From an uncultured Actinomycetota bacterium (GTDB taxonomy: Bacteria; Actinomycetota; Actinomycetes; JAHEKZ01), in the NCBI GenBank assembly GCA_963718235.1, contig CAVQYR010000002.1, positions 576,001 to 640,000 of the forward strand: 64,000 nucleotides of DNA, in the 5' to 3' direction. The notes beneath the pieces were generated by a model. It did not search any database. It saw nothing but the letters and a program-made list of their open reading frames with translations, and was not told the origin of the DNA. Both the position numbers and the translations under genes were made by a program. Of this stretch, positions 1 through 64,000 are shown one piece after another; within the stretch, counting starts at the first letter, position 1; the number at the start of each line of letters is the position of its first letter.

Positions 1-948
1 GACCGCCAGCCTGGCGAGGGTCTCCGAGGATGCCCCCTGGTACTCGGCCGGGTACTCCAGTGCGCCGATCCCGATGATGGCGCCCTGGCCCTGCATCAGC
101 CTTGGCACCGAGTGGACCGTGCCGATCGTCCCGGGGTTGGTGATGCTCATGGTCGTTCCGGCGAAGTCGTCGGCGGTGAGCTTGGCGCTGCGGGCCCGGC
201 GCACGATGTCCTCGTAGGCGGCCCAGAACTGGGTGAAGTCCATCAGGTCGGCGGCCTTGATGCTCGGGACGACCAGCTGACGGCTCCCGTCGTCCTTGGC
301 CAGGTCGATGGCCAGGCCGAGGTTCAGGTGCTCAGGGCGGATCACGACCGGCTTGCCCTCGACCTCGCCGTAGGAGGCGTTCATCTCCGGCATGGTGTCG
401 AGCGCCTGCACCAGCGCCCACCCGATCAGGTGGGTGAACGAGATCTTGCCGCCGCGGCTGCGGCGCAGGTGGTTGTTGATCACGGTGCGGTTGTCGATCA
501 GGAGCTTCGCGGGGACCGAGCGAACGCTCGTCGCGGTCGGAACCGCGAGCGAGGCCTCCATGTTGGTGACGACCCGCGCCGCCGGCCCGCGCAGGACGGT
601 GGTGTCGGACCCGGCGGGAGGTGGCGGGACCGGGGCGATGGGGCCGGCAGCGGTCGGCGTCGGAGCAGGCTGGGCGGGAGCCGGGTGGGCCGGAGCGGGC
701 GCAGGCACGGGAGTGACCGGAGCGGGGGCCACGGGGGTGATGGTCACTGCGGTGGCGTCCGGTGGCGGGGTCGGCACCCGGGAGGCCGCTGCGCTCGCCT
801 CGGAAGGCCGGTAGTCGTCGAAGAACCCGTGCCACGCCGGGTCGACCGACGAGGGGTCCGCGAGGTACTGCTGGTACAGCTCGTCGACCAGCCACTGGTT
901 GGGCCCGAACTCCGCGGATCGACTGGTCTGCTGCGGTTGAGTGGTCAC
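1..948 (-). CDS. kgd: Multifunctional 2-oxoglutarate decarboxylase/dehydrogenase (Kgd/SucA), N-terminal part; continues off the left edge
   Basis: Manual translation from GTG 948 (GAGGA RBS): [16 protein letters not shown]...[40 protein letters not shown]...[32 protein letters not shown], typical actinobacterial Kgd. Not in the ORF track because there is no stop in the window. Confidence 0.95.
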
Positions 949-1052
949 AGGTCCTCGCATCGACGGTCGGTGCCCTCAGCCTAGACCGGTTGACGGCGTC
1001 GGGCCGCGCACCGCCGAGTTGCGGATCGGTCCGGACCCGGCACGGTGGAGCC

Positions 1053-1778
1053 ATGCCATCGTCCCGTCAGGTCGCGCTGGTCACCGGAGGTTCCCGGGGG
1101 ATCGGGCGCGCGGTGGCAACCGGGCTGGCTGAGGCGGGGGCGACCGTCGTCATCGTGGCGCGCGACGAAGAGCGAGTCTCGGTGACTGCCCGTGAGCTGG
1201 TGGACGACGGGCTCGACGTCGTCGGGTTCGCCTGCGACGTGTCCGACGACCAGGCCGTGCGAGAGCTGCCCCAGCGTCTCGGCCCCCTCGCGGAGGTCGA
1301 CGTGCTCGTCAACGCAGCTGGGGTGATGAGTGAGCGGATGGCCAAGTCGTTGCGCGCAGACGACGCCGAGTGGCGACGGGTCCTCGGGACCAACCTCGAG
1401 GGTCCGGTCCGGATGGTGCGCACCTTCGCGCCGGGCATGGTCGAGCGACGCGACGGGCGGATCATCAACGTGTCCGCCTGCCTGGGTCGGTTCACCGGAC
1501 CGGGACTCGCCGGTGGCCTGGCTCCCTACCGGGTCAGCAAGAGTGCGCTGAACGCCTACACCCGCAACCTGGCCGCCGAGCTCGGCTTCGGCCGGCGTGG
1601 TGTCTTCGCCGACGTGGTCTGCCCCGGCCACTGCCGGACCGACCTGGGGGGAGCGAGCGCCCCGAGGTCACCGGAGCAGGGCGCTGACACGGTCCTCTGG
1701 CTCGCCGGTCGTACGGTGGACCCCGGTCCCGACTCGACCGGGCTGCTCTGGGAGGACCGCGCGGTGGTCCCGTGGTGA
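1053..1778 (+). CDS. SDR family NAD(P)-dependent oxidoreductase (carbonyl reductase-like)
   Basis: TGGSRGIG Rossmann motif, LVNAAG, YRVSK catalytic motif, PGHCRTDLGG; start taken at ATG 1053. Confidence 0.9.
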   Translation: MPSSRQVALVTGGSRGIGRAVATGLAEAGATVVIVARDEERVSVTARELVDDGLDVVGFACDVSDDQAVRELPQRLGPLAEVDVLVNAAGVMSERMAKSLRADDAEWRRVLGTNLEGPVRMVRTFAPGMVERRDGRIINVSACLGRFTGPGLAGGLAPYRVSKSALNAYTRNLAAELGFGRRGVFADVVCPGHCRTDLGGASAPRSPEQGADTVLWLAGRTVDPGPDSTGLLWEDRAVVPW

Positions 1779-1782
1779 GGGC

Positions 1783-2553
1783 TCAGGTGACGTCGCGGCG
1801 CACCGTCGTCCGGGCGCCGACGAGGGCCAGCACGATCCCGTAGGCGGCGAACAGTGCCGCGCCGGCTCCTTGGCCGAGCAGCTCGCCCCCGCGCATAGGC
1901 TGCCCGAGTGTCATCGCCGAGGCCGCCCCACCGGGCAGCCACCGACCGACCTCTGGCACGAAGGTGACGAGCAGGGACTCCACGAGCAGCATCCAGACCA
2001 GCGCCACCGCGAGGGCGGCGACCTGGTTGCGCACGAGCGCGCCGAACCCCACGCCGAGCACGGCGTACAAGGTCACCGCCACCAGGCACCCGAGCAGGAT
2101 CTGCGGGACCTGGTCGTCGGCCGACACGGTGACGCCCTTCCAGTCCAGCATCGGCCAGGCGATGGCCACGGTGAGCGCGATCCCAGCCGCGGCGTACCCG
2201 ACGGCGACGATCGGCAGGGCGAGCGCCTTGGCCGCGATGACCCGACCGCGTCGGGGCACCGCCATGAAGGTGCTGACCGCGGTGCCGTGGCGGAACTCCG
2301 AGGTGACCGACAAGACCCCCAGGAGCAGCGTGAAGACCGCCGCCTGCAACGTGGCGGCGAACACGTTGCGAATCCCCTCGGGGGAGTCCAGCGCTGGGAT
2401 GCCCTGCTGGGCCGGGGCCTGGTCGCTCGCCAGGACCTGGGCCACCACGTTGACCGTGGTGAGGACGAGGAAGCCCAGCAGCAGCCCCCAGACGGCCCGG
2501 GTGGTCGCGGTCTTGCGGAGCTCGACCCGCACCTGGCGCAGCAGGCCCCTCAT
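1783..2553 (-). CDS. ABC-2 type exporter permease
   Basis: About six hydrophobic segments, EFRHGT...PRR motif; ATGA overlap with the ATPase gene. Confidence 0.88.
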   Translation of the reverse strand: MRGLLRQVRVELRKTATTRAVWGLLLGFLVLTTVNVVAQVLASDQAPAQQGIPALDSPEGIRNVFAATLQAAVFTLLLGVLSVTSEFRHGTAVSTFMAVPRRGRVIAAKALALPIVAVGYAAAGIALTVAIAWPMLDWKGVTVSADDQVPQILLGCLVAVTLYAVLGVGFGALVRNQVAALAVALVWMLLVESLLVTFVPEVGRWLPGGAASAMTLGQPMRGGELLGQGAGAALFAAYGIVLALVGARTTVRRDVT

Positions 2554-3530
2554 CTGCGGCTCCCGTCGCGTGACTCCTCGACGAGGCGCAGGAACACCGA
2601 CTCGAGGTCGGGCTGCTCGTCGACGAGCCAGTGGACGGCGATGCCGGCGCGGGCGGCGATGTCACCGACCTCGGCGGCCGAGGCACCGTGCACCGCGAGC
2701 GTGTCGCCCGGCCCGGCGTCTGCTGGGGGCTCGGCGCGGTGCCCGAGGGCGGCGAGTGCGACCGCAAGATCGTCGGCCTGGGGTGAACGGACGAGCACGG
2801 TCGTCGCCTGGTCGGCGAGCAGCTCGTGGAGCGGCGCGGCACGGACCAGCCGGCCGCGGTCGATGATCACGACGTCGTCGGCGATCTGGGCCACCTCGGC
2901 AAGCGCGTGGCTGGAGACCAGCACCGTGCGACCGTCGTCGGCGAGGAACCTCAGGAACCCGCGCAGCCAGGCCACGCCCTCCGGGTCGAGCCCGTTCGCC
3001 GGCTCGTCGAGCAGCAGCACCTGTGGGTCGGCGACGAGTGCGGTGGCCAGCCCGAGCCGTTGCCGCATGCCCAGGGAGAAGCCGGCGACCCTACGGTCGG
3101 CCACGTCGGCCAGGCCCACCTGCACGAGCAGGTCCTCGACCCGCTTCGCACCCGCACGACCCCCGCGACCGGCCTGCAGGGTGACGACGCGCAGGTGGTT
3201 GCGGGCCGTCCGCCCGGGGTGGAAGCCCCCGCTGTCCAGCGCGGCCCCGACCATCCCGCACGGGTCGGGCAGGTCGGCGAACCGACGTCCGGCGACCAGG
3301 GCCACACCGGCGCTCGGGCGCACGAGACCGACCAGGGTGCGCAAGGTGGTCGTCTTTCCCGCGCCGTTGGGGCCGAGGAAGCCGGTGACGGAGCCGGGCT
3401 CGGCCCGGAAGGACAGTCCGTCGAGCGCGACGACGTTTCCGAACGACTTGGTGAGCGCATCGACCTGCACCGCAGCGCCGGCTTCGGGGCCGGTGGCGGT
3501 GGCGGGGAGGTCGCCGTCGACGCCCGGCAC
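2550..3530 (-). CDS. ABC exporter ATP-binding protein
   Basis: GPNGAGKTT, FSLGMRQR, LLLDEP, SSH; start uncertain (GTG 3530 chosen). Confidence 0.9.
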   Translation of the reverse strand: MPGVDGDLPATATGPEAGAAVQVDALTKSFGNVVALDGLSFRAEPGSVTGFLGPNGAGKTTTLRTLVGLVRPSAGVALVAGRRFADLPDPCGMVGAALDSGGFHPGRTARNHLRVVTLQAGRGGRAGAKRVEDLLVQVGLADVADRRVAGFSLGMRQRLGLATALVADPQVLLLDEPANGLDPEGVAWLRGFLRFLADDGRTVLVSSHALAEVAQIADDVVIIDRGRLVRAAPLHELLADQATTVLVRSPQADDLAVALAALGHRAEPPADAGPGDTLAVHGASAAEVGDIAARAGIAVHWLVDEQPDLESVFLRLVEESRDGSRR

Positions 3531-3532
3531 GG

Positions 3533-4609
3533 TCAGCCCCGAAGCCCGTGCAACGTTGCGAGCACCAGCGAACCGAGCGTCGGAAGGTGGTACCCACCCT
3601 CCTGGACCGCCACCACAGGGACACCGAGCTGCCGGATCAGCGAACCCGCGGCCCGGTAGCCGTCGTGGGTGATCCGAAGGGGGCTCTCCGGGTCGGCCGC
3701 AGCCGCGTCGACGCCGAGCGAGACGACGACCGCGGAGGCGCCGAAGCCGGCGACGTCGGCGACGATCGACTCGAGACCGGTGAGCCACGGGTCATCCGGT
3801 GTCTCCGGCGCCAGGGGGAGGTTGCGGTTCGTTCCGAGGCCGGCGCCACGTCCGCGCTCGTCGGCGAAGCCCATGTAGTGCGGGAACCAGCCGCACCCCG
3901 GGTCGATGTGCAGGGAACCGTAGAAGACGTCGGCGCGGTCGTAGAAGAGCATCTGCGTGCCGTTGCCGTGGTGGGCGTCGATGTCGATGACCGCGACCCG
4001 CTCATGGCCGCCGTTGCGCAGCGCCTGCGCGGCAACTCCCGCGTTGTTCAGGTAGCACGAGCCGCCGTAGGAGTCACGCGTCACGTGGTGCCCGGGAGGA
4101 CGGCAGATCCCGTACACCACCGGCTCGCCGGCCAGGCTGCGGTCGACGGCGGTCAGGGCGACGTCGACGGCTCCACGGGCCGCCTCCCAGGTGCCGGGCC
4201 CGATGAGGGTCATGGTGTCGTACCCGTAGCGACCGGCCCGACCGTGCACCCCGGCCGGGCGGCGCAGCGGGAGTCCCGACAGCATCCCCGGCGTGGGGAA
4301 CACGTAGGGGACGATCCGGTCCTGGCCGGGGTCGTCGAGGAAGCCGTCGGCCACCCACTCGTCGTACCCGTCCCGCAGGAAGCCGAGCAGGCCGTCGTCG
4401 TGGACCTGTCGCAGCACGGTGTCGTCGTGGGGTGCTGCGTCCAAGATCCGTGCACCGGCCTCCTCGGCTGCGAGCCGGATCACCTGCGGGCGTTCCTTCA
4501 GCTCGGTGCCGGCGATGGCGACCCCGAGCCAGACCTCGGCCTTCGGGTCGTGGAGCAGGCTCGACTCCGACCACACCACGGTCATGTCCAGGGGCTCGTT
4601 CACGCTCAT
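3533..4609 (-). CDS. Histone deacetylase family / acetylpolyamine amidohydrolase-like Zn amidohydrolase
   Basis: RPPGHH, GGSCYLNN, DIDAHHGNGTQ, SLGVD and EGGY motifs; start ATG 4609 (or 4585). Confidence 0.9.
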   Translation of the reverse strand: MSVNEPLDMTVVWSESSLLHDPKAEVWLGVAIAGTELKERPQVIRLAAEEAGARILDAAPHDDTVLRQVHDDGLLGFLRDGYDEWVADGFLDDPGQDRIVPYVFPTPGMLSGLPLRRPAGVHGRAGRYGYDTMTLIGPGTWEAARGAVDVALTAVDRSLAGEPVVYGICRPPGHHVTRDSYGGSCYLNNAGVAAQALRNGGHERVAVIDIDAHHGNGTQMLFYDRADVFYGSLHIDPGCGWFPHYMGFADERGRGAGLGTNRNLPLAPETPDDPWLTGLESIVADVAGFGASAVVVSLGVDAAAADPESPLRITHDGYRAAGSLIRQLGVPVVAVQEGGYHLPTLGSLVLATLHGLRG

Positions 4610-4628
4610 GTGCGGCATGCTGGCACGC

Positions 4629-5732
4629 ATGCCTCGTGCGCGTGACATCGGACTCGCCATCGGCCCACTTCCCGTGGGGCCCACCAACTCCTTGCTCGAC
4701 GTCCCCGGGGTCGGGGTCGGGCACTCCACCGTGGTGCGTGACGAACCGGACCCACCGGCGGGGCGCGGGGTGGCCCGCACGGGCGTCACCGTCGTCGACC
4801 CGGGCGGGGAGACCTTTGTCCGGCCCGTTCCGTTCGGGTCGGCCGTCCTGAACGGGGCCGGTGAGGTCACCGGTCTGCTGGGAGGACGCGAGTGGGGGCT
4901 GCTCGAGACCCCGGTCTTCCTCACGTCGACCATGCAGCTGGGCCGGGTGTACGACGCCGCGTGCGGGCTGATGATCGAGGAGAACCCGCTGGTCGGAGCC
5001 GACGAGGTGGTGATCCCCGTCGTGGGGGAGTGCGACGACTCCTTCCTCAACGACGCTCGCCGGATGCAGGTCACGGTCGACGACGTGCGTGCGGCGCTCG
5101 AGGCCGCCCGAGCGAGCGTTGGGGCCGCCCAGCCACCCGCCGAGGGAGCCGTGGGTTCTGGAACCGGCATGCAGTGCCTGGGCTGGAAGGGCGGGATCGG
5201 CACGTCGTCACGGGTGCTGCCCTCCGGGCACACCCTCGGGGTGCTGCTCATGTCCAACTTCGGTGAGGCCGAGCGGCTCACCGTCGACGGCGTGCGGGTG
5301 GGCGACCACCTGCGCCCCGAGGCCGCCGACGGGGTGGCCATCGACCCCGGCCCCAAGGGGTCGTGCATCGTGGTGGTCGGCACCGACGCACCGGTCGACT
5401 CCTCGACCTGCGACCGGCTGGCCCGTCGGGCGGGCCTCGGGCTCGCCCGCACCGGCTCGACGGCCCATCACGGCTCCGGTGAGATATTCGTCGCGTTCGG
5501 AACCGGTCAGCGGACCCGGCGCGGTGGGTCACCCGCTGTCCCCCCGGTCCGCGGCAGCGCCCTCGACGACTTCTTCGCCGCCGTCGTCGACGCCACCGAG
5601 GAGGCCGTGCTCAACTCGATGCTCCAGGCGCGCACGACAAAGGGGCGTTCCGGGAACACCCTGCACGCGCTCCCGGTCAGTGACCTGACGACGCTGCTGA
5701 CTCGGTACGGTCGGCTCGCCCGCTCGACGTGA
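4629..5732 (+). CDS. P1 family peptidase (DmpA/BapA-like self-cleaving aminopeptidase)
   Basis: MPRARDIG...GPTNSLLDVPGVGVGH, NGAGEVTG, VVGECDDSFLND, GWKGGIGTSSR, G|SCIVVVGTDAP autocleavage site, HGSGEIF. Confidence 0.92.
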   Translation: MPRARDIGLAIGPLPVGPTNSLLDVPGVGVGHSTVVRDEPDPPAGRGVARTGVTVVDPGGETFVRPVPFGSAVLNGAGEVTGLLGGREWGLLETPVFLTSTMQLGRVYDAACGLMIEENPLVGADEVVIPVVGECDDSFLNDARRMQVTVDDVRAALEAARASVGAAQPPAEGAVGSGTGMQCLGWKGGIGTSSRVLPSGHTLGVLLMSNFGEAERLTVDGVRVGDHLRPEAADGVAIDPGPKGSCIVVVGTDAPVDSSTCDRLARRAGLGLARTGSTAHHGSGEIFVAFGTGQRTRRGGSPAVPPVRGSALDDFFAAVVDATEEAVLNSMLQARTTKGRSGNTLHALPVSDLTTLLTRYGRLARST

Positions 5733-6735
5733 GCCAGCAGGCGCACCTGTGCTCGCTGATCGCGGGAAGGACCGGCAGGTCTGCCGCGGCGCAGTGGTCG
5801 GCCACCCCTGCCGCGGCTGCCGAACCGTCGGCCAGCGACTGGCAGCGCGGGTGGAACCGGCACCCGGTCGGGATCCTGGTCGGGTCCGGCGGCTCTCCGG
5901 TGAGCACGATCGGTTCGCGGTGCTCGATCTCGGGGACGACCGAGAGCAGCGCCTGGGTGTAGGGGTGCTGCGGGTTGGCCAGGACCTCCTCGGTGGGACC
6001 TTGCTCGACGACCCGGCCGAGGTACATCACGACGATCCGGTCGGCGATGTTCCACGCCAGCCCGAAGTCGTGGGTCACGACCAGCACCGTCAGGCCGAGC
6101 TCCTGACGCAAGCGAAGGAGCAGGGCGAGGATCTCGCCACGCACCGACGCGTCCAGCGACGACACCGGCTCGTCGGCGACCAGGACCTGAGGTTCCAGGG
6201 CGAGGGCACCGGCGATGACCACCCGCTGACGCTGTCCTCCTGATAGCTCGTGGGGGTAGCGCAGGAAGAACCGCTCGGGGGGACGCAGCCCGGCCTCGGA
6301 GAGGGCGTTGCGCACCTGCCCGAGCTCATCGGGCATCTTGTGCACCCGCGGTCCTTCGGCGACCGCCTCGTACACCGAGTGCCGAGGGTTGAGTGAGCCG
6401 GAGGGGTCCTGCAGGATCAGCTGCACCTTGCGCCGGTAGGCCTTGAGGTCCTTGGCCCGGTACGACAGGGGAACGCCGTTGTGCAGCACCTCTCCGGCCG
6501 CCGGGCGCTCCAACCCGAGGATGCTGCGGGCCAGGGTGGTCTTGCCGCAGCCGGACTCACCGACGATCGCGACGATCTCGCCCTTGGCCACGGAGAAGTT
6601 CACCCCGTCCAAGGCTCGCGCCTGACCGCCGCCCCGGGCCCGGAAGACCACCTCGAGGTCACGGACCTCGATCACCGGCTGGCTCGAGGCCTCACCCACG
6701 GGTTCACTCACTGGGTCACTTACTGGGTCACTCAC
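5677..6735 (-). CDS. Oligopeptide/dipeptide ABC transporter ATP-binding protein (OppF/DppF-like)
   Basis: GESGCGKTT, LSGGQRQR, ADEP, HPYT and GCRFHPRC C-terminal domain; GTG 6735 overlaps the upstream TGA. Confidence 0.92.
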   Translation of the reverse strand: MSDPVSDPVSEPVGEASSQPVIEVRDLEVVFRARGGGQARALDGVNFSVAKGEIVAIVGESGCGKTTLARSILGLERPAAGEVLHNGVPLSYRAKDLKAYRRKVQLILQDPSGSLNPRHSVYEAVAEGPRVHKMPDELGQVRNALSEAGLRPPERFFLRYPHELSGGQRQRVVIAGALALEPQVLVADEPVSSLDASVRGEILALLLRLRQELGLTVLVVTHDFGLAWNIADRIVVMYLGRVVEQGPTEEVLANPQHPYTQALLSVVPEIEHREPIVLTGEPPDPTRIPTGCRFHPRCQSLADGSAAAAGVADHCAAADLPVLPAISEHRCACWLTSSGRADRTESAASSGH

Positions 6736-6742
6736 TGGGTCA
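6695..6742. repeat. 12-bp tandem repeat (3 near-perfect plus 1 degenerate copy) at a gene junction
   Basis: cccacgggttca-ctcactgggtca-cttactgggtca-ctcactgggtca; encodes VSDP-VSDP-VSEP-VGE on the minus strand. Confidence 0.85.
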
Positions 6743-7706
6743 CCACCGACGCCACGTGGATGCATGCGGCGAAGTGCTCGTCGGCCGCCGGGCGCAGCGG
6801 CGGCTCGGCCGCCGCGCAGGCGTCCTCGGCCTCCGGGCACCGCGGCCGGAACGGGCAACCCGACGCGAGCTCGCCTGGGAACGGCGGGTCACCGGGGAGT
6901 CCCTCGGGAGCGAACCGCGAGGTGCTGTCACCGATCGTCGGGAAGGCCGCAGACAGGGCACGGGTGTAAGGGTGCTGCGGGCGCCGGAAGACGTTGCTGC
7001 CCGGTCCGGTCTCGACCACCTTTCCGGCGTACATCACCATGACCCGGTCGCAGGTCGTGGCCAGGACCGACAGGTCGTGGCTGATGATCATCAGGGCGAG
7101 CCCGTGGTCCTTGGCGATCTCCTGAAGCAGGTCGAGGACCTGGGCCTGCACCATCACGTCGAGGGCGGTCGTCGGCTCGTCGGCGATCAGCAGCTGGGGG
7201 CGGCAGGCCAGGGCCAGGGCGATCATGATCCGCTGCTTCTGGCCGCCGGACATCTGGTGCGGGTACGCATCGGCCAGCCGACCCGGGAGGCCGACCTGCT
7301 CGATCAGCTCGACGACGCGGGCCCGCGCCGACTCCGGCGTGGCCGACTTGTCGTGCAGCAGGATCGGCTCGCTCAGCTGCTTGTTGATCCGCTGGATCGG
7401 GTTCAGCGAGTGCAGGGCTCCCTGGAACACCACCGACGCCTTGGCCCACCGGGCTGCACGCACCTGCCCCCAGTTCATGGTCAGGACGTCTTCGCCGTCC
7501 AGCAGGACCTCGCCGGTGACGGTGGCGTCCCTCGGGAACAGCCGCAGCACGGTGGAGGCGAGGGTCGACTTGCCGCACCCCGACTCACCGGCGATGCCGA
7601 GCACCTCGCCGCTGTCGAGGGTCAGGTCGACACCGCGGACGGCCGGGACCGGACCGTCCTCGGAGGCGTACGTCACGTGCACGTCGCGCATCTCCAGCAT
7701 CGGCAT
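6732..7706 (-). CDS. Oligopeptide/dipeptide ABC transporter ATP-binding protein (OppD/DppD-like)
   Basis: GESGCGKST, MSGGQKQR, ADEPTTALD, GCPFRPRC. Confidence 0.93.
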   Translation of the reverse strand: MPMLEMRDVHVTYASEDGPVPAVRGVDLTLDSGEVLGIAGESGCGKSTLASTVLRLFPRDATVTGEVLLDGEDVLTMNWGQVRAARWAKASVVFQGALHSLNPIQRINKQLSEPILLHDKSATPESARARVVELIEQVGLPGRLADAYPHQMSGGQKQRIMIALALACRPQLLIADEPTTALDVMVQAQVLDLLQEIAKDHGLALMIISHDLSVLATTCDRVMVMYAGKVVETGPGSNVFRRPQHPYTRALSAAFPTIGDSTSRFAPEGLPGDPPFPGELASGCPFRPRCPEAEDACAAAEPPLRPAADEHFAACIHVASVVTQ

Positions 7707-7707
7707 G

Positions 7708-8628
7708 TCAGCCCTCCTTCAGCCGGGGGTTCAGGACGACCTCCAGGGCGCGGCCGATCAACGTGAACGCCAGCACGATCACGATGACGGCCAGGCCGGG
7801 CGGCAGCAGGTACCACCAGGCGCCACTCGACGCAGCACCCGCCCCCACCGCCTTGTCGAGCATGGTGCCCCACGAGTCGAGGAACGCCGGACCCAGCCCC
7901 AGGAACGACAACGTCGTCTCGGACAGGATGACGATGGCCACGGTCAGCGTGGTGTTGGCCAGCACGAGCGGCATGACGTTGGGCAGCACGTGTCGGATCA
8001 TCTGCTGCCAGTCGCTGTCCCCGAGCACGCGGGCCCGCTCGAGGTACGGGCGGCCCTCGACGCTGAGCGTCTGGGCCCGGACCAGGCGGGACGTCCCCGG
8101 CCAGGAGGTCACACCCAGCACCAGGATGATGGTGAAGAGTCCGGTGTTCTCCAGCACGGCCGCCAACACGATGACGAGCGGGATGAACGGGATGACGAGG
8201 AACCAGTCGGTGAGCCGTTCCATCAGGGCCCCGAACCAGTTGCGGTAGTGGCCGCTGGCAATCCCGATCAGGGTGCCGAGCACCATCGACATGATCGACG
8301 CCGTGAGCCCGACGATCAGGGAGACCTGGGCTGCCCAGACGAGGACGGCGAGCACAGAGCGCCCGTTCTCGTCGGTGCCGAGCCAGAACTCGCTGCTCGG
8401 GGGGTCCAGGGCGGGGTTGTCCAGCGTCTGGGTGATGTCGAGCATCTCCCGCGGGAAGAGCAGTGGCGCCAACAGGGCAAGGCTGACCACGATGACCAGG
8501 AGGACGACCCCCGCAACTCCTGCCTTCTGGGCCAGGAAGGCCGACGTGAACCGTCGCAGCGAGGCGCGGCGCCTGGTCCAGGCGACGGCGCGTGCTGAGG
8601 CGATGGCTGGTGCGGTCACCTCGGTCAT
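7708..8628 (-). CDS. Peptide ABC transporter permease (OppC/DppC-like)
   Basis: LGTDENGR, EAA-like loop YLERARVLG, RHVLPN, LSFLGLG. Confidence 0.93.
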   Translation of the reverse strand: MTEVTAPAIASARAVAWTRRRASLRRFTSAFLAQKAGVAGVVLLVIVVSLALLAPLLFPREMLDITQTLDNPALDPPSSEFWLGTDENGRSVLAVLVWAAQVSLIVGLTASIMSMVLGTLIGIASGHYRNWFGALMERLTDWFLVIPFIPLVIVLAAVLENTGLFTIILVLGVTSWPGTSRLVRAQTLSVEGRPYLERARVLGDSDWQQMIRHVLPNVMPLVLANTTLTVAIVILSETTLSFLGLGPAFLDSWGTMLDKAVGAGAASSGAWWYLLPPGLAVIVIVLAFTLIGRALEVVLNPRLKEG

Positions 8629-9677
8629 CGGCTGATCCTCGGGTCGATCACGGCGATCACGATGTCGGCCACCATGTTGAAGAACAGGACCGAGAGCGAG
8701 AAGACCAGGAACAGCGCCTGCATGACGGCGAAGTCCTTGTCCTCGATCGCCTCGAAGGTCAGCAGGCCGAGGCCAGGGTAGGAGAAGACGGTCTCGACCG
8801 TGATCGCCCCTCCGATGATGAACCCGATGTTGAGGAAGATGAGTGTGATCGTCGGCAGCGACGCGTTCGGAACGGCGTGCCGTCGTCGGACCAGCCGGTC
8901 CATCAGGCCCTTTGCCCTGGCCGTGTTCAGGTAGTCCTGGCCGAGCTCGTCGACCATCGACGCACGCATGATGAGGGAGTACTCCGCGAGGTACACGATC
9001 GCCAGCGCCGTCGCAGGCAGCACGGTGTGGTACGCGATGTTCACGACACCCTCGAGGGACATCGCGTCGATCCCGGAGTCCTTGAACCCCCCGCTGGGGA
9101 AGATGCCGGGGAAGGGGCCGATCCCGGTGGAGAACAGCAGGATCAGGAGCAGCCCGAGCCAGAACTCAGGCGTCGCGTAGAAGAACAACGTGACCCCCGT
9201 GGAGGTCTTGTCGAAGCGGCTGCCCCGGTTCCAGCCGGCCCGGATCCCGATCCACACCCCGACCGCCGTCGCGACCAGGGTCGACGCACCGATCAGGATC
9301 AGGGTCGGCCACATCCGCCCCCCGATCAGCTCCCACACCGGTCGGCCGAACCCGGTCGAGATGGCGTCCAGGCCGAACGGGTCCTTCAGGTAGCCCCAGA
9401 ACTGCTGCGGCAGAGGGGCGGTCAGCTCGGCCCGGATCTGGGCGAGCTCCTCCGAGGAGATCCCCCGCACCCCGCGGTACTGGGCGGCCGGGTCGCCGGG
9501 CAGCATCCGGAAGAGGAAGAAGTTGAACACGAAGACGAAGACCATCGTCCCCGCTGCCGCTGCGAGTCTGCGCGCGGTGAACCGAGCCAGGCCGCCACTG
9601 GCCGTGCTGCGCCGAGACGTCTTCGCGCCGGTCGGAGCCGCCCCGGCCCCGGTGACCGCGCTCCCGTCGACCACCAA
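8625..9677 (-). CDS. Peptide ABC transporter permease (OppB/DppB-like)
   Basis: LPGDPA, PEFWLG, DYLNTARAKGL, HAVPN, VETVFSYPGLG. Confidence 0.93.
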   Translation of the reverse strand: MVVDGSAVTGAGAAPTGAKTSRRSTASGGLARFTARRLAAAAGTMVFVFVFNFFLFRMLPGDPAAQYRGVRGISSEELAQIRAELTAPLPQQFWGYLKDPFGLDAISTGFGRPVWELIGGRMWPTLILIGASTLVATAVGVWIGIRAGWNRGSRFDKTSTGVTLFFYATPEFWLGLLLILLFSTGIGPFPGIFPSGGFKDSGIDAMSLEGVVNIAYHTVLPATALAIVYLAEYSLIMRASMVDELGQDYLNTARAKGLMDRLVRRRHAVPNASLPTITLIFLNIGFIIGGAITVETVFSYPGLGLLTFEAIEDKDFAVMQALFLVFSLSVLFFNMVADIVIAVIDPRISR

Positions 9678-9680
9678 CCG

Positions 9681-11531
9681 CTACTCCACGTCTGCGTCGT
9701 TGGACCGGCGCGACCGGGTACCCAGCCACACGACCACGCCGACCAGCAGGGCTGCCGCGGCTGCCCCACCCACGATCAGGCCGATGTTCGTGGCGTTTCC
9801 GGAGCTGGCGCCCTCTTCGGTGACCGGGGTGATGTTGCGGTAGGAGAAGGTGCCGTACTGGAACAGGATCGCCCCGTCGGGGTCCGGCTGCGGGACGAAG
9901 CCGGTGAACCGGTCGGTGCGGTAGGCCTGCAGGTAGTCGTAGTACTGGGTCACGATGTAGGCGTTCGCGTCGTAGACCATCTGCTGCATCTTCTTGACGA
10001 TCTCGGTGCGAGCCTCGGGGTCGATCTCGGTTGCCTGCTGCTCGTACAGCTCGTCGTACTGCTTGTTGCAGTAGAAGCTGTCGTTGAGCCCGGCGTAGAC
10101 GACGCCGTCGGTCCACTCGTAGTTGCGCTGCCCGCAGGTGAAGGTCGACAGCTGGTAGTCGGGGTCGGGCTCGACCACCCAGCCCCACTCGTACATGTCG
10201 AAGGTTCCCTCACCGGCGATCTCGTACAGCCGGCTCTCCGACACGGTGTCGACGTCGGAGTCGATCCCGATGTCCTTCAGCCACCCCTGCAGGAACTGGA
10301 TGGTGGTCTTGGAGGTCTCGGAGTTCGACCGCGCGTACAGCTGGTAGACGAGCGGGTCGGAGCCGTCGGGCATCGTGCGGATCCCGTCGGGGCCCTTGGT
10401 GTAGCCGGCGTCGTCGAGGATCTGGTTGGCCCTCGCCGGGTCGTAGGTGACCGGCTCGGACGGCTCGTAGTGATCCGGGTACAGCGGGGGGATGACGGAG
10501 GTTCCCGGTGCCCCTCGCCCGTCGAGGGTTCGTTGGACCAGGGCGTCCTTGTCGACGGCGTAGTGGATCGCCAGCCGCACCTGCGGGTCCTTCAGCGAGG
10601 GGTGGCCGTCGCCGATCGGGGTGCCGTCGGTCAGGGCAGCCCCACCGTTCATGGTCAGGTAGTTGAAGCCGTAGTACACCGACTCGCGGGCCTCGATGTT
10701 GTCGGCGCCCTCCAGGGAGGCGAACACGTTGGGCTCGAGGTCGTCGGCGAAGTCGATCTCGCCGTTCTTGAGTGCCTGCACCATCGCGTCGGCGTTGCGG
10801 TAGAGGCGGAACTCCACGCCGTCGATGTTTGCCGGACCGCCCCAGTAGCCGTCGTTGCGGGTGAAGGTCCAGTACTGCCCCTCGCTCGCCTCGGACAGCA
10901 CGAACGGTCCGCTGCCCACCCCGCCTTGCGGGTCGGAGCCCGGCTCGTTGGTGTACTTGCGGATCTCGTCGTCGTCGATCTGCTTCCAGATGTGCTCGGG
11001 CACGATCGGGACGGCCAGTCGCTCCATGATCGGCGTGGGCTTCTTCAGCGTCATGACCACCGTGGAGTCGTCGGTGGCCTCGACGGTCTTGATCTGGGCG
11101 ACGTAGCTGCCGTAGTTGGTCTTCTCGATCTTTCCGTCGAGCACCCGGTTGAAGCTGTAGGCGACGTCGTCAGCAGTCAGCGGCTCCCCATCGCTGAAGG
11201 TCACTCCCTGTCGGATCTGGTAGGTCCAGGTCAGACCGTCGGCCGAGTTCTCCCACGACTCGGCCAGCCGTGGCTCGGGTGCGAAGTCGGTGGCGCTGTA
11301 GCCAGTGAGGGTGTCGTACATCAACCCCCACATCTCGTAGGCGGCCGCCGTGATGCCCTTGTAGGGGTTCAGCGAGTCGACGTCCTGGAGCACCCCGACC
11401 CTGAACACCGTGTCCCCCGAGCTGGGCGTCGCGCTGGGGGACGGCGTGTCCTCGGCGGCGGCGATGCCGACCGGCAGCCCCAGGGCCACCATCAGGGCCA
11501 GCGTGCCGGCGGTAAGTCGTGACTTCACCAT
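9681..11531 (-). CDS. Family 5 (peptide) ABC substrate-binding protein with C-terminal membrane anchor
   Basis: Signal peptide MVKSRL...IAAA|EDT; PRLAESW...DGLTWTY, FSDGEPLTADDVAYSF, GSGPF; C-terminal hydrophobic helix followed by RSRR. Confidence 0.92.
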   Translation of the reverse strand: MVKSRLTAGTLALMVALGLPVGIAAAEDTPSPSATPSSGDTVFRVGVLQDVDSLNPYKGITAAAYEMWGLMYDTLTGYSATDFAPEPRLAESWENSADGLTWTYQIRQGVTFSDGEPLTADDVAYSFNRVLDGKIEKTNYGSYVAQIKTVEATDDSTVVMTLKKPTPIMERLAVPIVPEHIWKQIDDDEIRKYTNEPGSDPQGGVGSGPFVLSEASEGQYWTFTRNDGYWGGPANIDGVEFRLYRNADAMVQALKNGEIDFADDLEPNVFASLEGADNIEARESVYYGFNYLTMNGGAALTDGTPIGDGHPSLKDPQVRLAIHYAVDKDALVQRTLDGRGAPGTSVIPPLYPDHYEPSEPVTYDPARANQILDDAGYTKGPDGIRTMPDGSDPLVYQLYARSNSETSKTTIQFLQGWLKDIGIDSDVDTVSESRLYEIAGEGTFDMYEWGWVVEPDPDYQLSTFTCGQRNYEWTDGVVYAGLNDSFYCNKQYDELYEQQATEIDPEARTEIVKKMQQMVYDANAYIVTQYYDYLQAYRTDRFTGFVPQPDPDGAILFQYGTFSYRNITPVTEEGASSGNATNIGLIVGGAAAAALLVGVVVWLGTRSRRSNDADVE

Positions 11532-11713
11532 CTGTGTGTCGCTCCCGATCAGGTCTACGGGCCAGGGTTGCCGAACTTCTGCCGCCGTGCACGTCAGCCA
11601 CCGCGGCGTCCGGTATGGACAGTCTGGGGGTGGACGCGCGGCCTGTGAGCAGCAACCTAGTGAGGTCCTGTGTCGCAGTTCAGGGATTGGTGCCAATCCG
11701 TTACCGTCGCCGC

Positions 11714-13811
11714 ATGGTCACCACCCCCTCGAGCCCCCCGCCGCGCGCACCGCGGCATCCGCACGTCCACCGGGCCCACGGGCTTGAGCGCGACGACCCG
11801 TATGCGTGGCTTCGGGACAAGACGTCGTCGGAGTCGCTGGCCTTCCTGGAGCAGGAGCGGGCGTACTACGACGAGGCGGTCCGCCCGCTGGTCCCGCTGC
11901 GCGACCGCCTGCTGGCCGAGATGACCGCTCGCGTGGCTCCCGACGACGAGTCGGCACGTTGGCGTGAGGGCGGGTTCTGGTACTTCACGAGCACCGTCCC
12001 GGGGATGGAGTACCGGCAGCTGCGTCGCACGCCGGCCGACGACCCACACGGGGACGGGGTCGTCCTGCTCGACGAGAACGCGCTGGCCGCGGGGCACGAC
12101 TTCGTCGAGCTGGGCGTCCGACTCGTCAGTCCGGACGGGCGGCTCCTGGCGTACTCCTTCGACCACGACGGGGACGAGGTCTACGACCTGCGCTTCCGTG
12201 ACCTGGGGACCGGCGAGGACCTCCCCGACCTGGTGACCCACACGTACTACACCGGTGCCTGGAGCGCCGACGCCACGGACTTCTTCTACACCGTCAACGA
12301 TGCCCTGTACCGCCCCTACCAGGTCTGGCGGCACTCGCTCGGCACGCCGTCGACGAGCGACGTCCTGGTGTTCGAGGAGCCCGACGAGCAGTTCGAGGTC
12401 ACCGTCGAGGCGACCCGGTCCGGTGAGTGGGTCGTGGTGACCTCGATGAGCCGCAACACCAGCGAGGTGTGGCTGGTCAACGCCTCCTCGCCCGCGACGG
12501 CCCCACGAGTGGTCGAGCCCCGTCGCCGGGGCGTGGAGTACTCGGTGGCACACGTACCAGGCGGGGCGCCCGGTGGGGACCTCCTCATCACGACCAACGA
12601 CGACGCGGTCGAGTTCCGGCTGATGAGGGCGCCGGCGACCGACCCTGGGCGTGGCCACTGGCGCGAGATCGTCGCGGAGCGGGCCGACGAGCGGATCCAC
12701 GGTGTCGACGTGTTCGCCCACCACGCCGTGCTGAGCCTGGTCCGCGACGCCCAGCAGGTCCTGCGCATCGTGGAGCTCGCCGAGCTCGACGACGTGCTGC
12801 CGTCCGGCGCGGGGCTCGACATCACCTCGGGCGTGACCGCGGGACTGCTCACGCTGGGCCCCAACGAGGAGGCCGACGTCGACGCGGTCCTGGTCGAGGT
12901 GGAGTCCGACGTCGAGCCGCGGTCGTGGTACTCGGTGTCCTTGGCCACCGGAGAACGCACCCTAGCCAAGCGGGTCGAGGTGCCGACGTACGACCCCAGC
13001 CGCTACCTGGTCGACCGGATCGAGGTCACGGCACGCGACGGGGTGAGCATCCCGGTCACGGTGGTGCGGCGTGACGACACCCCGCTCGACGGTTCGGCGC
13101 CGGCCCTGCTGTACGGGTACGGGGCGTACGAGAGTGCGTGGTGGCCGGGCTTCGAGCCGGCGCTGGCCAGTCTGCTGGATGCCGGCATGGTGTACGTCCA
13201 CGCCCACATCCGCGGTGGTGGTGAACGGGGCCGACGCTGGTGGCTCGAAGGCTGCCTGTCGGCCAAGGTGCACACCTTCGACGACTTCGTCGACGTCGCG
13301 GACGCCCTGGACGCCGACGGGATCGTCGACGGCACCCGGATCGTCTCCCGCGGGCTCAGCGCCGGGGGGCTCCTCCAGGGCGCGGTCTTCTCGACGCGTC
13401 CGGACCGTTGGCGGGCCGGTGGTCGCCGAGGTTCCCTTCGTCGACGTCGTCACCACCATGTTCGACGCCGACCTCCCCCTGACCGCCGCTGAGTGGGACG
13501 AGTGGGGCGATCCTCGCAAGCCGGAGGAGTTCGCCTGGCTCATGGCGTACTCGCCGTACGACAACGTCCCCGAGGGGGACCGTCCGGCACTGCTGGTGAC
13601 CGGCGCCCTGAACGACCCGCGGGTGTCGGTGCACGAGCCGGCCAAGTGGGTGGCCAAGCTGCGGGCGACCGACGACGGCACCAACGGCCTGCTGCTGTTC
13701 CGGGTCGAGACCGGCGAGGGTGGGCACACCGGGCCCCAGGGTCGCTACGCTGCGTTGGCCTACGAGGCCGAGGTGGCTGCCTACATCCTCGACGCGGTGG
13801 GGCTCGGGTAG
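11714..13811 (+). pseudogene. ptrB: S9A oligopeptidase B / protease II with an apparent +1 frameshift near 13418 (may be a sequencing error)
   Basis: DDPYAWLRD, LLYGYGAYE, HIRGGGE and GLSAGG (Ser) lie in one frame; VAEVPFVDV, DPRV (Asp) and GGH (His) lie in the next. 'gcc g gtg gtc gcc gag' carries one extra G. Confidence 0.88.
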
Positions 13812-13846
13812 CGCCGCCGGGGACACTCACCCGCTGCCGCAGGTCA

Positions 13847-13896
13847 CTGTGCATGATGACCAGCGCTAGTGGGTGGACTCTGGACGATCTGTACAG
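13847..13896. promoter_or_regulatory. Pair of imperfect 17-bp dyads upstream of phhA (putative Lrp/AsnC-type operator)
   Basis: ctgtgcatgatgaccag (13847-13863) and ctggacgatctgtacag (13880-13896), 33 bp apart; regulator identity is inferred. Confidence 0.35.
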
Positions 13897-13955
13897 CCTG
13901 CGCGCCGAGTCACTCGTGTCTTGCCTCAGCCCGCCGTCAGTGCTGCCCTTCCCCC

Positions 13956-14876
13956 ATGTTCGAAGAGGGCCAGCTGTACGCGCCGGTCACCGTGGGGGAC
14001 GACGGCGTCACCGTCCACCTGGCCGACGACCACCCGGGGTTCAGCGACGTCACCTACCGGCAGCGACGCAACGCGATCGCCTCGGCGGCGCTGGACTGGC
14101 AGCCGGGTGAGCCGGCGCCGACGATCGCCTACACCGACGAGGAGCACCGCGTCTGGGCCCTCGTCGCCGCCGAGCTGGCGGCCAAGCACCAAAGGCTCGC
14201 GCCCGACGAGGTCGTCGAGGCCGGTCTGAGGCTCGGGCTCCCGGTCGACCACGTGCCTCAGCTCACCGAGGTCACCGCACTGCTGTCGGCGCACAGCGGC
14301 TTCCGGTACCAGCCCGCGGCCGGGCTGGTCCCCCTGCGGGAGTTCTACGGCTCGCTGTCCGACCGGGTCTTCTGGTCCACCCAGTACCTGCGCCACCCGT
14401 CGCAGCCGCTCTACACCCCTGAGCCCGATGTCGTGCACGAGGTGATCGGGCACGCGACCACGCTCGCCAGCCCCCGGCTCGCCGCCCTGTACGTCGCGGC
14501 GGGGCAGGCCGCGCGTCGGGTCGAGTCGCCGGCGGCACTGGAGTTCGTCAGCAAGGTCTTCTGGTTCAGCCTGGAGTTCGGCGTGCTGCGCGAGCACGGT
14601 GCGCCCAAGGCGTACGGCGCGGGCCTTCTGTCCAGCTACGGCGAGATCGAGGAGTTCGTGACGGCCGACCTGCGCCCGCTCGACATCGCCGCGATGGGCG
14701 TGCAGACCTACGACATCACCCACTACCAGCCGCTGCTTTTCTGCGGTGACTCCCTCGACCACGTCGAGGACGTCGTGGGTGGCTTCTTCACCACGGTCGA
14801 CGACGATCGGGTGGCAGCCCTCACCGGCCAGGTGGCGGGTCCGCTCAGTGGTCCCCTGGCGGCGCGTCGCAGCTGA
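13956..14876 (+). CDS. phhA: Phenylalanine 4-monooxygenase (pterin-dependent aromatic amino acid hydroxylase)
   Basis: DHPGFSD..YRQRR, STQYLRH...YTPEPDVVHEVIGH (Fe-binding His pair), FWFSLEFG (Glu), AYGAGLLSSYGE, YDITHYQP. Confidence 0.93.
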   Translation: MFEEGQLYAPVTVGDDGVTVHLADDHPGFSDVTYRQRRNAIASAALDWQPGEPAPTIAYTDEEHRVWALVAAELAAKHQRLAPDEVVEAGLRLGLPVDHVPQLTEVTALLSAHSGFRYQPAAGLVPLREFYGSLSDRVFWSTQYLRHPSQPLYTPEPDVVHEVIGHATTLASPRLAALYVAAGQAARRVESPAALEFVSKVFWFSLEFGVLREHGAPKAYGAGLLSSYGEIEEFVTADLRPLDIAAMGVQTYDITHYQPLLFCGDSLDHVEDVVGGFFTTVDDDRVAALTGQVAGPLSGPLAARRS

Positions 14877-14919
14877 TGCGGCAGACTCGCCGTGAGCGCA
14901 CGCCCACGGAGGAACTGCC

Positions 14920-16383
14920 ATGAGTGACCAGCCCCGCGTCCACCTGCCGACCGACGAGGTCGTCGCCGTCCCGCTCGCCGGAGCGGCGTTCGTCGGATCG
15001 AGCGCGAGCGAGGTGCGCTCGCCGTTCGACGGGTCGCTGCTCGGCCGGGTCCCGGTCGGGTCCGACGGCGATGTCGACCGGGCCGTGGCCGCTGCCCGCA
15101 CGGCGCTGAGCGAGGAGCCCCTGGCGCCCTGGCAGCGTGCGGCCGTCCTCGACAAGGCGGCCGAGCTCCTGCGCGAGCGCAAGGAGTACTTCGCCCAGAT
15201 CATCGCCCGCGAGGCCGCGAAGCCGATCAGGACCGCGCGCGTGGAGGCCGAGCGGGCCGCCGGCACCTTCACGTTCGCAGCCGTCGAGGCGCGCACCCTG
15301 GTCGGGGAGGTCGTCCCCCTGGAGGCGGCCCCCGGAGCAGACGGCAAGCTCGCCTTCACCCTGCGGGTGCCGATCGGGGTCGTCGGCGCGATCAGCCCGT
15401 TCAACTTCCCGCTCAACCTGGTGGCCCACAAGCTCGCGCCGGCCATCGCCGCCGGTGACCCGGTCGTCCTCAAGCCAGCCGGACAGACGCCGTTCAGTGC
15501 GATCGCCCTGGCCTGGATGCTGATCGAGGAGTGCGGACTCCCGGCGTCCTACCTGTCGGTCATCACCGGCCCCGGTTCGGTCGTGGGCAACGCCATCGTC
15601 GACCACCCCGACATCGCGCTGATCACCTTCACCGGCTCGCCGGAGGTCGGCTGGGGGATCAAGTCACGCGCTCCGCGCAAGCACGTCGGACTCGAGCTCG
15701 GCAACAACGCCCCCGTCGTGATCGCTGAGGACGGCGACTGGAAGAAGGCGGCCGACAAGATCAAGATCGCCGGCTTCTCCCACGCCGGGCAGTCGTGCAT
15801 CTCCACCCAGCGGGTCCTGGTGCACCGCAGTGTCGCGACGCAGTTCACCGACTACCTCGGTGGACTGGTCGGGTCGCTGGTGGTCGGTGACCCGATGGAC
15901 GAGGCGACCGACGTCTCGGCGCTGATCTCCCAGAACGAGCGGGACCGGGTCAAGGGCTGGGTCGACGACGCGGTGCAGCAGGGGGGGCGGATCGTCGCGG
16001 GCGGCACCATCGACGACCACGGGGTCCTGGTTCCCACGGTCATCGCGGACGCCAAGCCGGACATGCTCGTGTGCCTGAAGGAGGTCTTCGGCCCGGTCGT
16101 GACGATCCAGGCGATCGACTCCTTCCAGGAGGGCCTGGAGCTCGCCAACGACACGGCCTACGGGCTGCAGGCCGCGGTGTTCACCCGTGACGTGTCGACC
16201 GCCTTCGAGGCGGTGCGCACGCTCGACTTCGGCGGGGTCCTGGTCAACGAGGTCCCGACCTGGCGGGCCGACCAGATGCCCTACGGCGGCATCCGTGACT
16301 CGGGCAACACCCGTGAGGGTCCGGCCTACTCGATCCGGGAGATGACCGAGACCAGGCTGGTCATCATCGACACCACCGCGTAG
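14920..16383 (+). CDS. Aldehyde dehydrogenase family protein
   Basis: PFNFP, LKPA, FTGS, LELG, GQSCIS (catalytic Cys), EVFGP; GGAGG RBS. Confidence 0.95.
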   Translation: MSDQPRVHLPTDEVVAVPLAGAAFVGSSASEVRSPFDGSLLGRVPVGSDGDVDRAVAAARTALSEEPLAPWQRAAVLDKAAELLRERKEYFAQIIAREAAKPIRTARVEAERAAGTFTFAAVEARTLVGEVVPLEAAPGADGKLAFTLRVPIGVVGAISPFNFPLNLVAHKLAPAIAAGDPVVLKPAGQTPFSAIALAWMLIEECGLPASYLSVITGPGSVVGNAIVDHPDIALITFTGSPEVGWGIKSRAPRKHVGLELGNNAPVVIAEDGDWKKAADKIKIAGFSHAGQSCISTQRVLVHRSVATQFTDYLGGLVGSLVVGDPMDEATDVSALISQNERDRVKGWVDDAVQQGGRIVAGGTIDDHGVLVPTVIADAKPDMLVCLKEVFGPVVTIQAIDSFQEGLELANDTAYGLQAAVFTRDVSTAFEAVRTLDFGGVLVNEVPTWRADQMPYGGIRDSGNTREGPAYSIREMTETRLVIIDTTA

Positions 16384-16405
16384 CTCGACCGGCGGCCTCG
16401 TCCGG

Positions 16406-17641
16406 TCAGCTCGCGGGCACCGATGTGGTCAGGAAGTCCCTCAGGGCCGCGTCGTAGCGGGACGGGTCGATGTTCCACGAGGCGACGTGGTCCGCGCCCT
16501 CGGTCAGGACCAGGGTCACCAGCTCCGGTTCGGCCCCGGCAAGCTGCTCGCTCGTGGTCGGCGGGACCGTGCCGTCATCGGCGCCCTGGAACACCAGCGT
16601 GGGCTGGGTCACCCATGAGGTGTCGTCGAGGTAGTCGGCGTCGTACCAGTCGGTCCCGAAGCGAAGCCGCGAGATCTGCAGCGCGCTCCAGGTGAGCGCG
16701 TCGGGGATCGGCAGGCCGACGACGGGCAGGCTGCGCTGGTCCGCACCGTGGTACACCGTCTGCTTGACGTCGAGCATCGGAGAGTCCAGGACCACTGCCG
16801 CCACGTTGACGGCCAGCGGGCTGTTCTCCAGGAATGCGGCCGTGAGGGCGCCACCCAGGCTGTAGCCGAAGAGGACGACATCAGAGGCGCCCTGGTCGAG
16901 GGCGTACTGGACGGAGGCCTCGAGGTCACGCCACTCGGTGACTCCGTAGGCGTACTGCTCGCCGTCGGACGTGAACACGCCGGTGTCGTTGCGGTAGGTG
17001 ACGAGCAGGGCGTCCATGCCGTTGTGCGTGACGGTGATCAGTGACCGCAGCGGCTCGGCCCGAGTGCCGCCCTTGCCGTGCACCATGACCGCCCAGGTGT
17101 CGCCGGCGGAGCCCCCGCCGTGGGCCAGCGCGGGGACCTCCCAGGCCGGCAGGGGGCCGTCCGGGGCCTCGACCACGACGTCGCGGTAGCTGAGTCCGAT
17201 GTCCTTGGGGGTCTCCCAGACCTCGCGGTAGAGGTCGGCCGCACCTTCGACACTGGAGCTGGTTGCTGTCGGCACGGGCGTGGCGTCGGCGTTCCAGAAC
17301 TGCTCGCCGTCGTTGGCTGCGACCTGGCGGACGACCCACTCGTCACCGACCTGCACGACCGCGGTGACGACGATCCGCTCACCCTTCGGGCTGCGTGCCC
17401 CGTAGACGGCGTCTGTGGTGAGGACCTCCGGCAACGGGTCGGACGCGGTGCCCTCGATCCGGACGTTGCCCTGCCCGACCGGGTTCACCTGCAGCTCGTA
17501 GGTGGTGGCTCTGTCGCTCGCATCGAGCAGGTCACGGTCGATCTGCCCGGAGAAGTACCAACCGCCCCCGACGAAGAACACGACGGCAAGGACGAGCGCG
17601 ACCGTCAGGATGGTCCACAGCAGGCGCCGGAAGAGCTTCAC
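16406..17641 (-). CDS. Membrane-anchored alpha/beta hydrolase
   Basis: N-terminal TM helix, VHGKGG, GYSLG nucleophile elbow, DGTVP, ADH. Confidence 0.85.
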   Translation of the reverse strand: MKLFRRLLWTILTVALVLAVVFFVGGGWYFSGQIDRDLLDASDRATTYELQVNPVGQGNVRIEGTASDPLPEVLTTDAVYGARSPKGERIVVTAVVQVGDEWVVRQVAANDGEQFWNADATPVPTATSSSVEGAADLYREVWETPKDIGLSYRDVVVEAPDGPLPAWEVPALAHGGGSAGDTWAVMVHGKGGTRAEPLRSLITVTHNGMDALLVTYRNDTGVFTSDGEQYAYGVTEWRDLEASVQYALDQGASDVVLFGYSLGGALTAAFLENSPLAVNVAAVVLDSPMLDVKQTVYHGADQRSLPVVGLPIPDALTWSALQISRLRFGTDWYDADYLDDTSWVTQPTLVFQGADDGTVPPTTSEQLAGAEPELVTLVLTEGADHVASWNIDPSRYDAALRDFLTTSVPAS

Positions 17642-17682
17642 GCCTTCATCTCATCGAAGGCCGAAGCATCGCGGTAGGGCCG

Positions 17683-18564
17683 CTAGTCCACTGGCACGCC
17701 GATCCGCTGGTAGGCGAGCGTGACCGCCATCGAGCGGGGTCCCAGGACAGCCTGCAGCGCGCGTAGCATCGTCGTGCATGCGGCGGCATCCGCGGCCCGC
17801 ACCACCGATGGTCGGTCCGACATCCCCAGGAGCCGGGGTGCCCACGGCGGCAGCAGGTCGGACGCCGCCCGGGCCAGCACGACGTAGCCGGGCATCGCGG
17901 GGGCCGGGAGCGCCGGGTGGGGCCACTGCAGGAACCGGGCCACCTCGCGGGCCTGCGGGCCGCCGGCGACCTCGCCGCGGAAACCGTCCAGGGCCTCCTT
18001 GAGCGCGGCTTCGCTGCGCGGCGGGTCGAGGACCCCCACGGCCCGCCCGGTCACCGCCATCTCGGCCACGTAGGCATCGGCGTCGATGGCGCGCCGGTGG
18101 TAGCGCTGCGCTGCGACGAGCATCGAGTCGGTGAGAGCCAGGTGGACCCATAGCAGGAGCCGCGGGTCGGTCGCCGCGTAGGGCCGGCCGTCGGGCGCGG
18201 TTCCCACGACCCGCTGGTGAACCTGCCGGACTGCCGCAGTGACCGCCTCCGCCTGGCCGGTCGACCCGAACGTGGTCGTCGTGACGAACTGGTTGGTGCG
18301 CTGCAACCGCCCCAGCGGGTCAGTGCGGTACGACGAGTGCTGCTCGACCCCGGCCAGAGCCAGCGGGTGACAGGTCTGCAGCATCAACGCGCGAACGCCG
18401 CCGACCAGGGTCGCCAACGAGCTGTGCACCTCCCAGACCGCGCTGCCGGGACCGAACCATCCCTCGTCACCGGGTTGGCCGAGGGCCCGGACCCACGGGG
18501 GCTGGCCCTCCTCGTCGCCGGAGAGGATCCGTCGGAAGGTGCGGCGGACCGCCTCGGTGGTCAT
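17683..18564 (-). CDS. Oxygenase MpaB / DUF2236 family protein
   Basis: GWFGPGSAVWEVH, ALMLQTCHPLALAGV..HS, RLQRT, H..V.G..PDGRPY.A.DP.LLLWVH. Confidence 0.88.
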   Translation of the reverse strand: MTTEAVRRTFRRILSGDEEGQPPWVRALGQPGDEGWFGPGSAVWEVHSSLATLVGGVRALMLQTCHPLALAGVEQHSSYRTDPLGRLQRTNQFVTTTTFGSTGQAEAVTAAVRQVHQRVVGTAPDGRPYAATDPRLLLWVHLALTDSMLVAAQRYHRRAIDADAYVAEMAVTGRAVGVLDPPRSEAALKEALDGFRGEVAGGPQAREVARFLQWPHPALPAPAMPGYVVLARAASDLLPPWAPRLLGMSDRPSVVRAADAAACTTMLRALQAVLGPRSMAVTLAYQRIGVPVD

Positions 18565-18620
18565 CGCACCATCTTCTCCCGGTGGTCGGGTGCGCGCTCG
18601 GCGACGGATACGGTCGGCAG

Positions 18621-19352
18621 GTGTCCGGACGTGAGGGGTCGCCGCCGCTGCCGGGGTGGGCGGCCTGGACGCTCGTCCTGGTCGTGGCACTGGTCGCCAA
18701 CCTGATGAACAACGAGGGCGCCCCTCAGCTGTACCTGGTCACGAGCGTGGTCGCGACCGCTGCACTGGTCTCGATCGCCCGGGCCACCGGACTGTCGTGG
18801 CGTGACCTCGGGCTCGCCCGTGACACCTGGCGGGTGGGGCTGGTCTGGGCGGCCGCGGTGATCGCCTTCGTCGCCACGGTGTACGCGGTCGGTGCCCTGC
18901 TCCCGCTCACCCGCGGGCTCTTCGAGGACGACCGGGTCCAGGTGGACAGCGGGTGGGAGCTCGTGTGGCAGTCGTTCGTCCGGATCCCGTTCGGGACCGT
19001 GATGCTCGAGGAGGTGCTCTTCCGCGGGGTGATCCTCGCGCTGGCCGCCCGCACGATGGGATGGCTGCGGGCCTCGCTGCTGTCCAGCCTGCTGTTCGGT
19101 CTCTGGCACATCCTCCCGGCCCAGGCGGCGGCCGGCGCGAACCCCACGGTGGAGGCCGTCGCCGAGGTCGGGAGCTCGACGTTCGGCTTGGTGCTCGCCG
19201 TCGGCGGCTCGGTGCTCGGGACCGCTCTGGCCGGCCTGGTGTTCTGCTGGCTGCGGGTGCGGTCGGGCAGCCTGTTCGCGTCGATGGGACTGCACTGGGC
19301 CACCAACGGGCTGGGCTACCTGATGGCGACGCTGGTCCGCGGCGGGTGGTGA
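18621..19352 (+). CDS. CPBP (CAAX/Abi) family intramembrane metalloprotease
   Basis: EEVLFRG, FGLWH and H..TN motifs; multiple TM helices; TACGGT 6 nt before GTG 18621. Confidence 0.9.
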   Translation: MSGREGSPPLPGWAAWTLVLVVALVANLMNNEGAPQLYLVTSVVATAALVSIARATGLSWRDLGLARDTWRVGLVWAAAVIAFVATVYAVGALLPLTRGLFEDDRVQVDSGWELVWQSFVRIPFGTVMLEEVLFRGVILALAARTMGWLRASLLSSLLFGLWHILPAQAAAGANPTVEAVAEVGSSTFGLVLAVGGSVLGTALAGLVFCWLRVRSGSLFASMGLHWATNGLGYLMATLVRGGW

Positions 19353-20497
19353 GCGACGGCGGCCACCCGCTCCACCAGGGCGGCCAGTCGATCCTGCGAC
19401 GTGGCGAAGTTCAGCCGGACGTGGCCATGGCCACCGGAGCCGAAGGCCTCGCCGGCCGACAGGCGCACCTTGGCGGTGTCCAGCAGCCACTCGGCCGTGG
19501 TCGTGCCAGGAGGCGTCGGCAGTGCGGAGGTGTCGAGCCACGCCAGGTACGTCGCCTCGGGGACGTGGTACCCCACGTCGGGCAGGTGGGTCGCCAGCAG
19601 CTCGGCCAGCAGGCTGCGGTTTCGGTCGAGCACCCGTTCGACCTCGGCCAGCCAGGGGCGCCCCTCGACCAGGGCAGCGGTGGTGGCGTGCACCCCGAGT
19701 GGGCTGCCGCCGAAGAACGCGGTCTCCGGCAGCGACTTCAGCCGCCGTGCCATGGCCGGGGACCCGGCGACCGCCACCGCGCACTTCAGGCCAGGGATGT
19801 TCCATGCCTTGCTCGCGCTGGTGACGGTCAGGGTGCGGGCCGCGATCGCCGGGTCCAGAGACGCGATCGGAACGTGCGTCCGCCCACCCGGGTGTACGAG
19901 CGGCGAGTGGATCTCGTCGGACACCAACCACGCGTCGTACTCCACCACCAGACGGCCGAGACGGAGCAGCTCGTCGGCCGCGAAGACCCGCCCGGTCGGG
20001 TTGTGCGGGTTGCTCAGCAGCACCAGCTGGGCTCCGCCGGCCAAGCCGGCCTCGACCGCGTCGAGGTCGAGGACGAAGCCACCAGCGGTCTCGAGCAACG
20101 GCGCGTCGACCAGTCGGCGTCCCTTCTCCGCGATCGACTCGAGGAACGGGTGGTAGATCGGTGTCGTCGTGAGCACGCCCTCGCCCCCCGCACTCCACAG
20201 CTCGATCGCGAGGTCGACCCCTCGCATGACGTCGGGAAGCAGGACGACCGCCCCGGGGTCGAACGACCAGTGGTACTCCGTGGAGTACCACTGGGACCAG
20301 GCCTCAGCGAGCCGGGTGTCGGTGATCAGTGGGGCATAGCCCAGGTCGCTGCGTTGGACCGCGTCGACGACCGCTCGGCGTACCGGCTCGGCGACGGCGA
20401 AGTCCATCTCGGCGACCCAGGCGGCGATCTCGTCGGGACCGGCCACGGACCACTTGATGCTGAGATGCGCCGGGTGGGGCGGGACGAGCTCGATCAC
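19316..20497 (-). CDS. MalY/PatB family PLP enzyme (cystathionine beta-lyase-like)
   Basis: WVAEMDF, NPHNPTG, SDEIH, SASKAWN (PLP Lys), ATYLAWLD, RLNFAT. Confidence 0.92.
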   Translation of the reverse strand: MIELVPPHPAHLSIKWSVAGPDEIAAWVAEMDFAVAEPVRRAVVDAVQRSDLGYAPLITDTRLAEAWSQWYSTEYHWSFDPGAVVLLPDVMRGVDLAIELWSAGGEGVLTTTPIYHPFLESIAEKGRRLVDAPLLETAGGFVLDLDAVEAGLAGGAQLVLLSNPHNPTGRVFAADELLRLGRLVVEYDAWLVSDEIHSPLVHPGGRTHVPIASLDPAIAARTLTVTSASKAWNIPGLKCAVAVAGSPAMARRLKSLPETAFFGGSPLGVHATTAALVEGRPWLAEVERVLDRNRSLLAELLATHLPDVGYHVPEATYLAWLDTSALPTPPGTTTAEWLLDTAKVRLSAGEAFGSGGHGHVRLNFATSQDRLAALVERVAAVAHHPPRTSVAIR

Positions 20498-20507
20498 AGC
20501 GGTCTCC

Positions 20508-21386
20508 TCAGGGCGTTCGGCTTTGGCGCAGGTCGGGCAACACGGTGCGGGCCAGGTGGTCGATCCGGTCCCACTGCGGCCTCGGCGGCGGGTACAGGAC
20601 GAACTCGGTGAAGCCCAGGGGGACGAACCGCTCCACGACGCTCTTCAGCGTCGCGTCGTCGCTCCAGACGTCGACCGCGTCGTCGAGCAGGAGCAGCGAG
20701 CGGGTCAGCGTCTTCGGGTCGCGGCCGGTGTCGGCCAGGTGTGCGTCGAGCGTGTCGACCCGAGCGGCAGTCGCCTCGAAGAAGGAGTCGACGTCGGTGT
20801 CCACGTAGGTGTTCCAGGTGTCGGCGTGGTCGGCCGCCAGGCGGATCACCCGGGGCCCGTTCCCCGCGATCAGCAGCGGCGGTCGGGGTTGCTGGACCGA
20901 ACCGGGTGCCATGGCGGCGGTGTCGTAGCGGGTGAAGCGTCCGTGGAACGGGGAGCAGTCGCCGCGCAGCAGCCGGTCGATGACCGCGGTTCCCTCGGCC
21001 AGGCGGTCAACCCGCTCGCGAGGCGACATGCCCAGCACCTCCGGTCCGGCCATCGCCTGGTCGGGCACCTCCCCGCAGCCCAGCCCGAGGGTGAACCGAC
21101 CGCCACAGAGCCGGTCGACGCTCATCGCGAAGCGCGCGACGAGCACCGGGTCGCGCCAGGCGAGGTTGGTGATCAGCATCCCCAGCCGGATCCGCTGACT
21201 GACCACCGCGTGCGCGCCGAGCGCGACCCAGGCGTCGAGCAGCGGCTCGCTGGGTCGGCGCCAGTCCCCGAGGGTGTCCCCGGCCCAGGCCGTGTCGAAC
21301 CCGAGGTCCTCGAGTCGTCGCAGGAGGTCGATGCCGTGTGAGGGGTCGGAGGGCAGCACGTAGGCGCCGAAGCTGAGCGCACTCAT
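20508..21386 (-). CDS. LLM class flavin/F420-dependent oxidoreductase
   Basis: EDLGFDTAW, RIRLG, GGRFTLGLGCG, QQPRPPLLIAGNGPR, ADTWN. Confidence 0.88.
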   Translation of the reverse strand: MSALSFGAYVLPSDPSHGIDLLRRLEDLGFDTAWAGDTLGDWRRPSEPLLDAWVALGAHAVVSQRIRLGMLITNLAWRDPVLVARFAMSVDRLCGGRFTLGLGCGEVPDQAMAGPEVLGMSPRERVDRLAEGTAVIDRLLRGDCSPFHGRFTRYDTAAMAPGSVQQPRPPLLIAGNGPRVIRLAADHADTWNTYVDTDVDSFFEATAARVDTLDAHLADTGRDPKTLTRSLLLLDDAVDVWSDDATLKSVVERFVPLGFTEFVLYPPPRPQWDRIDHLARTVLPDLRQSRTP

Positions 21387-21437
21387 GACGGCATGCTGTC
21401 ACGACCCCCCTGGAGTCGGTGCGTCACACTGGCAGGC

Positions 21438-22412
21438 ATGACACGCCGCATCCGTTCGCGCGCTGCGCGGCTCGCAGTCCTGTTGGCCGTCGCCGTTGCG
21501 CTGGCGGCGTGCGGACACTCCGCCGATGCTCCGTCGGGCGTCGCTCCGCTGCGCCCGGAGTCAGGCAAGCGAGCGGTCGTGTCGCGGCTGGCGGTCGTCG
21601 GCGACATCGCCTGCGACCCGGCGAGCCCCTACTACGACCGGGGCCGGGGCGACCGTCAGCACTGCCGGCAGCGAGCGGTGGGGCAGCTGGTCCAGCGGCT
21701 CGACCCGGATGCCGTGATCACCACGGGGGACAACCAGTACGAGGTCGGCGGGCTGCGCGCCTACCGCACGTCGTACGACGCAGCCTTCGGTCACCTGCTG
21801 CCGGTCACGTGGCCAGTCGCCGGCAACCACGAGTACGGCACCACTGGAGCGACCGGCTACTTCCGTTACTTCGCGGCGCGTGCCGGTACGCCTGACCGGC
21901 CGTGGCGGTGGTACGCGCCGGCCGACGGTTGGCGGATCGCGCTGCTCGACTCGAACTGCCCCGACGTCGGTGGGTGCGGCGCCACGTCCGCGCAGGGCCG
22001 GTGGCTGCGACGGCGCCTGGCCCTGGACCCGACCCGATGCACGATCGCTGCCTGGCACCACCCACTCCACACCGCCGGTGAGTACCGGCACAGCGCCGCC
22101 ACCAAGGCGCTGGCCCGACCGCTGTGGAGGGCGTCTGCGCGCGGTGGCGTCGACCTCGTGGTGAATGGCCACGACCACAGCTACCAGCGCTTCGGCGCGG
22201 TCGACGGCATGGTCGAGTTCGTCAGCGGCGCCGGTGGCAAGAGCCACTACCCGCTCGGCCAGGCCCGGGGCCTGCGGGCCGGCAACGACACCGACTTTGG
22301 CGTGCTGCTGCTGACCCTCTTGTCCGACGGCACCTACCGCCATGCCTTCGTCACAGTCGACGGAGCACGGCAGGACGTCGGACGCGGCAGCTGTGCCAAC
22401 CTTCCGCGCTGA
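21438..22412 (+). CDS. Lipoprotein metallophosphoesterase (purple acid phosphatase-like)
   Basis: Lipobox LAAC; GDIA, GDNQY, GNHEY, WHHP, GHDH. Confidence 0.88.
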   Translation: MTRRIRSRAARLAVLLAVAVALAACGHSADAPSGVAPLRPESGKRAVVSRLAVVGDIACDPASPYYDRGRGDRQHCRQRAVGQLVQRLDPDAVITTGDNQYEVGGLRAYRTSYDAAFGHLLPVTWPVAGNHEYGTTGATGYFRYFAARAGTPDRPWRWYAPADGWRIALLDSNCPDVGGCGATSAQGRWLRRRLALDPTRCTIAAWHHPLHTAGEYRHSAATKALARPLWRASARGGVDLVVNGHDHSYQRFGAVDGMVEFVSGAGGKSHYPLGQARGLRAGNDTDFGVLLLTLLSDGTYRHAFVTVDGARQDVGRGSCANLPR

Positions 22413-22441
22413 GGTCGACGGATCCGACTGGAACCCTTTGA

Positions 22442-23080
22442 TCAGGCCAGGTCGACGGTCAGCTCACACTCGGTGGCGGCCACGACCTCGTCGATGCTGA
22501 CGCCAGGCGCCGTCTCACGCAGAACCAGGCGCTCGGGGAGGACGTCGATGACCGCCAAGTCGGTGATGATCCGGTTGACCACCGACTTGCCGGTCAGCGG
22601 CAGCGAGCACTCGTTGACGATCTTCGCGGAGCCGTCCTTGGCCGTGTGCTCCATCATCACGATGACCCGCTTGCTTCCGTGAACGAGGTCCATGGCCCCG
22701 CCCATCCCCTTGACCATCTTCCCGGGGATCATCCAGTTCGCGAGGTCGCCGTCTCGGGACACCTGCATCGCGCCGAGGACGGCGACGTCGATGTGCCCGC
22801 CCCGGATCATCGCGAAGCTCGTGGCCGAGTCGAAGAACGACGCCCCGGGCTTCACCGTGACCGTCTCCTTGCCGGCATTGATCAGGTCGGGGTCGACGTG
22901 CGCCTCGTCGGGGTAGGGGCCGGTACCGAGAATGCCGTTCTCCGACTGGAGGGCGACCGTGACGCCGGCGGGCAGGTACTGCGGGACCAGGGTCGGCAGT
23001 CCGATTCCGAGGTTGACGTACTCGCCGTCGCGCATCTCCTGGGCCACGCGCGCGGCCAGCTCGTTGCGGGTGAGCGCCAT
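22442..23080 (-). CDS. scoB: 3-oxoacid CoA-transferase subunit B
   Basis: [14 protein letters not shown] (catalytic Glu), [10 protein letters not shown]. Confidence 0.93.
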
Positions 23081-23853
23081 CAGGATGCTCCTCCGGTCGG
23101 CTCGGACACGGTTCGTCGCTCGATCCTCTTGTCGGCGGCCTGCTCGGGGGTGAGCTCGACGACCCGCTGGACGAAGACCCCGGGCGTGTGCACGGTCTGC
23201 GGGTCGATCTCGCCGGGCTCGACGAGCCGCTCGACCTCGGCGATGGTCACGCGTCCGGCCATGGCCGCCAACGGGTTGAAGTTCTGCGTCGACCGGTCGA
23301 AGACCAGGTTCCCGTGCCGGTCGCCCACCGAGGCGCGGACCAGTGCGAAGTCCGTGACGATCCCCCGCTCGAGCACGTAGGGGACGCCGTCGAACTCACG
23401 GGTCTCCTTCGGGGGTGACGAGAGTGCGACTCCGCCGGAGCCGTCGTAGCGCCACGGCATGCCGCCCTCGCTGACCTGGGTTCCGTAGCCCGCAGGGGTG
23501 TAGAACGCCGGGATGCCCGAACCGCCGGCCCGCAGCCGCTCGGCCAGGCTGCCCTGGGGGATGAGCTCGACCTCGAGCTCGCCGGACAGGAACTGGCGCT
23601 CGAACTCCTTGTTCTCACCGACGTAGGACGACGTCATCCGCGCGATGCGGTGCGCGGCCAGCAGCACGCCGAGGCCCCACCCGTCGACGCCGCAGTTGTT
23701 GGAGACGACCCGCAGCCCCGAGGCGCCCTGCTCGAGCAGCGCCTGGGTCAAGACGCTGGGGATCCCGCACAGCCCGAACCCGCCGACCGCGAGGCTCGCT
23801 CCGTCGCCGATGTCTGCGACGGCCTCGGCCGCCGACCTCATCACCTTGTCCAC
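23080..23853 (-). CDS. scoA: 3-oxoacid CoA-transferase subunit A
   Basis: [41 protein letters not shown]; TGATG coupling to subunit B. Confidence 0.93.
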
Positions 23854-23946
23854 AGGATCCTCACTGGGGGTCGTCCGTCACCGTGACTTGGGGCTGGACC
23901 CTACCGTCCCACCGCCGACCGTCCTCGAGCGAGCATGGCCCACTGC

Positions 23947-25989
23947 TCAGGAGGTCGGTACGGCAACCAGCGGCGGCGCCTTGTCGGTGTCGACGCCCCA
24001 CTTGCTTAGCTGGTCGCGGATCTTGCCCTCGCCCTTGGCCATCGTCTCGTCGATGAGCCGTCGCTGGGCGAAGGCCAGCTCTCGCTCCCGCAGCGCGGCC
24101 TCGACCGAGACCATCTGCTCGGCCGATGCGGGGAGGCGGTACGCCTGCTGGGTCATCGCGGCGAGGCTCTCTCGGTAGTCGTGCCCGGTGGCGACGAACT
24201 GTCCGGGTATGGGGTCCAACGCATTGATGACGTCCATGACGGTGATCATGAAGGTGGCGAACGGGCGCCAGTACGTCTCGCGCGGGACACCGGGTGGGCG
24301 AGTCTCCGGTGGGCCGAGCCACGACGGCCGTTGGACGATGAGCTGCGGGGTGAACTTGGCGATCGGGTCGTTGTCGTTGGTGAGCAGGACCACGCGCGCG
24401 CGGTCACGGTCGCTCTCCGACAGCTCGGCCCAGCCGGCCGGGTTACTCACCTGCACGATGTGGTGGTCGGGGTCGACCTGGTCCGGGTCGGCATCCCATG
24501 ACCGGTACCAGCGGCTCTCCCAGGGCGTCCCGATGAACAATGCGCGGTCGACGCCGAGTCGGTCGTACCCCTTCGTCCCCTGGCCAAAGAAGGCATCCTG
24601 GCCCGTCCACGCGCCGAGGCTCTCGCCGAACATGACGACGCGTGGGCGCTGGTCGTCGGGGATCGTCGCGAGCCGCCAGCGCAGAGCGTTGAGGAACGTC
24701 CGGATCTGTGCCTCGCCCAGCTCGGTCCGGCCCAGGGAGAGGTACGAGGGACGGATCGAGTACTGAAGCGCCACCGAGGCACAGTCGCCGCGGCTGAGGT
24801 ACTCCAGCGTCTCGACCGCGACGTAGTTCACGTACCCGGTGCCCGTGGGTGAGAACAGGCACAGCACGGAGCGCTCCAGTGCCCCCAGCCGCTCCAGCTC
24901 GCGGATCGCGAGGTCGGCGGCCTCGTCGGCGTTGCGGGCGGACTCGTCGCCGACCGTGCCGAGGCCGACGAAGGCGCGGACCGGGTCGAGGGAGTCCTCG
25001 CCGACGACGCCGGTGATCTCCGCGCCGGTCAGGGCCATGTTGACGAAGCGGCGACCCTCGCGCCCGATCGTGGTCCAGTCGACGAGGCTGTTCGTGCCGC
25101 CGCTGACGAAGGCCGACTCCGGGGGAGTCGCGTAGGCCGCCTCGATCGCCTGCCCACCCTGTTCGAACCGCTGGTACACCTTGCCCAGGCCCTTGTTCGC
25201 CCCGTAGGCCAGCAGGCCGAGTCCCGCGGCGTGGCCGAGGAGGCGTCCGTACGGGGCGAGCGGTGGGGCGACCGTCGTCGTCGCTGCGGCGATGCCGGCG
25301 GCGAAGGCTCGCTCCGCCTGGGCCAGCGCGGTCAGCCCCAGCATGATGCCCGTCCCGGCGAGCACCGCCTTACGCACCGAGACGTTGCTGTCGGCCTCGA
25401 CGGTCTGGCCGTAGGCGTCCTCGTCACCGGCCTCGGCCAGCGCCCGACGCTGGCGCCAGATCAAAGCGGTCGCGATCGCGGCGCCGAGCGGGATGGCGAT
25501 CGGGATCTTCTCGAAGATGTCGTCGTCGCGGCTGCTGTCCACCCGGGAGAGCGCATCGAGTCCGGACACGATCACCAGCCCGCAGGCCGCCGTCTCGAAC
25601 AGCTTGCGTCCGCCGGTACGGGCCATGGCCCGCCGGATCGGCTCGTTGCGCTGCTGAGGGAGCGCCCGCTCGACGGCCAGCCCGACGCCAGCGGCCACCG
25701 CGTTGGCCGCCAGCTGGAGTCCGCGGCGCCGGCGCCGGCTCTCCGGGTCGTGGCCGAGCCCGGCCAGCCCGAAGGCGACCGACTGCACCAGCGACTGCAG
25801 GGTCGTCGTGATTCCGAAGTTGGCCGCGGTCACGACGCCGGTGATGGCCGCCTGGTGCAGCGTGCTGCGCGGCATCAGGCCCCGCTGCATCGAGGGCGCC
25901 ACGCTGATCGACGCGGACAGGAGTCCGGCCCGAGCCGGAGTGTCGAGACCAGGACCGAGCTTGCCCCACGCCTGGGCCAGCAGTGACAT
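23947..25989 (-). CDS. Membrane alpha/beta-hydrolase (Abhydrolase_9-like)
   Basis: N-terminal TM region; WTTIGREGRRFV, PVRAFVGL, PTGTGYVN, QYSIRPS, GESLG, DPI, GHDY. Confidence 0.85.
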   Translation of the reverse strand: MSLLAQAWGKLGPGLDTPARAGLLSASISVAPSMQRGLMPRSTLHQAAITGVVTAANFGITTTLQSLVQSVAFGLAGLGHDPESRRRRRGLQLAANAVAAGVGLAVERALPQQRNEPIRRAMARTGGRKLFETAACGLVIVSGLDALSRVDSSRDDDIFEKIPIAIPLGAAIATALIWRQRRALAEAGDEDAYGQTVEADSNVSVRKAVLAGTGIMLGLTALAQAERAFAAGIAAATTTVAPPLAPYGRLLGHAAGLGLLAYGANKGLGKVYQRFEQGGQAIEAAYATPPESAFVSGGTNSLVDWTTIGREGRRFVNMALTGAEITGVVGEDSLDPVRAFVGLGTVGDESARNADEAADLAIRELERLGALERSVLCLFSPTGTGYVNYVAVETLEYLSRGDCASVALQYSIRPSYLSLGRTELGEAQIRTFLNALRWRLATIPDDQRPRVVMFGESLGAWTGQDAFFGQGTKGYDRLGVDRALFIGTPWESRWYRSWDADPDQVDPDHHIVQVSNPAGWAELSESDRDRARVVLLTNDNDPIAKFTPQLIVQRPSWLGPPETRPPGVPRETYWRPFATFMITVMDVINALDPIPGQFVATGHDYRESLAAMTQQAYRLPASAEQMVSVEAALRERELAFAQRRLIDETMAKGEGKIRDQLSKWGVDTDKAPPLVAVPTS

Positions 25990-26100
25990 CGGTGTTCCTC
26001 CCGGCAGACGTCGAGGGCGGGGCTCAGCCTGCCATGCCCCTGCCCACGGGCGTCAACGAGCCGGAAGAGGTGGTACGACGGACGAGCAGCAGGCGAAGGC

Positions 26101-26391
26101 TCAGAGCCGGATCAGGGGAGCGACCAGCGAACGCACGAGGGGTGCGTCGGGGAAGCGGACCTCGGTGACCCGCAGGTCCTGCGCTGCAGGGGTCCGCGGA
26201 GCCGGATCGTTGGAGGTGTCGCCGACCAGGTCGAACCAGGAGTCGATGACGTCCTCGAACGCACCGGCCCGGTCGGGGCGGGTGACCACGCGCCGGCCGG
26301 TGGCCAGGTCGACCCAGCCCACCAGCACACCGTCGGCGTCGTTGACCAGCAAGCGCTCGTCGGCGCCTCGGGCCAGGGCAAACTCAGTCAC
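26101..26391 (-). CDS. Small hypothetical protein
   Basis: 96 aa with a globular-looking N-half (RLLVNDADGVLVGWVDLATG) filling an otherwise empty gap. Confidence 0.55.
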   Translation of the reverse strand: MTEFALARGADERLLVNDADGVLVGWVDLATGRRVVTRPDRAGAFEDVIDSWFDLVGDTSNDPAPRTPAAQDLRVTEVRFPDAPLVRSLVAPLIRL

Positions 26392-26527
26392 GGGTCAGTG
26401 ATCGGCACGCGGGCAGCCTCGGTTCATGGGCCAGAATGACTATCTCTGGCCCGGGTTCGGCGAGTGTTCAGCCTGCGGCCATCCCTGGGAGGCCACGACG
26501 CCGCCCGCGCGGCCCACCCTCGTGGTC

Positions 26528-27142
26528 ATGGTGGCCGCCGACTCCCTCCACGTCCCTCGGGTGGCGCTCATCGCCCACGACCACCGCAAGGACGCCCTGC
26601 TGCAGTGGGCCGCCGACCACCTGGACCGCCTCGTCCGCTGCGAGCTGGTCGCGACGGGCACCACTGGGCTGCGGCTGCAGCGTGACCTGGGGCTGGATGT
26701 GGAGTGCCTGCGCTCGGGGCCCATGGGCGGAGACCTGCAGATCGGTGCCCGCATCGCCGAGGGTCGCCTCGACGCCCTGGTCTTCTTCTGGGACCCCCTC
26801 GAGCCGCAGCCGCACGACCCCGACGTCAAGGCCCTGCTGCGCGCGGCAACGGTCTGGGACATCCCGACGGCGTGCAACCGCGCCACAGCGGACCTGGTCG
26901 CCACCGGGTGGTCCCGAAGCGTGCTTCCTCGGGCTCGGTCAGTCGACGAGCGCGCGTTCGATCGGGCCTCGGTCGACGAGTCGCGCGTCTCCCGACTGCC
27001 GGGCGAGGATCGCTCGGGCCGGGGTGACGACGAAGGCGTGCACCGTGTCCAGCGAGTCGATCGTGAGCCCGCGCGCGACCTGACCGACGTGGGTGTACAC
27101 CGTGATCGTGCGGGCCAGGATCTCCGGGTCGCCGATGGATGA
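26528..27142 (+). CDS. mgsA: Methylglyoxal synthase (with apparent C-terminal extension)
   Basis: ALIAHDHRK, ATGTTG, SGPMGGDLQIG, FFWDPLEPQPHDPDVKALLR, ACNRATAD. Confidence 0.92.
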   Translation: MVAADSLHVPRVALIAHDHRKDALLQWAADHLDRLVRCELVATGTTGLRLQRDLGLDVECLRSGPMGGDLQIGARIAEGRLDALVFFWDPLEPQPHDPDVKALLRAATVWDIPTACNRATADLVATGWSRSVLPRARSVDERAFDRASVDESRVSRLPGEDRSGRGDDEGVHRVQRVDREPARDLTDVGVHRDRAGQDLRVADG

Positions 27143-27422
27143 CGCCATGCCCCCGTCGATGAACCGGCGGGCCACGCGCCACTGCGGGCCGAGAACCGGA
27201 ACCTCGTAGACGCAGCAGCCGCCGGGGCTCGGACCCCGGGGTAGGCCGAGCCTCGTCGACCGCCCAGTCCAGCCACCCGTCGACCAGGCGCTGCTGCCAC
27301 TGCCGAAACGCCACGACGACGAGGTTGCGCTCACCCAGCAGGTCGTCCGGCACGGTGGTGTCGGTGCCGTCGAGAGCTCGTCCCTGCAGTGGGGGGAACA
27401 GTCGATGCCCGGCGTCGCTCAC
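26939..27422 (-). pseudogene. ATP10-like / thioredoxin-like hypothetical protein with an apparent +1 frameshift near 27251
   Basis: FPPLQGRALDG...PDDL...LVVVAFRQWQQRLVDGW in one frame; YEVPVL...RRFIDGGM...RTITVYT in the next. 'gac gag g ctc ggc' has an extra G. GTGA coupling to the permease. Family recalled, not searched. Confidence 0.65.
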
Positions 27423-28894
27423 GCGTCGACGGACTCCTGCCGGCGGATGCGTCCACGACCGAACACCAGCTGTCCCAGGAACCCGATGACCAAAGCAGCG
27501 ATGATCCCCGTGTTCGCGCCGTACCACGGTGACGTGTCGGTCACGCCGATCCAGTTGAGGATGTAGCCCTGCCAGGTGAGCCAGGGCTCGTCGAAGAAGC
27601 TCACGACCATGCCCCAGCCGACCAGGGTGCCCACGACGGCGCTGAGAAACGCCGGCCAGCCAACGGCGCCGTATCGGCCGTTCGAGTCGTAGAGAGCCGC
27701 GTCGGCGTACGCATGCTTGCGGCTGAGCATGTCGGCCAGGAAGGCGCCCACCCAGGCGGACATCGGGACGCCGAGCAGGTAGAGGAAGCCCTGGAACGGA
27801 CCGAAGAACGTGTCGGCGATCCACACCACGTAGATGGTCCCCAGGATCATCAGCACGCCGTCGACCAGCGCCGCCACCGCTCGCGGCACCTTCAGGCCGA
27901 GGGTGAGCAGCGCGAGTCCGGATGAGTAGATGTCGAGGACCGCACCGCCGATGAAGCCCAGCGAGACCACGATGAGGAACGGCAGCAAGATGAGGGCCGA
28001 CGTCGGAAGGATCGTGGTGAGTGCACCGATCGGGTCGAGCGCGATGGCGTCGAGCAGCGCTGGGTCCGACGCGGCCAGGAGCAGACCGTAGAGAACGAGG
28101 ATGAGCGGGGCGATGCTCGCGCCGAGGACGGTCCAGCCGAAGATGCTGCCCCCCGGTGTGCTCCTGGGGAGGTAGCGGGAGTAGTCGGCCCCGCAGTTGA
28201 CCCAACCGATCCCGAAGCCGGTCATCGCGAAGATGACCGCACCGAGGAAGGCCTGCGCCGAGCCGGACGGGACCGAGCTGACGGCCGACCAGTCGACCTC
28301 GTCGATGGTGAAGCCGATGTACAGCACGGTCAGGACCAGGCTGATGATCGTGATCCAGGTCTGGATCCGCATCAGGAAGTCGAACCCGACGACGCCGGTG
28401 TAGACCACGATCCCGGCGATCACGATGAAGGCGACGACCTTGACGCCGTCCCCGCTGGCCCACCCCAGGCGTTCGAAGACCGTCGACGTGGCCAACGTGG
28501 CCAAAGCGACCAGGACGATCTCCCACCCGATCAGCAAGAGGTACGACACCACGGTCGGGAAGGCGTTGCCGCGCACGCCGAAGGCAGCGCGGGAGATCAC
28601 CATGGTGGGGGCCGAGGCGCGCTTTCCGGCCAGTGAGACGAAGCCCACCAGGACGAACGAGAAGACGATGCCGACCACGGCTGCCAGAGCCGCCTGCCAG
28701 AAGCTGACCCCGAAGTAGAGGATGAACGCCGCGTAGGAGATGCCGAACACCGAGATGTTGGCAGCGGCCCAGGGCCAGAAGAGGTCGCGTGGCTCTCCCT
28801 TGCGTTCGGACTCCGGGATGACGTTGATCCCGTTCTCCTCGACGCCGAGCCGCTGCTCCACGACCTGGATCTCGTGCCCCAGCTCACCGGACAT
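27419..28894 (-). CDS. NCS1 family purine/cytosine permease
   Basis: E.NGINVI..SERKG.P..LFWPW.AAN, SRAAFGVRGN, ADYSRYLP; about 12 TM helices. Confidence 0.92.
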   Translation of the reverse strand: MSGELGHEIQVVEQRLGVEENGINVIPESERKGEPRDLFWPWAAANISVFGISYAAFILYFGVSFWQAALAAVVGIVFSFVLVGFVSLAGKRASAPTMVISRAAFGVRGNAFPTVVSYLLLIGWEIVLVALATLATSTVFERLGWASGDGVKVVAFIVIAGIVVYTGVVGFDFLMRIQTWITIISLVLTVLYIGFTIDEVDWSAVSSVPSGSAQAFLGAVIFAMTGFGIGWVNCGADYSRYLPRSTPGGSIFGWTVLGASIAPLILVLYGLLLAASDPALLDAIALDPIGALTTILPTSALILLPFLIVVSLGFIGGAVLDIYSSGLALLTLGLKVPRAVAALVDGVLMILGTIYVVWIADTFFGPFQGFLYLLGVPMSAWVGAFLADMLSRKHAYADAALYDSNGRYGAVGWPAFLSAVVGTLVGWGMVVSFFDEPWLTWQGYILNWIGVTDTSPWYGANTGIIAALVIGFLGQLVFGRGRIRRQESVDA

Positions 28895-29687
28895 GTGCCC
28901 ACCTCTCGATCACGGCCGCCACGACGGCGCCGAGCCTGGTGGCCGCCGCTGCTGCCGCAGCCACGACCGCGTCGGGGTCGATGACCTCGCCGGTTCCCTC
29001 ACGTGTGGTGACGACGGACAGCCCGAGCAGCTCGAGCCCGAGCTCGCGGGCCGCGATGGCCTCGAGCACCGTCGACATCCCGACGACGTCTGCGCCCAAC
29101 GTCCGCAGCATCGCCGTCTCCGCCATGGTCTGGTACTGCGGACCCGCCATCATGGCGTACACACCCTCGACGAGGGTTGGATCCGCCTGCCGGGCCCACT
29201 CGCGCAGCCGAGAGCTCCAGGTGCTGGACAGGTCGACGAACCTGGATCCGGTCAGTGGCGTCGCTCCGCTGAGGTTCAGGTGGTCGCTGACCAGCACACC
29301 GGTGCCGGTGGCCCAGTGCGGCTGCAGTGACCCGTTGGCACTGGTGAGGACGGCGACCCGGCAACCGGCCGCCGAGGCCGTGCGGACCGCGTGTGCGACC
29401 GCGTCGGGGCCATATCCCTCGTAGAGGTGCGTGCGGCCGAGGAACGCCAGGACCGCTGTGCCGTTCAAGTCGTACGACCTCACCCGGCCGGCGTGCCCTT
29501 CGGCGGTTGGGGCATGGAACCCGGGCAGGTCGGTGACTGACAGGTCAGCGACGGGTCGCCCCAGGGCCTGCGCCGCGTCGGTCCACCCCGAGCCGAGTAC
29601 GACGACGACGTCGTGCTGCTCGACACCGACGGCGGTGGCGAGGGCTGATGCCGCCTCGGTGGCCAGCGGGTAGGGGTCGCCCGGCAT
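28884..29687 (-). CDS. Trimeric-type purine nucleoside phosphorylase, divergent base pocket
   Basis: VLGSGW, GHAG, GRTHLYEG, SDHLN, EGVY, GADVVGMST; has GPQYQT and VVTT where GPxYET and VTN are expected. Confidence 0.88.
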   Translation of the reverse strand: MPGDPYPLATEAASALATAVGVEQHDVVVVLGSGWTDAAQALGRPVADLSVTDLPGFHAPTAEGHAGRVRSYDLNGTAVLAFLGRTHLYEGYGPDAVAHAVRTASAAGCRVAVLTSANGSLQPHWATGTGVLVSDHLNLSGATPLTGSRFVDLSSTWSSRLREWARQADPTLVEGVYAMMAGPQYQTMAETAMLRTLGADVVGMSTVLEAIAARELGLELLGLSVVTTREGTGEVIDPDAVVAAAAAAATRLGAVVAAVIERWAHVR

Positions 29688-29699
29688 GGATGGATCGTG

Positions 29700-30608
29700 T
29701 CAGGTCGGCGACCGAAAGGCCCTCAACTGGGCGGTCGTTGGCCCGGACGCGCCGCCGCGCCGGGTGGTGGCGTACGCCGCAGCCAGGTTTGCCGTGGAGA
29801 CAGCCTGCTCCCAGTCCACCCCGCGGTGCAGGGCCGCGAGTGTGGCTCCCACGTGCACGTCCCCGGCGCCGTTGGTGTCGACCGGTACGACCGGGTGCGT
29901 CGGCACGGTCGTCGGGTCCTGGCCCGGCCGCGCCAGCTCGACGCCGCCTGCACCCGCGCGTCGGATCACCACAGCGTGGCTGCCGAGCATGTCGCTCAGC
30001 CTCGGCATCAGCTGCTGCTCACGGGTGCTCCAGGACAGCAGGTCGACCCGAGGAGCGACCCGTTGCCAGACCTCAGCGGCGATGTCGGCGATGAGTGGTC
30101 CGGGGTCGAGCACGAGCAGCGCACCGTCGGGCAGAGCGGCCACCCGGTCCGCCAGGGGGCGGCTGCTGACCGGGTAGGCGAGGTCGTAGCCGGTGACGTA
30201 GACGGCATCGGTCCGGTGCACCTCGACCGGCTCGAGCAGCTCGTCGGACATCTCGGTGTCGGCGCCGCCGACGGTGACGAAGGTCCGCTCACCGTCGAAG
30301 TCGACGAGGGTCAGGCAGTAGCCGGTGTCCGCGGCGGGGCTCATCGGTGTCAGGACGTCGATGCCCTCGTCGCGCAGCGCCGCCCGCAGCAGGTCACCTC
30401 GTGGTCCGTGACCGTGCGGTCCGGCGTAGGCGGTGGGCATGCCAAGACGCGCGGCCGCGCTGGCCACGTTGAACGCACCGCCGGGTTCGTCGGTCACTGG
30501 TCGGGCGAGCACGTCGCCCCCGCGTGGCGGCAGGTGCGGGACGTCGAGGACGACGTCGATCAGCGCGCTGGCCATCACCACCAGGCGGGCCGGCCGAGGC
30601 GCACTCAT
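29700..30608 (-). CDS. PfkB/ribokinase family sugar kinase
   Basis: GGAFNVASAAARLG, DTG, DGERTF, DPGP, VDTNGAGD; ATGA overlap with the ARH gene. Confidence 0.92.
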   Translation of the reverse strand: MSAPRPARLVVMASALIDVVLDVPHLPPRGGDVLARPVTDEPGGAFNVASAAARLGMPTAYAGPHGHGPRGDLLRAALRDEGIDVLTPMSPAADTGYCLTLVDFDGERTFVTVGGADTEMSDELLEPVEVHRTDAVYVTGYDLAYPVSSRPLADRVAALPDGALLVLDPGPLIADIAAEVWQRVAPRVDLLSWSTREQQLMPRLSDMLGSHAVVIRRAGAGGVELARPGQDPTTVPTHPVVPVDTNGAGDVHVGATLAALHRGVDWEQAVSTANLAAAYATTRRGGASGPTTAQLRAFRSPT

Positions 30609-31645
30609 GGGTGGGCGCCTGACCCGCCAACGTCGCCGGAGCGCAGGGCCAGCAGGCCCTCGACGAGCGGCTCGAGCTCGAGGGAGTTCACCGTGCGGAT
30701 CGTGGTGACAGCGTCGTCGGGCCAACCGGCCATCCCGTGCGCCGCGCCGACCATGGACCCCACCATGGCGGCGATGGTGTCACTGTCCCCGCCCAGGGCG
30801 GCCGCGGCCGTGACTGCCGCCCAGGGGTTGTCGGCGTGCAGTGCCGTTACCGCGAACGCGGCAGGAACCGCCTCCTGGGTGAGCAGGCTGGTCCCGACGA
30901 GTCGGTCGACGGCATCCAGCGCGGACTCCGTCCCATGCGACGCCGACGTCGACCGCGCCAGGTCGACCGCCCACACGATGCGGGCCGACACGCTGGGACC
31001 GGCCACCCAGTGGCCGCGGGTCTGGGCCAGCCGGGCTGCCTCGACGGCGCGGGGGAACGACTCGCCGACCGGGTGGCCCTCGACGCCGCAGCTGACCATG
31101 GCGGCCACGGCTGCCGCACCGGCATGGGCGAGCCCGGTGTCGTGCGTCGGGAGGTCGGCTGCCACGACGGCGTCGACGAGGCCGGACACCGGTTCGGGTG
31201 GCGTTGCGACGCCGACCGGTGTGATGCGCATCGCAGCCCCGTCGGTGGCCCCGCTGCTTCCGGTGGTGCGCGGGTCGACCCCGTCGGCGATGGCGGCGAG
31301 GGCCCGTCTCGTGGAGGGGCCGAGCAGGTCCAGCGAGCCTCGGTCGCGCACGTCGGCCTCCCAGTCCAGCAGGCGCCGGGCGAGCTGGTGCGCGTCGACC
31401 CGACCGCGCCCCTCGACGAGCAGCTGGGCGACGACCAGTGCCTGCTCGGTGTCGTCGGTGACCGTTCCGGCCGGCAGGTGCGCACTGACCCGCTGGTCAG
31501 GGGGGGCGTCCTCGAACGTCGCTGCGGCCAGGATCTCCCGAGCGCGGGACCGCGGCAGCTCCTGGGTCGGCATGCCCAGCGCATCTCCGATGGCGAGCCC
31601 GTAGAACGCGGCCAGCGCCCGGTCGTTGCGGGTCGAAGCGGTCAC
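30605..31645 (-). CDS. ADP-ribosylglycohydrolase family protein (YegU-like)
   Basis: GLAIGDALGMPT, TDDTEQ, GPST, GAAMR, TH, GGDSDTIAAM. Confidence 0.93.
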   Translation of the reverse strand: MTASTRNDRALAAFYGLAIGDALGMPTQELPRSRAREILAAATFEDAPPDQRVSAHLPAGTVTDDTEQALVVAQLLVEGRGRVDAHQLARRLLDWEADVRDRGSLDLLGPSTRRALAAIADGVDPRTTGSSGATDGAAMRITPVGVATPPEPVSGLVDAVVAADLPTHDTGLAHAGAAAVAAMVSCGVEGHPVGESFPRAVEAARLAQTRGHWVAGPSVSARIVWAVDLARSTSASHGTESALDAVDRLVGTSLLTQEAVPAAFAVTALHADNPWAAVTAAAALGGDSDTIAAMVGSMVGAAHGMAGWPDDAVTTIRTVNSLELEPLVEGLLALRSGDVGGSGAHP

Positions 31646-31682
31646 TCGATCATGGTGTCAGGTCCCCTTCTAGGCTTCGGCC

Positions 31683-32768
31683 ATGTCGGAGGACCCGTCG
31701 GCCGAGGTTCCTGCGCCGAAGAAGACCAGTCGTCGGACCCAGGTCATCTCGGGGCTGGTCACGCTCGTGACGCTCGTCGTCATCTTCGCTTTCCTGTTCC
31801 CGAAGTTCGGCGACTACGCGCAGGCCTGGGCGTACGTCCAGAAGATGCCGGCCTGGTCGTTGGTCCTGTTGGCGTTCGCCGTCGTGCTGAACATCCTGGT
31901 CTACGTATGGCCGTTCGTTGCCGCGCTGCCGGGGATCCGGTTCGGTCCGGCGTTCGTCGTCCGGCAGACGTCGTTCATGATCTCCAACACGATCCCCGCC
32001 GGCGGTGCCTTCGGGCTCGCCGTCCAGTACGGGATGCTGGGCTCGTACGGAATCAAGGCCGGACCGACGACGAGTGCGATCGCGATCAACTCGCTGTGGA
32101 ACATCCTGGCCACCCTCGCGCTCCCCATGGTCGGGGCGTTGGCGCTGCTGGTCTCCGGCGACCTCACCACCCACGCCGTCGTGGTGGGCCTCCTGAGCCT
32201 GCTGGTGATCGCCGTGTCCGGCGTACTCCTGTGGGTCGTCGTGCGCAGCGAGAACGGCGCACGCAAGGTCGGCGAGCTCCTGGACCGGATCGTGTCGTGG
32301 GGACTGCACGTCGTCCACCGACCGCGTCAGCTGGACGTCACGACGCAGGTGCTCGACCTCAGGCACCACGTCGAAGGCGTGGTGCGTGCGCACTGGCTGG
32401 TCCTGTCGATCAGCAACCTGGCGATGCAGCTCACGTCGTGGTTCGTGCTGTTCGTCGCCCTGCGGGGCATCCAGTCGGAGTCCGGGCCGCCGTACGTCAC
32501 CTGGAGCGAGTCGCTGGCCGCGTTCGCGTCGGCCCGCCTGGCCAGCTTCATCCCGGTGACTCCCGGGGGCCTGGGCACGGTCGACGCGGCGCTGACGACC
32601 CTGCTGGTGAACTTCGGCGCGACCAACAACCAGGCCTTGGCGGCCGACCTGGTCTGGAGGGCTGGCACCTTCATCCCCCAGGTCGTGCTCGGCGTGCTGA
32701 CCTTCCTGTGGTGGCGGGTGACGTCCAAGCGGCGCAGGGCCAGGCTGGCCGCCGAGTCCGCGGGCTGA
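31683..32768 (+). CDS. Lysylphosphatidylglycerol synthase TM / UPF0104 flippase-like membrane protein
   Basis: About eight TM helices, SNTIPAGG, PVTPGGLGTVDA, LVWR; TAGGCT 6 nt before the ATG. Confidence 0.85.
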   Translation: MSEDPSAEVPAPKKTSRRTQVISGLVTLVTLVVIFAFLFPKFGDYAQAWAYVQKMPAWSLVLLAFAVVLNILVYVWPFVAALPGIRFGPAFVVRQTSFMISNTIPAGGAFGLAVQYGMLGSYGIKAGPTTSAIAINSLWNILATLALPMVGALALLVSGDLTTHAVVVGLLSLLVIAVSGVLLWVVVRSENGARKVGELLDRIVSWGLHVVHRPRQLDVTTQVLDLRHHVEGVVRAHWLVLSISNLAMQLTSWFVLFVALRGIQSESGPPYVTWSESLAAFASARLASFIPVTPGGLGTVDAALTTLLVNFGATNNQALAADLVWRAGTFIPQVVLGVLTFLWWRVTSKRRRARLAAESAG

Positions 32769-32933
32769 GCCGACCAGCGGAGCCGACCGGGCCAACCGCG
32801 TCGAGCAGCAGGCCGTGGGACCAAGGGCCCGCTGCAGGCGCGGCGCACCGCGTGCGAGACTCGGTGGACCGGCTCCACCCCCGCCGCCGCTACCGGCCGT
32901 CGCAACCCGGCCGCCGACCTCGTGGAGGGCTCC

Positions 32934-34217
<1,284 letters not shown>

Positions 34218-34607
34218 TCAGCTGCCGAGCTCGGCATCCAGGGCTGCTCGCTCGGCATCGTTCAGCGGGCGTGAGCGCTTGGTCTGCAGGTCTCGGGCGA
34301 CCAGCACGCACTCGCCTTGTGCGGCAATGGTCCCGTCGCGTTTGAGCACGGTCTCCTTGGTGCGCACGCTCGACGTTCCGTAGCCGACCAGCTCGCTGCG
34401 CACGGTGATCTCGCCGTCGTCCTGAGTGACCTCGTCGCGGAAGTCGATCGCGACCCGAGCGATGACGATGTCGTAGGCGGAGTCGCCGAACAGCTGCACG
34501 CTCAGCTGGTCGCGTGCCTCTTCCAGGTAGTTCAGGTAGACCGCGTTGTTGACGTGCCCATAGGCGTCCATGTCGGCCCAGCGCACCCGGATGCGTACCT
34601 CGACCAT
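34218..34607 (-). CDS. Acyl-CoA thioesterase (4HBT/FcbC hotdog fold)
   Basis: VRWADMDAYGHVNNAVYLNYLEEAR; TACCGT 6 nt before the ATG. Confidence 0.92.
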   Translation of the reverse strand: MVEVRIRVRWADMDAYGHVNNAVYLNYLEEARDQLSVQLFGDSAYDIVIARVAIDFRDEVTQDDGEITVRSELVGYGTSSVRTKETVLKRDGTIAAQGECVLVARDLQTKRSRPLNDAERAALDAELGS

Positions 34608-34827
34608 GGCGACACGGTATCGCTGGCGGTGGGGTGGGCCGTGCGGCCCGGCTCGGGCAGCGACGCGACCGGGGCGAGTGGAACCTCCCGGGCGGCTCCG
34701 GTTCCGCTGAGCCAGTGAGTAGGAGAGCTGTCGGACCTGAACCTCCCCCCCCCTGCGCCAACGCGCCGCACCAGCCGCAAGCGACTCGTCCGACTCGGCC
34801 GCAGCGTGAGTGGGTAGCGTCGTCGGC

Positions 34828-36039
34828 ATGCGGCTGCTGCACACGTCCGACTGGCATCTCGGGCGTACCCTGCACAACGAGTCGTTGCTCGACGCCCAGC
34901 GGGGTGCTCTCGGCCAGATCGTCGACCTCGTCGACACCCACGACGTCGACGCGGTGCTCGTCTCCGGCGACGTCTTCGACCGAGCGGTCCCCCCGGTCGA
35001 GGCGGTGACGATGCTGGCCGAGACCCTGCACCAGCTCACCGCGCGCGTGCCCGTGGTGGTGATCTCGGGCAACCACGACTCCGCGGTGCGGCTGGGCTTC
35101 GGTGCTGACCTGTTCGCCCACCCCCTGCACGTGCGTACCCGCGCCGACCAGGTCGGCCGACCGGTCGAGCTCGCCAACGAGCACGGCCCAGTGCTGATCT
35201 ACCCGATCCCCTTCCTCGACCCCGATGCCGCCCGGTACGTCCTGGCTGACGGCGACGAACCACTGGAGCGCAGTCACGACGCGGTGCTCCGGGCGGCCAT
35301 GCGCCGGGTCACGACCGACCTGCAGCAGCGAACGAACGAGTCGGGCGACTCGGTCCGCAGCGTGGTGATGGCTCACGCCTTCGTGGTCGCGGGCCCGTCC
35401 CTCGACGACGAGCAGACCCGCAGTGACAGTGAGCGCGACATCCGGGTCGGTGGCACCGACAGCGTCTCCTCGAGCCTGTTCGCCGGCGTCGACTACGTCG
35501 CTCTGGGGCATCTGCACGCGCCACAGCAGCCGCGGTCGCCTGAGCAGGGCGGACGCAAGAGCATCCTCCGCTACTCGGGATCGCCGTTGCGGTACTCCTT
35601 CTCCGAGGCGACGCACACCAAGTCGGTCACTCTGGTCGATCTCGACTCGTCCGGTGTGACGGCCATCACCGCCGTCCCTCTGGCCCAGCCGCGTGAGATG
35701 GCCGTTCTGGTCGGCGCCTTCGACGACCTGCTCGACCCGGATCGCCATGTCGGTCTGACACAGGCGTGGGCCCAGCTGACCGTCACCGACCCGGCCCGTC
35801 CCGAGCAGATGGTGCCCCGGCTGCGCGAGCGGTTCCCGCATGCCCTCGTCGTGCGGCACCAGCCCGCGTCAGGCCCGCTGCTCACCAGTGGGGGCGGGTC
35901 CGGAGTCGAGGCTCTCGACCCCTTGGAGGTCGTCGAGTCCTTCGTCCAGTACGTGACCGGCGCTGACGCGAGCCCCGACGAACTCAGGGTCTTCGCCTCG
36001 GCCTACGAGTCCGTGAACGCGGCCGAGCGGAGCGCTTGA
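34828..36039 (+). CDS. sbcD: SbcCD nuclease subunit D (Mre11-like)
   Basis: HTSDWHLG, SGDVFD, GNHDS, AHAF, LGHLH, RYSGSPLRYSFSE. Confidence 0.96.
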   Translation: MRLLHTSDWHLGRTLHNESLLDAQRGALGQIVDLVDTHDVDAVLVSGDVFDRAVPPVEAVTMLAETLHQLTARVPVVVISGNHDSAVRLGFGADLFAHPLHVRTRADQVGRPVELANEHGPVLIYPIPFLDPDAARYVLADGDEPLERSHDAVLRAAMRRVTTDLQQRTNESGDSVRSVVMAHAFVVAGPSLDDEQTRSDSERDIRVGGTDSVSSSLFAGVDYVALGHLHAPQQPRSPEQGGRKSILRYSGSPLRYSFSEATHTKSVTLVDLDSSGVTAITAVPLAQPREMAVLVGAFDDLLDPDRHVGLTQAWAQLTVTDPARPEQMVPRLRERFPHALVVRHQPASGPLLTSGGGSGVEALDPLEVVESFVQYVTGADASPDELRVFASAYESVNAAERSA

Positions 36040-39035
36040 TGCGGCTCCATCGGCTCACGCTGCGTGCGGTCGGGCCGTTCGCCGGGCAGTACTCCGTCGA
36101 CTTCGACCGACTGGGATCGTCCGGGCTCTTCCTGCTGGAGGGGCCGACCGGGGCCGGCAAGTCGAGCATCATCGACGCCGTCGTCTTCGCGCTGTACGGC
36201 AAGGTCGCCGGGCACGACGCCAGCGACGACCGGATGCACTCCGACTTCGCCGAGCCGAACGTCGAGCCCTTCGTCGAGCTCGACTTCAGCACCTCGTCGG
36301 GGCTCTACCGGGTGCGCCGGACCCCGAAGTACGAGCGACCGAAGGTGCGTGGCACCGGGACCGCCACCCAGAACGCCACGGCCAGGCTGTGGCGGTTGGC
36401 CAGCCCCGACTCCGAGACCGGCGAGCCGCTGACGACCCGGATCGAGGAGACCGCCACCGCCGTCCTCGACGCGGTCGGGCTGAGCCGTGACCAGTTCGTG
36501 CAGACGGTGGTGCTGCCACAGGGTGAGTTCGCGTCGTTCCTGCGTGCGCCGGCCGAGAGCCGGCGCGCCATGCTGCAGCGGCTGTTCGGCACCGAGGTCT
36601 ACGACAAGGTCGTCCGCCGTCTGGAGGAGATGCGCCGGTCGGCCCACGAGGCGCGGCGGGAGTCCGACGTCCGGGTACGGGAGGCGGTGGCCGCATTCGG
36701 CGGAGCGGCGGGGCTGGAGCCCGACGACGCGTCCGCACTGATGGCGAGGGTCGACGACCTGGACGATGCCGACACACAGGTGGCCGCGGGGCGGGCGGTT
36801 ATCGAGCGGCTCGAGGGTGAGTCCACGCTGCTGGCTGAGCTCCGATCCGAGGCGCTTCGCACCGCGCAGCAGCGGGCGACCGAGCTCCACCAGGCGCGTG
36901 ACCGGGAGGAGCGGCGCCAGCGCAAGGAGACGCTCGTGTCCAGGGCCGACGAGCTCGCGACCACACGCGACGCGCAGCAGACGCTGCGCCGGCGCCTCGA
37001 CCTGGCCGAGCGGGCTGAACGGGTCAGGGCGGTGCTCGACGGTCTGCGCAGCTGCGAGCGACGACTCGCCGTGGTGGAGCAGCGCATCGAACGGGCCACC
37101 CGGGTGCTCCCCGAGCACCTCCGTGATGCCGCACCCGCCCGATGGTCGCTCGAGGCGCGCCAGCTGCGAGACGACGCCGCACAGCTCGCCGACCGGGTCG
37201 ACGACGAGGAGTCGCTGCCGCTGCGGCGCCAGGAGACGATCCTGGCCCGGTCGGCCGCAGACGAGCTGCACGAGCTGCTCGCGCAGGCCACGGCGACAGC
37301 AGCTGCACTGCCCGAGCAGGTCGAGCAGCTGCGGCTCCAGCGCGACGAGGTCGTGCGGCGCATCGCCGGCGCCGACTCGGCGACTGCTGGCCTCCGGGTC
37401 GCTGCCGCGCAGCACGCCGCCGCACAACGCGTCGACGACCTGACCGTGTCCCTGACCACTGCAGCGACTCGGGCCGAGCGCGCCGCCGAGAGCGCACGAG
37501 CGGCGCAGGAGCACGAGAACGACCTGCGCCAACGACACATCGCCGGCATGGCTGGGGCACTGGCCGCTGGTCTGGCCAGGGACCAGCCGTGCCCGGTGTG
37601 CGGGTCCTTGGAGCACCCGCGCCCGGCCCGTCGTCAACCGGGCGACGTCGACGCGGCCGAGGTCGACGCCGCGGAGCAGGTGCGGCGAGCATCGCTCGAG
37701 GCGCTCGAGGCGGCGTCCTCGACCGTGGCGCAGCTGCGGGCCGAGCTCGCCTCGGCGAGGGCCGAGTCCGGCGGCCTTGCCGCCGCCGCCGCCGCCGCGG
37801 CGGTCGTGGCAGCCGAACGGAGAGTGGGCGACGTGTCAGCCGCGCAGATCGACCGCGACCGGATCGAGACCGCGCTCGCTGCCCTCGAGGTACGCCGTGC
37901 TGAGCTCGCCGAGGCGTCGGTCTTGCTGACGTCGCAGTCGACGGCCGCGGCCACGAGGGCCTCCGCCCTGGAGGAAGCCCTCGATGTGCTCGAGGGCCTG
38001 CTGCTCGCGGCCCGTGGCCCGCACGAGTCGGTGGCTGCCCGCGTGACCTCGATGCTTCGGGCCGCCGAGCGGCTGGAGGCGGCCGAGGCTGCGGCCCATG
38101 AGCTGCAGGCCGTTCGCGACGAACGAGCCGGGTGGGCCGACAAGCTCGCCCAGGCGTGCCGTGAGCAGGGCTTCGCCGACAGCACAGCCGTCGACGAGGC
38201 GTTGGTCTGCGACGACGAACGCCACGTGTGGGCGTCGGAGGTGGCCCGGTACGACAACGACGTGGCAGCCGTGTCAGCCGCGTTGGCCGACCCGTCGCTG
38301 GGCTCGGTCGACGTCGATGCCGTCATCGACCTGTCACCCCTGGTCGAAGCCGACCTCGCCGCCAGCGATCGTGCCCGGCGAGCCGAGGGCCGGGCAGCGT
38401 CCCTCGAGCAGCGGCTGAGGACGACCCGCGCCGCGTTCGACTCCTGGCGGTCGACCCTGGCCGACCGTTCGAGGCAGCTCACCGACACAGCCACCGTCAT
38501 CCGCACCGCCAACCTGATGGCCGCGGCGACCAGTGACAACGCGCGGGCGATGACGCTGCCGACCTACGTGCTGCTCGAGCGGTTCAGGGCGGTCGTGGCC
38601 GCCGCCAACGAGCGGCTGTCCCAGATGAGCGACGGTCGGTACGCACTCGAGCACAAGGAGGAGCGCGACGCGGGGCGCCGCTCGGGCCTTGGGCTCGTCG
38701 TCCGGGACACCCTCACCGAGCAGTCCCGCGCCCCCGGGACTCTGTCGGGCGGAGAGACCTTCTACTGCTCGTTGGCCCTGGCCCTCGGCCTGGCCGACGT
38801 CGTGACGGCGGAGGCTGGCGGGATCGACCTCGGGACTCTCTTCGTCGACGAGGGGTTCGGCATGCTCGACCCCGACACACTGGAGCAGGTCCTCGGCGTG
38901 CTCGGTGGCCTGCGGTCCGGCGGCCGAGTGGTCGGGATCGTCAGCCACGTTCCCGAGCTGAACGAGCGGATCAGCGAACGGGTCGTGGTCCGCCGCAAGG
39001 CCGACGGCTCGAGCCGGCTGGAGGTCGTCGCGTGA
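36039..39035 (+). CDS. sbcC: SbcCD ATPase subunit C (Rad50/SMC-like)
   Basis: GPTGAGKS, LPQGEF Q-loop, long coiled coil, CPVCGS zinc hook, LSGGE, FVDEGFG, SH; TGATG coupling to sbcD. Confidence 0.96.
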   Translation: MRLHRLTLRAVGPFAGQYSVDFDRLGSSGLFLLEGPTGAGKSSIIDAVVFALYGKVAGHDASDDRMHSDFAEPNVEPFVELDFSTSSGLYRVRRTPKYERPKVRGTGTATQNATARLWRLASPDSETGEPLTTRIEETATAVLDAVGLSRDQFVQTVVLPQGEFASFLRAPAESRRAMLQRLFGTEVYDKVVRRLEEMRRSAHEARRESDVRVREAVAAFGGAAGLEPDDASALMARVDDLDDADTQVAAGRAVIERLEGESTLLAELRSEALRTAQQRATELHQARDREERRQRKETLVSRADELATTRDAQQTLRRRLDLAERAERVRAVLDGLRSCERRLAVVEQRIERATRVLPEHLRDAAPARWSLEARQLRDDAAQLADRVDDEESLPLRRQETILARSAADELHELLAQATATAAALPEQVEQLRLQRDEVVRRIAGADSATAGLRVAAAQHAAAQRVDDLTVSLTTAATRAERAAESARAAQEHENDLRQRHIAGMAGALAAGLARDQPCPVCGSLEHPRPARRQPGDVDAAEVDAAEQVRRASLEALEAASSTVAQLRAELASARAESGGLAAAAAAAAVVAAERRVGDVSAAQIDRDRIETALAALEVRRAELAEASVLLTSQSTAAATRASALEEALDVLEGLLLAARGPHESVAARVTSMLRAAERLEAAEAAAHELQAVRDERAGWADKLAQACREQGFADSTAVDEALVCDDERHVWASEVARYDNDVAAVSAALADPSLGSVDVDAVIDLSPLVEADLAASDRARRAEGRAASLEQRLRTTRAAFDSWRSTLADRSRQLTDTATVIRTANLMAAATSDNARAMTLPTYVLLERFRAVVAAANERLSQMSDGRYALEHKEERDAGRRSGLGLVVRDTLTEQSRAPGTLSGGETFYCSLALALGLADVVTAEAGGIDLGTLFVDEGFGMLDPDTLEQVLGVLGGLRSGGRVVGIVSHVPELNERISERVVVRRKADGSSRLEVVA

Positions 39036-39799
39036 GCCGACCGCTCGCCCCACCGCCCACGCTGCGCGCCACCCTCGATGGCCCCGAACGACAGCTGATC
39101 CAGGCGGTCGTCGGTCCGGCCGACGACGACCTGCTCCGTCCGCTGCGTGATGCCCGCGGGCGGGAGTTCCAGCGGCTGGAGTTCCTGGGCGACTCGGTGC
39201 TCGACCTGGTCCTCGCGGTGCACGCGTGCGCCGAGCCCACGTGCCCGTCGTGTCGACGGGTCGACGGGCACGTCACCCGGCTGGTCACCGACGTGCAGCT
39301 CGGTCGCCGGGCGCGGTCCCGGGGGCTCGGCGACTGGCTGGAGTGGCAGGCCTCCGACGAGCGCCTGGCCGACCTGGTCGAGGCATGCGTCGCGGTGGCG
39401 TTCGTGGCCGGTTCGTGGGCGCGGGCCTGTGCCTGCACCGCTTCCCTCGTCCATCCGCTGGGTCCGGCGACGACCCGGACGCTGGAGCAGGGATGGGTCG
39501 GGCCCGACACCCCCACACCGGTCCGCGCAACGGGCTCGGCGCTGCTCGAGCTCGCTGCCGGACAGACCGTCTTCGTGCAGCACCCTGACGCCGACGAAGG
39601 GGAGCTCTCCCGCCGCCGAGCCGAGCTGCACCAGGCGAGCCGGGTCGCCCATCGTGCCCGGCGGCGCCATCTCGTCGATGAGCACGGTGCCGATGCGGGG
39701 GTGAGCGACCGGGTCGAGGTGCTGCTGGCTGACCGCCTACTGAGCGCCGGCGCCGACGCGGCCCTGCAGGACGCGGTATCCGTCCTCGTCGACGAATGA
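39032..39799 (+). CDS. Protein with two tandem RNase III-like domains and no dsRBD
   Basis: Domain 1: QRLEFLGDSVL...LADLVEA. Domain 2: RATGSALLEL...HPDADEGELSRRRA...VSDRVEV. GTGA overlap with the sbcC stop. Confidence 0.8.
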   Translation: MSRPLAPPPTLRATLDGPERQLIQAVVGPADDDLLRPLRDARGREFQRLEFLGDSVLDLVLAVHACAEPTCPSCRRVDGHVTRLVTDVQLGRRARSRGLGDWLEWQASDERLADLVEACVAVAFVAGSWARACACTASLVHPLGPATTRTLEQGWVGPDTPTPVRATGSALLELAAGQTVFVQHPDADEGELSRRRAELHQASRVAHRARRRHLVDEHGADAGVSDRVEVLLADRLLSAGADAALQDAVSVLVDE

Positions 39800-40042
39800 C
39801 AGGGGAGCGACCAGTGACACCGTGCGGCTCGCCGCGTGCCGTTCTGCCGGGCTTCGCGACGACGTGAGCACCGCAGTCAGGGCTGCAGCGACGACCACGC
39901 CGCTCACGAGAGGCACGATGCCGGGGGCGCCGAGAAGGATGAGCAGCAGTCCGGCCGTCACGCCCGACGTGGCACCGACGAGCACACGCGTCGTCACCGG
40001 ACCCGGGGAAGCGGCCGCGGGGAAGTGCGGCTGTCGAGACAT
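39737..40042 (-). CDS. Small two-TM hypothetical membrane protein
   Basis: Two hydrophobic segments; CACGCT 7 nt before ATG 40042; overlaps the convergent gene by 63 nt. Confidence 0.45.
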   Translation of the reverse strand: MSRQPHFPAAASPGPVTTRVLVGATSGVTAGLLLILLGAPGIVPLVSGVVVAAALTAVLTSSRSPAERHAASRTVSLVAPLSFVDEDGYRVLQGRVGAGAQ

Positions 40043-40126
40043 GGAGGACAGCGTGGCCAAGAACGGGCCCTTTCCGACGTTGCGACACGCAGGTGCCCGT
40101 CCCGCGGGACGTGGCAGGCTGGGGTG

Positions 40127-41023
40127 GTGACCGACCTGATGCGGGACTTGGCAGTCGATGACGGGCGCCGCCTCGACGTCCTCGTCGGGGGTGCTGCCAC
40201 CGGGCCGGTGGTCGTGCTGCACCACGGCACCCCGTCGGACGCGACGTGCTGGGCGGACTGGCACGAGGACGCCGTTCGCCGCGGCGTCCGGATCGTCTCG
40301 GTGAGCCGGCCTGGGTACGCCACCTCCACCCGGCTGCCGGGACGCCACGTGGCCCAGGCCGCCGACGACGTCGCCGCTGTGCTCGACGCGCTCGGCGTCG
40401 ACGAGTACGTGACGGCCGGCTGGTCCGGGGGAGGCCCGCACGCGCTCGCGTGCGCAGCGCTGCACGGCGGTCGCTGCCTGGGGGCCGCGACGCTGGCCGG
40501 TGTAGCGCCGTACGGCGTCCCGGGGCTGGACTTCCTCGACGGAATGGGTCCGGAGAACGTCGCCGAGTTCGGGGCGAGCCTGCGGGGTGAGCCGGACCTG
40601 CGGGCCTGGCTCGCCGAGCACGGGGAGCCCTTCCGGCACGTCACCGGTGCCGAGCTGGCCGACGCCTTCGGGGGGCTCGTGCCCGCCATCGACAAGCAGG
40701 TCCTGCAAGGGGGCTACGCCGACCACATGGCGGCCGAGACGCGCCGGGCACTGAGCGGCGGGTTCGACGGCTGGGTCGACGACGACCTCGCCTTCGTCCG
40801 CCCCTGGGGTTTCGACCTGGACCAGGTCACCGTCCCGGTCACGGTCTGGCAGGGCGATCTCGACCTCATGGTCCCCCCGGCGCACGGAGCCTGGCTGGTC
40901 GACCACGTCCCGGGTGCGCAGGCGCGTAGGCCGAGCGGGCACGGACACATCTCGCTGGTCACCGAGCACCGGGGTGAGATCCTGGACTGGCTGCTGGCCC
41001 AGCCGGCGGCGAAGGCGCGCTGA
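40127..41023 (+). CDS. Alpha/beta fold hydrolase
   Basis: HHGTP, SRPGYATS, GWSGGGPH, WQGDLDLMVP, GHIS. Confidence 0.9.
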   Translation: MTDLMRDLAVDDGRRLDVLVGGAATGPVVVLHHGTPSDATCWADWHEDAVRRGVRIVSVSRPGYATSTRLPGRHVAQAADDVAAVLDALGVDEYVTAGWSGGGPHALACAALHGGRCLGAATLAGVAPYGVPGLDFLDGMGPENVAEFGASLRGEPDLRAWLAEHGEPFRHVTGAELADAFGGLVPAIDKQVLQGGYADHMAAETRRALSGGFDGWVDDDLAFVRPWGFDLDQVTVPVTVWQGDLDLMVPPAHGAWLVDHVPGAQARRPSGHGHISLVTEHRGEILDWLLAQPAAKAR

Positions 41024-41027
41024 GCCG

Positions 41028-41735
41028 GTGAGCGAGCTGGTGTACCCGCCGGTGATGGGGGCGTTGCGCGCGGCGTTCGTCGGGCTCGGGCTGAAGCTGC
41101 AGGTGCACGGCGGCGAGAACGTCCCGCGCGTTGGCGGCGCCGTGCTGGCGAGCAACCACGTGAGCCACCTCGACTTCGTGTTCGTCGGGCTCGGCGGGCG
41201 GCCGTCGAAGCGACTGGTCCGGTTCATGGCCAAGAAGGCGGTGTTCGACCACCCGGTGGCCGGGCCGCTGATGCGCGGCATGAAGCACATCCCGGTCGAC
41301 CGAGAGGCCGGCGCGTCCAGCTACGCCGAGGCGCTGCGGATGCTGCGGGCCGGTGAGGTGATCGGGGTCTTCCCCGAGGCCACCATCAGCCGCAGCTTCC
41401 AGCCCAAGGAGTTCAAGACCGGAGCCGTGCGCCTCGCCAGGGCCACGCGCACGCCGCTGGTCCCCGTGGCCGTGTGGGGCACCCAGCGGTTGTGGACCTA
41501 CGACGAACGGTCCAGCCTGCGGCAGCGCGGGGTGCCGATCGCGGTGTGGGTCGGCGAGCCCGTCGATGCGACCGGCGACCAGCACGAGGCGACCGCTCGG
41601 CTGCGCCACGCGGTGCGTGGTCTGCTCGACCAGGCGCGCGCCGACTACCCCGACGACGGCGCAGGAGCCTGGTGGCAGCCGGCCGACCTCGGTGGTTCCG
41701 CACCCACCCCCGCGACGTTCGGCGACGACGCCTGA
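41028..41735 (+). CDS. Lysophospholipid acyltransferase (PlsC family)
   Basis: NHVSHLD (HxxxxD), FMAK, IPVDR, FPEAT, FKTGA. Confidence 0.92.
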   Translation: MSELVYPPVMGALRAAFVGLGLKLQVHGGENVPRVGGAVLASNHVSHLDFVFVGLGGRPSKRLVRFMAKKAVFDHPVAGPLMRGMKHIPVDREAGASSYAEALRMLRAGEVIGVFPEATISRSFQPKEFKTGAVRLARATRTPLVPVAVWGTQRLWTYDERSSLRQRGVPIAVWVGEPVDATGDQHEATARLRHAVRGLLDQARADYPDDGAGAWWQPADLGGSAPTPATFGDDA

Positions 41736-41756
41736 CCGGCTCGATCCGGACCAGGG

Positions 41757-42212
41757 TCAGCCGGTACCTGCGGCGGCCTGGTCACCGGCCAGGCAGCGGG
41801 CCCACGCGCCGCGAGTCGGCGCATCGAGCACCTCCGGGCGGGTCAGCAGCCAGCGCAGGAGGTGGTCGCCGGGCAGGAACGCGATGCCGAACTCGGTGGA
41901 CTCGCCGTGGCCGCCGTCGACCGGGAGCACCCCCACGCTGTGCGGCCAGACCCGGTCGTGCGTGGCCACCAGGAGCCGGTCGCTGAGCATCCGGGCGGTC
42001 GAGTGGATCGAGCGGATCCGGTCGTCGGGTGTGCTGGGTGTTTCCGCCACCGGGTGCAGGGCGAACAGCCCCCCTGGGCCGAGAGCGACGCAGTAGTCCT
42101 CGTGCTGCTCGACGAACGGCCAGGCCGACCGGGGCAGCTTGCCGACGACCCAGCTCACCAGGTCGTCTGGCCCGTCGACCCAGCGCCGAACCATGCCGCC
42201 GATCATGATCAC
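41757..42212 (-). CDS. Hypothetical protein, possibly degenerate NERD-like
   Basis: VALGPGGLFAL and LLRWLLTRPEVLD resemble actinobacterial NERD proteins (from memory); start uncertain. Confidence 0.55.
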   Translation of the reverse strand: MIMIGGMVRRWVDGPDDLVSWVVGKLPRSAWPFVEQHEDYCVALGPGGLFALHPVAETPSTPDDRIRSIHSTARMLSDRLLVATHDRVWPHSVGVLPVDGGHGESTEFGIAFLPGDHLLRWLLTRPEVLDAPTRGAWARCLAGDQAAAGTG

Positions 42213-42294
42213 CCCGATGTCTCGTCCGTCGTCCGGTTCATCGGCCGGGTGACGGCGGGACTTCAGTGTTCGGCGCGGGCGTAGGTGCCGTGGG

Positions 42295-43254
42295 TCATTC
42301 GTCCGTTTTGCGGCTTTCGGTCATCGGGAGACCCAGGTGCTCGTCCTTGTAGGCGCGGGCGTCCTCCAGCGGCTCCAGGTGCGTGTGCACCTCGGCGTCC
42401 GGGAGTGCCGTGCACACGGCGGACTCGAGGTCCTCGAGCAGGTCGTGACCCTGCTGCACCGACCAGGCCCCGGGGACCAGCACGTGGACCGAGACGAACC
42501 GATGGTGGCCCGACTCCCGGGTCTGCAGGGCGTGGAACTGCACGTCGTCACGGCGGAACCGGTCCAGCACCCCCAGGATGAGGGCGTGGTCCTCGGCGGG
42601 CAGCGCATGGTCCATCAGGCCGGCGGTGGACCTGAGCACGAGCCGGGTGCCCATCACCAGGATGTTGAGCGCCACGACGATGGCGACGACCGGGTCGAGC
42701 CGCTCCCAGCCGGTGACGGCCACGAGGCCGACGGCGACGATCACGCCCACCGACGTCCATACGTCGGTGAGGAGGTGGTGGCCGTCGGCCTCCAGGGTGA
42801 TCGACCGGTGCTGGCGCCCCACGCGCAGCAGCAGCACCCCGACCACGCCGTTGATCACCGTGGCCACGGCCGAGATCGCCAGTCCCAGCCCGACCGACTC
42901 CAGAGGCTTCGGGTTGATCAGCCGCTCGACCGCGCTGGCCATGATCACCGCGGCGGCCACGAAGATCATGAGCCCTTCGATCCACGCCGAGAAGTACTCC
43001 GCCTTGCCGTGTCCGAAGTGGTGGTTGTGGTCCGCCGGCATCGCCGCCACCCGCAGCGCCACCAGCGCGACGACGGCGGCCACCAGGTTCACCACCGACT
43101 CCGCTGCGTCGGACAGCAGACCCACCGACCCGGTGACCACGAAGGCCCCCGTCTTCAGGGTGATCGTGGCCAGGGCCGCCGCGATCGACAGCCAGGCGTA
43201 CTTCGTGAGCGACGGCCGTCCTTCGACGACTGGTGAAGGGCTGGCGTCGGTCAC
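42295..43254 (-). CDS. Cation diffusion facilitator (FieF-like) transporter
   Basis: GSVGLLSDAAES, ADHNHHFGHGKAE, ADGHHLLTD, LDP, HLEP. Confidence 0.94.
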   Translation of the reverse strand: MTDASPSPVVEGRPSLTKYAWLSIAAALATITLKTGAFVVTGSVGLLSDAAESVVNLVAAVVALVALRVAAMPADHNHHFGHGKAEYFSAWIEGLMIFVAAAVIMASAVERLINPKPLESVGLGLAISAVATVINGVVGVLLLRVGRQHRSITLEADGHHLLTDVWTSVGVIVAVGLVAVTGWERLDPVVAIVVALNILVMGTRLVLRSTAGLMDHALPAEDHALILGVLDRFRRDDVQFHALQTRESGHHRFVSVHVLVPGAWSVQQGHDLLEDLESAVCTALPDAEVHTHLEPLEDARAYKDEHLGLPMTESRKTDE

Positions 43255-43303
43255 GCCCCCAGCCTGCCAGGTGCCGGAGCGCAGGGCGGCTGCGTGCGGC
43301 TCG

Positions 43304-44215
43304 TCACGGCTCGCCGAGACGGGCCCGCGACTGGTCGTAGATGCGCTGGAGCACCGGGTCGGGGGAGTGGCCCAGGCGGCGCTGGGACCGGTAGGCCTCC
43401 GCGGCGGCCGTGCGTGCGTCGAGCGCCTGCTCGACCCGCTCGGAGTGGTCGGGGTGGTCGGTGAGCAGGAACGACGGGACAGCCTCGGCGAAGCGGACCA
43501 CGACCTCTGCCGCCCGGGCGGCCCGGGCCGGCTCGGAGACGTGCGGCTCCCGGTAGGGCCACCAGAGGTGGACGGCGTCACCGGCGAGGGTGAGGGCTGC
43601 CCCCTGCGGGACCCGGTCGAGGACGACCGCCATGACATGGGGGGCCAGGACGTCTGCGGCGAACCTCAGGTCGGCAGCGTGCACCGTGTGCTGGGCATCG
43701 AAGTCGACCGACTCGGTCGCCCAGCCGGTACCCGGATCGTCCAGGCCGCGCTCGGACCGGGGGAGCACGGCCATGGCCGGGAGCCAGGCGCCGCTGAGCC
43801 GGGTCAGTGCGCCGGCCCACCGGGGTCGCGCCCCGGCCACGGCGTCGTCGAGGGCTGAGCTGGCCGTGCCCCACGCGCTCTCGATCGCGGCGCCGAGCAG
43901 GTCGCTGACCGGGTCGCCGCCGAGTCCGAACGACCCGGCGCCCGGTTCGTCGGAGGTCGACAGATCGGGGTCACGGGCGGTCACGGCGAGGACGCCGTAG
44001 GCGGGTCGGGCCATAGGCTGGTCAGCCAGACCGCTCCACTGGAGCAGGCGTCCGGAGCCCTTGCCGTCACCGAGGCGCCAGGGGTGCAGGCGGGGGAGGA
44101 CCGACACGGTCCGGTTCATCGCGCCCAGCAGCCACAGCTCGGTGAGCGGGTCGACGGCGTCCCAGGCGCCGTCCCAGCTGGGAGCCGGCTCAGGCGGGGT
44201 CCGGGCGTGGGTCAC
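43304..44215 (-). CDS. Hypothetical protein (DUF3137-like C-terminal segment)
   Basis: ESVDFDAQHTVHAADLRFAADVLAPHVM segment; GTGA coupling to the upstream small gene. Confidence 0.6.
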   Translation of the reverse strand: MTHARTPPEPAPSWDGAWDAVDPLTELWLLGAMNRTVSVLPRLHPWRLGDGKGSGRLLQWSGLADQPMARPAYGVLAVTARDPDLSTSDEPGAGSFGLGGDPVSDLLGAAIESAWGTASSALDDAVAGARPRWAGALTRLSGAWLPAMAVLPRSERGLDDPGTGWATESVDFDAQHTVHAADLRFAADVLAPHVMAVVLDRVPQGAALTLAGDAVHLWWPYREPHVSEPARAARAAEVVVRFAEAVPSFLLTDHPDHSERVEQALDARTAAAEAYRSQRRLGHSPDPVLQRIYDQSRARLGEP

Positions 44216-44556
44216 CCGGAGGTTGTCGGCAGGTCCGAGGGTGCGGCTGAGCGATGACGGGTGGCTGCGTACGACACGGCCCCGGTCACGGCGGCGACGG
44301 TGACTACCGACGGCCAGGCCCCGATCTGCCGGGCCAGCGGGTGCGAGACCACGAACGCGGCGGCGTAGGTTGCGCCCAGCGCCACAGCGGTGGCCGGTCC
44401 GTGACCAAGCCACCAGCGTCGGATGCACCAGGTGCCGCCCGCGAGCAGGACGACTCCGCCGGCCGCGCGGACCTCGGTGACCGCTGCGACGCCGTAGCCG
44501 ACGACCAGCGAACCTGCGGCCACACTCGCCGTCGTCGCTGCTGAGGGAGTGGACAC
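44212..44556 (-). CDS. Small actinobacterial membrane protein
   Basis: Hydrophobic; ends SHPLARQIGAWPSV; starts just after the mmuM stop. Confidence 0.7.
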   Translation of the reverse strand: MSTPSAATTASVAAGSLVVGYGVAAVTEVRAAGGVVLLAGGTWCIRRWWLGHGPATAVALGATYAAAFVVSHPLARQIGAWPSVVTVAAVTGAVSYAATRHRSAAPSDLPTTSG

Positions 44557-44560
44557 GGGC

Positions 44561-45490
44561 TCAGGCCAGCGCGTGGACGGCGGCAGCGACCCGTTCGATG
44601 TCCTGCGGCCCGACTCGACAGCAGCCGCCGACCAGCCGGGCACCGTCGTCGAGCCACTGGGTGACCGCCTCGGGGTCGAGACCACCGCGGCCGACCCAGC
44701 AGCGCTCCTCGGCGTCCCACTGCTCGCCGGAGTTGGGGTAGACGACCACCGCCTTGCCCGACCCCGTGCGCGCAGGGGCGACGGCGGCACCGGCGTCACC
44801 CGGCGTCGAGCAGTTCACCCCGACCGCGACGAGAGCGGGGACGTCGTGGGCCATCGCCCAGACCTCCTTCAGCGGCTCGCCGCTGCGCAGCCTGGCTCCG
44901 TCGACCGACACCGACAGCCACGCCGCGGCGCCGAGCCGGTCGACCTCTTCCAGCAGCGCCTCGACCTCGGCCAGCTGGGGGATCGTCTCCAGAGCGAGCA
45001 CGTCGGCCCCGGCGTCGAGCAGCACCTCGAGCCGTGGGCGGTGGAACGCGCGCAGCGTCTTCACCGGGACCCGGTAGTCGCCGCTGTACTCCTCGCCACC
45101 GGCGAGCATCGCCCCGTACGGGCCGACCGAGCCGGCGACGAACCGGTCCCGGCTGTCGGCTGTGGCGGCCTCCTGCTGCTCGCGGGCCTGCTGGGCCAGC
45201 GCGACGCTTCGGCGCAGCAGCCGGGTGGTCTCGTCGCCGGTCAGCCCGGCCCGGGCGAACCCTTCGTAGGTGGCCTGGTAGCTGGCCGTCGTGGCGACCT
45301 CGGCCCCCGCCGCGAAGAACGTGCGGTGCGCCTCGACGATCGCCTCCGGGTCGTCGCGCAGCAGGCGCGCGGACCACAGGGCGCTGCTCAGGTCGTGTCC
45401 CTGGGACTCCAGCTGCGTGGCCAACCCGCCATCGAGAACCACCGGCCGTTGGGCCATCACGTCAGCCAGGGTTGCGGTTGGATGGCTCAC
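44561..45490 (-). CDS. mmuM: Homocysteine S-methyltransferase
   Basis: LDGGLATQLE, LWSA, TASYQA, GSVGPYGA, ETIP, GVNC and GGCC Zn ligands, YPNSGE. Confidence 0.94.
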   Translation of the reverse strand: MSHPTATLADVMAQRPVVLDGGLATQLESQGHDLSSALWSARLLRDDPEAIVEAHRTFFAAGAEVATTASYQATYEGFARAGLTGDETTRLLRRSVALAQQAREQQEAATADSRDRFVAGSVGPYGAMLAGGEEYSGDYRVPVKTLRAFHRPRLEVLLDAGADVLALETIPQLAEVEALLEEVDRLGAAAWLSVSVDGARLRSGEPLKEVWAMAHDVPALVAVGVNCSTPGDAGAAVAPARTGSGKAVVVYPNSGEQWDAEERCWVGRGGLDPEAVTQWLDDGARLVGGCCRVGPQDIERVAAAVHALA

Positions 45491-45522
45491 GTCGTCGATT
45501 CTTGCACCGACCGGAGGACCCC

Positions 45523-47181
45523 ATGACCGCCCCCGACCTCATCTTCGTCAACGGCCAGGTGTTCGTCGGTGACGGGCGGCCACCTCGGCGGGCCGCGGTT
45601 GCGGTCACCGGGGGTCGGATCAGCGCGGTCGGCAGCGACCAGGAGGTTGGCGACCTCCGCGGGTCGGGGACCACCGTCGTCGACCTCGGTGGCTCACTGC
45701 TCACCCCTGGCTTCCACGACGCGCACATCCATCCGGTCTACGCCGGCGCGCAGATGATCCAGTGCGACCTGCACGGGATCGTCACCCAGGACGAGTCGGT
45801 GGCTGCGGTGGCCGCATTCGCCGCGTCGCACCCGGAGGCGGAGTGGGTGCTGGGCGGGGGCTGGTCGATGGAGGCCTTCCCGGGCGGGCTCCCGACCCGG
45901 CAGATGCTGGACGCCGTCGTCCCCGACCGCCCGGTGTTCCTGCCGAACCGCGACGGCCACGGAGGCTGGGTCAACAGCGAGGCGCTGCGTCGGGCCGGCA
46001 TCACCAAGGACACTGCGGACCCGGCCGACGGGCGGATCGAGCGCGACGCCGACGGTGAGCCGCTCGGCACCCTGCAGGAGGGTGCGATGGCGATGGTCAG
46101 CCACCTCGTCCCGTCGCTGTCGGCCGCTGACTACGACCGGGCCTTCGACGCCGCCCAGGCCTACCTCCTGTCGCTCGGCATCACCGGGTGGCAGGACGCC
46201 ATCGTGGGCGAGGTCAACGGGCGTCCGGACAACCTCGAGGCCTACCTGCGGGCGGACTCCGACGGCCGGCTGAAGGCCCGGGTCGTCGGTGCTCTGTGGT
46301 GGGACCGTGAGCGGGGCGCTGAACAGATCCCGGAGCTGCTCGAGCGGCGGGCGGCGGGGATGGGCCAGCGCTTCCGGGCCACGAGCGTGAAGATCATGCA
46401 GGACGGCGTCGCCGAGAACTTCACCGCCGCGATGATCGAGCCGTACCTCGACACCTGCGGGTGCACGTCGTCCAACGCGGGGATCAGCTTCGTCGAGGCG
46501 AAGGCTCTGAAGTCGTACGTGACCGCGCTGGACGCCGAGGGCTTCCAGGTGCACTTCCACGCCCTGGGGGACCGGGCGGTGCGTGAGGCGCTGGACGCGC
46601 TCGAGGCCGCGAGAGACACCAACGGCCCCAACGACCACCGGCACCACCTGGCCCACATCCAGGTGGTCCACCCCGACGACGTCCCCCGGTTCGCCCGGCT
46701 CGACGCCCTGGCCAACATGCAGCCTCTGTGGGCCGCCCACGAGCCGCAGATGGACGAGCTGACCATCCCGTACCTCGGGGAGCCCCGCTGGCGCCACCAG
46801 TACCCCTTCGGTGACCTCGAGCGGGCCGGGGCCCGACTCGTGGGCGGCAGCGACTGGTCGGTCAGCAGCCCCGACGTGATGTGGGGGTCACACGTCGCGG
46901 TCAACCGGGTCGCACCTCCGGAGGAGGGTGACGAGGGTGGCGAGGTCGACCCGTTCCTGCCGGAGCAGCGGCTGTCGCTGGCGAGCACGTTGACCGCGTA
47001 CACCGCGGGCAGCGCCTTCGCCAACCACCTGGACGACGTCGTCGGCACGATCGAGCCGGGCAAGTGTGCGGACCTCGTCGTGCTCGACGCCGACCCGTTC
47101 GCCGGACCGGCCCTGGACATCCACGCCGCCCGGGTACGCGCGACCTACATCGACGGCGAGCCGGTCTACGTCTCGAGCTGA
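45523..47181 (+). CDS. Amidohydrolase 3 family (YtcJ/NfdA-like)
   Basis: PGFHDAHIH, DGH..WVNS.AL, KIMQDG, HALGD, AHIQ, GSDW, GKCADLVVLD; GGAGG RBS. Confidence 0.92.
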   Translation: MTAPDLIFVNGQVFVGDGRPPRRAAVAVTGGRISAVGSDQEVGDLRGSGTTVVDLGGSLLTPGFHDAHIHPVYAGAQMIQCDLHGIVTQDESVAAVAAFAASHPEAEWVLGGGWSMEAFPGGLPTRQMLDAVVPDRPVFLPNRDGHGGWVNSEALRRAGITKDTADPADGRIERDADGEPLGTLQEGAMAMVSHLVPSLSAADYDRAFDAAQAYLLSLGITGWQDAIVGEVNGRPDNLEAYLRADSDGRLKARVVGALWWDRERGAEQIPELLERRAAGMGQRFRATSVKIMQDGVAENFTAAMIEPYLDTCGCTSSNAGISFVEAKALKSYVTALDAEGFQVHFHALGDRAVREALDALEAARDTNGPNDHRHHLAHIQVVHPDDVPRFARLDALANMQPLWAAHEPQMDELTIPYLGEPRWRHQYPFGDLERAGARLVGGSDWSVSSPDVMWGSHVAVNRVAPPEEGDEGGEVDPFLPEQRLSLASTLTAYTAGSAFANHLDDVVGTIEPGKCADLVVLDADPFAGPALDIHAARVRATYIDGEPVYVSS

Positions 47182-47194
47182 CGCCGAGGCCCCA

Positions 47195-48775
47195 CTACGA
47201 CGCGGAGGGTGCTTCCTCCTCCGCCGCGTGCACGGCGACGGCACCGCGGTCGCGGCGGGTCGGTGCGCCGAGCACGAAGAAGAGCGCGCCGAGGGCCACG
47301 AAGACGAGCAGCGGGATCGCCTCGGTGAAGAAGTAGCTCCACTTCTCGCTCGCCAGCCAGTCGTCGGGTCGGAAGTCGTCACCGAACCACGCGACGCCGA
47401 AGCCTGGAGCCACCAGCTGGATCGAGGCGAAGACCACCAGCAGGGTCAGCCAGACCGACAGGAAGGGGGCCCAGGGGGCGCGGAACGAGCGTGGGTGGTC
47501 GGGGAACTTCACCCGCAGCCGCCACAGGGCCGGGAACACCCCGATGTAGGAGATCAGGGTGGTCGACACGGCGATGCCGAGGATCGCGCCGAAGTACTTC
47601 GCGGCGTTTCCGTTGCTGATCTCGTGGACCATGATCAGCACCACCGTCGACAGCACACCGGACAGCACGTTCACCCGCACCGGGGTTCCGAACCGCGGGC
47701 TGAACCGGCCGAGGTAGCGCGGCGCCGCACCGTCGTAGCCCGACACGGCCAGCGCCCGGTCTGAGCCCATGATCCAGGTCGTGCCGGACGAGAGCGCGCA
47801 CAGGATGAACAGGATCGCGGCGAAGTCGCCGAGCACAGCACCGGCACCGGTCAACGTCGCGGTTCCGTCACTGGCGATGTCGCCGCCGTAGATCGTGAAC
47901 ACCGACTTGATGGCGTCGATGAAGCCACCGAGGTTGGTGACCTGGTCGACGGGCAGGACCACCAGGATGCCGAGGACGGGGACGCCGTAGAGCAGGATCG
48001 CCACGATCGCGGACCGAAGGATCGAGTAGGGGACGTCCTTCTGCGAGTCCTTCATCTCGTCGCCGGCGGTGTTCGGCAGCTCGAAGCCGACCAGGCTGAA
48101 CATGATCAGGCCGATCAGCGCGACAAACCCGGCGTAGGAGATCTTGAAGTCGCCCGGGTGCACGCCGTTCACACCGTTCTGGATGGCGAAGATGATCACC
48201 GAGATCGTGAAGAAGCCCAGGAGCAGGAAACGGGCGAAGGCGCCGGAGATGGGGATCCACTTACCGACGGAGAACGACAGGATGGCCGAGAAGGTACCGA
48301 CCCAGATGAACACGAGCCCGAACAGGTAGAAGGCCCAGGTCGGCAGCGTGCCCCCGTCGTTGAAGAAGATCTCGTAGGTGGCGATCGACAGGGTGGCCAG
48401 CGTGCCGCCGAACCAGACCGGGTTGGTGATCCAGTAGAGGAAGTTGTTGACGGCGCCGACGAACCGCCCGAACGCGAGCCGTGCCCACAGGTACGGGCCG
48501 CCTTCTTCGGGGAATGCTGTGCCGAGCTCGGCGAACAACAGGCCGCTGGGGATGAAGAAGACGACACCGAGGATGAGCAGCCAGCTGAAGGCCTCGGCCC
48601 CGGAGGCGGCGATGGCGCCGATCGAGTCGACGCCGACCAGGGTGCAGATCGTGAACAGCAGGATCTCGCGGCGGCCGAAGTGGCGTTGGAGGTGACTGGT
48701 CTCCTCGACGGCATCGCTGGTGAGGTCGAGCTCACGGACCTCGGCGACGGTCGGGATGTGGGGGGCTTCACTCAT
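47195..48775 (-). CDS. APC family amino acid/amine permease
   Basis: AELGTAFPEEGGPYLW, GFELP, about 12 TM helices; ATGA overlap with the NUDIX gene stop. Confidence 0.92.
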   Translation of the reverse strand: MSEAPHIPTVAEVRELDLTSDAVEETSHLQRHFGRREILLFTICTLVGVDSIGAIAASGAEAFSWLLILGVVFFIPSGLLFAELGTAFPEEGGPYLWARLAFGRFVGAVNNFLYWITNPVWFGGTLATLSIATYEIFFNDGGTLPTWAFYLFGLVFIWVGTFSAILSFSVGKWIPISGAFARFLLLGFFTISVIIFAIQNGVNGVHPGDFKISYAGFVALIGLIMFSLVGFELPNTAGDEMKDSQKDVPYSILRSAIVAILLYGVPVLGILVVLPVDQVTNLGGFIDAIKSVFTIYGGDIASDGTATLTGAGAVLGDFAAILFILCALSSGTTWIMGSDRALAVSGYDGAAPRYLGRFSPRFGTPVRVNVLSGVLSTVVLIMVHEISNGNAAKYFGAILGIAVSTTLISYIGVFPALWRLRVKFPDHPRSFRAPWAPFLSVWLTLLVVFASIQLVAPGFGVAWFGDDFRPDDWLASEKWSYFFTEAIPLLVFVALGALFFVLGAPTRRDRGAVAVHAAEEEAPSAS

Positions 48776-49650
48776 GGTCGTGGACCGTAGCGCAGCCCGG
48801 GCTGTTCGAGCAGCCATTGGGGCGACTCTCTTCCCACGCCCTGCGGCAGTCTCGTCCGAAGGCCGTGGTCGCTGGTGACCACCGCGGTGGCCCCGGTGCT
48901 GACCAGCTCGATCGTGGTCGAGACGACCGTGTCGTCACCGCTGCCCGGGGCCGCGACGACTCGCAGCCACTCCGAACGGGTCGGTGCCGCTGGTCTGGCC
49001 GCTCCTTCGACCACTGCGACGACCTCACAGATCACGATCAGCTCACCAGACCCCGAGCGGGTGACCTGCCCACGTAACCCCGCGAGCTCCGCGAGCGCGG
49101 ACCTGGTCGCGCCCAGCCGGTCGCGCCACCAGCCCTGCTCCACGTAGCGGAACGGCTGCGTCCCGACCACATTCGCCAGGTCGACCACGAGCCGGGTGGG
49201 TGTCGCGGTCACCGACGGCCAGCTGCGCGCGAACCCGGGGTGCAGGTCGAGGACGGAGACGTCCGCGAGCGGGAGCCACCGCAGCTCGGCGCTCTCGTCG
49301 TTCGGCACGGTCGGCAGCGGATGCGTCGTGTGCGCCACCACGGTGTCGTAGCTCCACGTGCGGTGGTCCTCGCGCTGCACCTCGGCGACGACGACCTGAC
49401 CGGTGTCGATCGCGGTCTCCTCATGCGCCTCACGCAGCGCTGCGGTGCAGGCGTCCTCGTGGCTGTCGCGTGCGCCTCCGGGGATGCCCCACGTCCCACC
49501 GTTGTGAGTCCACTCGGCGCGGTGCTGCATCAGAACCTGGGCCTGGCCGTTGTCGTCGACGGTGTAGAGGAGCAGCCCAGCAGCGCCATGCCGGCCCCAG
49601 TGCCGGTGTCCCTCGGCGCACTCGACCCAGCCGTTGCCGTCGCCCCTCAT
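48772..49650 (-). CDS. NUDIX hydrolase (MutT3-like) fused to a PIN/NYN-like domain
   Basis: GDGNGWV...WGRHGAAGLL and Nudix box GGARDSHEDACTAALREAHEE; C-half has VVDLANV, GSGDD, VVTSDHGLR. Confidence 0.85.
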   Translation of the reverse strand: MRGDGNGWVECAEGHRHWGRHGAAGLLLYTVDDNGQAQVLMQHRAEWTHNGGTWGIPGGARDSHEDACTAALREAHEETAIDTGQVVVAEVQREDHRTWSYDTVVAHTTHPLPTVPNDESAELRWLPLADVSVLDLHPGFARSWPSVTATPTRLVVDLANVVGTQPFRYVEQGWWRDRLGATRSALAELAGLRGQVTRSGSGELIVICEVVAVVEGAARPAAPTRSEWLRVVAAPGSGDDTVVSTTIELVSTGATAVVTSDHGLRTRLPQGVGRESPQWLLEQPGLRYGPRP

Positions 49651-49729
49651 ACGTCGTGGGTACCACGGAGCGAGCGCGGCCGCAGCCCTCGGGGCAGGCT
49701 CGAGTGCAGCCCGCGGTCGTGGCAGCGGG

Positions 49730-50692
49730 TCAGTGAGCGGTCGTGGGGATCTGGCCCATGCGCCCGGCCTGGAAGTCCTCCAGGGCCGCGATGATCTCGG
49801 CCTTGGTGTTCATGACGAAGGGGCCGTAGTGCTCGATCGGCTCGCGAATGGGGCGACCGCCGAGGAGCAGCACGTCCATGGCGGGGGCCGATGGGTCCTG
49901 GGAGCCGTCGGCCTGGACGGTCAGCGCGTCGCCGGGACCGAACACGGCCATCTGGCCCTCGCCGAGTGGCGCCCCCTCCGCACCGGCGCTGCCCTGGCCG
50001 GCGAGCACGTAGACCAACGCGTTGAAGTCGGGCTCCCAGGGAACCTGCAGCTGGGCGCCAGCCTGGATGGTCGCGTGCGCGTAGGTGATCGGCGTCCAGG
50101 TGACGCCGGGGCCTCGCTGACCAGCCAGGTCGCCGGCGATGAGCCGCACGAGCGCGCCACCGTCGTCGCTGGCCAGGAGGGCGACGTTTCCGCGACCGAT
50201 GTCCTGGTAGCGGGGGGCGGTCATCTTGTCGGTGCTCGGCAGGTTCACCCACAGCTGGATGCCGTGGAACAGCCCGCCCGACATCACGAGGGACTCAGGG
50301 GGGGTCTCGATGTGGAGCAGCCCGCTGCCGGCGGTCATCCACTGCGTGTCGCCGTCGGCGATGTAGCCGCCCCCGCCAGTGGAGTCCTGGTGCTGGAAGG
50401 CCCCGTCGATGATGTAGGTGACGGTCTCGAAGCCACGGTGCGGGTGCCAGGGCGTTCCCTTCGGCTCACCGGGGGCGTACTCGACGGCCCCCATGTGGTC
50501 CAGGAGCAGGAACGGGTCGGTCACGCTCAGCGCGGTGCGCCCGGGGAAGGGGCGGCGGACCGGGAAGCCCTCGCCCTCGAGGGTGGCGATGGCCGTGACC
50601 ACCCCAGCCACGGGACGCTGGGTCGCCACTGCGGCGTCCGGACGTGGGATGCGGGGCAGCACCATCAGGTCGTCGGGTGTCACGGCGGGCAT
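49730..50692 (-). CDS. Pirin family protein
   Basis: EGEGFPVRR, DPFLLLDH, HPHRGFETVTY, H.E, QLWVNLP, YGPFVMNT. Confidence 0.95.
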   Translation of the reverse strand: MPAVTPDDLMVLPRIPRPDAAVATQRPVAGVVTAIATLEGEGFPVRRPFPGRTALSVTDPFLLLDHMGAVEYAPGEPKGTPWHPHRGFETVTYIIDGAFQHQDSTGGGGYIADGDTQWMTAGSGLLHIETPPESLVMSGGLFHGIQLWVNLPSTDKMTAPRYQDIGRGNVALLASDDGGALVRLIAGDLAGQRGPGVTWTPITYAHATIQAGAQLQVPWEPDFNALVYVLAGQGSAGAEGAPLGEGQMAVFGPGDALTVQADGSQDPSAPAMDVLLLGGRPIREPIEHYGPFVMNTKAEIIAALEDFQAGRMGQIPTTAH

Positions 50693-50803
50693 CGGGGTCA
50701 CCTCGGTCGGCGTCGTGGATGTTGAGAAGACAACGAATCCCGGCTGCGGCTGATTCCGGTCGGCCCTGCCGCTGGACGATCGGCTGCCCCTACCGTGGGG
50801 ATC

Positions 50804-52099
50804 ATGGACGCGAACCCACGCGACCGCTACCTGGACCTGTTGCGGGGTGCCAGCATCGTGGCGGTGGTCGTGGGCCACTGGCTCGTGGCCGACCTGTACT
50901 ACGCGGGCGGGCAGCTCGGGCTGCACAGCTCATTGGCCGAGGTGCCCCAGATGTGGCCGTTGACCTGGGTCTTCCAGGTCATCCCGGTGTTCTTCTTCGT
51001 GGCCGGGGCGGTGAACGGGCCGAGCTGGCAGCGAGGACAGGCGCGAGGCTCGGGGTATGCCGCGTTCGTCACCCGGCGGGTGCACCGGGTGCTGGTCCCG
51101 ACCCTCGTCGCGGTGTCGGTGATCGCCGTCGTGTCCGCGCTGCTGCAGTGGTCCGGGGGCGGTGGAGTGGCCGGTGGTGGGGCGATGCTGCTCCAGCCGC
51201 TGTGGTTCCTCGCGGTGTACCTGGCCCTGATCGCCCTGACGCCGTGGACCTGGGCCGCGTACCGACGTCTCGGGAACTGGCTGCTGCTCGTCCTCCTCGT
51301 GGTGGTGGTTCTGGCCGACGTCGGTCGGGTCGGTCTCGGGCACGAGTCCACCGGGTACGTGAACGTCGTGGTCGTGTGGCTGTTCGTCTACGTGCTCGGG
51401 TTCTCCTTCGCCCAGTCCTGGCTGACCCGACGGCGTGCCGCGGCACTGGCCACGGTCGGCGCAGTCGCTCTGGTCGCCCTGGTCACGGTGGGTCCCTACC
51501 CGACCCGGATGGTGGGGATCCCCGGGGACCGCCTGAGCAACATGCACCCGCCGACCCTGGCGATCCTCGCCCTGGCCGGGGCCCAGATCGGTCTGCTGGT
51601 CGTGCTGCGGCCGCTGCTGACCCGGTGGCTGCAGGGGCCTCGGGTGTGGTTCGCGGTGGTGTGGCTCAACCTGTCGATCATGACTCTGTACCTCTGGCAC
51701 CAGTTCGCGATGGTGACCGCAGCGCGCCTCCTGCTGGCCGCCGGCGTGCCCCAGCCTGAGCCCGGCACTGCCACGTGGTGGCTCATGCGGGTGGCGTGGG
51801 TCGTGCTGGCCGGCCTCGTGCTGCTGGCACTCGTCCTGGTGTTCGGGCGGTTCGAGCGACGTCCTGCCCCACCTGCCCCCGAACCGTCGACGGCGGCGAA
51901 CGTCGCTGCAACCGCCGTGGTCGGCCTCCTGTTCGCCGGGCTGCTGGGTCTCGCCGGGACTCGGGTCACCGAGATCGCCGAGGTGCAGCGCCCGCTGGGG
52001 ATCCCCCTCAGCCCGCTCATGGCGCTGGGGCTGATCTGGCTGGCCGCGCTGGTCCTGCGGCTGAGCCGAGGCCTGCCGATTGCGGCGAGGTCGGTCTAG
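50804..52099 (+). CDS. Acyltransferase 3 family membrane protein
   Basis: RDRYLDLLR...VVVGHW, FQVIPVFF, LWFL.VY, SN..PP, MTLYLWH. Confidence 0.88.
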   Translation: MDANPRDRYLDLLRGASIVAVVVGHWLVADLYYAGGQLGLHSSLAEVPQMWPLTWVFQVIPVFFFVAGAVNGPSWQRGQARGSGYAAFVTRRVHRVLVPTLVAVSVIAVVSALLQWSGGGGVAGGGAMLLQPLWFLAVYLALIALTPWTWAAYRRLGNWLLLVLLVVVVLADVGRVGLGHESTGYVNVVVVWLFVYVLGFSFAQSWLTRRRAAALATVGAVALVALVTVGPYPTRMVGIPGDRLSNMHPPTLAILALAGAQIGLLVVLRPLLTRWLQGPRVWFAVVWLNLSIMTLYLWHQFAMVTAARLLLAAGVPQPEPGTATWWLMRVAWVVLAGLVLLALVLVFGRFERRPAPPAPEPSTAANVAATAVVGLLFAGLLGLAGTRVTEIAEVQRPLGIPLSPLMALGLIWLAALVLRLSRGLPIAARSV

Positions 52100-52101
52100 G
52101 C

Positions 52102-52755
52102 CTACCGGCCGACTCCCGCGGTGTGGTGGTCGTCGTTGTACCGACGCAGCTCCCACTCAGGGGGTGAGCTGTCGTCGCTGTGGTGACCCACCCACTCGGT
52201 CAACGCCGTGTGCCGGGTGCGAAACGTCGTGCGCGGAGGTTCCAGCCAGGTTCCTCGCCCCCAGCCGCTCATCGCCAGGTCGATCACCCCGCCGTGGGTG
52301 AACACGATGACCGAACGGCCCCGTTCGCGACGGGCGAGCCGGTCGAGCGCGTGCCCTACCCGGAAGGCGAAGTCCGCGTAGCTCTCGGTCTGGGGGCTCG
52401 GGCGGTCGAACAGACCCTCGCCGGTGACCAGTCGGTCCCAGGCCGCCTCGATCTCGGCGAACGTCACGTCGGAGACCTCCTCGCCGATCCGCCACTCCTG
52501 CAGCTCGGGGTCGGCCTCGACCGGCACGCCCAACGCGGGCGCCACGATCTGCGCCGTCTGCCACGCCCGAGGGAAGGTGCTGGCGACCACGGTGTCCGCG
52601 TGCAGCTCGCGGGTCGAGGCCAACCGGTCGTGCAGGGCCCGGGCCTGCGCCACCCCACGGTCGGTCAACCCCTCGGTGTCGAGCAGCGCCGGGCCGTCGG
52701 TGGCGAGGTTGACATGGGCCTCGCCGTGGCGCACGAGGACGATCCGGGTCTGCAC
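52102..52755 (-). CDS. Histidine phosphatase family protein
   Basis: LVRHGE, LT..G..QA, RAWQTA, FTHGG. Confidence 0.9.
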   Translation of the reverse strand: MQTRIVLVRHGEAHVNLATDGPALLDTEGLTDRGVAQARALHDRLASTRELHADTVVASTFPRAWQTAQIVAPALGVPVEADPELQEWRIGEEVSDVTFAEIEAAWDRLVTGEGLFDRPSPQTESYADFAFRVGHALDRLARRERGRSVIVFTHGGVIDLAMSGWGRGTWLEPPRTTFRTRHTALTEWVGHHSDDSSPPEWELRRYNDDHHTAGVGR

Positions 52756-52777
52756 CGCGCCAGCCTAGGCGCTGCGC

Positions 52778-53518
52778 TCACTCCGGTACGAACCCCTGGT
52801 CGAGCTGCCACGGTCGTACCGGTGAGTTCTCGATGAGCCATGTCTCGAGCTCCTTCATGACTCCGGTGAGCACCAGGAGACCGACCACGACGAAGGCAGC
52901 CCCCACCGTGCGTCGTACCCATCCGTGCGGGTCGGCAGCCCACCCGAGCCTGCGCACGGCGGACTGTCCCGCGACCGCGATCACCAGCAGCGTGCCGCAC
53001 AGGCCGACGGCGTAGGCCACGAGCAGCAGCAGCCCGTACGCGGCGTCGGCCGGCAGCACGGTCACGACCACGTAGCCGTAGAGCGGGCTGCAGCTCGTGA
53101 AGACCGGACCCAGCGCTGCGCCGGTGAGGATGTCACCGGTCACGCCACCTCGACGGCGGGCCGCGCTCATCCGGGCGCTGCTGCGGGCCTGGAGCCCGAG
53201 CCGGACGCTGACCGCGTCCCACGTCTGGGGGAAGAGGGCGGCGAGCCCGAGGGCGACCAGCAGACCGCCACTGACCCACTGCCACACCTGCGGAGGTACT
53301 CCGATGAGCGCGGTGCTCGCTTTGAGGAGCAACGTGAAGACGACCACCGACAGTCCCAGCGACGCGACGATGACCGCCGGCCCCCGCCAGCGTCGCGCGG
53401 CCGGGTCGTCGACGGCGTCGCCGATGCTTCCCCCGACGATCACGGGGAGGAGCGGGAGGACGCAGGGTGCAAGCGTGGTCAGCGCGCCGGCCACCAGCGC
53501 ACCGAGTACGGCGAGCAC
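52778..53518 (-). CDS. ccdA: CcdA / DsbD-beta transmembrane thiol-disulfide transporter
   Basis: PCVLPLLP and FTSCSP Cys pair, about six TM helices. Confidence 0.88.
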   Translation of the reverse strand: MLAVLGALVAGALTTLAPCVLPLLPVIVGGSIGDAVDDPAARRWRGPAVIVASLGLSVVVFTLLLKASTALIGVPPQVWQWVSGGLLVALGLAALFPQTWDAVSVRLGLQARSSARMSAARRRGGVTGDILTGAALGPVFTSCSPLYGYVVVTVLPADAAYGLLLLVAYAVGLCGTLLVIAVAGQSAVRRLGWAADPHGWVRRTVGAAFVVVGLLVLTGVMKELETWLIENSPVRPWQLDQGFVPE

Positions 53519-53521
53519 GAC

Positions 53522-54028
53522 CTACTGGACCTGGTCGGCGATCTCCGCGGCGGACGTCGACCCGGACCACTTGGCGAGCTGACCGCCGTCGGCGTCGACC
53601 TGGACGAACGTGTGCTGAACGGTCACGCCGTACTTCTGGCGCAGCTCGGTCATGCTGTCGAAGTCGGTCTTGACGATGGTCAGGCCGTCGGGCACCGGCT
53701 GGCTGGTCAGGTTCGCCTCCGCGGCCTGGCAGGTGGGGCACCAGCCGGCGTGGAAGAACAGGACCACGTCTCCTCCGCGGTCGAAGGTCGCGGGGTCGCC
53801 TCGGTAGTCGTCGTAGTCGATGTAGGACCCGGGGATGGCTGAGGCGGTCGCAGGCGGCTTCGACTTCGTGGTGTCCGTGGTGGTCGACTCGGCCGGAGCC
53901 GGGCTCGACGACACCGGGTCGCTCGAGTCGGAACCGGTACTCGTGCCGGCGCCGCCACATCCCGCCAGCAGCAGGACGGCGAGTGCGGCTGCGGACGCCG
54001 CAGCGGGAAGACGGGTCGCGCGGTTCAT
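53522..54028 (-). CDS. Thioredoxin-family lipoprotein
   Basis: Lipobox LAGC, Ser/Thr linker, FFHAGWCPTC, KYGVTVQHT. Confidence 0.9.
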   Translation of the reverse strand: MNRATRLPAAASAAALAVLLLAGCGGAGTSTGSDSSDPVSSSPAPAESTTTDTTKSKPPATASAIPGSYIDYDDYRGDPATFDRGGDVVLFFHAGWCPTCQAAEANLTSQPVPDGLTIVKTDFDSMTELRQKYGVTVQHTFVQVDADGGQLAKWSGSTSAAEIADQVQ

Positions 54029-54202
54029 GGTGCTCCTGCCTGAGAAGTCGGGGCCTGAGGCCCATTGGATCCCAGGTCCGGCCCGTTGGCGCGTCCGCCC
54101 AGCCGTTCGTCACGGCTTCGTAAGGGCTGCGTCCACCGGCGGGTCAGGTGATGTTCACCTTCTGGCCGATCGCGATTCACCTGCGACTCCTAGCGTCCGA
54201 GC

Positions 54203-54796
54203 ATGGACCGGTTGCCCGACGTCGGATCGGGTTTCGGCGTGCCGCAGGTCGTCGAGGCCTCACTCCTGGTGGCTGAGCTCTTCGGCCCCGACTCGCCCCG
54301 CTACCACCACATGCGCGGGGCAGCGCGGTTCGCCGGCGAGGCTGCTCGGGTCCTCGCGCCCGACGACGCCGACCTGGTGACCGCGGCCGTGTGGCTGCAT
54401 GACATCGGCTATGCCGTCCCGCACCACGGCTTCCACTCCGTCGACGGCGCCGAGTTCCTGCTTCGGGCCGGCTGGCCACCACGGCTCGCCGCCCTGGTGG
54501 CCCACCACTCGTTCGCCGCGGTCGTGGCCCCCGCCGCAGGGATGACCGAGCCCCTGGCCCGGTTCCCCGACGAAGGCGGACTCCTGCCCGACCTGGTGGT
54601 CTACGGCGACATGGCCGTCGACGCCGATGGACATCCGGTGTGCCTGGCCGAGCGCTTCGCCGGGATCCGTGAACGCCATCCGAGTGGTACCCCCAACGGA
54701 CTGGTCCAGGTCCAGCGTGAGCGCCTCATCGTCGAGGCCGTGGACCGGGTGGAGCGTGCCCTGGACCACGCCCTGCGGATTCCGGTCTCGGCCTAG
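54203..54796 (+). CDS. HD domain metal-dependent phosphohydrolase
   Basis: RYHH, WLHDIGY, FHSVDGA, VAHHS, YGDM; TAGCGT 6 nt before the ATG. Confidence 0.85.
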   Translation: MDRLPDVGSGFGVPQVVEASLLVAELFGPDSPRYHHMRGAARFAGEAARVLAPDDADLVTAAVWLHDIGYAVPHHGFHSVDGAEFLLRAGWPPRLAALVAHHSFAAVVAPAAGMTEPLARFPDEGGLLPDLVVYGDMAVDADGHPVCLAERFAGIRERHPSGTPNGLVQVQRERLIVEAVDRVERALDHALRIPVSA

Positions 54797-55917
54797 CCGC
54801 CCAGGGCCTTCTCCACCTCGGCCACCAGCGCGTCGGCCCGGGTGTGGTCACCCAGGGCTCGGGTCACGTAGGCGAAGGCGTAGCCCTTGTCGAGGGAGGC
54901 GAACCCGACACTTCCCCCGATTCCGCCCAGTCCGACGTCGGCGCCGTCTCGCTGCATCGCGGTGGTCCAGGACACGTCCCGTTCGAGAGTACGGTCCCAC
55001 CCCTCGACCTGGGGCTCGACCAGGCTGGCGAACCCCCGGTGGCCGAGCAGGCGAGCGAGGTCGCTGTCGCTGCGCAGCAGCTGGTCGTACAGCCCCAGGA
55101 CGCCCCGTGCCGAGGCGTGCATGCCGATGGCGGGAAACTCGGTCTGTCGCCACCGCCGGTGGTTCAGCACGGTCACCTCCAGGGCACCAGGGGGCCGGGT
55201 CAGCGCACGGTGGCGAAGCGTCCCGGAGGGCCCGGCGATGTCCTGCGGCCACAGCGGCGACCGGTACTCGAGATCGGCGACCCGGTCGAGCTGCTCGAGG
55301 GGGACCCCGAACCAGGCGTCCCAGCCCATCGGCCGGGCCACCCGCGTGCGGAACACCTCGCCAAGGCTCTGACCCGCGACCGCCCGGACGACGCCGTCGA
55401 GCAGGTGACCGTAGGTCAGAGCGTGCTCGCCATGGGCTGTGCCGGGTGACCACAGCGGCTCAGCACCGGCCAACCAGGTGGTCAGCACGTCGTGGTCCAT
55501 GAGGTCGGAAGACGTCAGCGACCCGCCGAAGGCGGGCAGTCCGGCCTGGTGGGTGAGCAGGTGACCCACGGTCGTCGACTCCTTGCCCGCGCACCCGTAC
55601 CCAGGCCACACGTCACCGACCCTCGTGTCGAGGGAGACGAGCCCGTCGTGGACGAGCAGCAGGAGGGTGAGCGCGGCGTACGGCTTGCTCACCGAGTAGG
55701 TGTGCACGAGCGTGTCGGGCTGCCACAGCCGGGACCGGCGTGAGTCGGCCCACCCGCCCACCAGGTCGACGACCACGGCTCCGCCGACCGACACGGCCAG
55801 CGCCGCGCCGGTCTCACTGCCCTCGTGGAGCGAAGCCTCGAACCGCCCCCGGACACCGCCGAAGCCCGCAGCCGTGTGGCCCCTGACGGAGTCGGTCGAC
55901 CCCCCCTTGGCATCCAC
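54793..55917 (-). CDS. Serine hydrolase (beta-lactamase fold, family VIII esterase-like)
   Basis: YSVSK (SxxK), LLTHQAGL, PG..HGEHA.TYG, GIGGS; start approximate. Confidence 0.88.
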   Translation of the reverse strand: MDAKGGSTDSVRGHTAAGFGGVRGRFEASLHEGSETGAALAVSVGGAVVVDLVGGWADSRRSRLWQPDTLVHTYSVSKPYAALTLLLLVHDGLVSLDTRVGDVWPGYGCAGKESTTVGHLLTHQAGLPAFGGSLTSSDLMDHDVLTTWLAGAEPLWSPGTAHGEHALTYGHLLDGVVRAVAGQSLGEVFRTRVARPMGWDAWFGVPLEQLDRVADLEYRSPLWPQDIAGPSGTLRHRALTRPPGALEVTVLNHRRWRQTEFPAIGMHASARGVLGLYDQLLRSDSDLARLLGHRGFASLVEPQVEGWDRTLERDVSWTTAMQRDGADVGLGGIGGSVGFASLDKGYAFAYVTRALGDHTRADALVAEVEKALGG

Positions 55918-55954
55918 GGCTCCATGACACCACGAACGGGCAAGGGGGGCCGGG

Positions 55955-56890
55955 TCAGCGACCTGGTGTCGCGCTCCAGACAAGATGCGGCTTCATCGCG
56001 CGACTCGTCCCGACGACGCCGTCGTGGTCGACCCACAGCGCCGCCAGCCCGACGTCGTCCGCGCGGGCCCGGATCCGGCCCCTGCCGGTGACGAACAGCA
56101 CCTTGCTCCAGACCTCCGCCGTCGCCGCGTCGTCGGCGATGACCGTGACCGCGACGAGGCCCGAACGCGCCGGGGCGTCGGTCCGTGGGTCGATCAGGTG
56201 GTGCACGTCGGACTCGCCGGCCCGCCAGCGTCTGATCCGGGTCGACGAGGTCGCGCATGCGGTGTCGTTCACCGCGAGCACGGCCACCGGCTCGGAGCCT
56301 CCTCGGGGGTCCTCGACGCCGACCCGCCACCCGTCGCCCTCCGGCCCTCCGCCCAGCGTCTGCAGGTCGCCCCCGGCCTCGACCAGCGCCGCCCGACCGG
56401 CACCGCGCAGCCGGTCGGCGGCCCACCGACAGGCCAGGCCCTTGCCGATCCCGCCGAGGTCGACCGGTTCACGACCCAGCAGGACGGCTGCGCGTCCTAC
56501 GTCGAAGCGAGGCTTCCACCCGCGTCGGCGCGTCGCTCGCTCGGTCGGCGCAGCGGCCCTTGGCACCGACACCGACCCCTGGGCGAACGGCAGGGTCTTG
56601 TCATAGCCCAGGGCGCTGAGGGTCTGGAGCACCCGGGGGTCGAACAACCCGTCGGTCAACACGTATGCGTCGCGGGCCGCGACGAGGGCGTCGAAGCACT
56701 CGACCGGCACCGTGTGCCACTGCTTCGGCGCCGCGTTGGCCCTCATGAGCGGACTGTCCGGGTCGAAGCGGGTGCACGCGCGCTCGACCCGGACGAACAC
56801 GTCCTGGGCTGCTCCTAGCGCCTCCGCTGCGGTCGCGCCCGGGTCCAGGACCCGCAGCGTCACGTCGGTGGCCATCGCGCGAAAGGTCAC
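55955..56890 (-). CDS. apbE: FAD:protein FMN transferase (ApbE family)
   Basis: FRAMAT, TRF.PDS.L...N, TDGLFDP, DLGGIGKG, AGGDL, ATSS, HHLIDPRT, AEVWSK; the true start may be GTG 56936 if one G is an error. Confidence 0.93.
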   Translation of the reverse strand: MTFRAMATDVTLRVLDPGATAAEALGAAQDVFVRVERACTRFDPDSPLMRANAAPKQWHTVPVECFDALVAARDAYVLTDGLFDPRVLQTLSALGYDKTLPFAQGSVSVPRAAAPTERATRRRGWKPRFDVGRAAVLLGREPVDLGGIGKGLACRWAADRLRGAGRAALVEAGGDLQTLGGGPEGDGWRVGVEDPRGGSEPVAVLAVNDTACATSSTRIRRWRAGESDVHHLIDPRTDAPARSGLVAVTVIADDAATAEVWSKVLFVTGRGRIRARADDVGLAALWVDHDGVVGTSRAMKPHLVWSATPGR

Positions 56891-56932
56891 GACCCGTTCG
56901 CTCGACCGCCGACTCCACGCCGCTCACCCCGG

Positions 56933-57361
56933 TCACGGTGCGGTTGCCCCGGAGGCCCCCGTGGTCGTGGTCGTGGCGGGAGCCTGGGTCTGCGGCGCGG
57001 CCGCCGGTTGGTTGGGGATCGACGGCGAGCCGGACGAAGGGGCCGTCCACGAGGAGGACCCGGAGCTGCTGACGTAGGTGGAGGCTCCCTGCCGGACCGA
57101 GTGGGTCTGCGCCCTGACCGCGTCCAGTCGCTTCCGAAGGGAGGCGATCTGCCGGTCCTCGGAGCGGACCGCACGCTGGAGGGCCACCGCAACGGCGTCG
57201 TGCGGTCCGTCGCGGGTGACCTCGACCCCGCCCTGCGCGGCCTCGTCCCCGCTCGCCACCGGGGTCGTCGACTGCTGCGTCACGTAGGTGCTGGCGCCGA
57301 CGAGCAGCGCCAGGGTGGCCGGAGCCGCGACTGCTGCGAACGTGAAACGGGAGTCAGTCAT
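56933..57361 (-). CDS. Secreted/anchored coiled-coil protein with C-terminal TGASGAT (putative flavinylation site)
   Basis: Hydrophobic N-terminus, helical middle, S/P/T-rich linker, ends PATTTTTGASGATAP; directly upstream of apbE. Confidence 0.72.
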   Translation of the reverse strand: MTDSRFTFAAVAAPATLALLVGASTYVTQQSTTPVASGDEAAQGGVEVTRDGPHDAVAVALQRAVRSEDRQIASLRKRLDAVRAQTHSVRQGASTYVSSSGSSSWTAPSSGSPSIPNQPAAAPQTQAPATTTTTGASGATAP

Positions 57362-57818
57362 CGTGCTCGCCACCCTCGTCCTCGTCGTCTTCGTCCTCGT
57401 CGTCTTCACCGTTGCCTCCACCGCTTGCACCCGTAGAGGTGTCCGTCGTCGGGGGCTGGCTGGGTGCGGCGGTGGCCGGTGCGGGTGCAGGATCCGGCGC
57501 CGCGGTCGTCACCGTTGCCGCCGCGACGGCCGCGGCGGCCGCCACCTGCTGCTCGCGACGGGCGGCGGCCAGGCCGTCCTCAGCGCGGGCGAGGCGCTCC
57601 AGCAGCCGGTCGATCTGGTCGTGCTTCCCGGCGAACGTCACCCACAGCCGCTTCTTGGCAGCAGCCTGCGCGTCGAGCACCACTGAGCTGGCCTCCGGTT
57701 CGGCGACCGCGTCGGTGACGCCCTCCGGCGATCGGTCCGCCGCGAGGGCTGCGCCCGTGCCTCCGAGCACGCTGGCGACGGCCGCTGCGCCGACGACGAG
57801 GCGTTGGCTGAGTCTCAT
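57354..57818 (-). CDS. Secreted coiled-coil protein with DTSTGAS (putative flavinylation site) and acidic tail
   Basis: Signal peptide ending ALA|A, helical middle, A/P/T linker, DTSTGASG, then EDDEDEDDEDE; 8-nt overlap with the next gene. Confidence 0.75.
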   Translation of the reverse strand: MRLSQRLVVGAAAVASVLGGTGAALAADRSPEGVTDAVAEPEASSVVLDAQAAAKKRLWVTFAGKHDQIDRLLERLARAEDGLAAARREQQVAAAAAVAAATVTTAAPDPAPAPATAAPSQPPTTDTSTGASGGGNGEDDEDEDDEDEGGEHDD

Positions 57819-57911
57819 CTGAGGTCCCTTCGGTTGCGGTGCATCGGGTCGATCGTCGGTCGTCGACCCCGCGGGACCAAGCGGGTTAAGGGTGCGTTAG
57901 CACGATGCTGG

Positions 57912-59364
57912 TCAGACCTTGTTCTGAGCCGCCGTTTCGTCACCCAGGGAGACGAGGGTCGTCACGAACTCATCGACCATCGCTCGGGTCGTGCGGGCGT
58001 TGATGAAGCAGGGTCGGATCGCGAAGGCGTCACCGACGACGGTCGCGCTCGGCAGGAAGGGCGTCTCTCGGACCAGGCGTCGCAGCAGCCTCTGGTTCAG
58101 CTCGTCCAGCTGCTTGCCGTCGAGGGCGCCGTCACCGACGTAGCGGACGCAGGCAATGGACAGCTCTGGTTCGGTGAGACTCTCCAGGCGCGGGTGAGCC
58201 GTGGCGAGGTCGCTCACCGCGGTGGCGAAGTCGTTGTCGCGCATGATGCGCGTGCGTACCTCGTTGCGTCCTTGCTCCCGCAGCAGGGCCCAGACCATCG
58301 CCCCCCGAGCGGGCGCTGACAGCTCGACGCCCATGTCGGCGTAGGGGATGCCGATCGCGTCCATGGACACCTCGACGTCGTCGGCGCCTGCGAACGACCC
58401 TTCGAGGTAGTCCGCGGGCTCCTGGGTGAAGGCGCGGATCAGCAGGGACCGGTCACGGACGAACGTCGCGGCCACGCCGACCGGTGCCGCGAGCCACTTG
58501 TGGGGGTCGACGATGGCCGAGTCGGCCAGCTCGAGCCCGTCGTAGCGGTCGGCCACCCGTGGGTCGAGGCTTCCGACGAGTCCGTACGCACCGTCGACGT
58601 GGAACCAGATGCCGTGCTCACGGGCGATCTCACCGATCCGGCGCAGGGGGTCGATGGCTCCGGTGTTCGTGGTCCCGGCGGACGCCACGACGCACAGAGG
58701 CAGCACGCCACGGCTCCGGTCGCCTGCGATCAGCTCGGCGAGCGACATCCGGACGCATGCGCTGACGGTCGTCGATGGGCACGGCTCGAACGGCCGCCCG
58801 TCCGATGCCCAGCACCGCCGCGGCCCGATGGATCGTGTGATGCGCCTCCTCGCTGGCGTAGATCGCGCAGGGACGGTCGACCCCGGTCGCGGCGACGTCG
58901 ACGCCGACCTGCTCGAACGCCCACTGTCGAGCAGCGCCCAGGGCCACCAGGTTGGCCACGGAGCCTCCGCTGGAGTACACGCCCAACATGCGTGGCGCGA
59001 GCCCGCACAGCTGCGCAAGCCACTCCAGCGACGTCTCCTCGAGTCGGTTGAACGCGGTGATCGAGTAGCGCTGGGGGGAGGCAACCATCGCGGCTGTGGC
59101 CGCGAGCACCGGGGCCGTCGTCGGCCCTGTGGTGACGAAGCCCCAGAACGTGGGTGAGGAGATGGGTCCCCCGCCGGGGACCACGACGTCGAGCAGCTCC
59201 CGGGTCACCGCGTCGATGCCGACGCCCTCGTCAGGGAGCGGCAGGTCGGTCAGCGTCTCCCATGAGGTGCGTGCTCTCACCGCGTCCGGATGCTCGAACC
59301 GGGCGAAGGCGTCCAGCCGGTCACCCACGGCCTTCAGCCGGTCGCCGTAGTGCTCGGTCTCCAT
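57912..59364 (-). pseudogene. Group II PLP-dependent decarboxylase with an apparent +1 frameshift near 58745
   Basis: SGGSVANL.AL..AR and HHTIHRAA.VLG in the first frame; ASAGTTNTGAIDPL, HVDGAYG and DPHKW (PLP Lys) in the next. 'ccg gat gtc g ctc gcc gag' has one extra base. Confidence 0.85.
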
Positions 59365-59426
59365 GGTCCGACCGTAGTGCTGACCGGGCTTCATCGGGCT
59401 GTTCGTCCCTGGCAGGGTGTGCACCC

Positions 59427-60281
59427 ATGAGCTGGACCTTCAGCGAGGATGTCGACGCGTACGCGGACGCCGTCGGTCCGCTGCTCTCACGGTGGCCGGC
59501 GGAGCACACGATCGCGCTGACCGTGATCGAGTACGCCAGGCGGCAGCCCGGGCCCGGCGACCCGCCCGAGCTGTACGGCTGGTGGACCGACGATTCCGGC
59601 GCGGTCACCGGCGCGATGCTGCACACGCCTGGTTACGAGCCGTTGCTGGAGCGGGTGCCTGACGAGGCAGTCCGCCCCCTGCTCGACGCGCTGGTCGAAC
59701 GGGGTCATGGCGTCACGGGAGTCAACGGCCCGGCGCAGGAGGCCCTCACCTTCGCCGCGGTGGCATCGTCGACCTTGGGCTGCCGAGCCGAGCTGGGCCA
59801 CGCCATGCGGCTGTTCCGGCTCGACGACCTCCAGGTCCCCGACCCCCTCCCACCGGGCGCGGCCCGCTCGGCCGGCCACGCGGACGAGCCCTGGCTGGCC
59901 GAGTGGGTGCAGGCGTTCGCCACCGAGGCCCACTCACCGGTCGCTGACCCGGTCGGCGAAGTGGTGAAGCGGCTCGGTCACGACGGCTTCCGGGTCTGGG
60001 TCGACGGCGAGGGGGAGCCCGTCTCGATGGCTGCACGCGGCCTTCCGGCCGCCGGGGTCAGCCGGATCGGTCCCGTGTACACGCCACCCCGACAACGCCG
60101 CCACGGGTACGGGGCCGCGGTCACCGCGGCTGCCGCTGCGTCGATCCTCCAAGAGGGTGCCCTTCCGGTGCTCTTCACCGACCTGGCCAACCCGACGTCC
60201 AACGCGCTGTACCAGCGGCTGGGGTTCCGGTCGGTGAGCAACCGGGTCTGGCTGACGTTCCACGACCCTGAGGCAGGCTGA
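59427..60281 (+). CDS. GNAT family N-acetyltransferase
   Basis: RIGPVYTPP.QRRHGYG, LFTDLANPTSNALYQRLGF. Confidence 0.92.
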   Translation: MSWTFSEDVDAYADAVGPLLSRWPAEHTIALTVIEYARRQPGPGDPPELYGWWTDDSGAVTGAMLHTPGYEPLLERVPDEAVRPLLDALVERGHGVTGVNGPAQEALTFAAVASSTLGCRAELGHAMRLFRLDDLQVPDPLPPGAARSAGHADEPWLAEWVQAFATEAHSPVADPVGEVVKRLGHDGFRVWVDGEGEPVSMAARGLPAAGVSRIGPVYTPPRQRRHGYGAAVTAAAAASILQEGALPVLFTDLANPTSNALYQRLGFRSVSNRVWLTFHDPEAG

Positions 60282-60285
60282 GGCT

Positions 60286-61158
60286 GTGACACGAGACCTG
60301 GTGCTGGTCGTCAACCCCGCGTCAGGGGGCGGCAAGGGTCGCCGCCTGGCGCCTCGGGTGCTGCAGGCACTGCGCAGCGGTGGATGGGTCGTCCGTGCGC
60401 ACGAGAGCCGCGACATGGACCACGTCGAGGAGCTGACGGCTGCTGCACAGCCGGACCAGGTTGTCGCCGTGCTCGGTGGTGACGGCACCCTCGGCCGAGC
60501 AGCCTCGGGGACCTTCCACTCCGGGGCGCTGCTCGCCCCTCTTCCCGGTGGGCGCGGCAACGACTTCTGCCGAGTACTTGGTGTCCCTGGTGATCCGGTG
60601 GCAGCGGCGAGGGCCCTGAACGCAGCAACCGAGCGCCGAGTCGACGCCGGCCTGGCCGGGGCGCGGCTGTTCGTCTGCGTGGCCCACGCCGGGTTCGACT
60701 CCGTGGCGAACGACATCGCCAACCGGACACCCGTCTTGCGCGGCACACCGGTCTATCTGTATGCCGCCCTACGAACGGTCGTGGGCTGGACACCCGCGAC
60801 GTTCACCGTCGACGTCGGTGAGGGGCCGCGGGAGTACCCGGGCTGGACCGTGGCGGTGGGCAACGCCGGTCTGTACGGCGGTGGCATGCGGATCACCCCG
60901 AACGCGTCCATCGACGACGGGATCCTCGATGTCACCATCGCCGGCGACATCACCCGTGCTGAGTTCCTGCAGCTGTTGCCGCGGGTGTTCAACGGGAGCC
61001 ACGTCAACCATCCGAAGGTGACCACGCTGGTCGGCCGCGAGATCGCGATCGCCGCCAGTCGACCGTTCGATGTCTACGCCGACGGGGAGCTGGTGGGACC
61101 GCTGCCGATGACGATCCGGTCGATGCCGAACGCACTGCGGGTGCTCGCGGGACGTTGA
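60286..61158 (+). CDS. Diacylglycerol kinase family lipid kinase
   Basis: VNPASG, GGDGT, GRGNDF, YGGGM, DDG.LD, ADGE. Confidence 0.92.
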   Translation: MTRDLVLVVNPASGGGKGRRLAPRVLQALRSGGWVVRAHESRDMDHVEELTAAAQPDQVVAVLGGDGTLGRAASGTFHSGALLAPLPGGRGNDFCRVLGVPGDPVAAARALNAATERRVDAGLAGARLFVCVAHAGFDSVANDIANRTPVLRGTPVYLYAALRTVVGWTPATFTVDVGEGPREYPGWTVAVGNAGLYGGGMRITPNASIDDGILDVTIAGDITRAEFLQLLPRVFNGSHVNHPKVTTLVGREIAIAASRPFDVYADGELVGPLPMTIRSMPNALRVLAGR

Positions 61159-61246
61159 CCGAGCAGGTGTGGGGGCCGGGTTCGCGTGCCACAGGACTAG
61201 GGTGGACAGCAGGCTCACCGGACCTGACGCCGAGGGGATGCGACCC

Positions 61247-62137
61247 ATGAGCAAGAGGTCGAAGAAGCGCAAGAAGCCCCACGAGACCGACCACGCGGCA
61301 GGTTCACACGAGTCGCCCCCCGCACCGGTAGACGGCCCATCAGACGAACCAGCAGCCGCCAAGCCGAAGATGAAGCGCAAGGAGTACGAGCGGGACATGC
61401 GTGTGCTGCAGGGTGAGCTGGTGGCCATGCAGGAGTGGGTCAAGGCCACCGGCGCCAAGGTCTGCATCGTGTTCGAGGGGCTGGACTCGGCGGGCAAGGG
61501 CGGCACTATCCGGCGGATCACCGAGCGGACCAGCCCGCGGGTGTTCAAGCACATCGCGCTTCCGGCACCGACCGAGCGCGAGAAGTCGCAGATGTACGTG
61601 CAGCGGTACATGGCCCACTTCCCCTCGGCCGGCGAGGTCGCCATCTTCGACCGGAGCTGGTACAACCGCGCGGGCGTCGAGCCGGTCATGGGCTACTGCA
61701 CGCCGGAGCAGACGCGCAAGTTCCTCGACATGGTGCCCTTGGTCGAGAAGGCGATGGTCGACAACGGGATCATCTTGATCAAGTACTGGCTCAACGTCAG
61801 CGTCCACGAGCAGACCCGCCGGCTGGAGAACCGGATCGAGGACCCGCGCAAGATCTGGAAGCTGTCGCCGACCGACCTGAAGTCCTACCGTCGCCACTAC
61901 GCCTACTGCCGGGCCCGCGATGCGATGTTCGCGGCCACCGACACCGCGTGGGCACCCTGGTTTGTTGCGGACAACGACGACAAGAAGCGCGGGCGGCTGA
62001 ACATCATCTCCCACTTGTTGACCCAGGTCCCCTACACGCCGCTACCGCCCCAGGACGTGAAGATGCCCAGGAAGCCGACCCCACGGGGCTACCTGGAGCC
62101 GGACCGTCCGCTGCGCCGGGTACCGACTCCTTTCTAG
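61247..62137 (+). CDS. ppk2: Polyphosphate kinase 2
   Basis: FEGLDSAGKGG, PT.REK.Q.Y.QRY, FDRSWYNRAGVE, WKLSP.D, DKKRGRLN. Confidence 0.95.
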   Translation: MSKRSKKRKKPHETDHAAGSHESPPAPVDGPSDEPAAAKPKMKRKEYERDMRVLQGELVAMQEWVKATGAKVCIVFEGLDSAGKGGTIRRITERTSPRVFKHIALPAPTEREKSQMYVQRYMAHFPSAGEVAIFDRSWYNRAGVEPVMGYCTPEQTRKFLDMVPLVEKAMVDNGIILIKYWLNVSVHEQTRRLENRIEDPRKIWKLSPTDLKSYRRHYAYCRARDAMFAATDTAWAPWFVADNDDKKRGRLNIISHLLTQVPYTPLPPQDVKMPRKPTPRGYLEPDRPLRRVPTPF

Positions 62138-62192
62138 GTCGTACGCGACGACCCCTGGCGACCGCGGTGACGCTCAAGACGAAGGACTGGCG

Positions 62193-64000
62193 ATGACGGA
62201 CAGGAACGTGGTGTCGGGTGCGGCAGCTCCGGACACCGGGAGTGGTGTGGCTGAACGCTGGTTCGCCCTGACCCCTGAGGAGGTGACCCAGAAGCTCGGG
62301 GTCGACCCCGCCCAAGGCCACCCAGCCGCCAAGGCTGCGGAGCTGTTGGCGACCAACGGACCGAACGCCTTGGCCGCGGAGAAGCCGCCGGCGGGGTGGA
62401 AGCTGTTCCTTGCGCAGTACAAGTCCTACATGCAGATCATCTTGGTCGGGGCGGCGGTCGCGTCGATCCTGATCGGGCAGATCACCACCGGGATCGCCGT
62501 CCTGCTGATCACCGCGCTGAACGCCCTCGGTGGTCTGCGCCAGCAGGGCAAGGCCGAGAGTGCGATGAACGCACTGCAGTCCATGCTGAAGACCTCCGCC
62601 CGGGTCCGACGCGACGGGACCGAGGTCAAGGTCGACGCCGACCAGGTGGTCGTCGGCGACGTGGTCCTGCTCGCCGCAGGCGACGACGTCTGCGCCGACG
62701 GGCGGCTCGTCGAGGCGACCTCCCTGCAGATCGACGAGTCCGCCCTGACTGGCGAGAGCGTTCCCGCGTCGAAGGGCACAGACGTGGTCACGGACCCGAA
62801 TCCGGTGCTGGGTGACCAGTCGAACATGGCGTTCATGAACACGCCGGTGACCCACGGCAGCGGGGTCATGATCGTCACCGGGACAGGTGCGGACACCGCG
62901 GTCGGCACCATCTCCGGGATGTTGAAGTCGACGCCCACCCTCAAGACCCCGATGACCCAGCAGCTGGACACGTTGACGTTGTGGATCGCCGCAGCGGCCG
63001 GGCTGACCATCGCGGTCATGTTCGCCCTGGGCATCTCCCGTGACGAGTCCACGGAGGTGATCTTCACCACGGCGATCGCGTTGGCGCTGGCGGCGGTGCC
63101 GATGGCCATGCCGACCGTGCTCCAGGTCATCCTGTCCGGCGGGTCTCGAGAGCTCGCGGCACACGGCGCGGTCGTGAAGAGCCTGGCCTCCGTGGAGACC
63201 CTGGGCTCGACGTCGGCGATCAACTCCGACAAGACCGGCACGCTGACCATGAACCAGGTCACCGTCACCGAGGTGATCGATCCCACCGACCGTTTCGCGA
63301 TCAGCGGGATGGGGTACGGCCTCGACGGCGAGGTGAAGCACACGGCTGGCAACACCAACACGATCGAGGCGGCGATTCTGCCGTTCCTGATCTGCAACGA
63401 CGCCAAGCTCGTGGACGGCAAGGTGGTGGGAGACCCCACGGAGGGGGCGCTGCTGGTCCTGGGCCACAAGGCCAAGCTGGACGTCGACGGCACCCAGGCG
63501 GCGTACCCCCGGCTGGCGACGCTGCCGTTCGACCCCACCTACAAGCTGATGGCTGTCTTCTGCAACGCCAAGAACGAAGCGGGGAACCCCGTCGTCCGAG
63601 CGTTCGTCAAGGGCGCCGCTCCGGCCGTGATCGGACGAGCCACGTCCGCCCTGGCCAAGGGTGAGACCGTCCCTTGGGGCGCCGAGCAGGACGGACGGGC
63701 CGGTCAGGAGCAGGACCGCCTCGGCGGCCAAGGCCTGCGGATCATGGCCGCGGCCATGAAGGACATCGACCCCAAGGACTTCGACCCCGACGGCGACCTG
63801 CTGTCCCTGGTCCAGGGCCTGCAGCTGACCGCGATGGTCGGGATGGTCGACCCGCCTCGGCAGGAGTCCAAGGACGCGGTTCGGGCCGCCCAGGACGCGA
63901 ACATCCGGGTCCGCATGGTGACGGGGGACGACGTCGTCACGGGTGCCGCGATCGCCAAACAGCTCGGTATCCCGGGCGAGGCTGTCCTCGGCACCGACTT
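62193..64000 (+). CDS. P-type ATPase (P2A-like scaffold), partial; continues off the right edge
   Basis: Manual translation from ATG 62193 (AAGGA RBS): GPNAL, DESALTGES, VETLGS...SDKTGTLT (Asp at 63228), GDPTEGAL, KGA, DPPR, MVTGD. Confidence 0.94.
   Translation, partial: MTDRNVVSGAAAPDTGSGVAERWFALTPEEVTQKLGVDPAQGHPAAKAAELLATNGPNALAAEKPPAGWKLFLAQYKSYMQIILVGAAVASILIGQITTGIAVLLITALNALGGLRQQGKAESAMNALQSMLKTSARVRRDGTEVKVDADQVVVGDVVLLAAGDDVCADGRLVEATSLQIDESALTGESVPASKGTDVVTDPNPVLGDQSNMAFMNTPVTHGSGVMIVTGTGADTAVGTISGMLKSTPTLKTPMTQQLDTLTLWIAAAAGLTIAVMFALGISRDESTEVIFTTAIALALAAVPMAMPTVLQVILSGGSRELAAHGAVVKSLASVETLGSTSAINSDKTGTLTMNQVTVTEVIDPTDRFAISGMGYGLDGEVKHTAGNTNTIEAAILPFLICNDAKLVDGKVVGDPTEGALLVLGHKAKLDVDGTQAAYPRLATLPFDPTYKLMAVFCNAKNEAGNPVVRAFVKGAAPAVIGRATSALAKGETVPWGAEQDGRAGQEQDRLGGQGLRIMAAAMKDIDPKDFDPDGDLLSLVQGLQLTAMVGMVDPPRQESKDAVRAAQDANIRVRMVTGDDVVTGAAIAKQLGIPGEAVLGTD

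Follow-up and report, generated by a model that had tools for sequence, protein, structure and literature searches.

The gene at positions 39032-39799 (+) encodes a 255-residue protein with two homologous RNase III domains in a single chain, the first with a full set of catalytic acids and the second degenerate, and this asymmetry is kept throughout its family. The two domains are predicted to pair within the chain as a pseudo-dimer, and the gene is a paralogue that stands beside a canonical RNase III gene in the same genome. On balance we think it probable that the protein is an RNase III that works as a monomer with one active site and makes a nick in one strand each time it binds.

Two RNase III domains and their catalytic residues

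The protein is encoded by an open reading frame in the window, the whole 64,000-nucleotide stretch of DNA that was analysed, as established from the open reading frame listing and a direct read of the letters. The gene, its upstream neighbours and its mapped parts are as follows.

34810..36039, + strand: sbcD, an Mre11-type phosphoesterase and the first gene of the run (PF00149 52.3 bits; PF12320, SbcD_C, 29 bits)
36036..39035, + strand: sbcC, a Rad50-type ATPase of 999 residues (PF13476; PF13558, SbcC_Walker_B)
39020..39024, + strand: Shine-Dalgarno-like GGAGG, 7 nt 5' of the GTG start (read from the sequence; putative function)
39032..39799, + strand: coding sequence of the tandem RNase III protein (P0001), 255 residues, stop included
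39065..39466, + strand: RNase III domain 1, about residues 12-145, catalytic site intact (PF00636 at residues 47-125, 31.6 bits; single-domain RNase III structures aligned to model residues 12-144, Z about 12.5)
39170..39193, + strand: QRLEFLGD signature, residues 47-54, containing E50 and D54
39221..39253, + strand: H64-x6-C71-x2-C74 insert of domain 1, whose counterpart stretch in domain 2 is PDADEGELS
39368..39382, + strand: ADLVE, residues 113-117, containing D114 and E117
39452-39454, + strand: H141, the fourth residue of the His-Cys-Cys-His set
39467..39514, + strand: short linker, about residues 146-161, in which DSSP on the AlphaFold2 model places one small helix (145-153)
39515..39796, + strand: RNase III domain 2, about residues 162-255, catalytic site degenerate (PF00636 21.9 bits; hhalign; separate fold)
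39521..39538, + strand: VRATGS, degenerate signature, residues 164-169, with R165 opposite E50 and S169 opposite D54 (hhalign)
Residues 184-197: HPDADEGELSRRRA of domain 2
39587..39610, + strand: DADEGELS, residues 186-193, where conservation within domain 2 is highest by the counts over 142 relatives
39704..39718, + strand: SDRVE, residues 225-229, in which D226 and E229 correspond to D114 and E117 and are conserved in part

The motif coordinates in a preliminary description of this DNA proved exact for QRLEFLGD, ADLVE and SDRVE, and VRATGS was placed at residues 164-169. The N-termini of homologues agree with the N-terminal sequence that follows the GTG start, and 107 relatives of the protein were found at E <= 1e-3. 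Geodermatophilus pulveris DSM 46839 also has a relative (L021).

PF00636 matches the whole protein in two stretches at 49.9 bits (cut-off 27), and it and PF14622 are the only Pfam families above their cut-offs. Taken by halves, the PF00636 scan bore out the RNase III assignment for the N-terminal half and not for the other. Domain 1 alone reaches the Pfam superfamily threshold (31.6 bits, residues 47-125); the C-terminal half, matched over residues 168-214, stays under the cut-off of 27 with 21.9 bits (E 3e-4). This weak match is not due to chance, since hhalign of one half against the other, over 142 relatives, gives a probability of 96.7% (E 4.6e-10, 92 columns) and the isolated C-terminal half is predicted to take up an RNase III fold. 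The alignment pairs E50, D54, D114 and E117 of domain 1 with R165, S169, D226 and E229 of domain 2. The tandem arrangement within a single chain, as proposed in the preliminary description, is thus upheld by the two-stretch Pfam match, the comparison between halves and the predicted fold. Domain 2 lacks the N-terminal helices of a full RNase III domain.

The same description held that the protein has no dsRBD, and the dsrm family is indeed absent from the Pfam matches at E up to 10; the second half is itself an RNase III domain and the protein stops at residue 255. The Pfam listing for the protein contains no accessory PAZ, helicase, Pro-rich or dsRBD module, and below threshold it holds Ntox34 and DUF7426. 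Ntox34 (PF15606, residues 220-254) was rejected at 20.2 bits against a cut-off of 25, the segment being an Ala/Asp/Leu-rich helix of the RNase III fold. TIGR02191, the NCBIfam class 1 equivalog, is the sole NCBIfam match at E up to 10 and falls short of its cut-off (41.5 against 166.25 bits), so no other curated family matched, Mini-III included. In the protein atlas the closest cluster, with 96 members, is actinobacterial and bears the name 'Ribonuclease III domain-containing protein' (score 0.93). A search of proteins 448-2000 residues long turned up no fused or longer relative at E <= 1e-8, which is weak evidence.

An AlphaFold2 model from a 44-sequence alignment (pLDDT 96.5, pTM 0.93) folds the protein as a single-chain pseudo-dimer, with the all-helical RNase III fold predicted in both domains. 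By VIA-align the whole model superposes on Drosha (5b16_A) with Z 18.9 and an rmsd of 3.6 A over 243 of 255 residues (span 1-255), and on Giardia Dicer (2ffl_C) with Z 15.0. The single-domain RNase III chains 3n3w_A, 2a11 and 7r97_A reach Z 12.5-12.8 by the same method and cover only model residues 15-144. With Foldseek, the first 34 among the matches listed are all Drosha or Dicer chains (TM-score (query) 0.52-0.67), and bacterial single-domain RNase III chains score 0.30-0.38. Structure prediction therefore agrees with the intramolecular dimer that had been proposed, the model superposing on the RNase IIIa/IIIb dimers of Drosha and Dicer. A two-copy homodimer prediction scored 0.00 against a mark of 0.42 and carries no weight either way on homodimerisation.

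Domain 2 folded by itself reaches a pLDDT of 90.0, and RNase III folds rank first (Z up to 11.9) when it is compared with 48,161 chains. Its best 27 matches span Z 8.1-11.9, and the titles of 23 of them name RNase III, Dicer, Drosha, DCL, Dcr1, Mini-III, RTL4 or R3B2; folds that are clearly of another type appear from row 32 onward, at Z <= 5.0. These results point to an RNase III fold in the C-terminal half, the feature on which the earlier proposal of a tandem enzyme depended.

Conservation was counted over 142 full-length relatives. In domain 1, D54 and D114 are present in 142/142 and E50 and E117 in 141/142 each, with the full E-D-D-E set in 141, so the acids singled out earlier as catalytic are conserved among homologues. 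In RNase III the residues E40, D44, D107 and E110 (A. aeolicus numbering) are described as holding two Mg2+ ions (PMC3867540). The signature of domain 2 had been called degenerate from its reading VRATGS, and the relatives agree, as none of the 142 keeps acids at both signature positions. Position 165 is R in 86, A in 29 and E in 15 of them, and position 169 is A in 70, S in 60 and D in 3. The other two positions are retained in part (226: D 88, S 38, N 11; 229: E 97, Q 21, D 15), and some members may, given these residues, have residual metal binding at the domain-2 end. The same asymmetry between a live and a dead domain is found in a more distant tandem subfamily (L058-L061).

Domain 2 is under constraint: G168, E173, D188, E189, G190, L192, S193, R196 and G240 are all retained in 85% or more of the relatives. 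Within the DADEGELS block the counts are 126 for D188, 128 for E189, 125 for G190 and 128 for S193, out of 142. A subunit's DEG-motif Glu may help to form the active centre of its partner, in which case E189 of domain 2 would be part of the sole live site.

Distribution and gene neighbourhood

Nearly all genomes of its own small actinomycete family (order) carry the gene (18 of 20), which is rare in the rest of the class (5/381 genomes). A canonical rnc is present elsewhere in the same genome (G000:C2:777278-777550, PF00636 92.5 bits), and the tandem RNase III gene is therefore an added paralogue. Its occurrence in a few mostly uncultured actinomycete lineages, which nearly always retain it, suggests a specific RNA target.

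The gene follows sbcD and sbcC in this genome. The sbcD stop overlaps the sbcC start, the sbcC stop (TGA) shares the tetranucleotide GTGA with the GTG that starts the tandem RNase III gene, and the gene arrangement indicates translational coupling to sbcDC. Among 15 own-family genomes examined, 13 have sbcC directly upstream of the gene, and at 14/14 loci of a second clade an SSB-family paralogue follows it immediately. SbcC was not found in G003 and G004 with the window's SbcC as query, though both keep the tandem RNase III gene, and in G345 sbcC is on a different contig from it. Other members adjoin NlpC/P60 and SDR genes, prfB, CarD or a type III PKS, and the contexts on record comprise sbcDC, MaoC/SSB/ABC-F, NlpC-P60/SDR, prfB, CarD/type III PKS and an opposite-strand Exo_endo_phos gene. 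No partner gene is conserved across clades among the neighbourhoods compared. The sbcDC linkage is lineage-specific, and the neighbourhoods vary by clade and point to no RNA substrate.

A scan of positions 34000-41000 gave 0 promoter-like and 0 terminator-like sites, which is uninformative in a high-GC actinomycete, and Rfam at its gathering thresholds gave 0 matches in the whole window. Among 22 public runs no RNA run is listed as carrying the sequence, and the best DNA run contains 0.36 of the sampled words.

Candidate mechanism and relation to known enzymes

In the nicking mechanism that we propose, the two domains would pair inside one chain, like RNase IIIa and RNase IIIb, and together make a single valley that binds the duplex. 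Two Mg2+ ions would be bound only at its domain-1 end, through E50, D54, D114 and E117; at the domain-2 end the signature carboxylates are seen to be replaced, mostly by Arg and by Ala or Ser. An A-form duplex would be bound and one phosphodiester on one strand hydrolysed per binding event, leaving a nick, and a cut in one strand is what would be expected with the four carboxylates at the domain-1 end alone. The domain-2 end would merely hold the second strand, and its Arg may stand in for the metals at a backbone phosphate. As there is no dsRBD, target choice is probably set by the catalytic core or by a partner, as with Mini-III. We infer single-strand cutting, and dsRNA as the substrate, by analogy with half-dead E. 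coli heterodimers and with the idea put forward for KREN/KREPB.

E. coli RNase III heterodimers engineered to carry one dead subunit are reported to nick dsRNA (cited in PMC3867540); they are two-chain laboratory constructs with dsRBDs, whereas the tandem RNase III protein is a natural single chain. For the trypanosome proteins, the active domain of KREN1-3 is proposed to pair with a dead one in KREPB4/5, sparing one strand (PMC3867540). This pairing of an active with a degenerate domain is matched here in residues and in predicted fold, and the editing-complex chain 9dei_D aligns with isolated domain 2 at Z 8.8. KREN and KREPB, however, are separate polypeptides with zinc-finger and PUF modules in a large mitochondrial complex, in contrast to one chain of 255 residues.

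The core of Dicer and Drosha likewise has two RNase III domains per chain in an intramolecular pseudo-dimer, on which the predicted model superposes at Z 14-18.9. Both sites are described as active in those enzymes (PMC3867540), whereas domain 2 of the tandem RNase III protein is dead. The latter is also bacterial, has 255 residues with a linker of about 16 and is without PAZ, helicase or dsRBD, and its sequence identity to the Dicer/Drosha structures is only 14-20%. Canonical RNase III (class 1, rnc) shares the fold, the signature and the four acids of domain 1, but the tandem protein differs from it in having two domains and no dsRBD and in staying below the TIGR02191 cut-off. Mini-III is described as bacterial and as a catalytic core without a dsRBD (PMC5141509), and its chain 4oun_A aligns with isolated domain 2 at Z 10.2; it is a single-domain homodimer with two active sites, unlike a protein with two domains per chain.

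In the four-class scheme, class 1 and class 4 (Mini-III) are given as one-domain homodimers, and two domains per chain as the mark of Drosha and Dicer (PMC5141509). That scheme is broken by a bacterial chain of 255 residues with the minimal Dicer/Drosha core arrangement, one site of which is dead throughout the tandem RNase III family. A search of open-access literature listings returned no published account of a bacterial tandem RNase III or of an sbcCD-linked RNase III. If the protein does nick, it would be a natural enzyme cutting a single strand of dsRNA, usable as a reagent, and a simple model for strand choice when an active RNase III domain is paired with an inactive one, as has been proposed for trypanosome editing. 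It would also represent an independent evolution of the tandem architecture outside eukaryotes.

Nicking per binding event need not be the net outcome, and there is a minor chance that an enzyme with one site achieves double-strand cleavage, by rebinding in the reverse orientation or with two pseudo-dimers on one substrate. The dead domain would then be a built-in dimer partner only, without strand selectivity. dsRNA has a twofold pseudo-symmetry (PMC3867540), so two successive bindings to the near-symmetric duplex could let an enzyme with one site cut both strands, and no sequence feature was found that would fix the binding orientation. The asymmetry is nevertheless kept family-wide and in the distant subfamily, which is hard to explain if the result is that of the canonical homodimer, already encoded. 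That the protein has no catalytic role and binds or chaperones RNA, like chloroplast RNC1, seems highly improbable to us. RNC1, a single chain described as carrying tandem RNase III domains that have lost catalytic residues, indicates that such domains can serve binding only (PMC3867540), and the tandem RNase III protein has no dsRBD and one dead site; but RNC1 is silent in both domains, whereas the four metal-binding acids of domain 1, present in 141/142 relatives, are the pattern of a working active site.

It is unlikely that the enzyme acts on DNA-linked asymmetric duplexes, for example by cutting the RNA of RNA:DNA hybrids or R-loops together with SbcCD or SSB while the dead domain grips the DNA strand. 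The overlap of its GTG start with the sbcC stop, the sbcC gene immediately upstream in 13/15 own-family genomes and the SSB-family paralogue directly after it at all 14 second-clade loci would fit such a role, but each context is limited to one group of related genomes and so may reflect inherited gene order only. The two genomes that keep the gene where the window's SbcC as query found no SbcC, the one with sbcC on another contig and the members beside NlpC/P60 and SDR, prfB, CarD or type III PKS genes also argue against it, as does the description of known RNase III enzymes as reading 2'-OH groups on both strands (PMC3867540). We consider it a long shot that the asymmetry exists to suit an asymmetric substrate, whether an RNA:DNA hybrid or R-loop, cut in its RNA, or a sense/antisense pair, cut in one defined strand, with the dead Arg-lined domain clamping the spared strand and the enzyme working with SbcCD at DNA ends or hairpins in this lineage. 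Were it so, bacterial DNA repair would for the first time have an RNase III-family enzyme among its parts, and that enzyme would be a natural duplex nickase with strand selectivity.

A His-Cys-Cys-His set in domain 1

The preliminary description was silent on four residues of domain 1, H64, C71, C74 and H141, as it was on the Arg-for-Glu swap in domain 2, the separate canonical rnc and the sbcDC coupling. All four are present together in 110 of the 142 relatives, and most of the others carry none of them. Their co-variation suggests an added zinc site, and the set is probably a structural zinc site of domain 1. The insert that holds the first three takes the place in domain 1 of the PD-x-DEGELS stretch, which is retained in domain 2.

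Gene and domain content of the tandem protein

The tandem gene lies in high-GC, actinobacterial DNA. On re-reading the sequence, all motifs of the preliminary description were found at the positions it had assigned.

39032-39799, + strand: ORF, P0001 coding sequence (255 aa)
39170-39193, + strand: QRLEFLGD, residues 47-54, domain 1
39368-39382, + strand: ADLVE, residues 113-117, domain 1
residues 164-169, + strand: VRATGS, domain 2
residues 184-197, + strand: HPDADEGELSRRRA, domain 2
39704-39718, + strand: SDRVE, residues 225-229, domain 2

The GTG start shares bases with the TGA stop of the gene before it (GTGA), has a GGAGG 7 nt upstream and is well placed, because the residues that follow it agree with homologue N-termini. 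Long antisense and out-of-frame ORFs over the gene were rejected as the usual high-GC artefacts, family matches being found in the P0001 frame only.

In Pfam, PF00636 matches whole P0001 in two stretches (49.9 bits, cut-off 27) and PF14622 scores 41.4 bits (cut-off 35). Taken alone, the N half matches PF00636 with 31.6 bits (residues 47-125) and the C half with 21.9 bits (E 3e-4, residues 168-214), against the cut-off of 27. The canonical RNase III equivalog TIGR02191, whose cut-off is 166.25, gives only 41.5 bits and has its best stretch in the second half. Among PDB sequences, Arabidopsis DCL3 matches residues 166-208 with its first RNase III domain, and M. tuberculosis RNase III matches residues 162-212. 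When a profile of each half was made from 142 relatives, the two matched each other with a probability of 96.7% (E 4.6e-10, 92 columns), pairing E50/D54/D114/E117 of domain 1 with R165/S169/D226/E229 of domain 2. Neither a dsRBD nor any further domain was detected with Pfam at E values up to 10, in keeping with the earlier statement that a dsRBD is lacking. A match to Ntox34 (PF15606) at residues 220-254 (window 39689-39793; 20.2 bits, below the cut-off of 25) was judged to be chance, involving an Ala/Asp/Leu-rich helix that belongs to the RNase III fold.

Family and catalytic asymmetry

A word-indexed search returned 107 relatives of 206-291 aa, nearly all from metagenomes or actinomycete MAGs and at best named 'dsRNA-specific ribonuclease' or 'ribonuclease III domain-containing protein'. 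Among 1.84 billion representatives, a family-profile search found 34 clusters at E <= 1e-30, rising to 255 at E <= 1e-10. From 250 pooled proteins, 142 were kept, in which a single family-profile match had to span both domains.

Residues at the catalytic positions among the 142 relatives
Domain 1, E50: E 141 of 142
Domain 1, D54: D 142 of 142
Domain 1, D114: D 142 of 142
Domain 1, E117: E 141 of 142
Domain 2, 165 (counterpart of E50): R 86, A 29, E 15 of 142
Domain 2, 169 (counterpart of D54): A 70, S 60, D 3 of 142
Domain 2, 226 (counterpart of D114): D 88, S 38, N 11 of 142
Domain 2, 229 (counterpart of E117): E 97, Q 21, D 15 of 142

The domain 1 site, described as intact from P0001 itself, is kept by its homologues, E50, D54, D114 and E117 occurring all together in 141/142, and positions 165 and 169 are not both acidic in any of the 142. 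Domain 2 is still under constraint: at least 85% of relatives keep each of nine residues in it (G168, E173, D188, E189, G190, L192, S193, R196 and G240). Its mean pairwise identity is 0.365 versus 0.477 for domain 1. In a distant tandem subfamily (loci L058-L061) domain 1 is likewise intact and domain 2 reads RRLA-x-x-G-D/N/T plus D-x-x-Q. The live/dead asymmetry, seen among the 142 relatives and in this subfamily, is therefore old and maintained.

H64, C71, C74 and H141 co-occur in 110 of the 142 members, and most others have none of the four. The H-x6-C-x2-C of domain 1 occupies the place of P-D-x-D-E-G-E-L-S in domain 2 and in canonical enzymes. The four residues form a probable zinc site, metal binding being suggested by their pattern.

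Three genes of the distant subfamily (L058, 9502-10491, - strand; L059, 9406-10398, + strand; L060, 9517-10452, + strand) encode proteins of 311-330 aa and are flanked by an NlpC/P60 gene on one side and a short-chain dehydrogenase on the other. Their domain 2 is without counterparts of E50 and E117; in L058 no other Pfam stretch scores as high as this domain (whole protein 89.4 bits). In two MAGs (L018, 8001-8519; L020, 8001-8378) the tandem gene match breaks off early, covering query residues 19-190 and 15-147; a stop leaves 47 and 27 residues of the C-terminal half. The cause could be a frameshift or an assembly error, or the genes could be pseudogenes. P0140 (503 aa), P0156 (1016 aa) and P0172 (517 aa) have a single N-terminal RNase III domain resembling domain 1, and no Pfam match was found in the 400-900 residues that follow it.

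Predicted fold and proposed mechanism

The AlphaFold2 model of P0001, based on an alignment of 44 sequences, is all helical (pLDDT 96.5, pTM 0.93). In a Foldseek search of the PDB, Drosha/Dicer chains filled the first 34 rows listed (query TM-score 0.52-0.67), and bacterial single-domain RNase III chains scored 0.30-0.38. By VIA-align, Drosha 5b16_A superposes on the model over residues 1-255 (Z 18.9, rmsd 3.6 A, 243 residues), followed by DCL3 (Z 18.6) and Giardia Dicer (Z 15.0), whereas the single-domain enzymes 3n3w_A, 2a11 and 7r97_A cover model residues 15-144 only (Z 12.5-12.8). In the model, therefore, the relative placement of the domains is that of an intramolecular RNase IIIa/IIIb dimer, the geometry that had been proposed. 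Residues 147-255 also fold alone (pLDDT 90.0, pTM 0.80; 26-sequence alignment). When this isolated model was compared with 48,161 representative chains, by a method other than Foldseek, 23 of the top 27 rows (Z 8.1-11.9) were titled RNase III, Dicer, Drosha, DCL, Dcr1, Mini-III, RTL4 or R3B2, and a structural-genomics protein, two mitoribosome chains and a chain of a trypanosome editing complex made up the remaining four; folds that are clearly unrelated begin at row 32 (Z <=5.0). The C-terminal half is therefore predicted to adopt an RNase III fold, as the preliminary description assumed.

As described in PMC3867540, four carboxylates hold two Mg2+ ions per RNase III site, each site cuts one strand, and heterodimers with one dead site nick dsRNA. 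The same source notes a proposed pairing of trypanosome KREN proteins with dead KREPB partners, by which only the mRNA strand would be cut, and also that both domains of RNC1 are silent and that Mini-III functions without a dsRBD. P0001 resembles the Dicer/Drosha core in architecture and the KREN/KREPB pair in site logic. That it consists of two RNase III domains arranged as a pseudo-dimer is very probable. We regard as somewhat favoured the full proposal, in which P0001 would act as a monomeric pseudo-dimer with a single live site and would nick one strand per binding event. The Arg residues that stand in place of the domain 2 signature acids may grip the backbone of the strand left uncut.

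P0001 lacks some features that define classes 1, 2/3 and 4, and the four-class scheme as outlined in PMC5141509 offers no class for a bacterial protein made up of two RNase III domains on one chain without another module. No published account of such a bacterial protein was found in the literature searched, whose coverage excludes supplements and most subscription journals. The sequences are not new, because public databases list family members under generic names; what appears to be new is their recognition as a conserved bacterial tandem class with one live and one dead domain.

Distribution and gene neighbourhoods

Outside the window, the genome assembly (3.17 Mb, two contigs, 95% complete) carries a canonical rnc as well (C2:777278-777550; PF00636 92.5 bits), which makes the tandem gene an additional paralogue. 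A profile search found the tandem gene in 18/20 genomes of the order, which comprises one family. In one of the two others, G010, a contig end cuts sbcC, so the tandem gene may simply lie in unassembled sequence; in the second, G001, neither the tandem gene (family profile) nor SbcC (window's SbcC as query) was found. In an even sample of the class, 23 of 401 genomes have the gene, including 5/381 outside its own family, one of these a partial match.

The window order is citrate synthase, sbcD, sbcC, tandem gene, alpha/beta hydrolase, acyltransferase, with 4-nt overlaps between sbcD and sbcC and between sbcC and the tandem gene. Across window 1-64000, Rfam gave no match at its gathering scores.

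34810-36039: sbcD, directly before sbcC
36036-39035: sbcC, directly before the tandem gene

Within the family, sbcC is directly upstream in 13/15 genomes examined. The exceptions, G003 and G004 of one genus, have the tandem gene adjoining the acyltransferase, and SbcC was not found in either with the window's SbcC as query. A second clade (14 loci, L007-L020; proteins 69-90% identical among themselves) has the order MaoC-like, tandem gene, SSB-family paralogue, ABC-F ATPase at ~8750-11200 in each locus, the SSB-family paralogue and ABC-F being present in 14/14; in one of its genomes sbcC sits on a different contig from the tandem gene. Two separate contexts touch DNA metabolism, a link treated as a lead only, because each context is limited to related genomes and the gene persists in genomes where no SbcC was found. 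In other members the neighbours are NlpC/P60 and SDR genes, prfB (directly upstream), CarD and type III PKS genes, or an Exo_endo_phos gene on the other strand.

The next ORF in the window (39836-41023) encodes the alpha/beta hydrolase; its true start is probably later, because the Pfam match begins only at residue 124, which probably leaves a gap of up to ~300 nt behind the tandem gene. In a Mycobacteriales MAG (L022, 6775-8627) the tandem gene begins exactly at the end of prfB (7893), and this junction is another overlap-coupled context.
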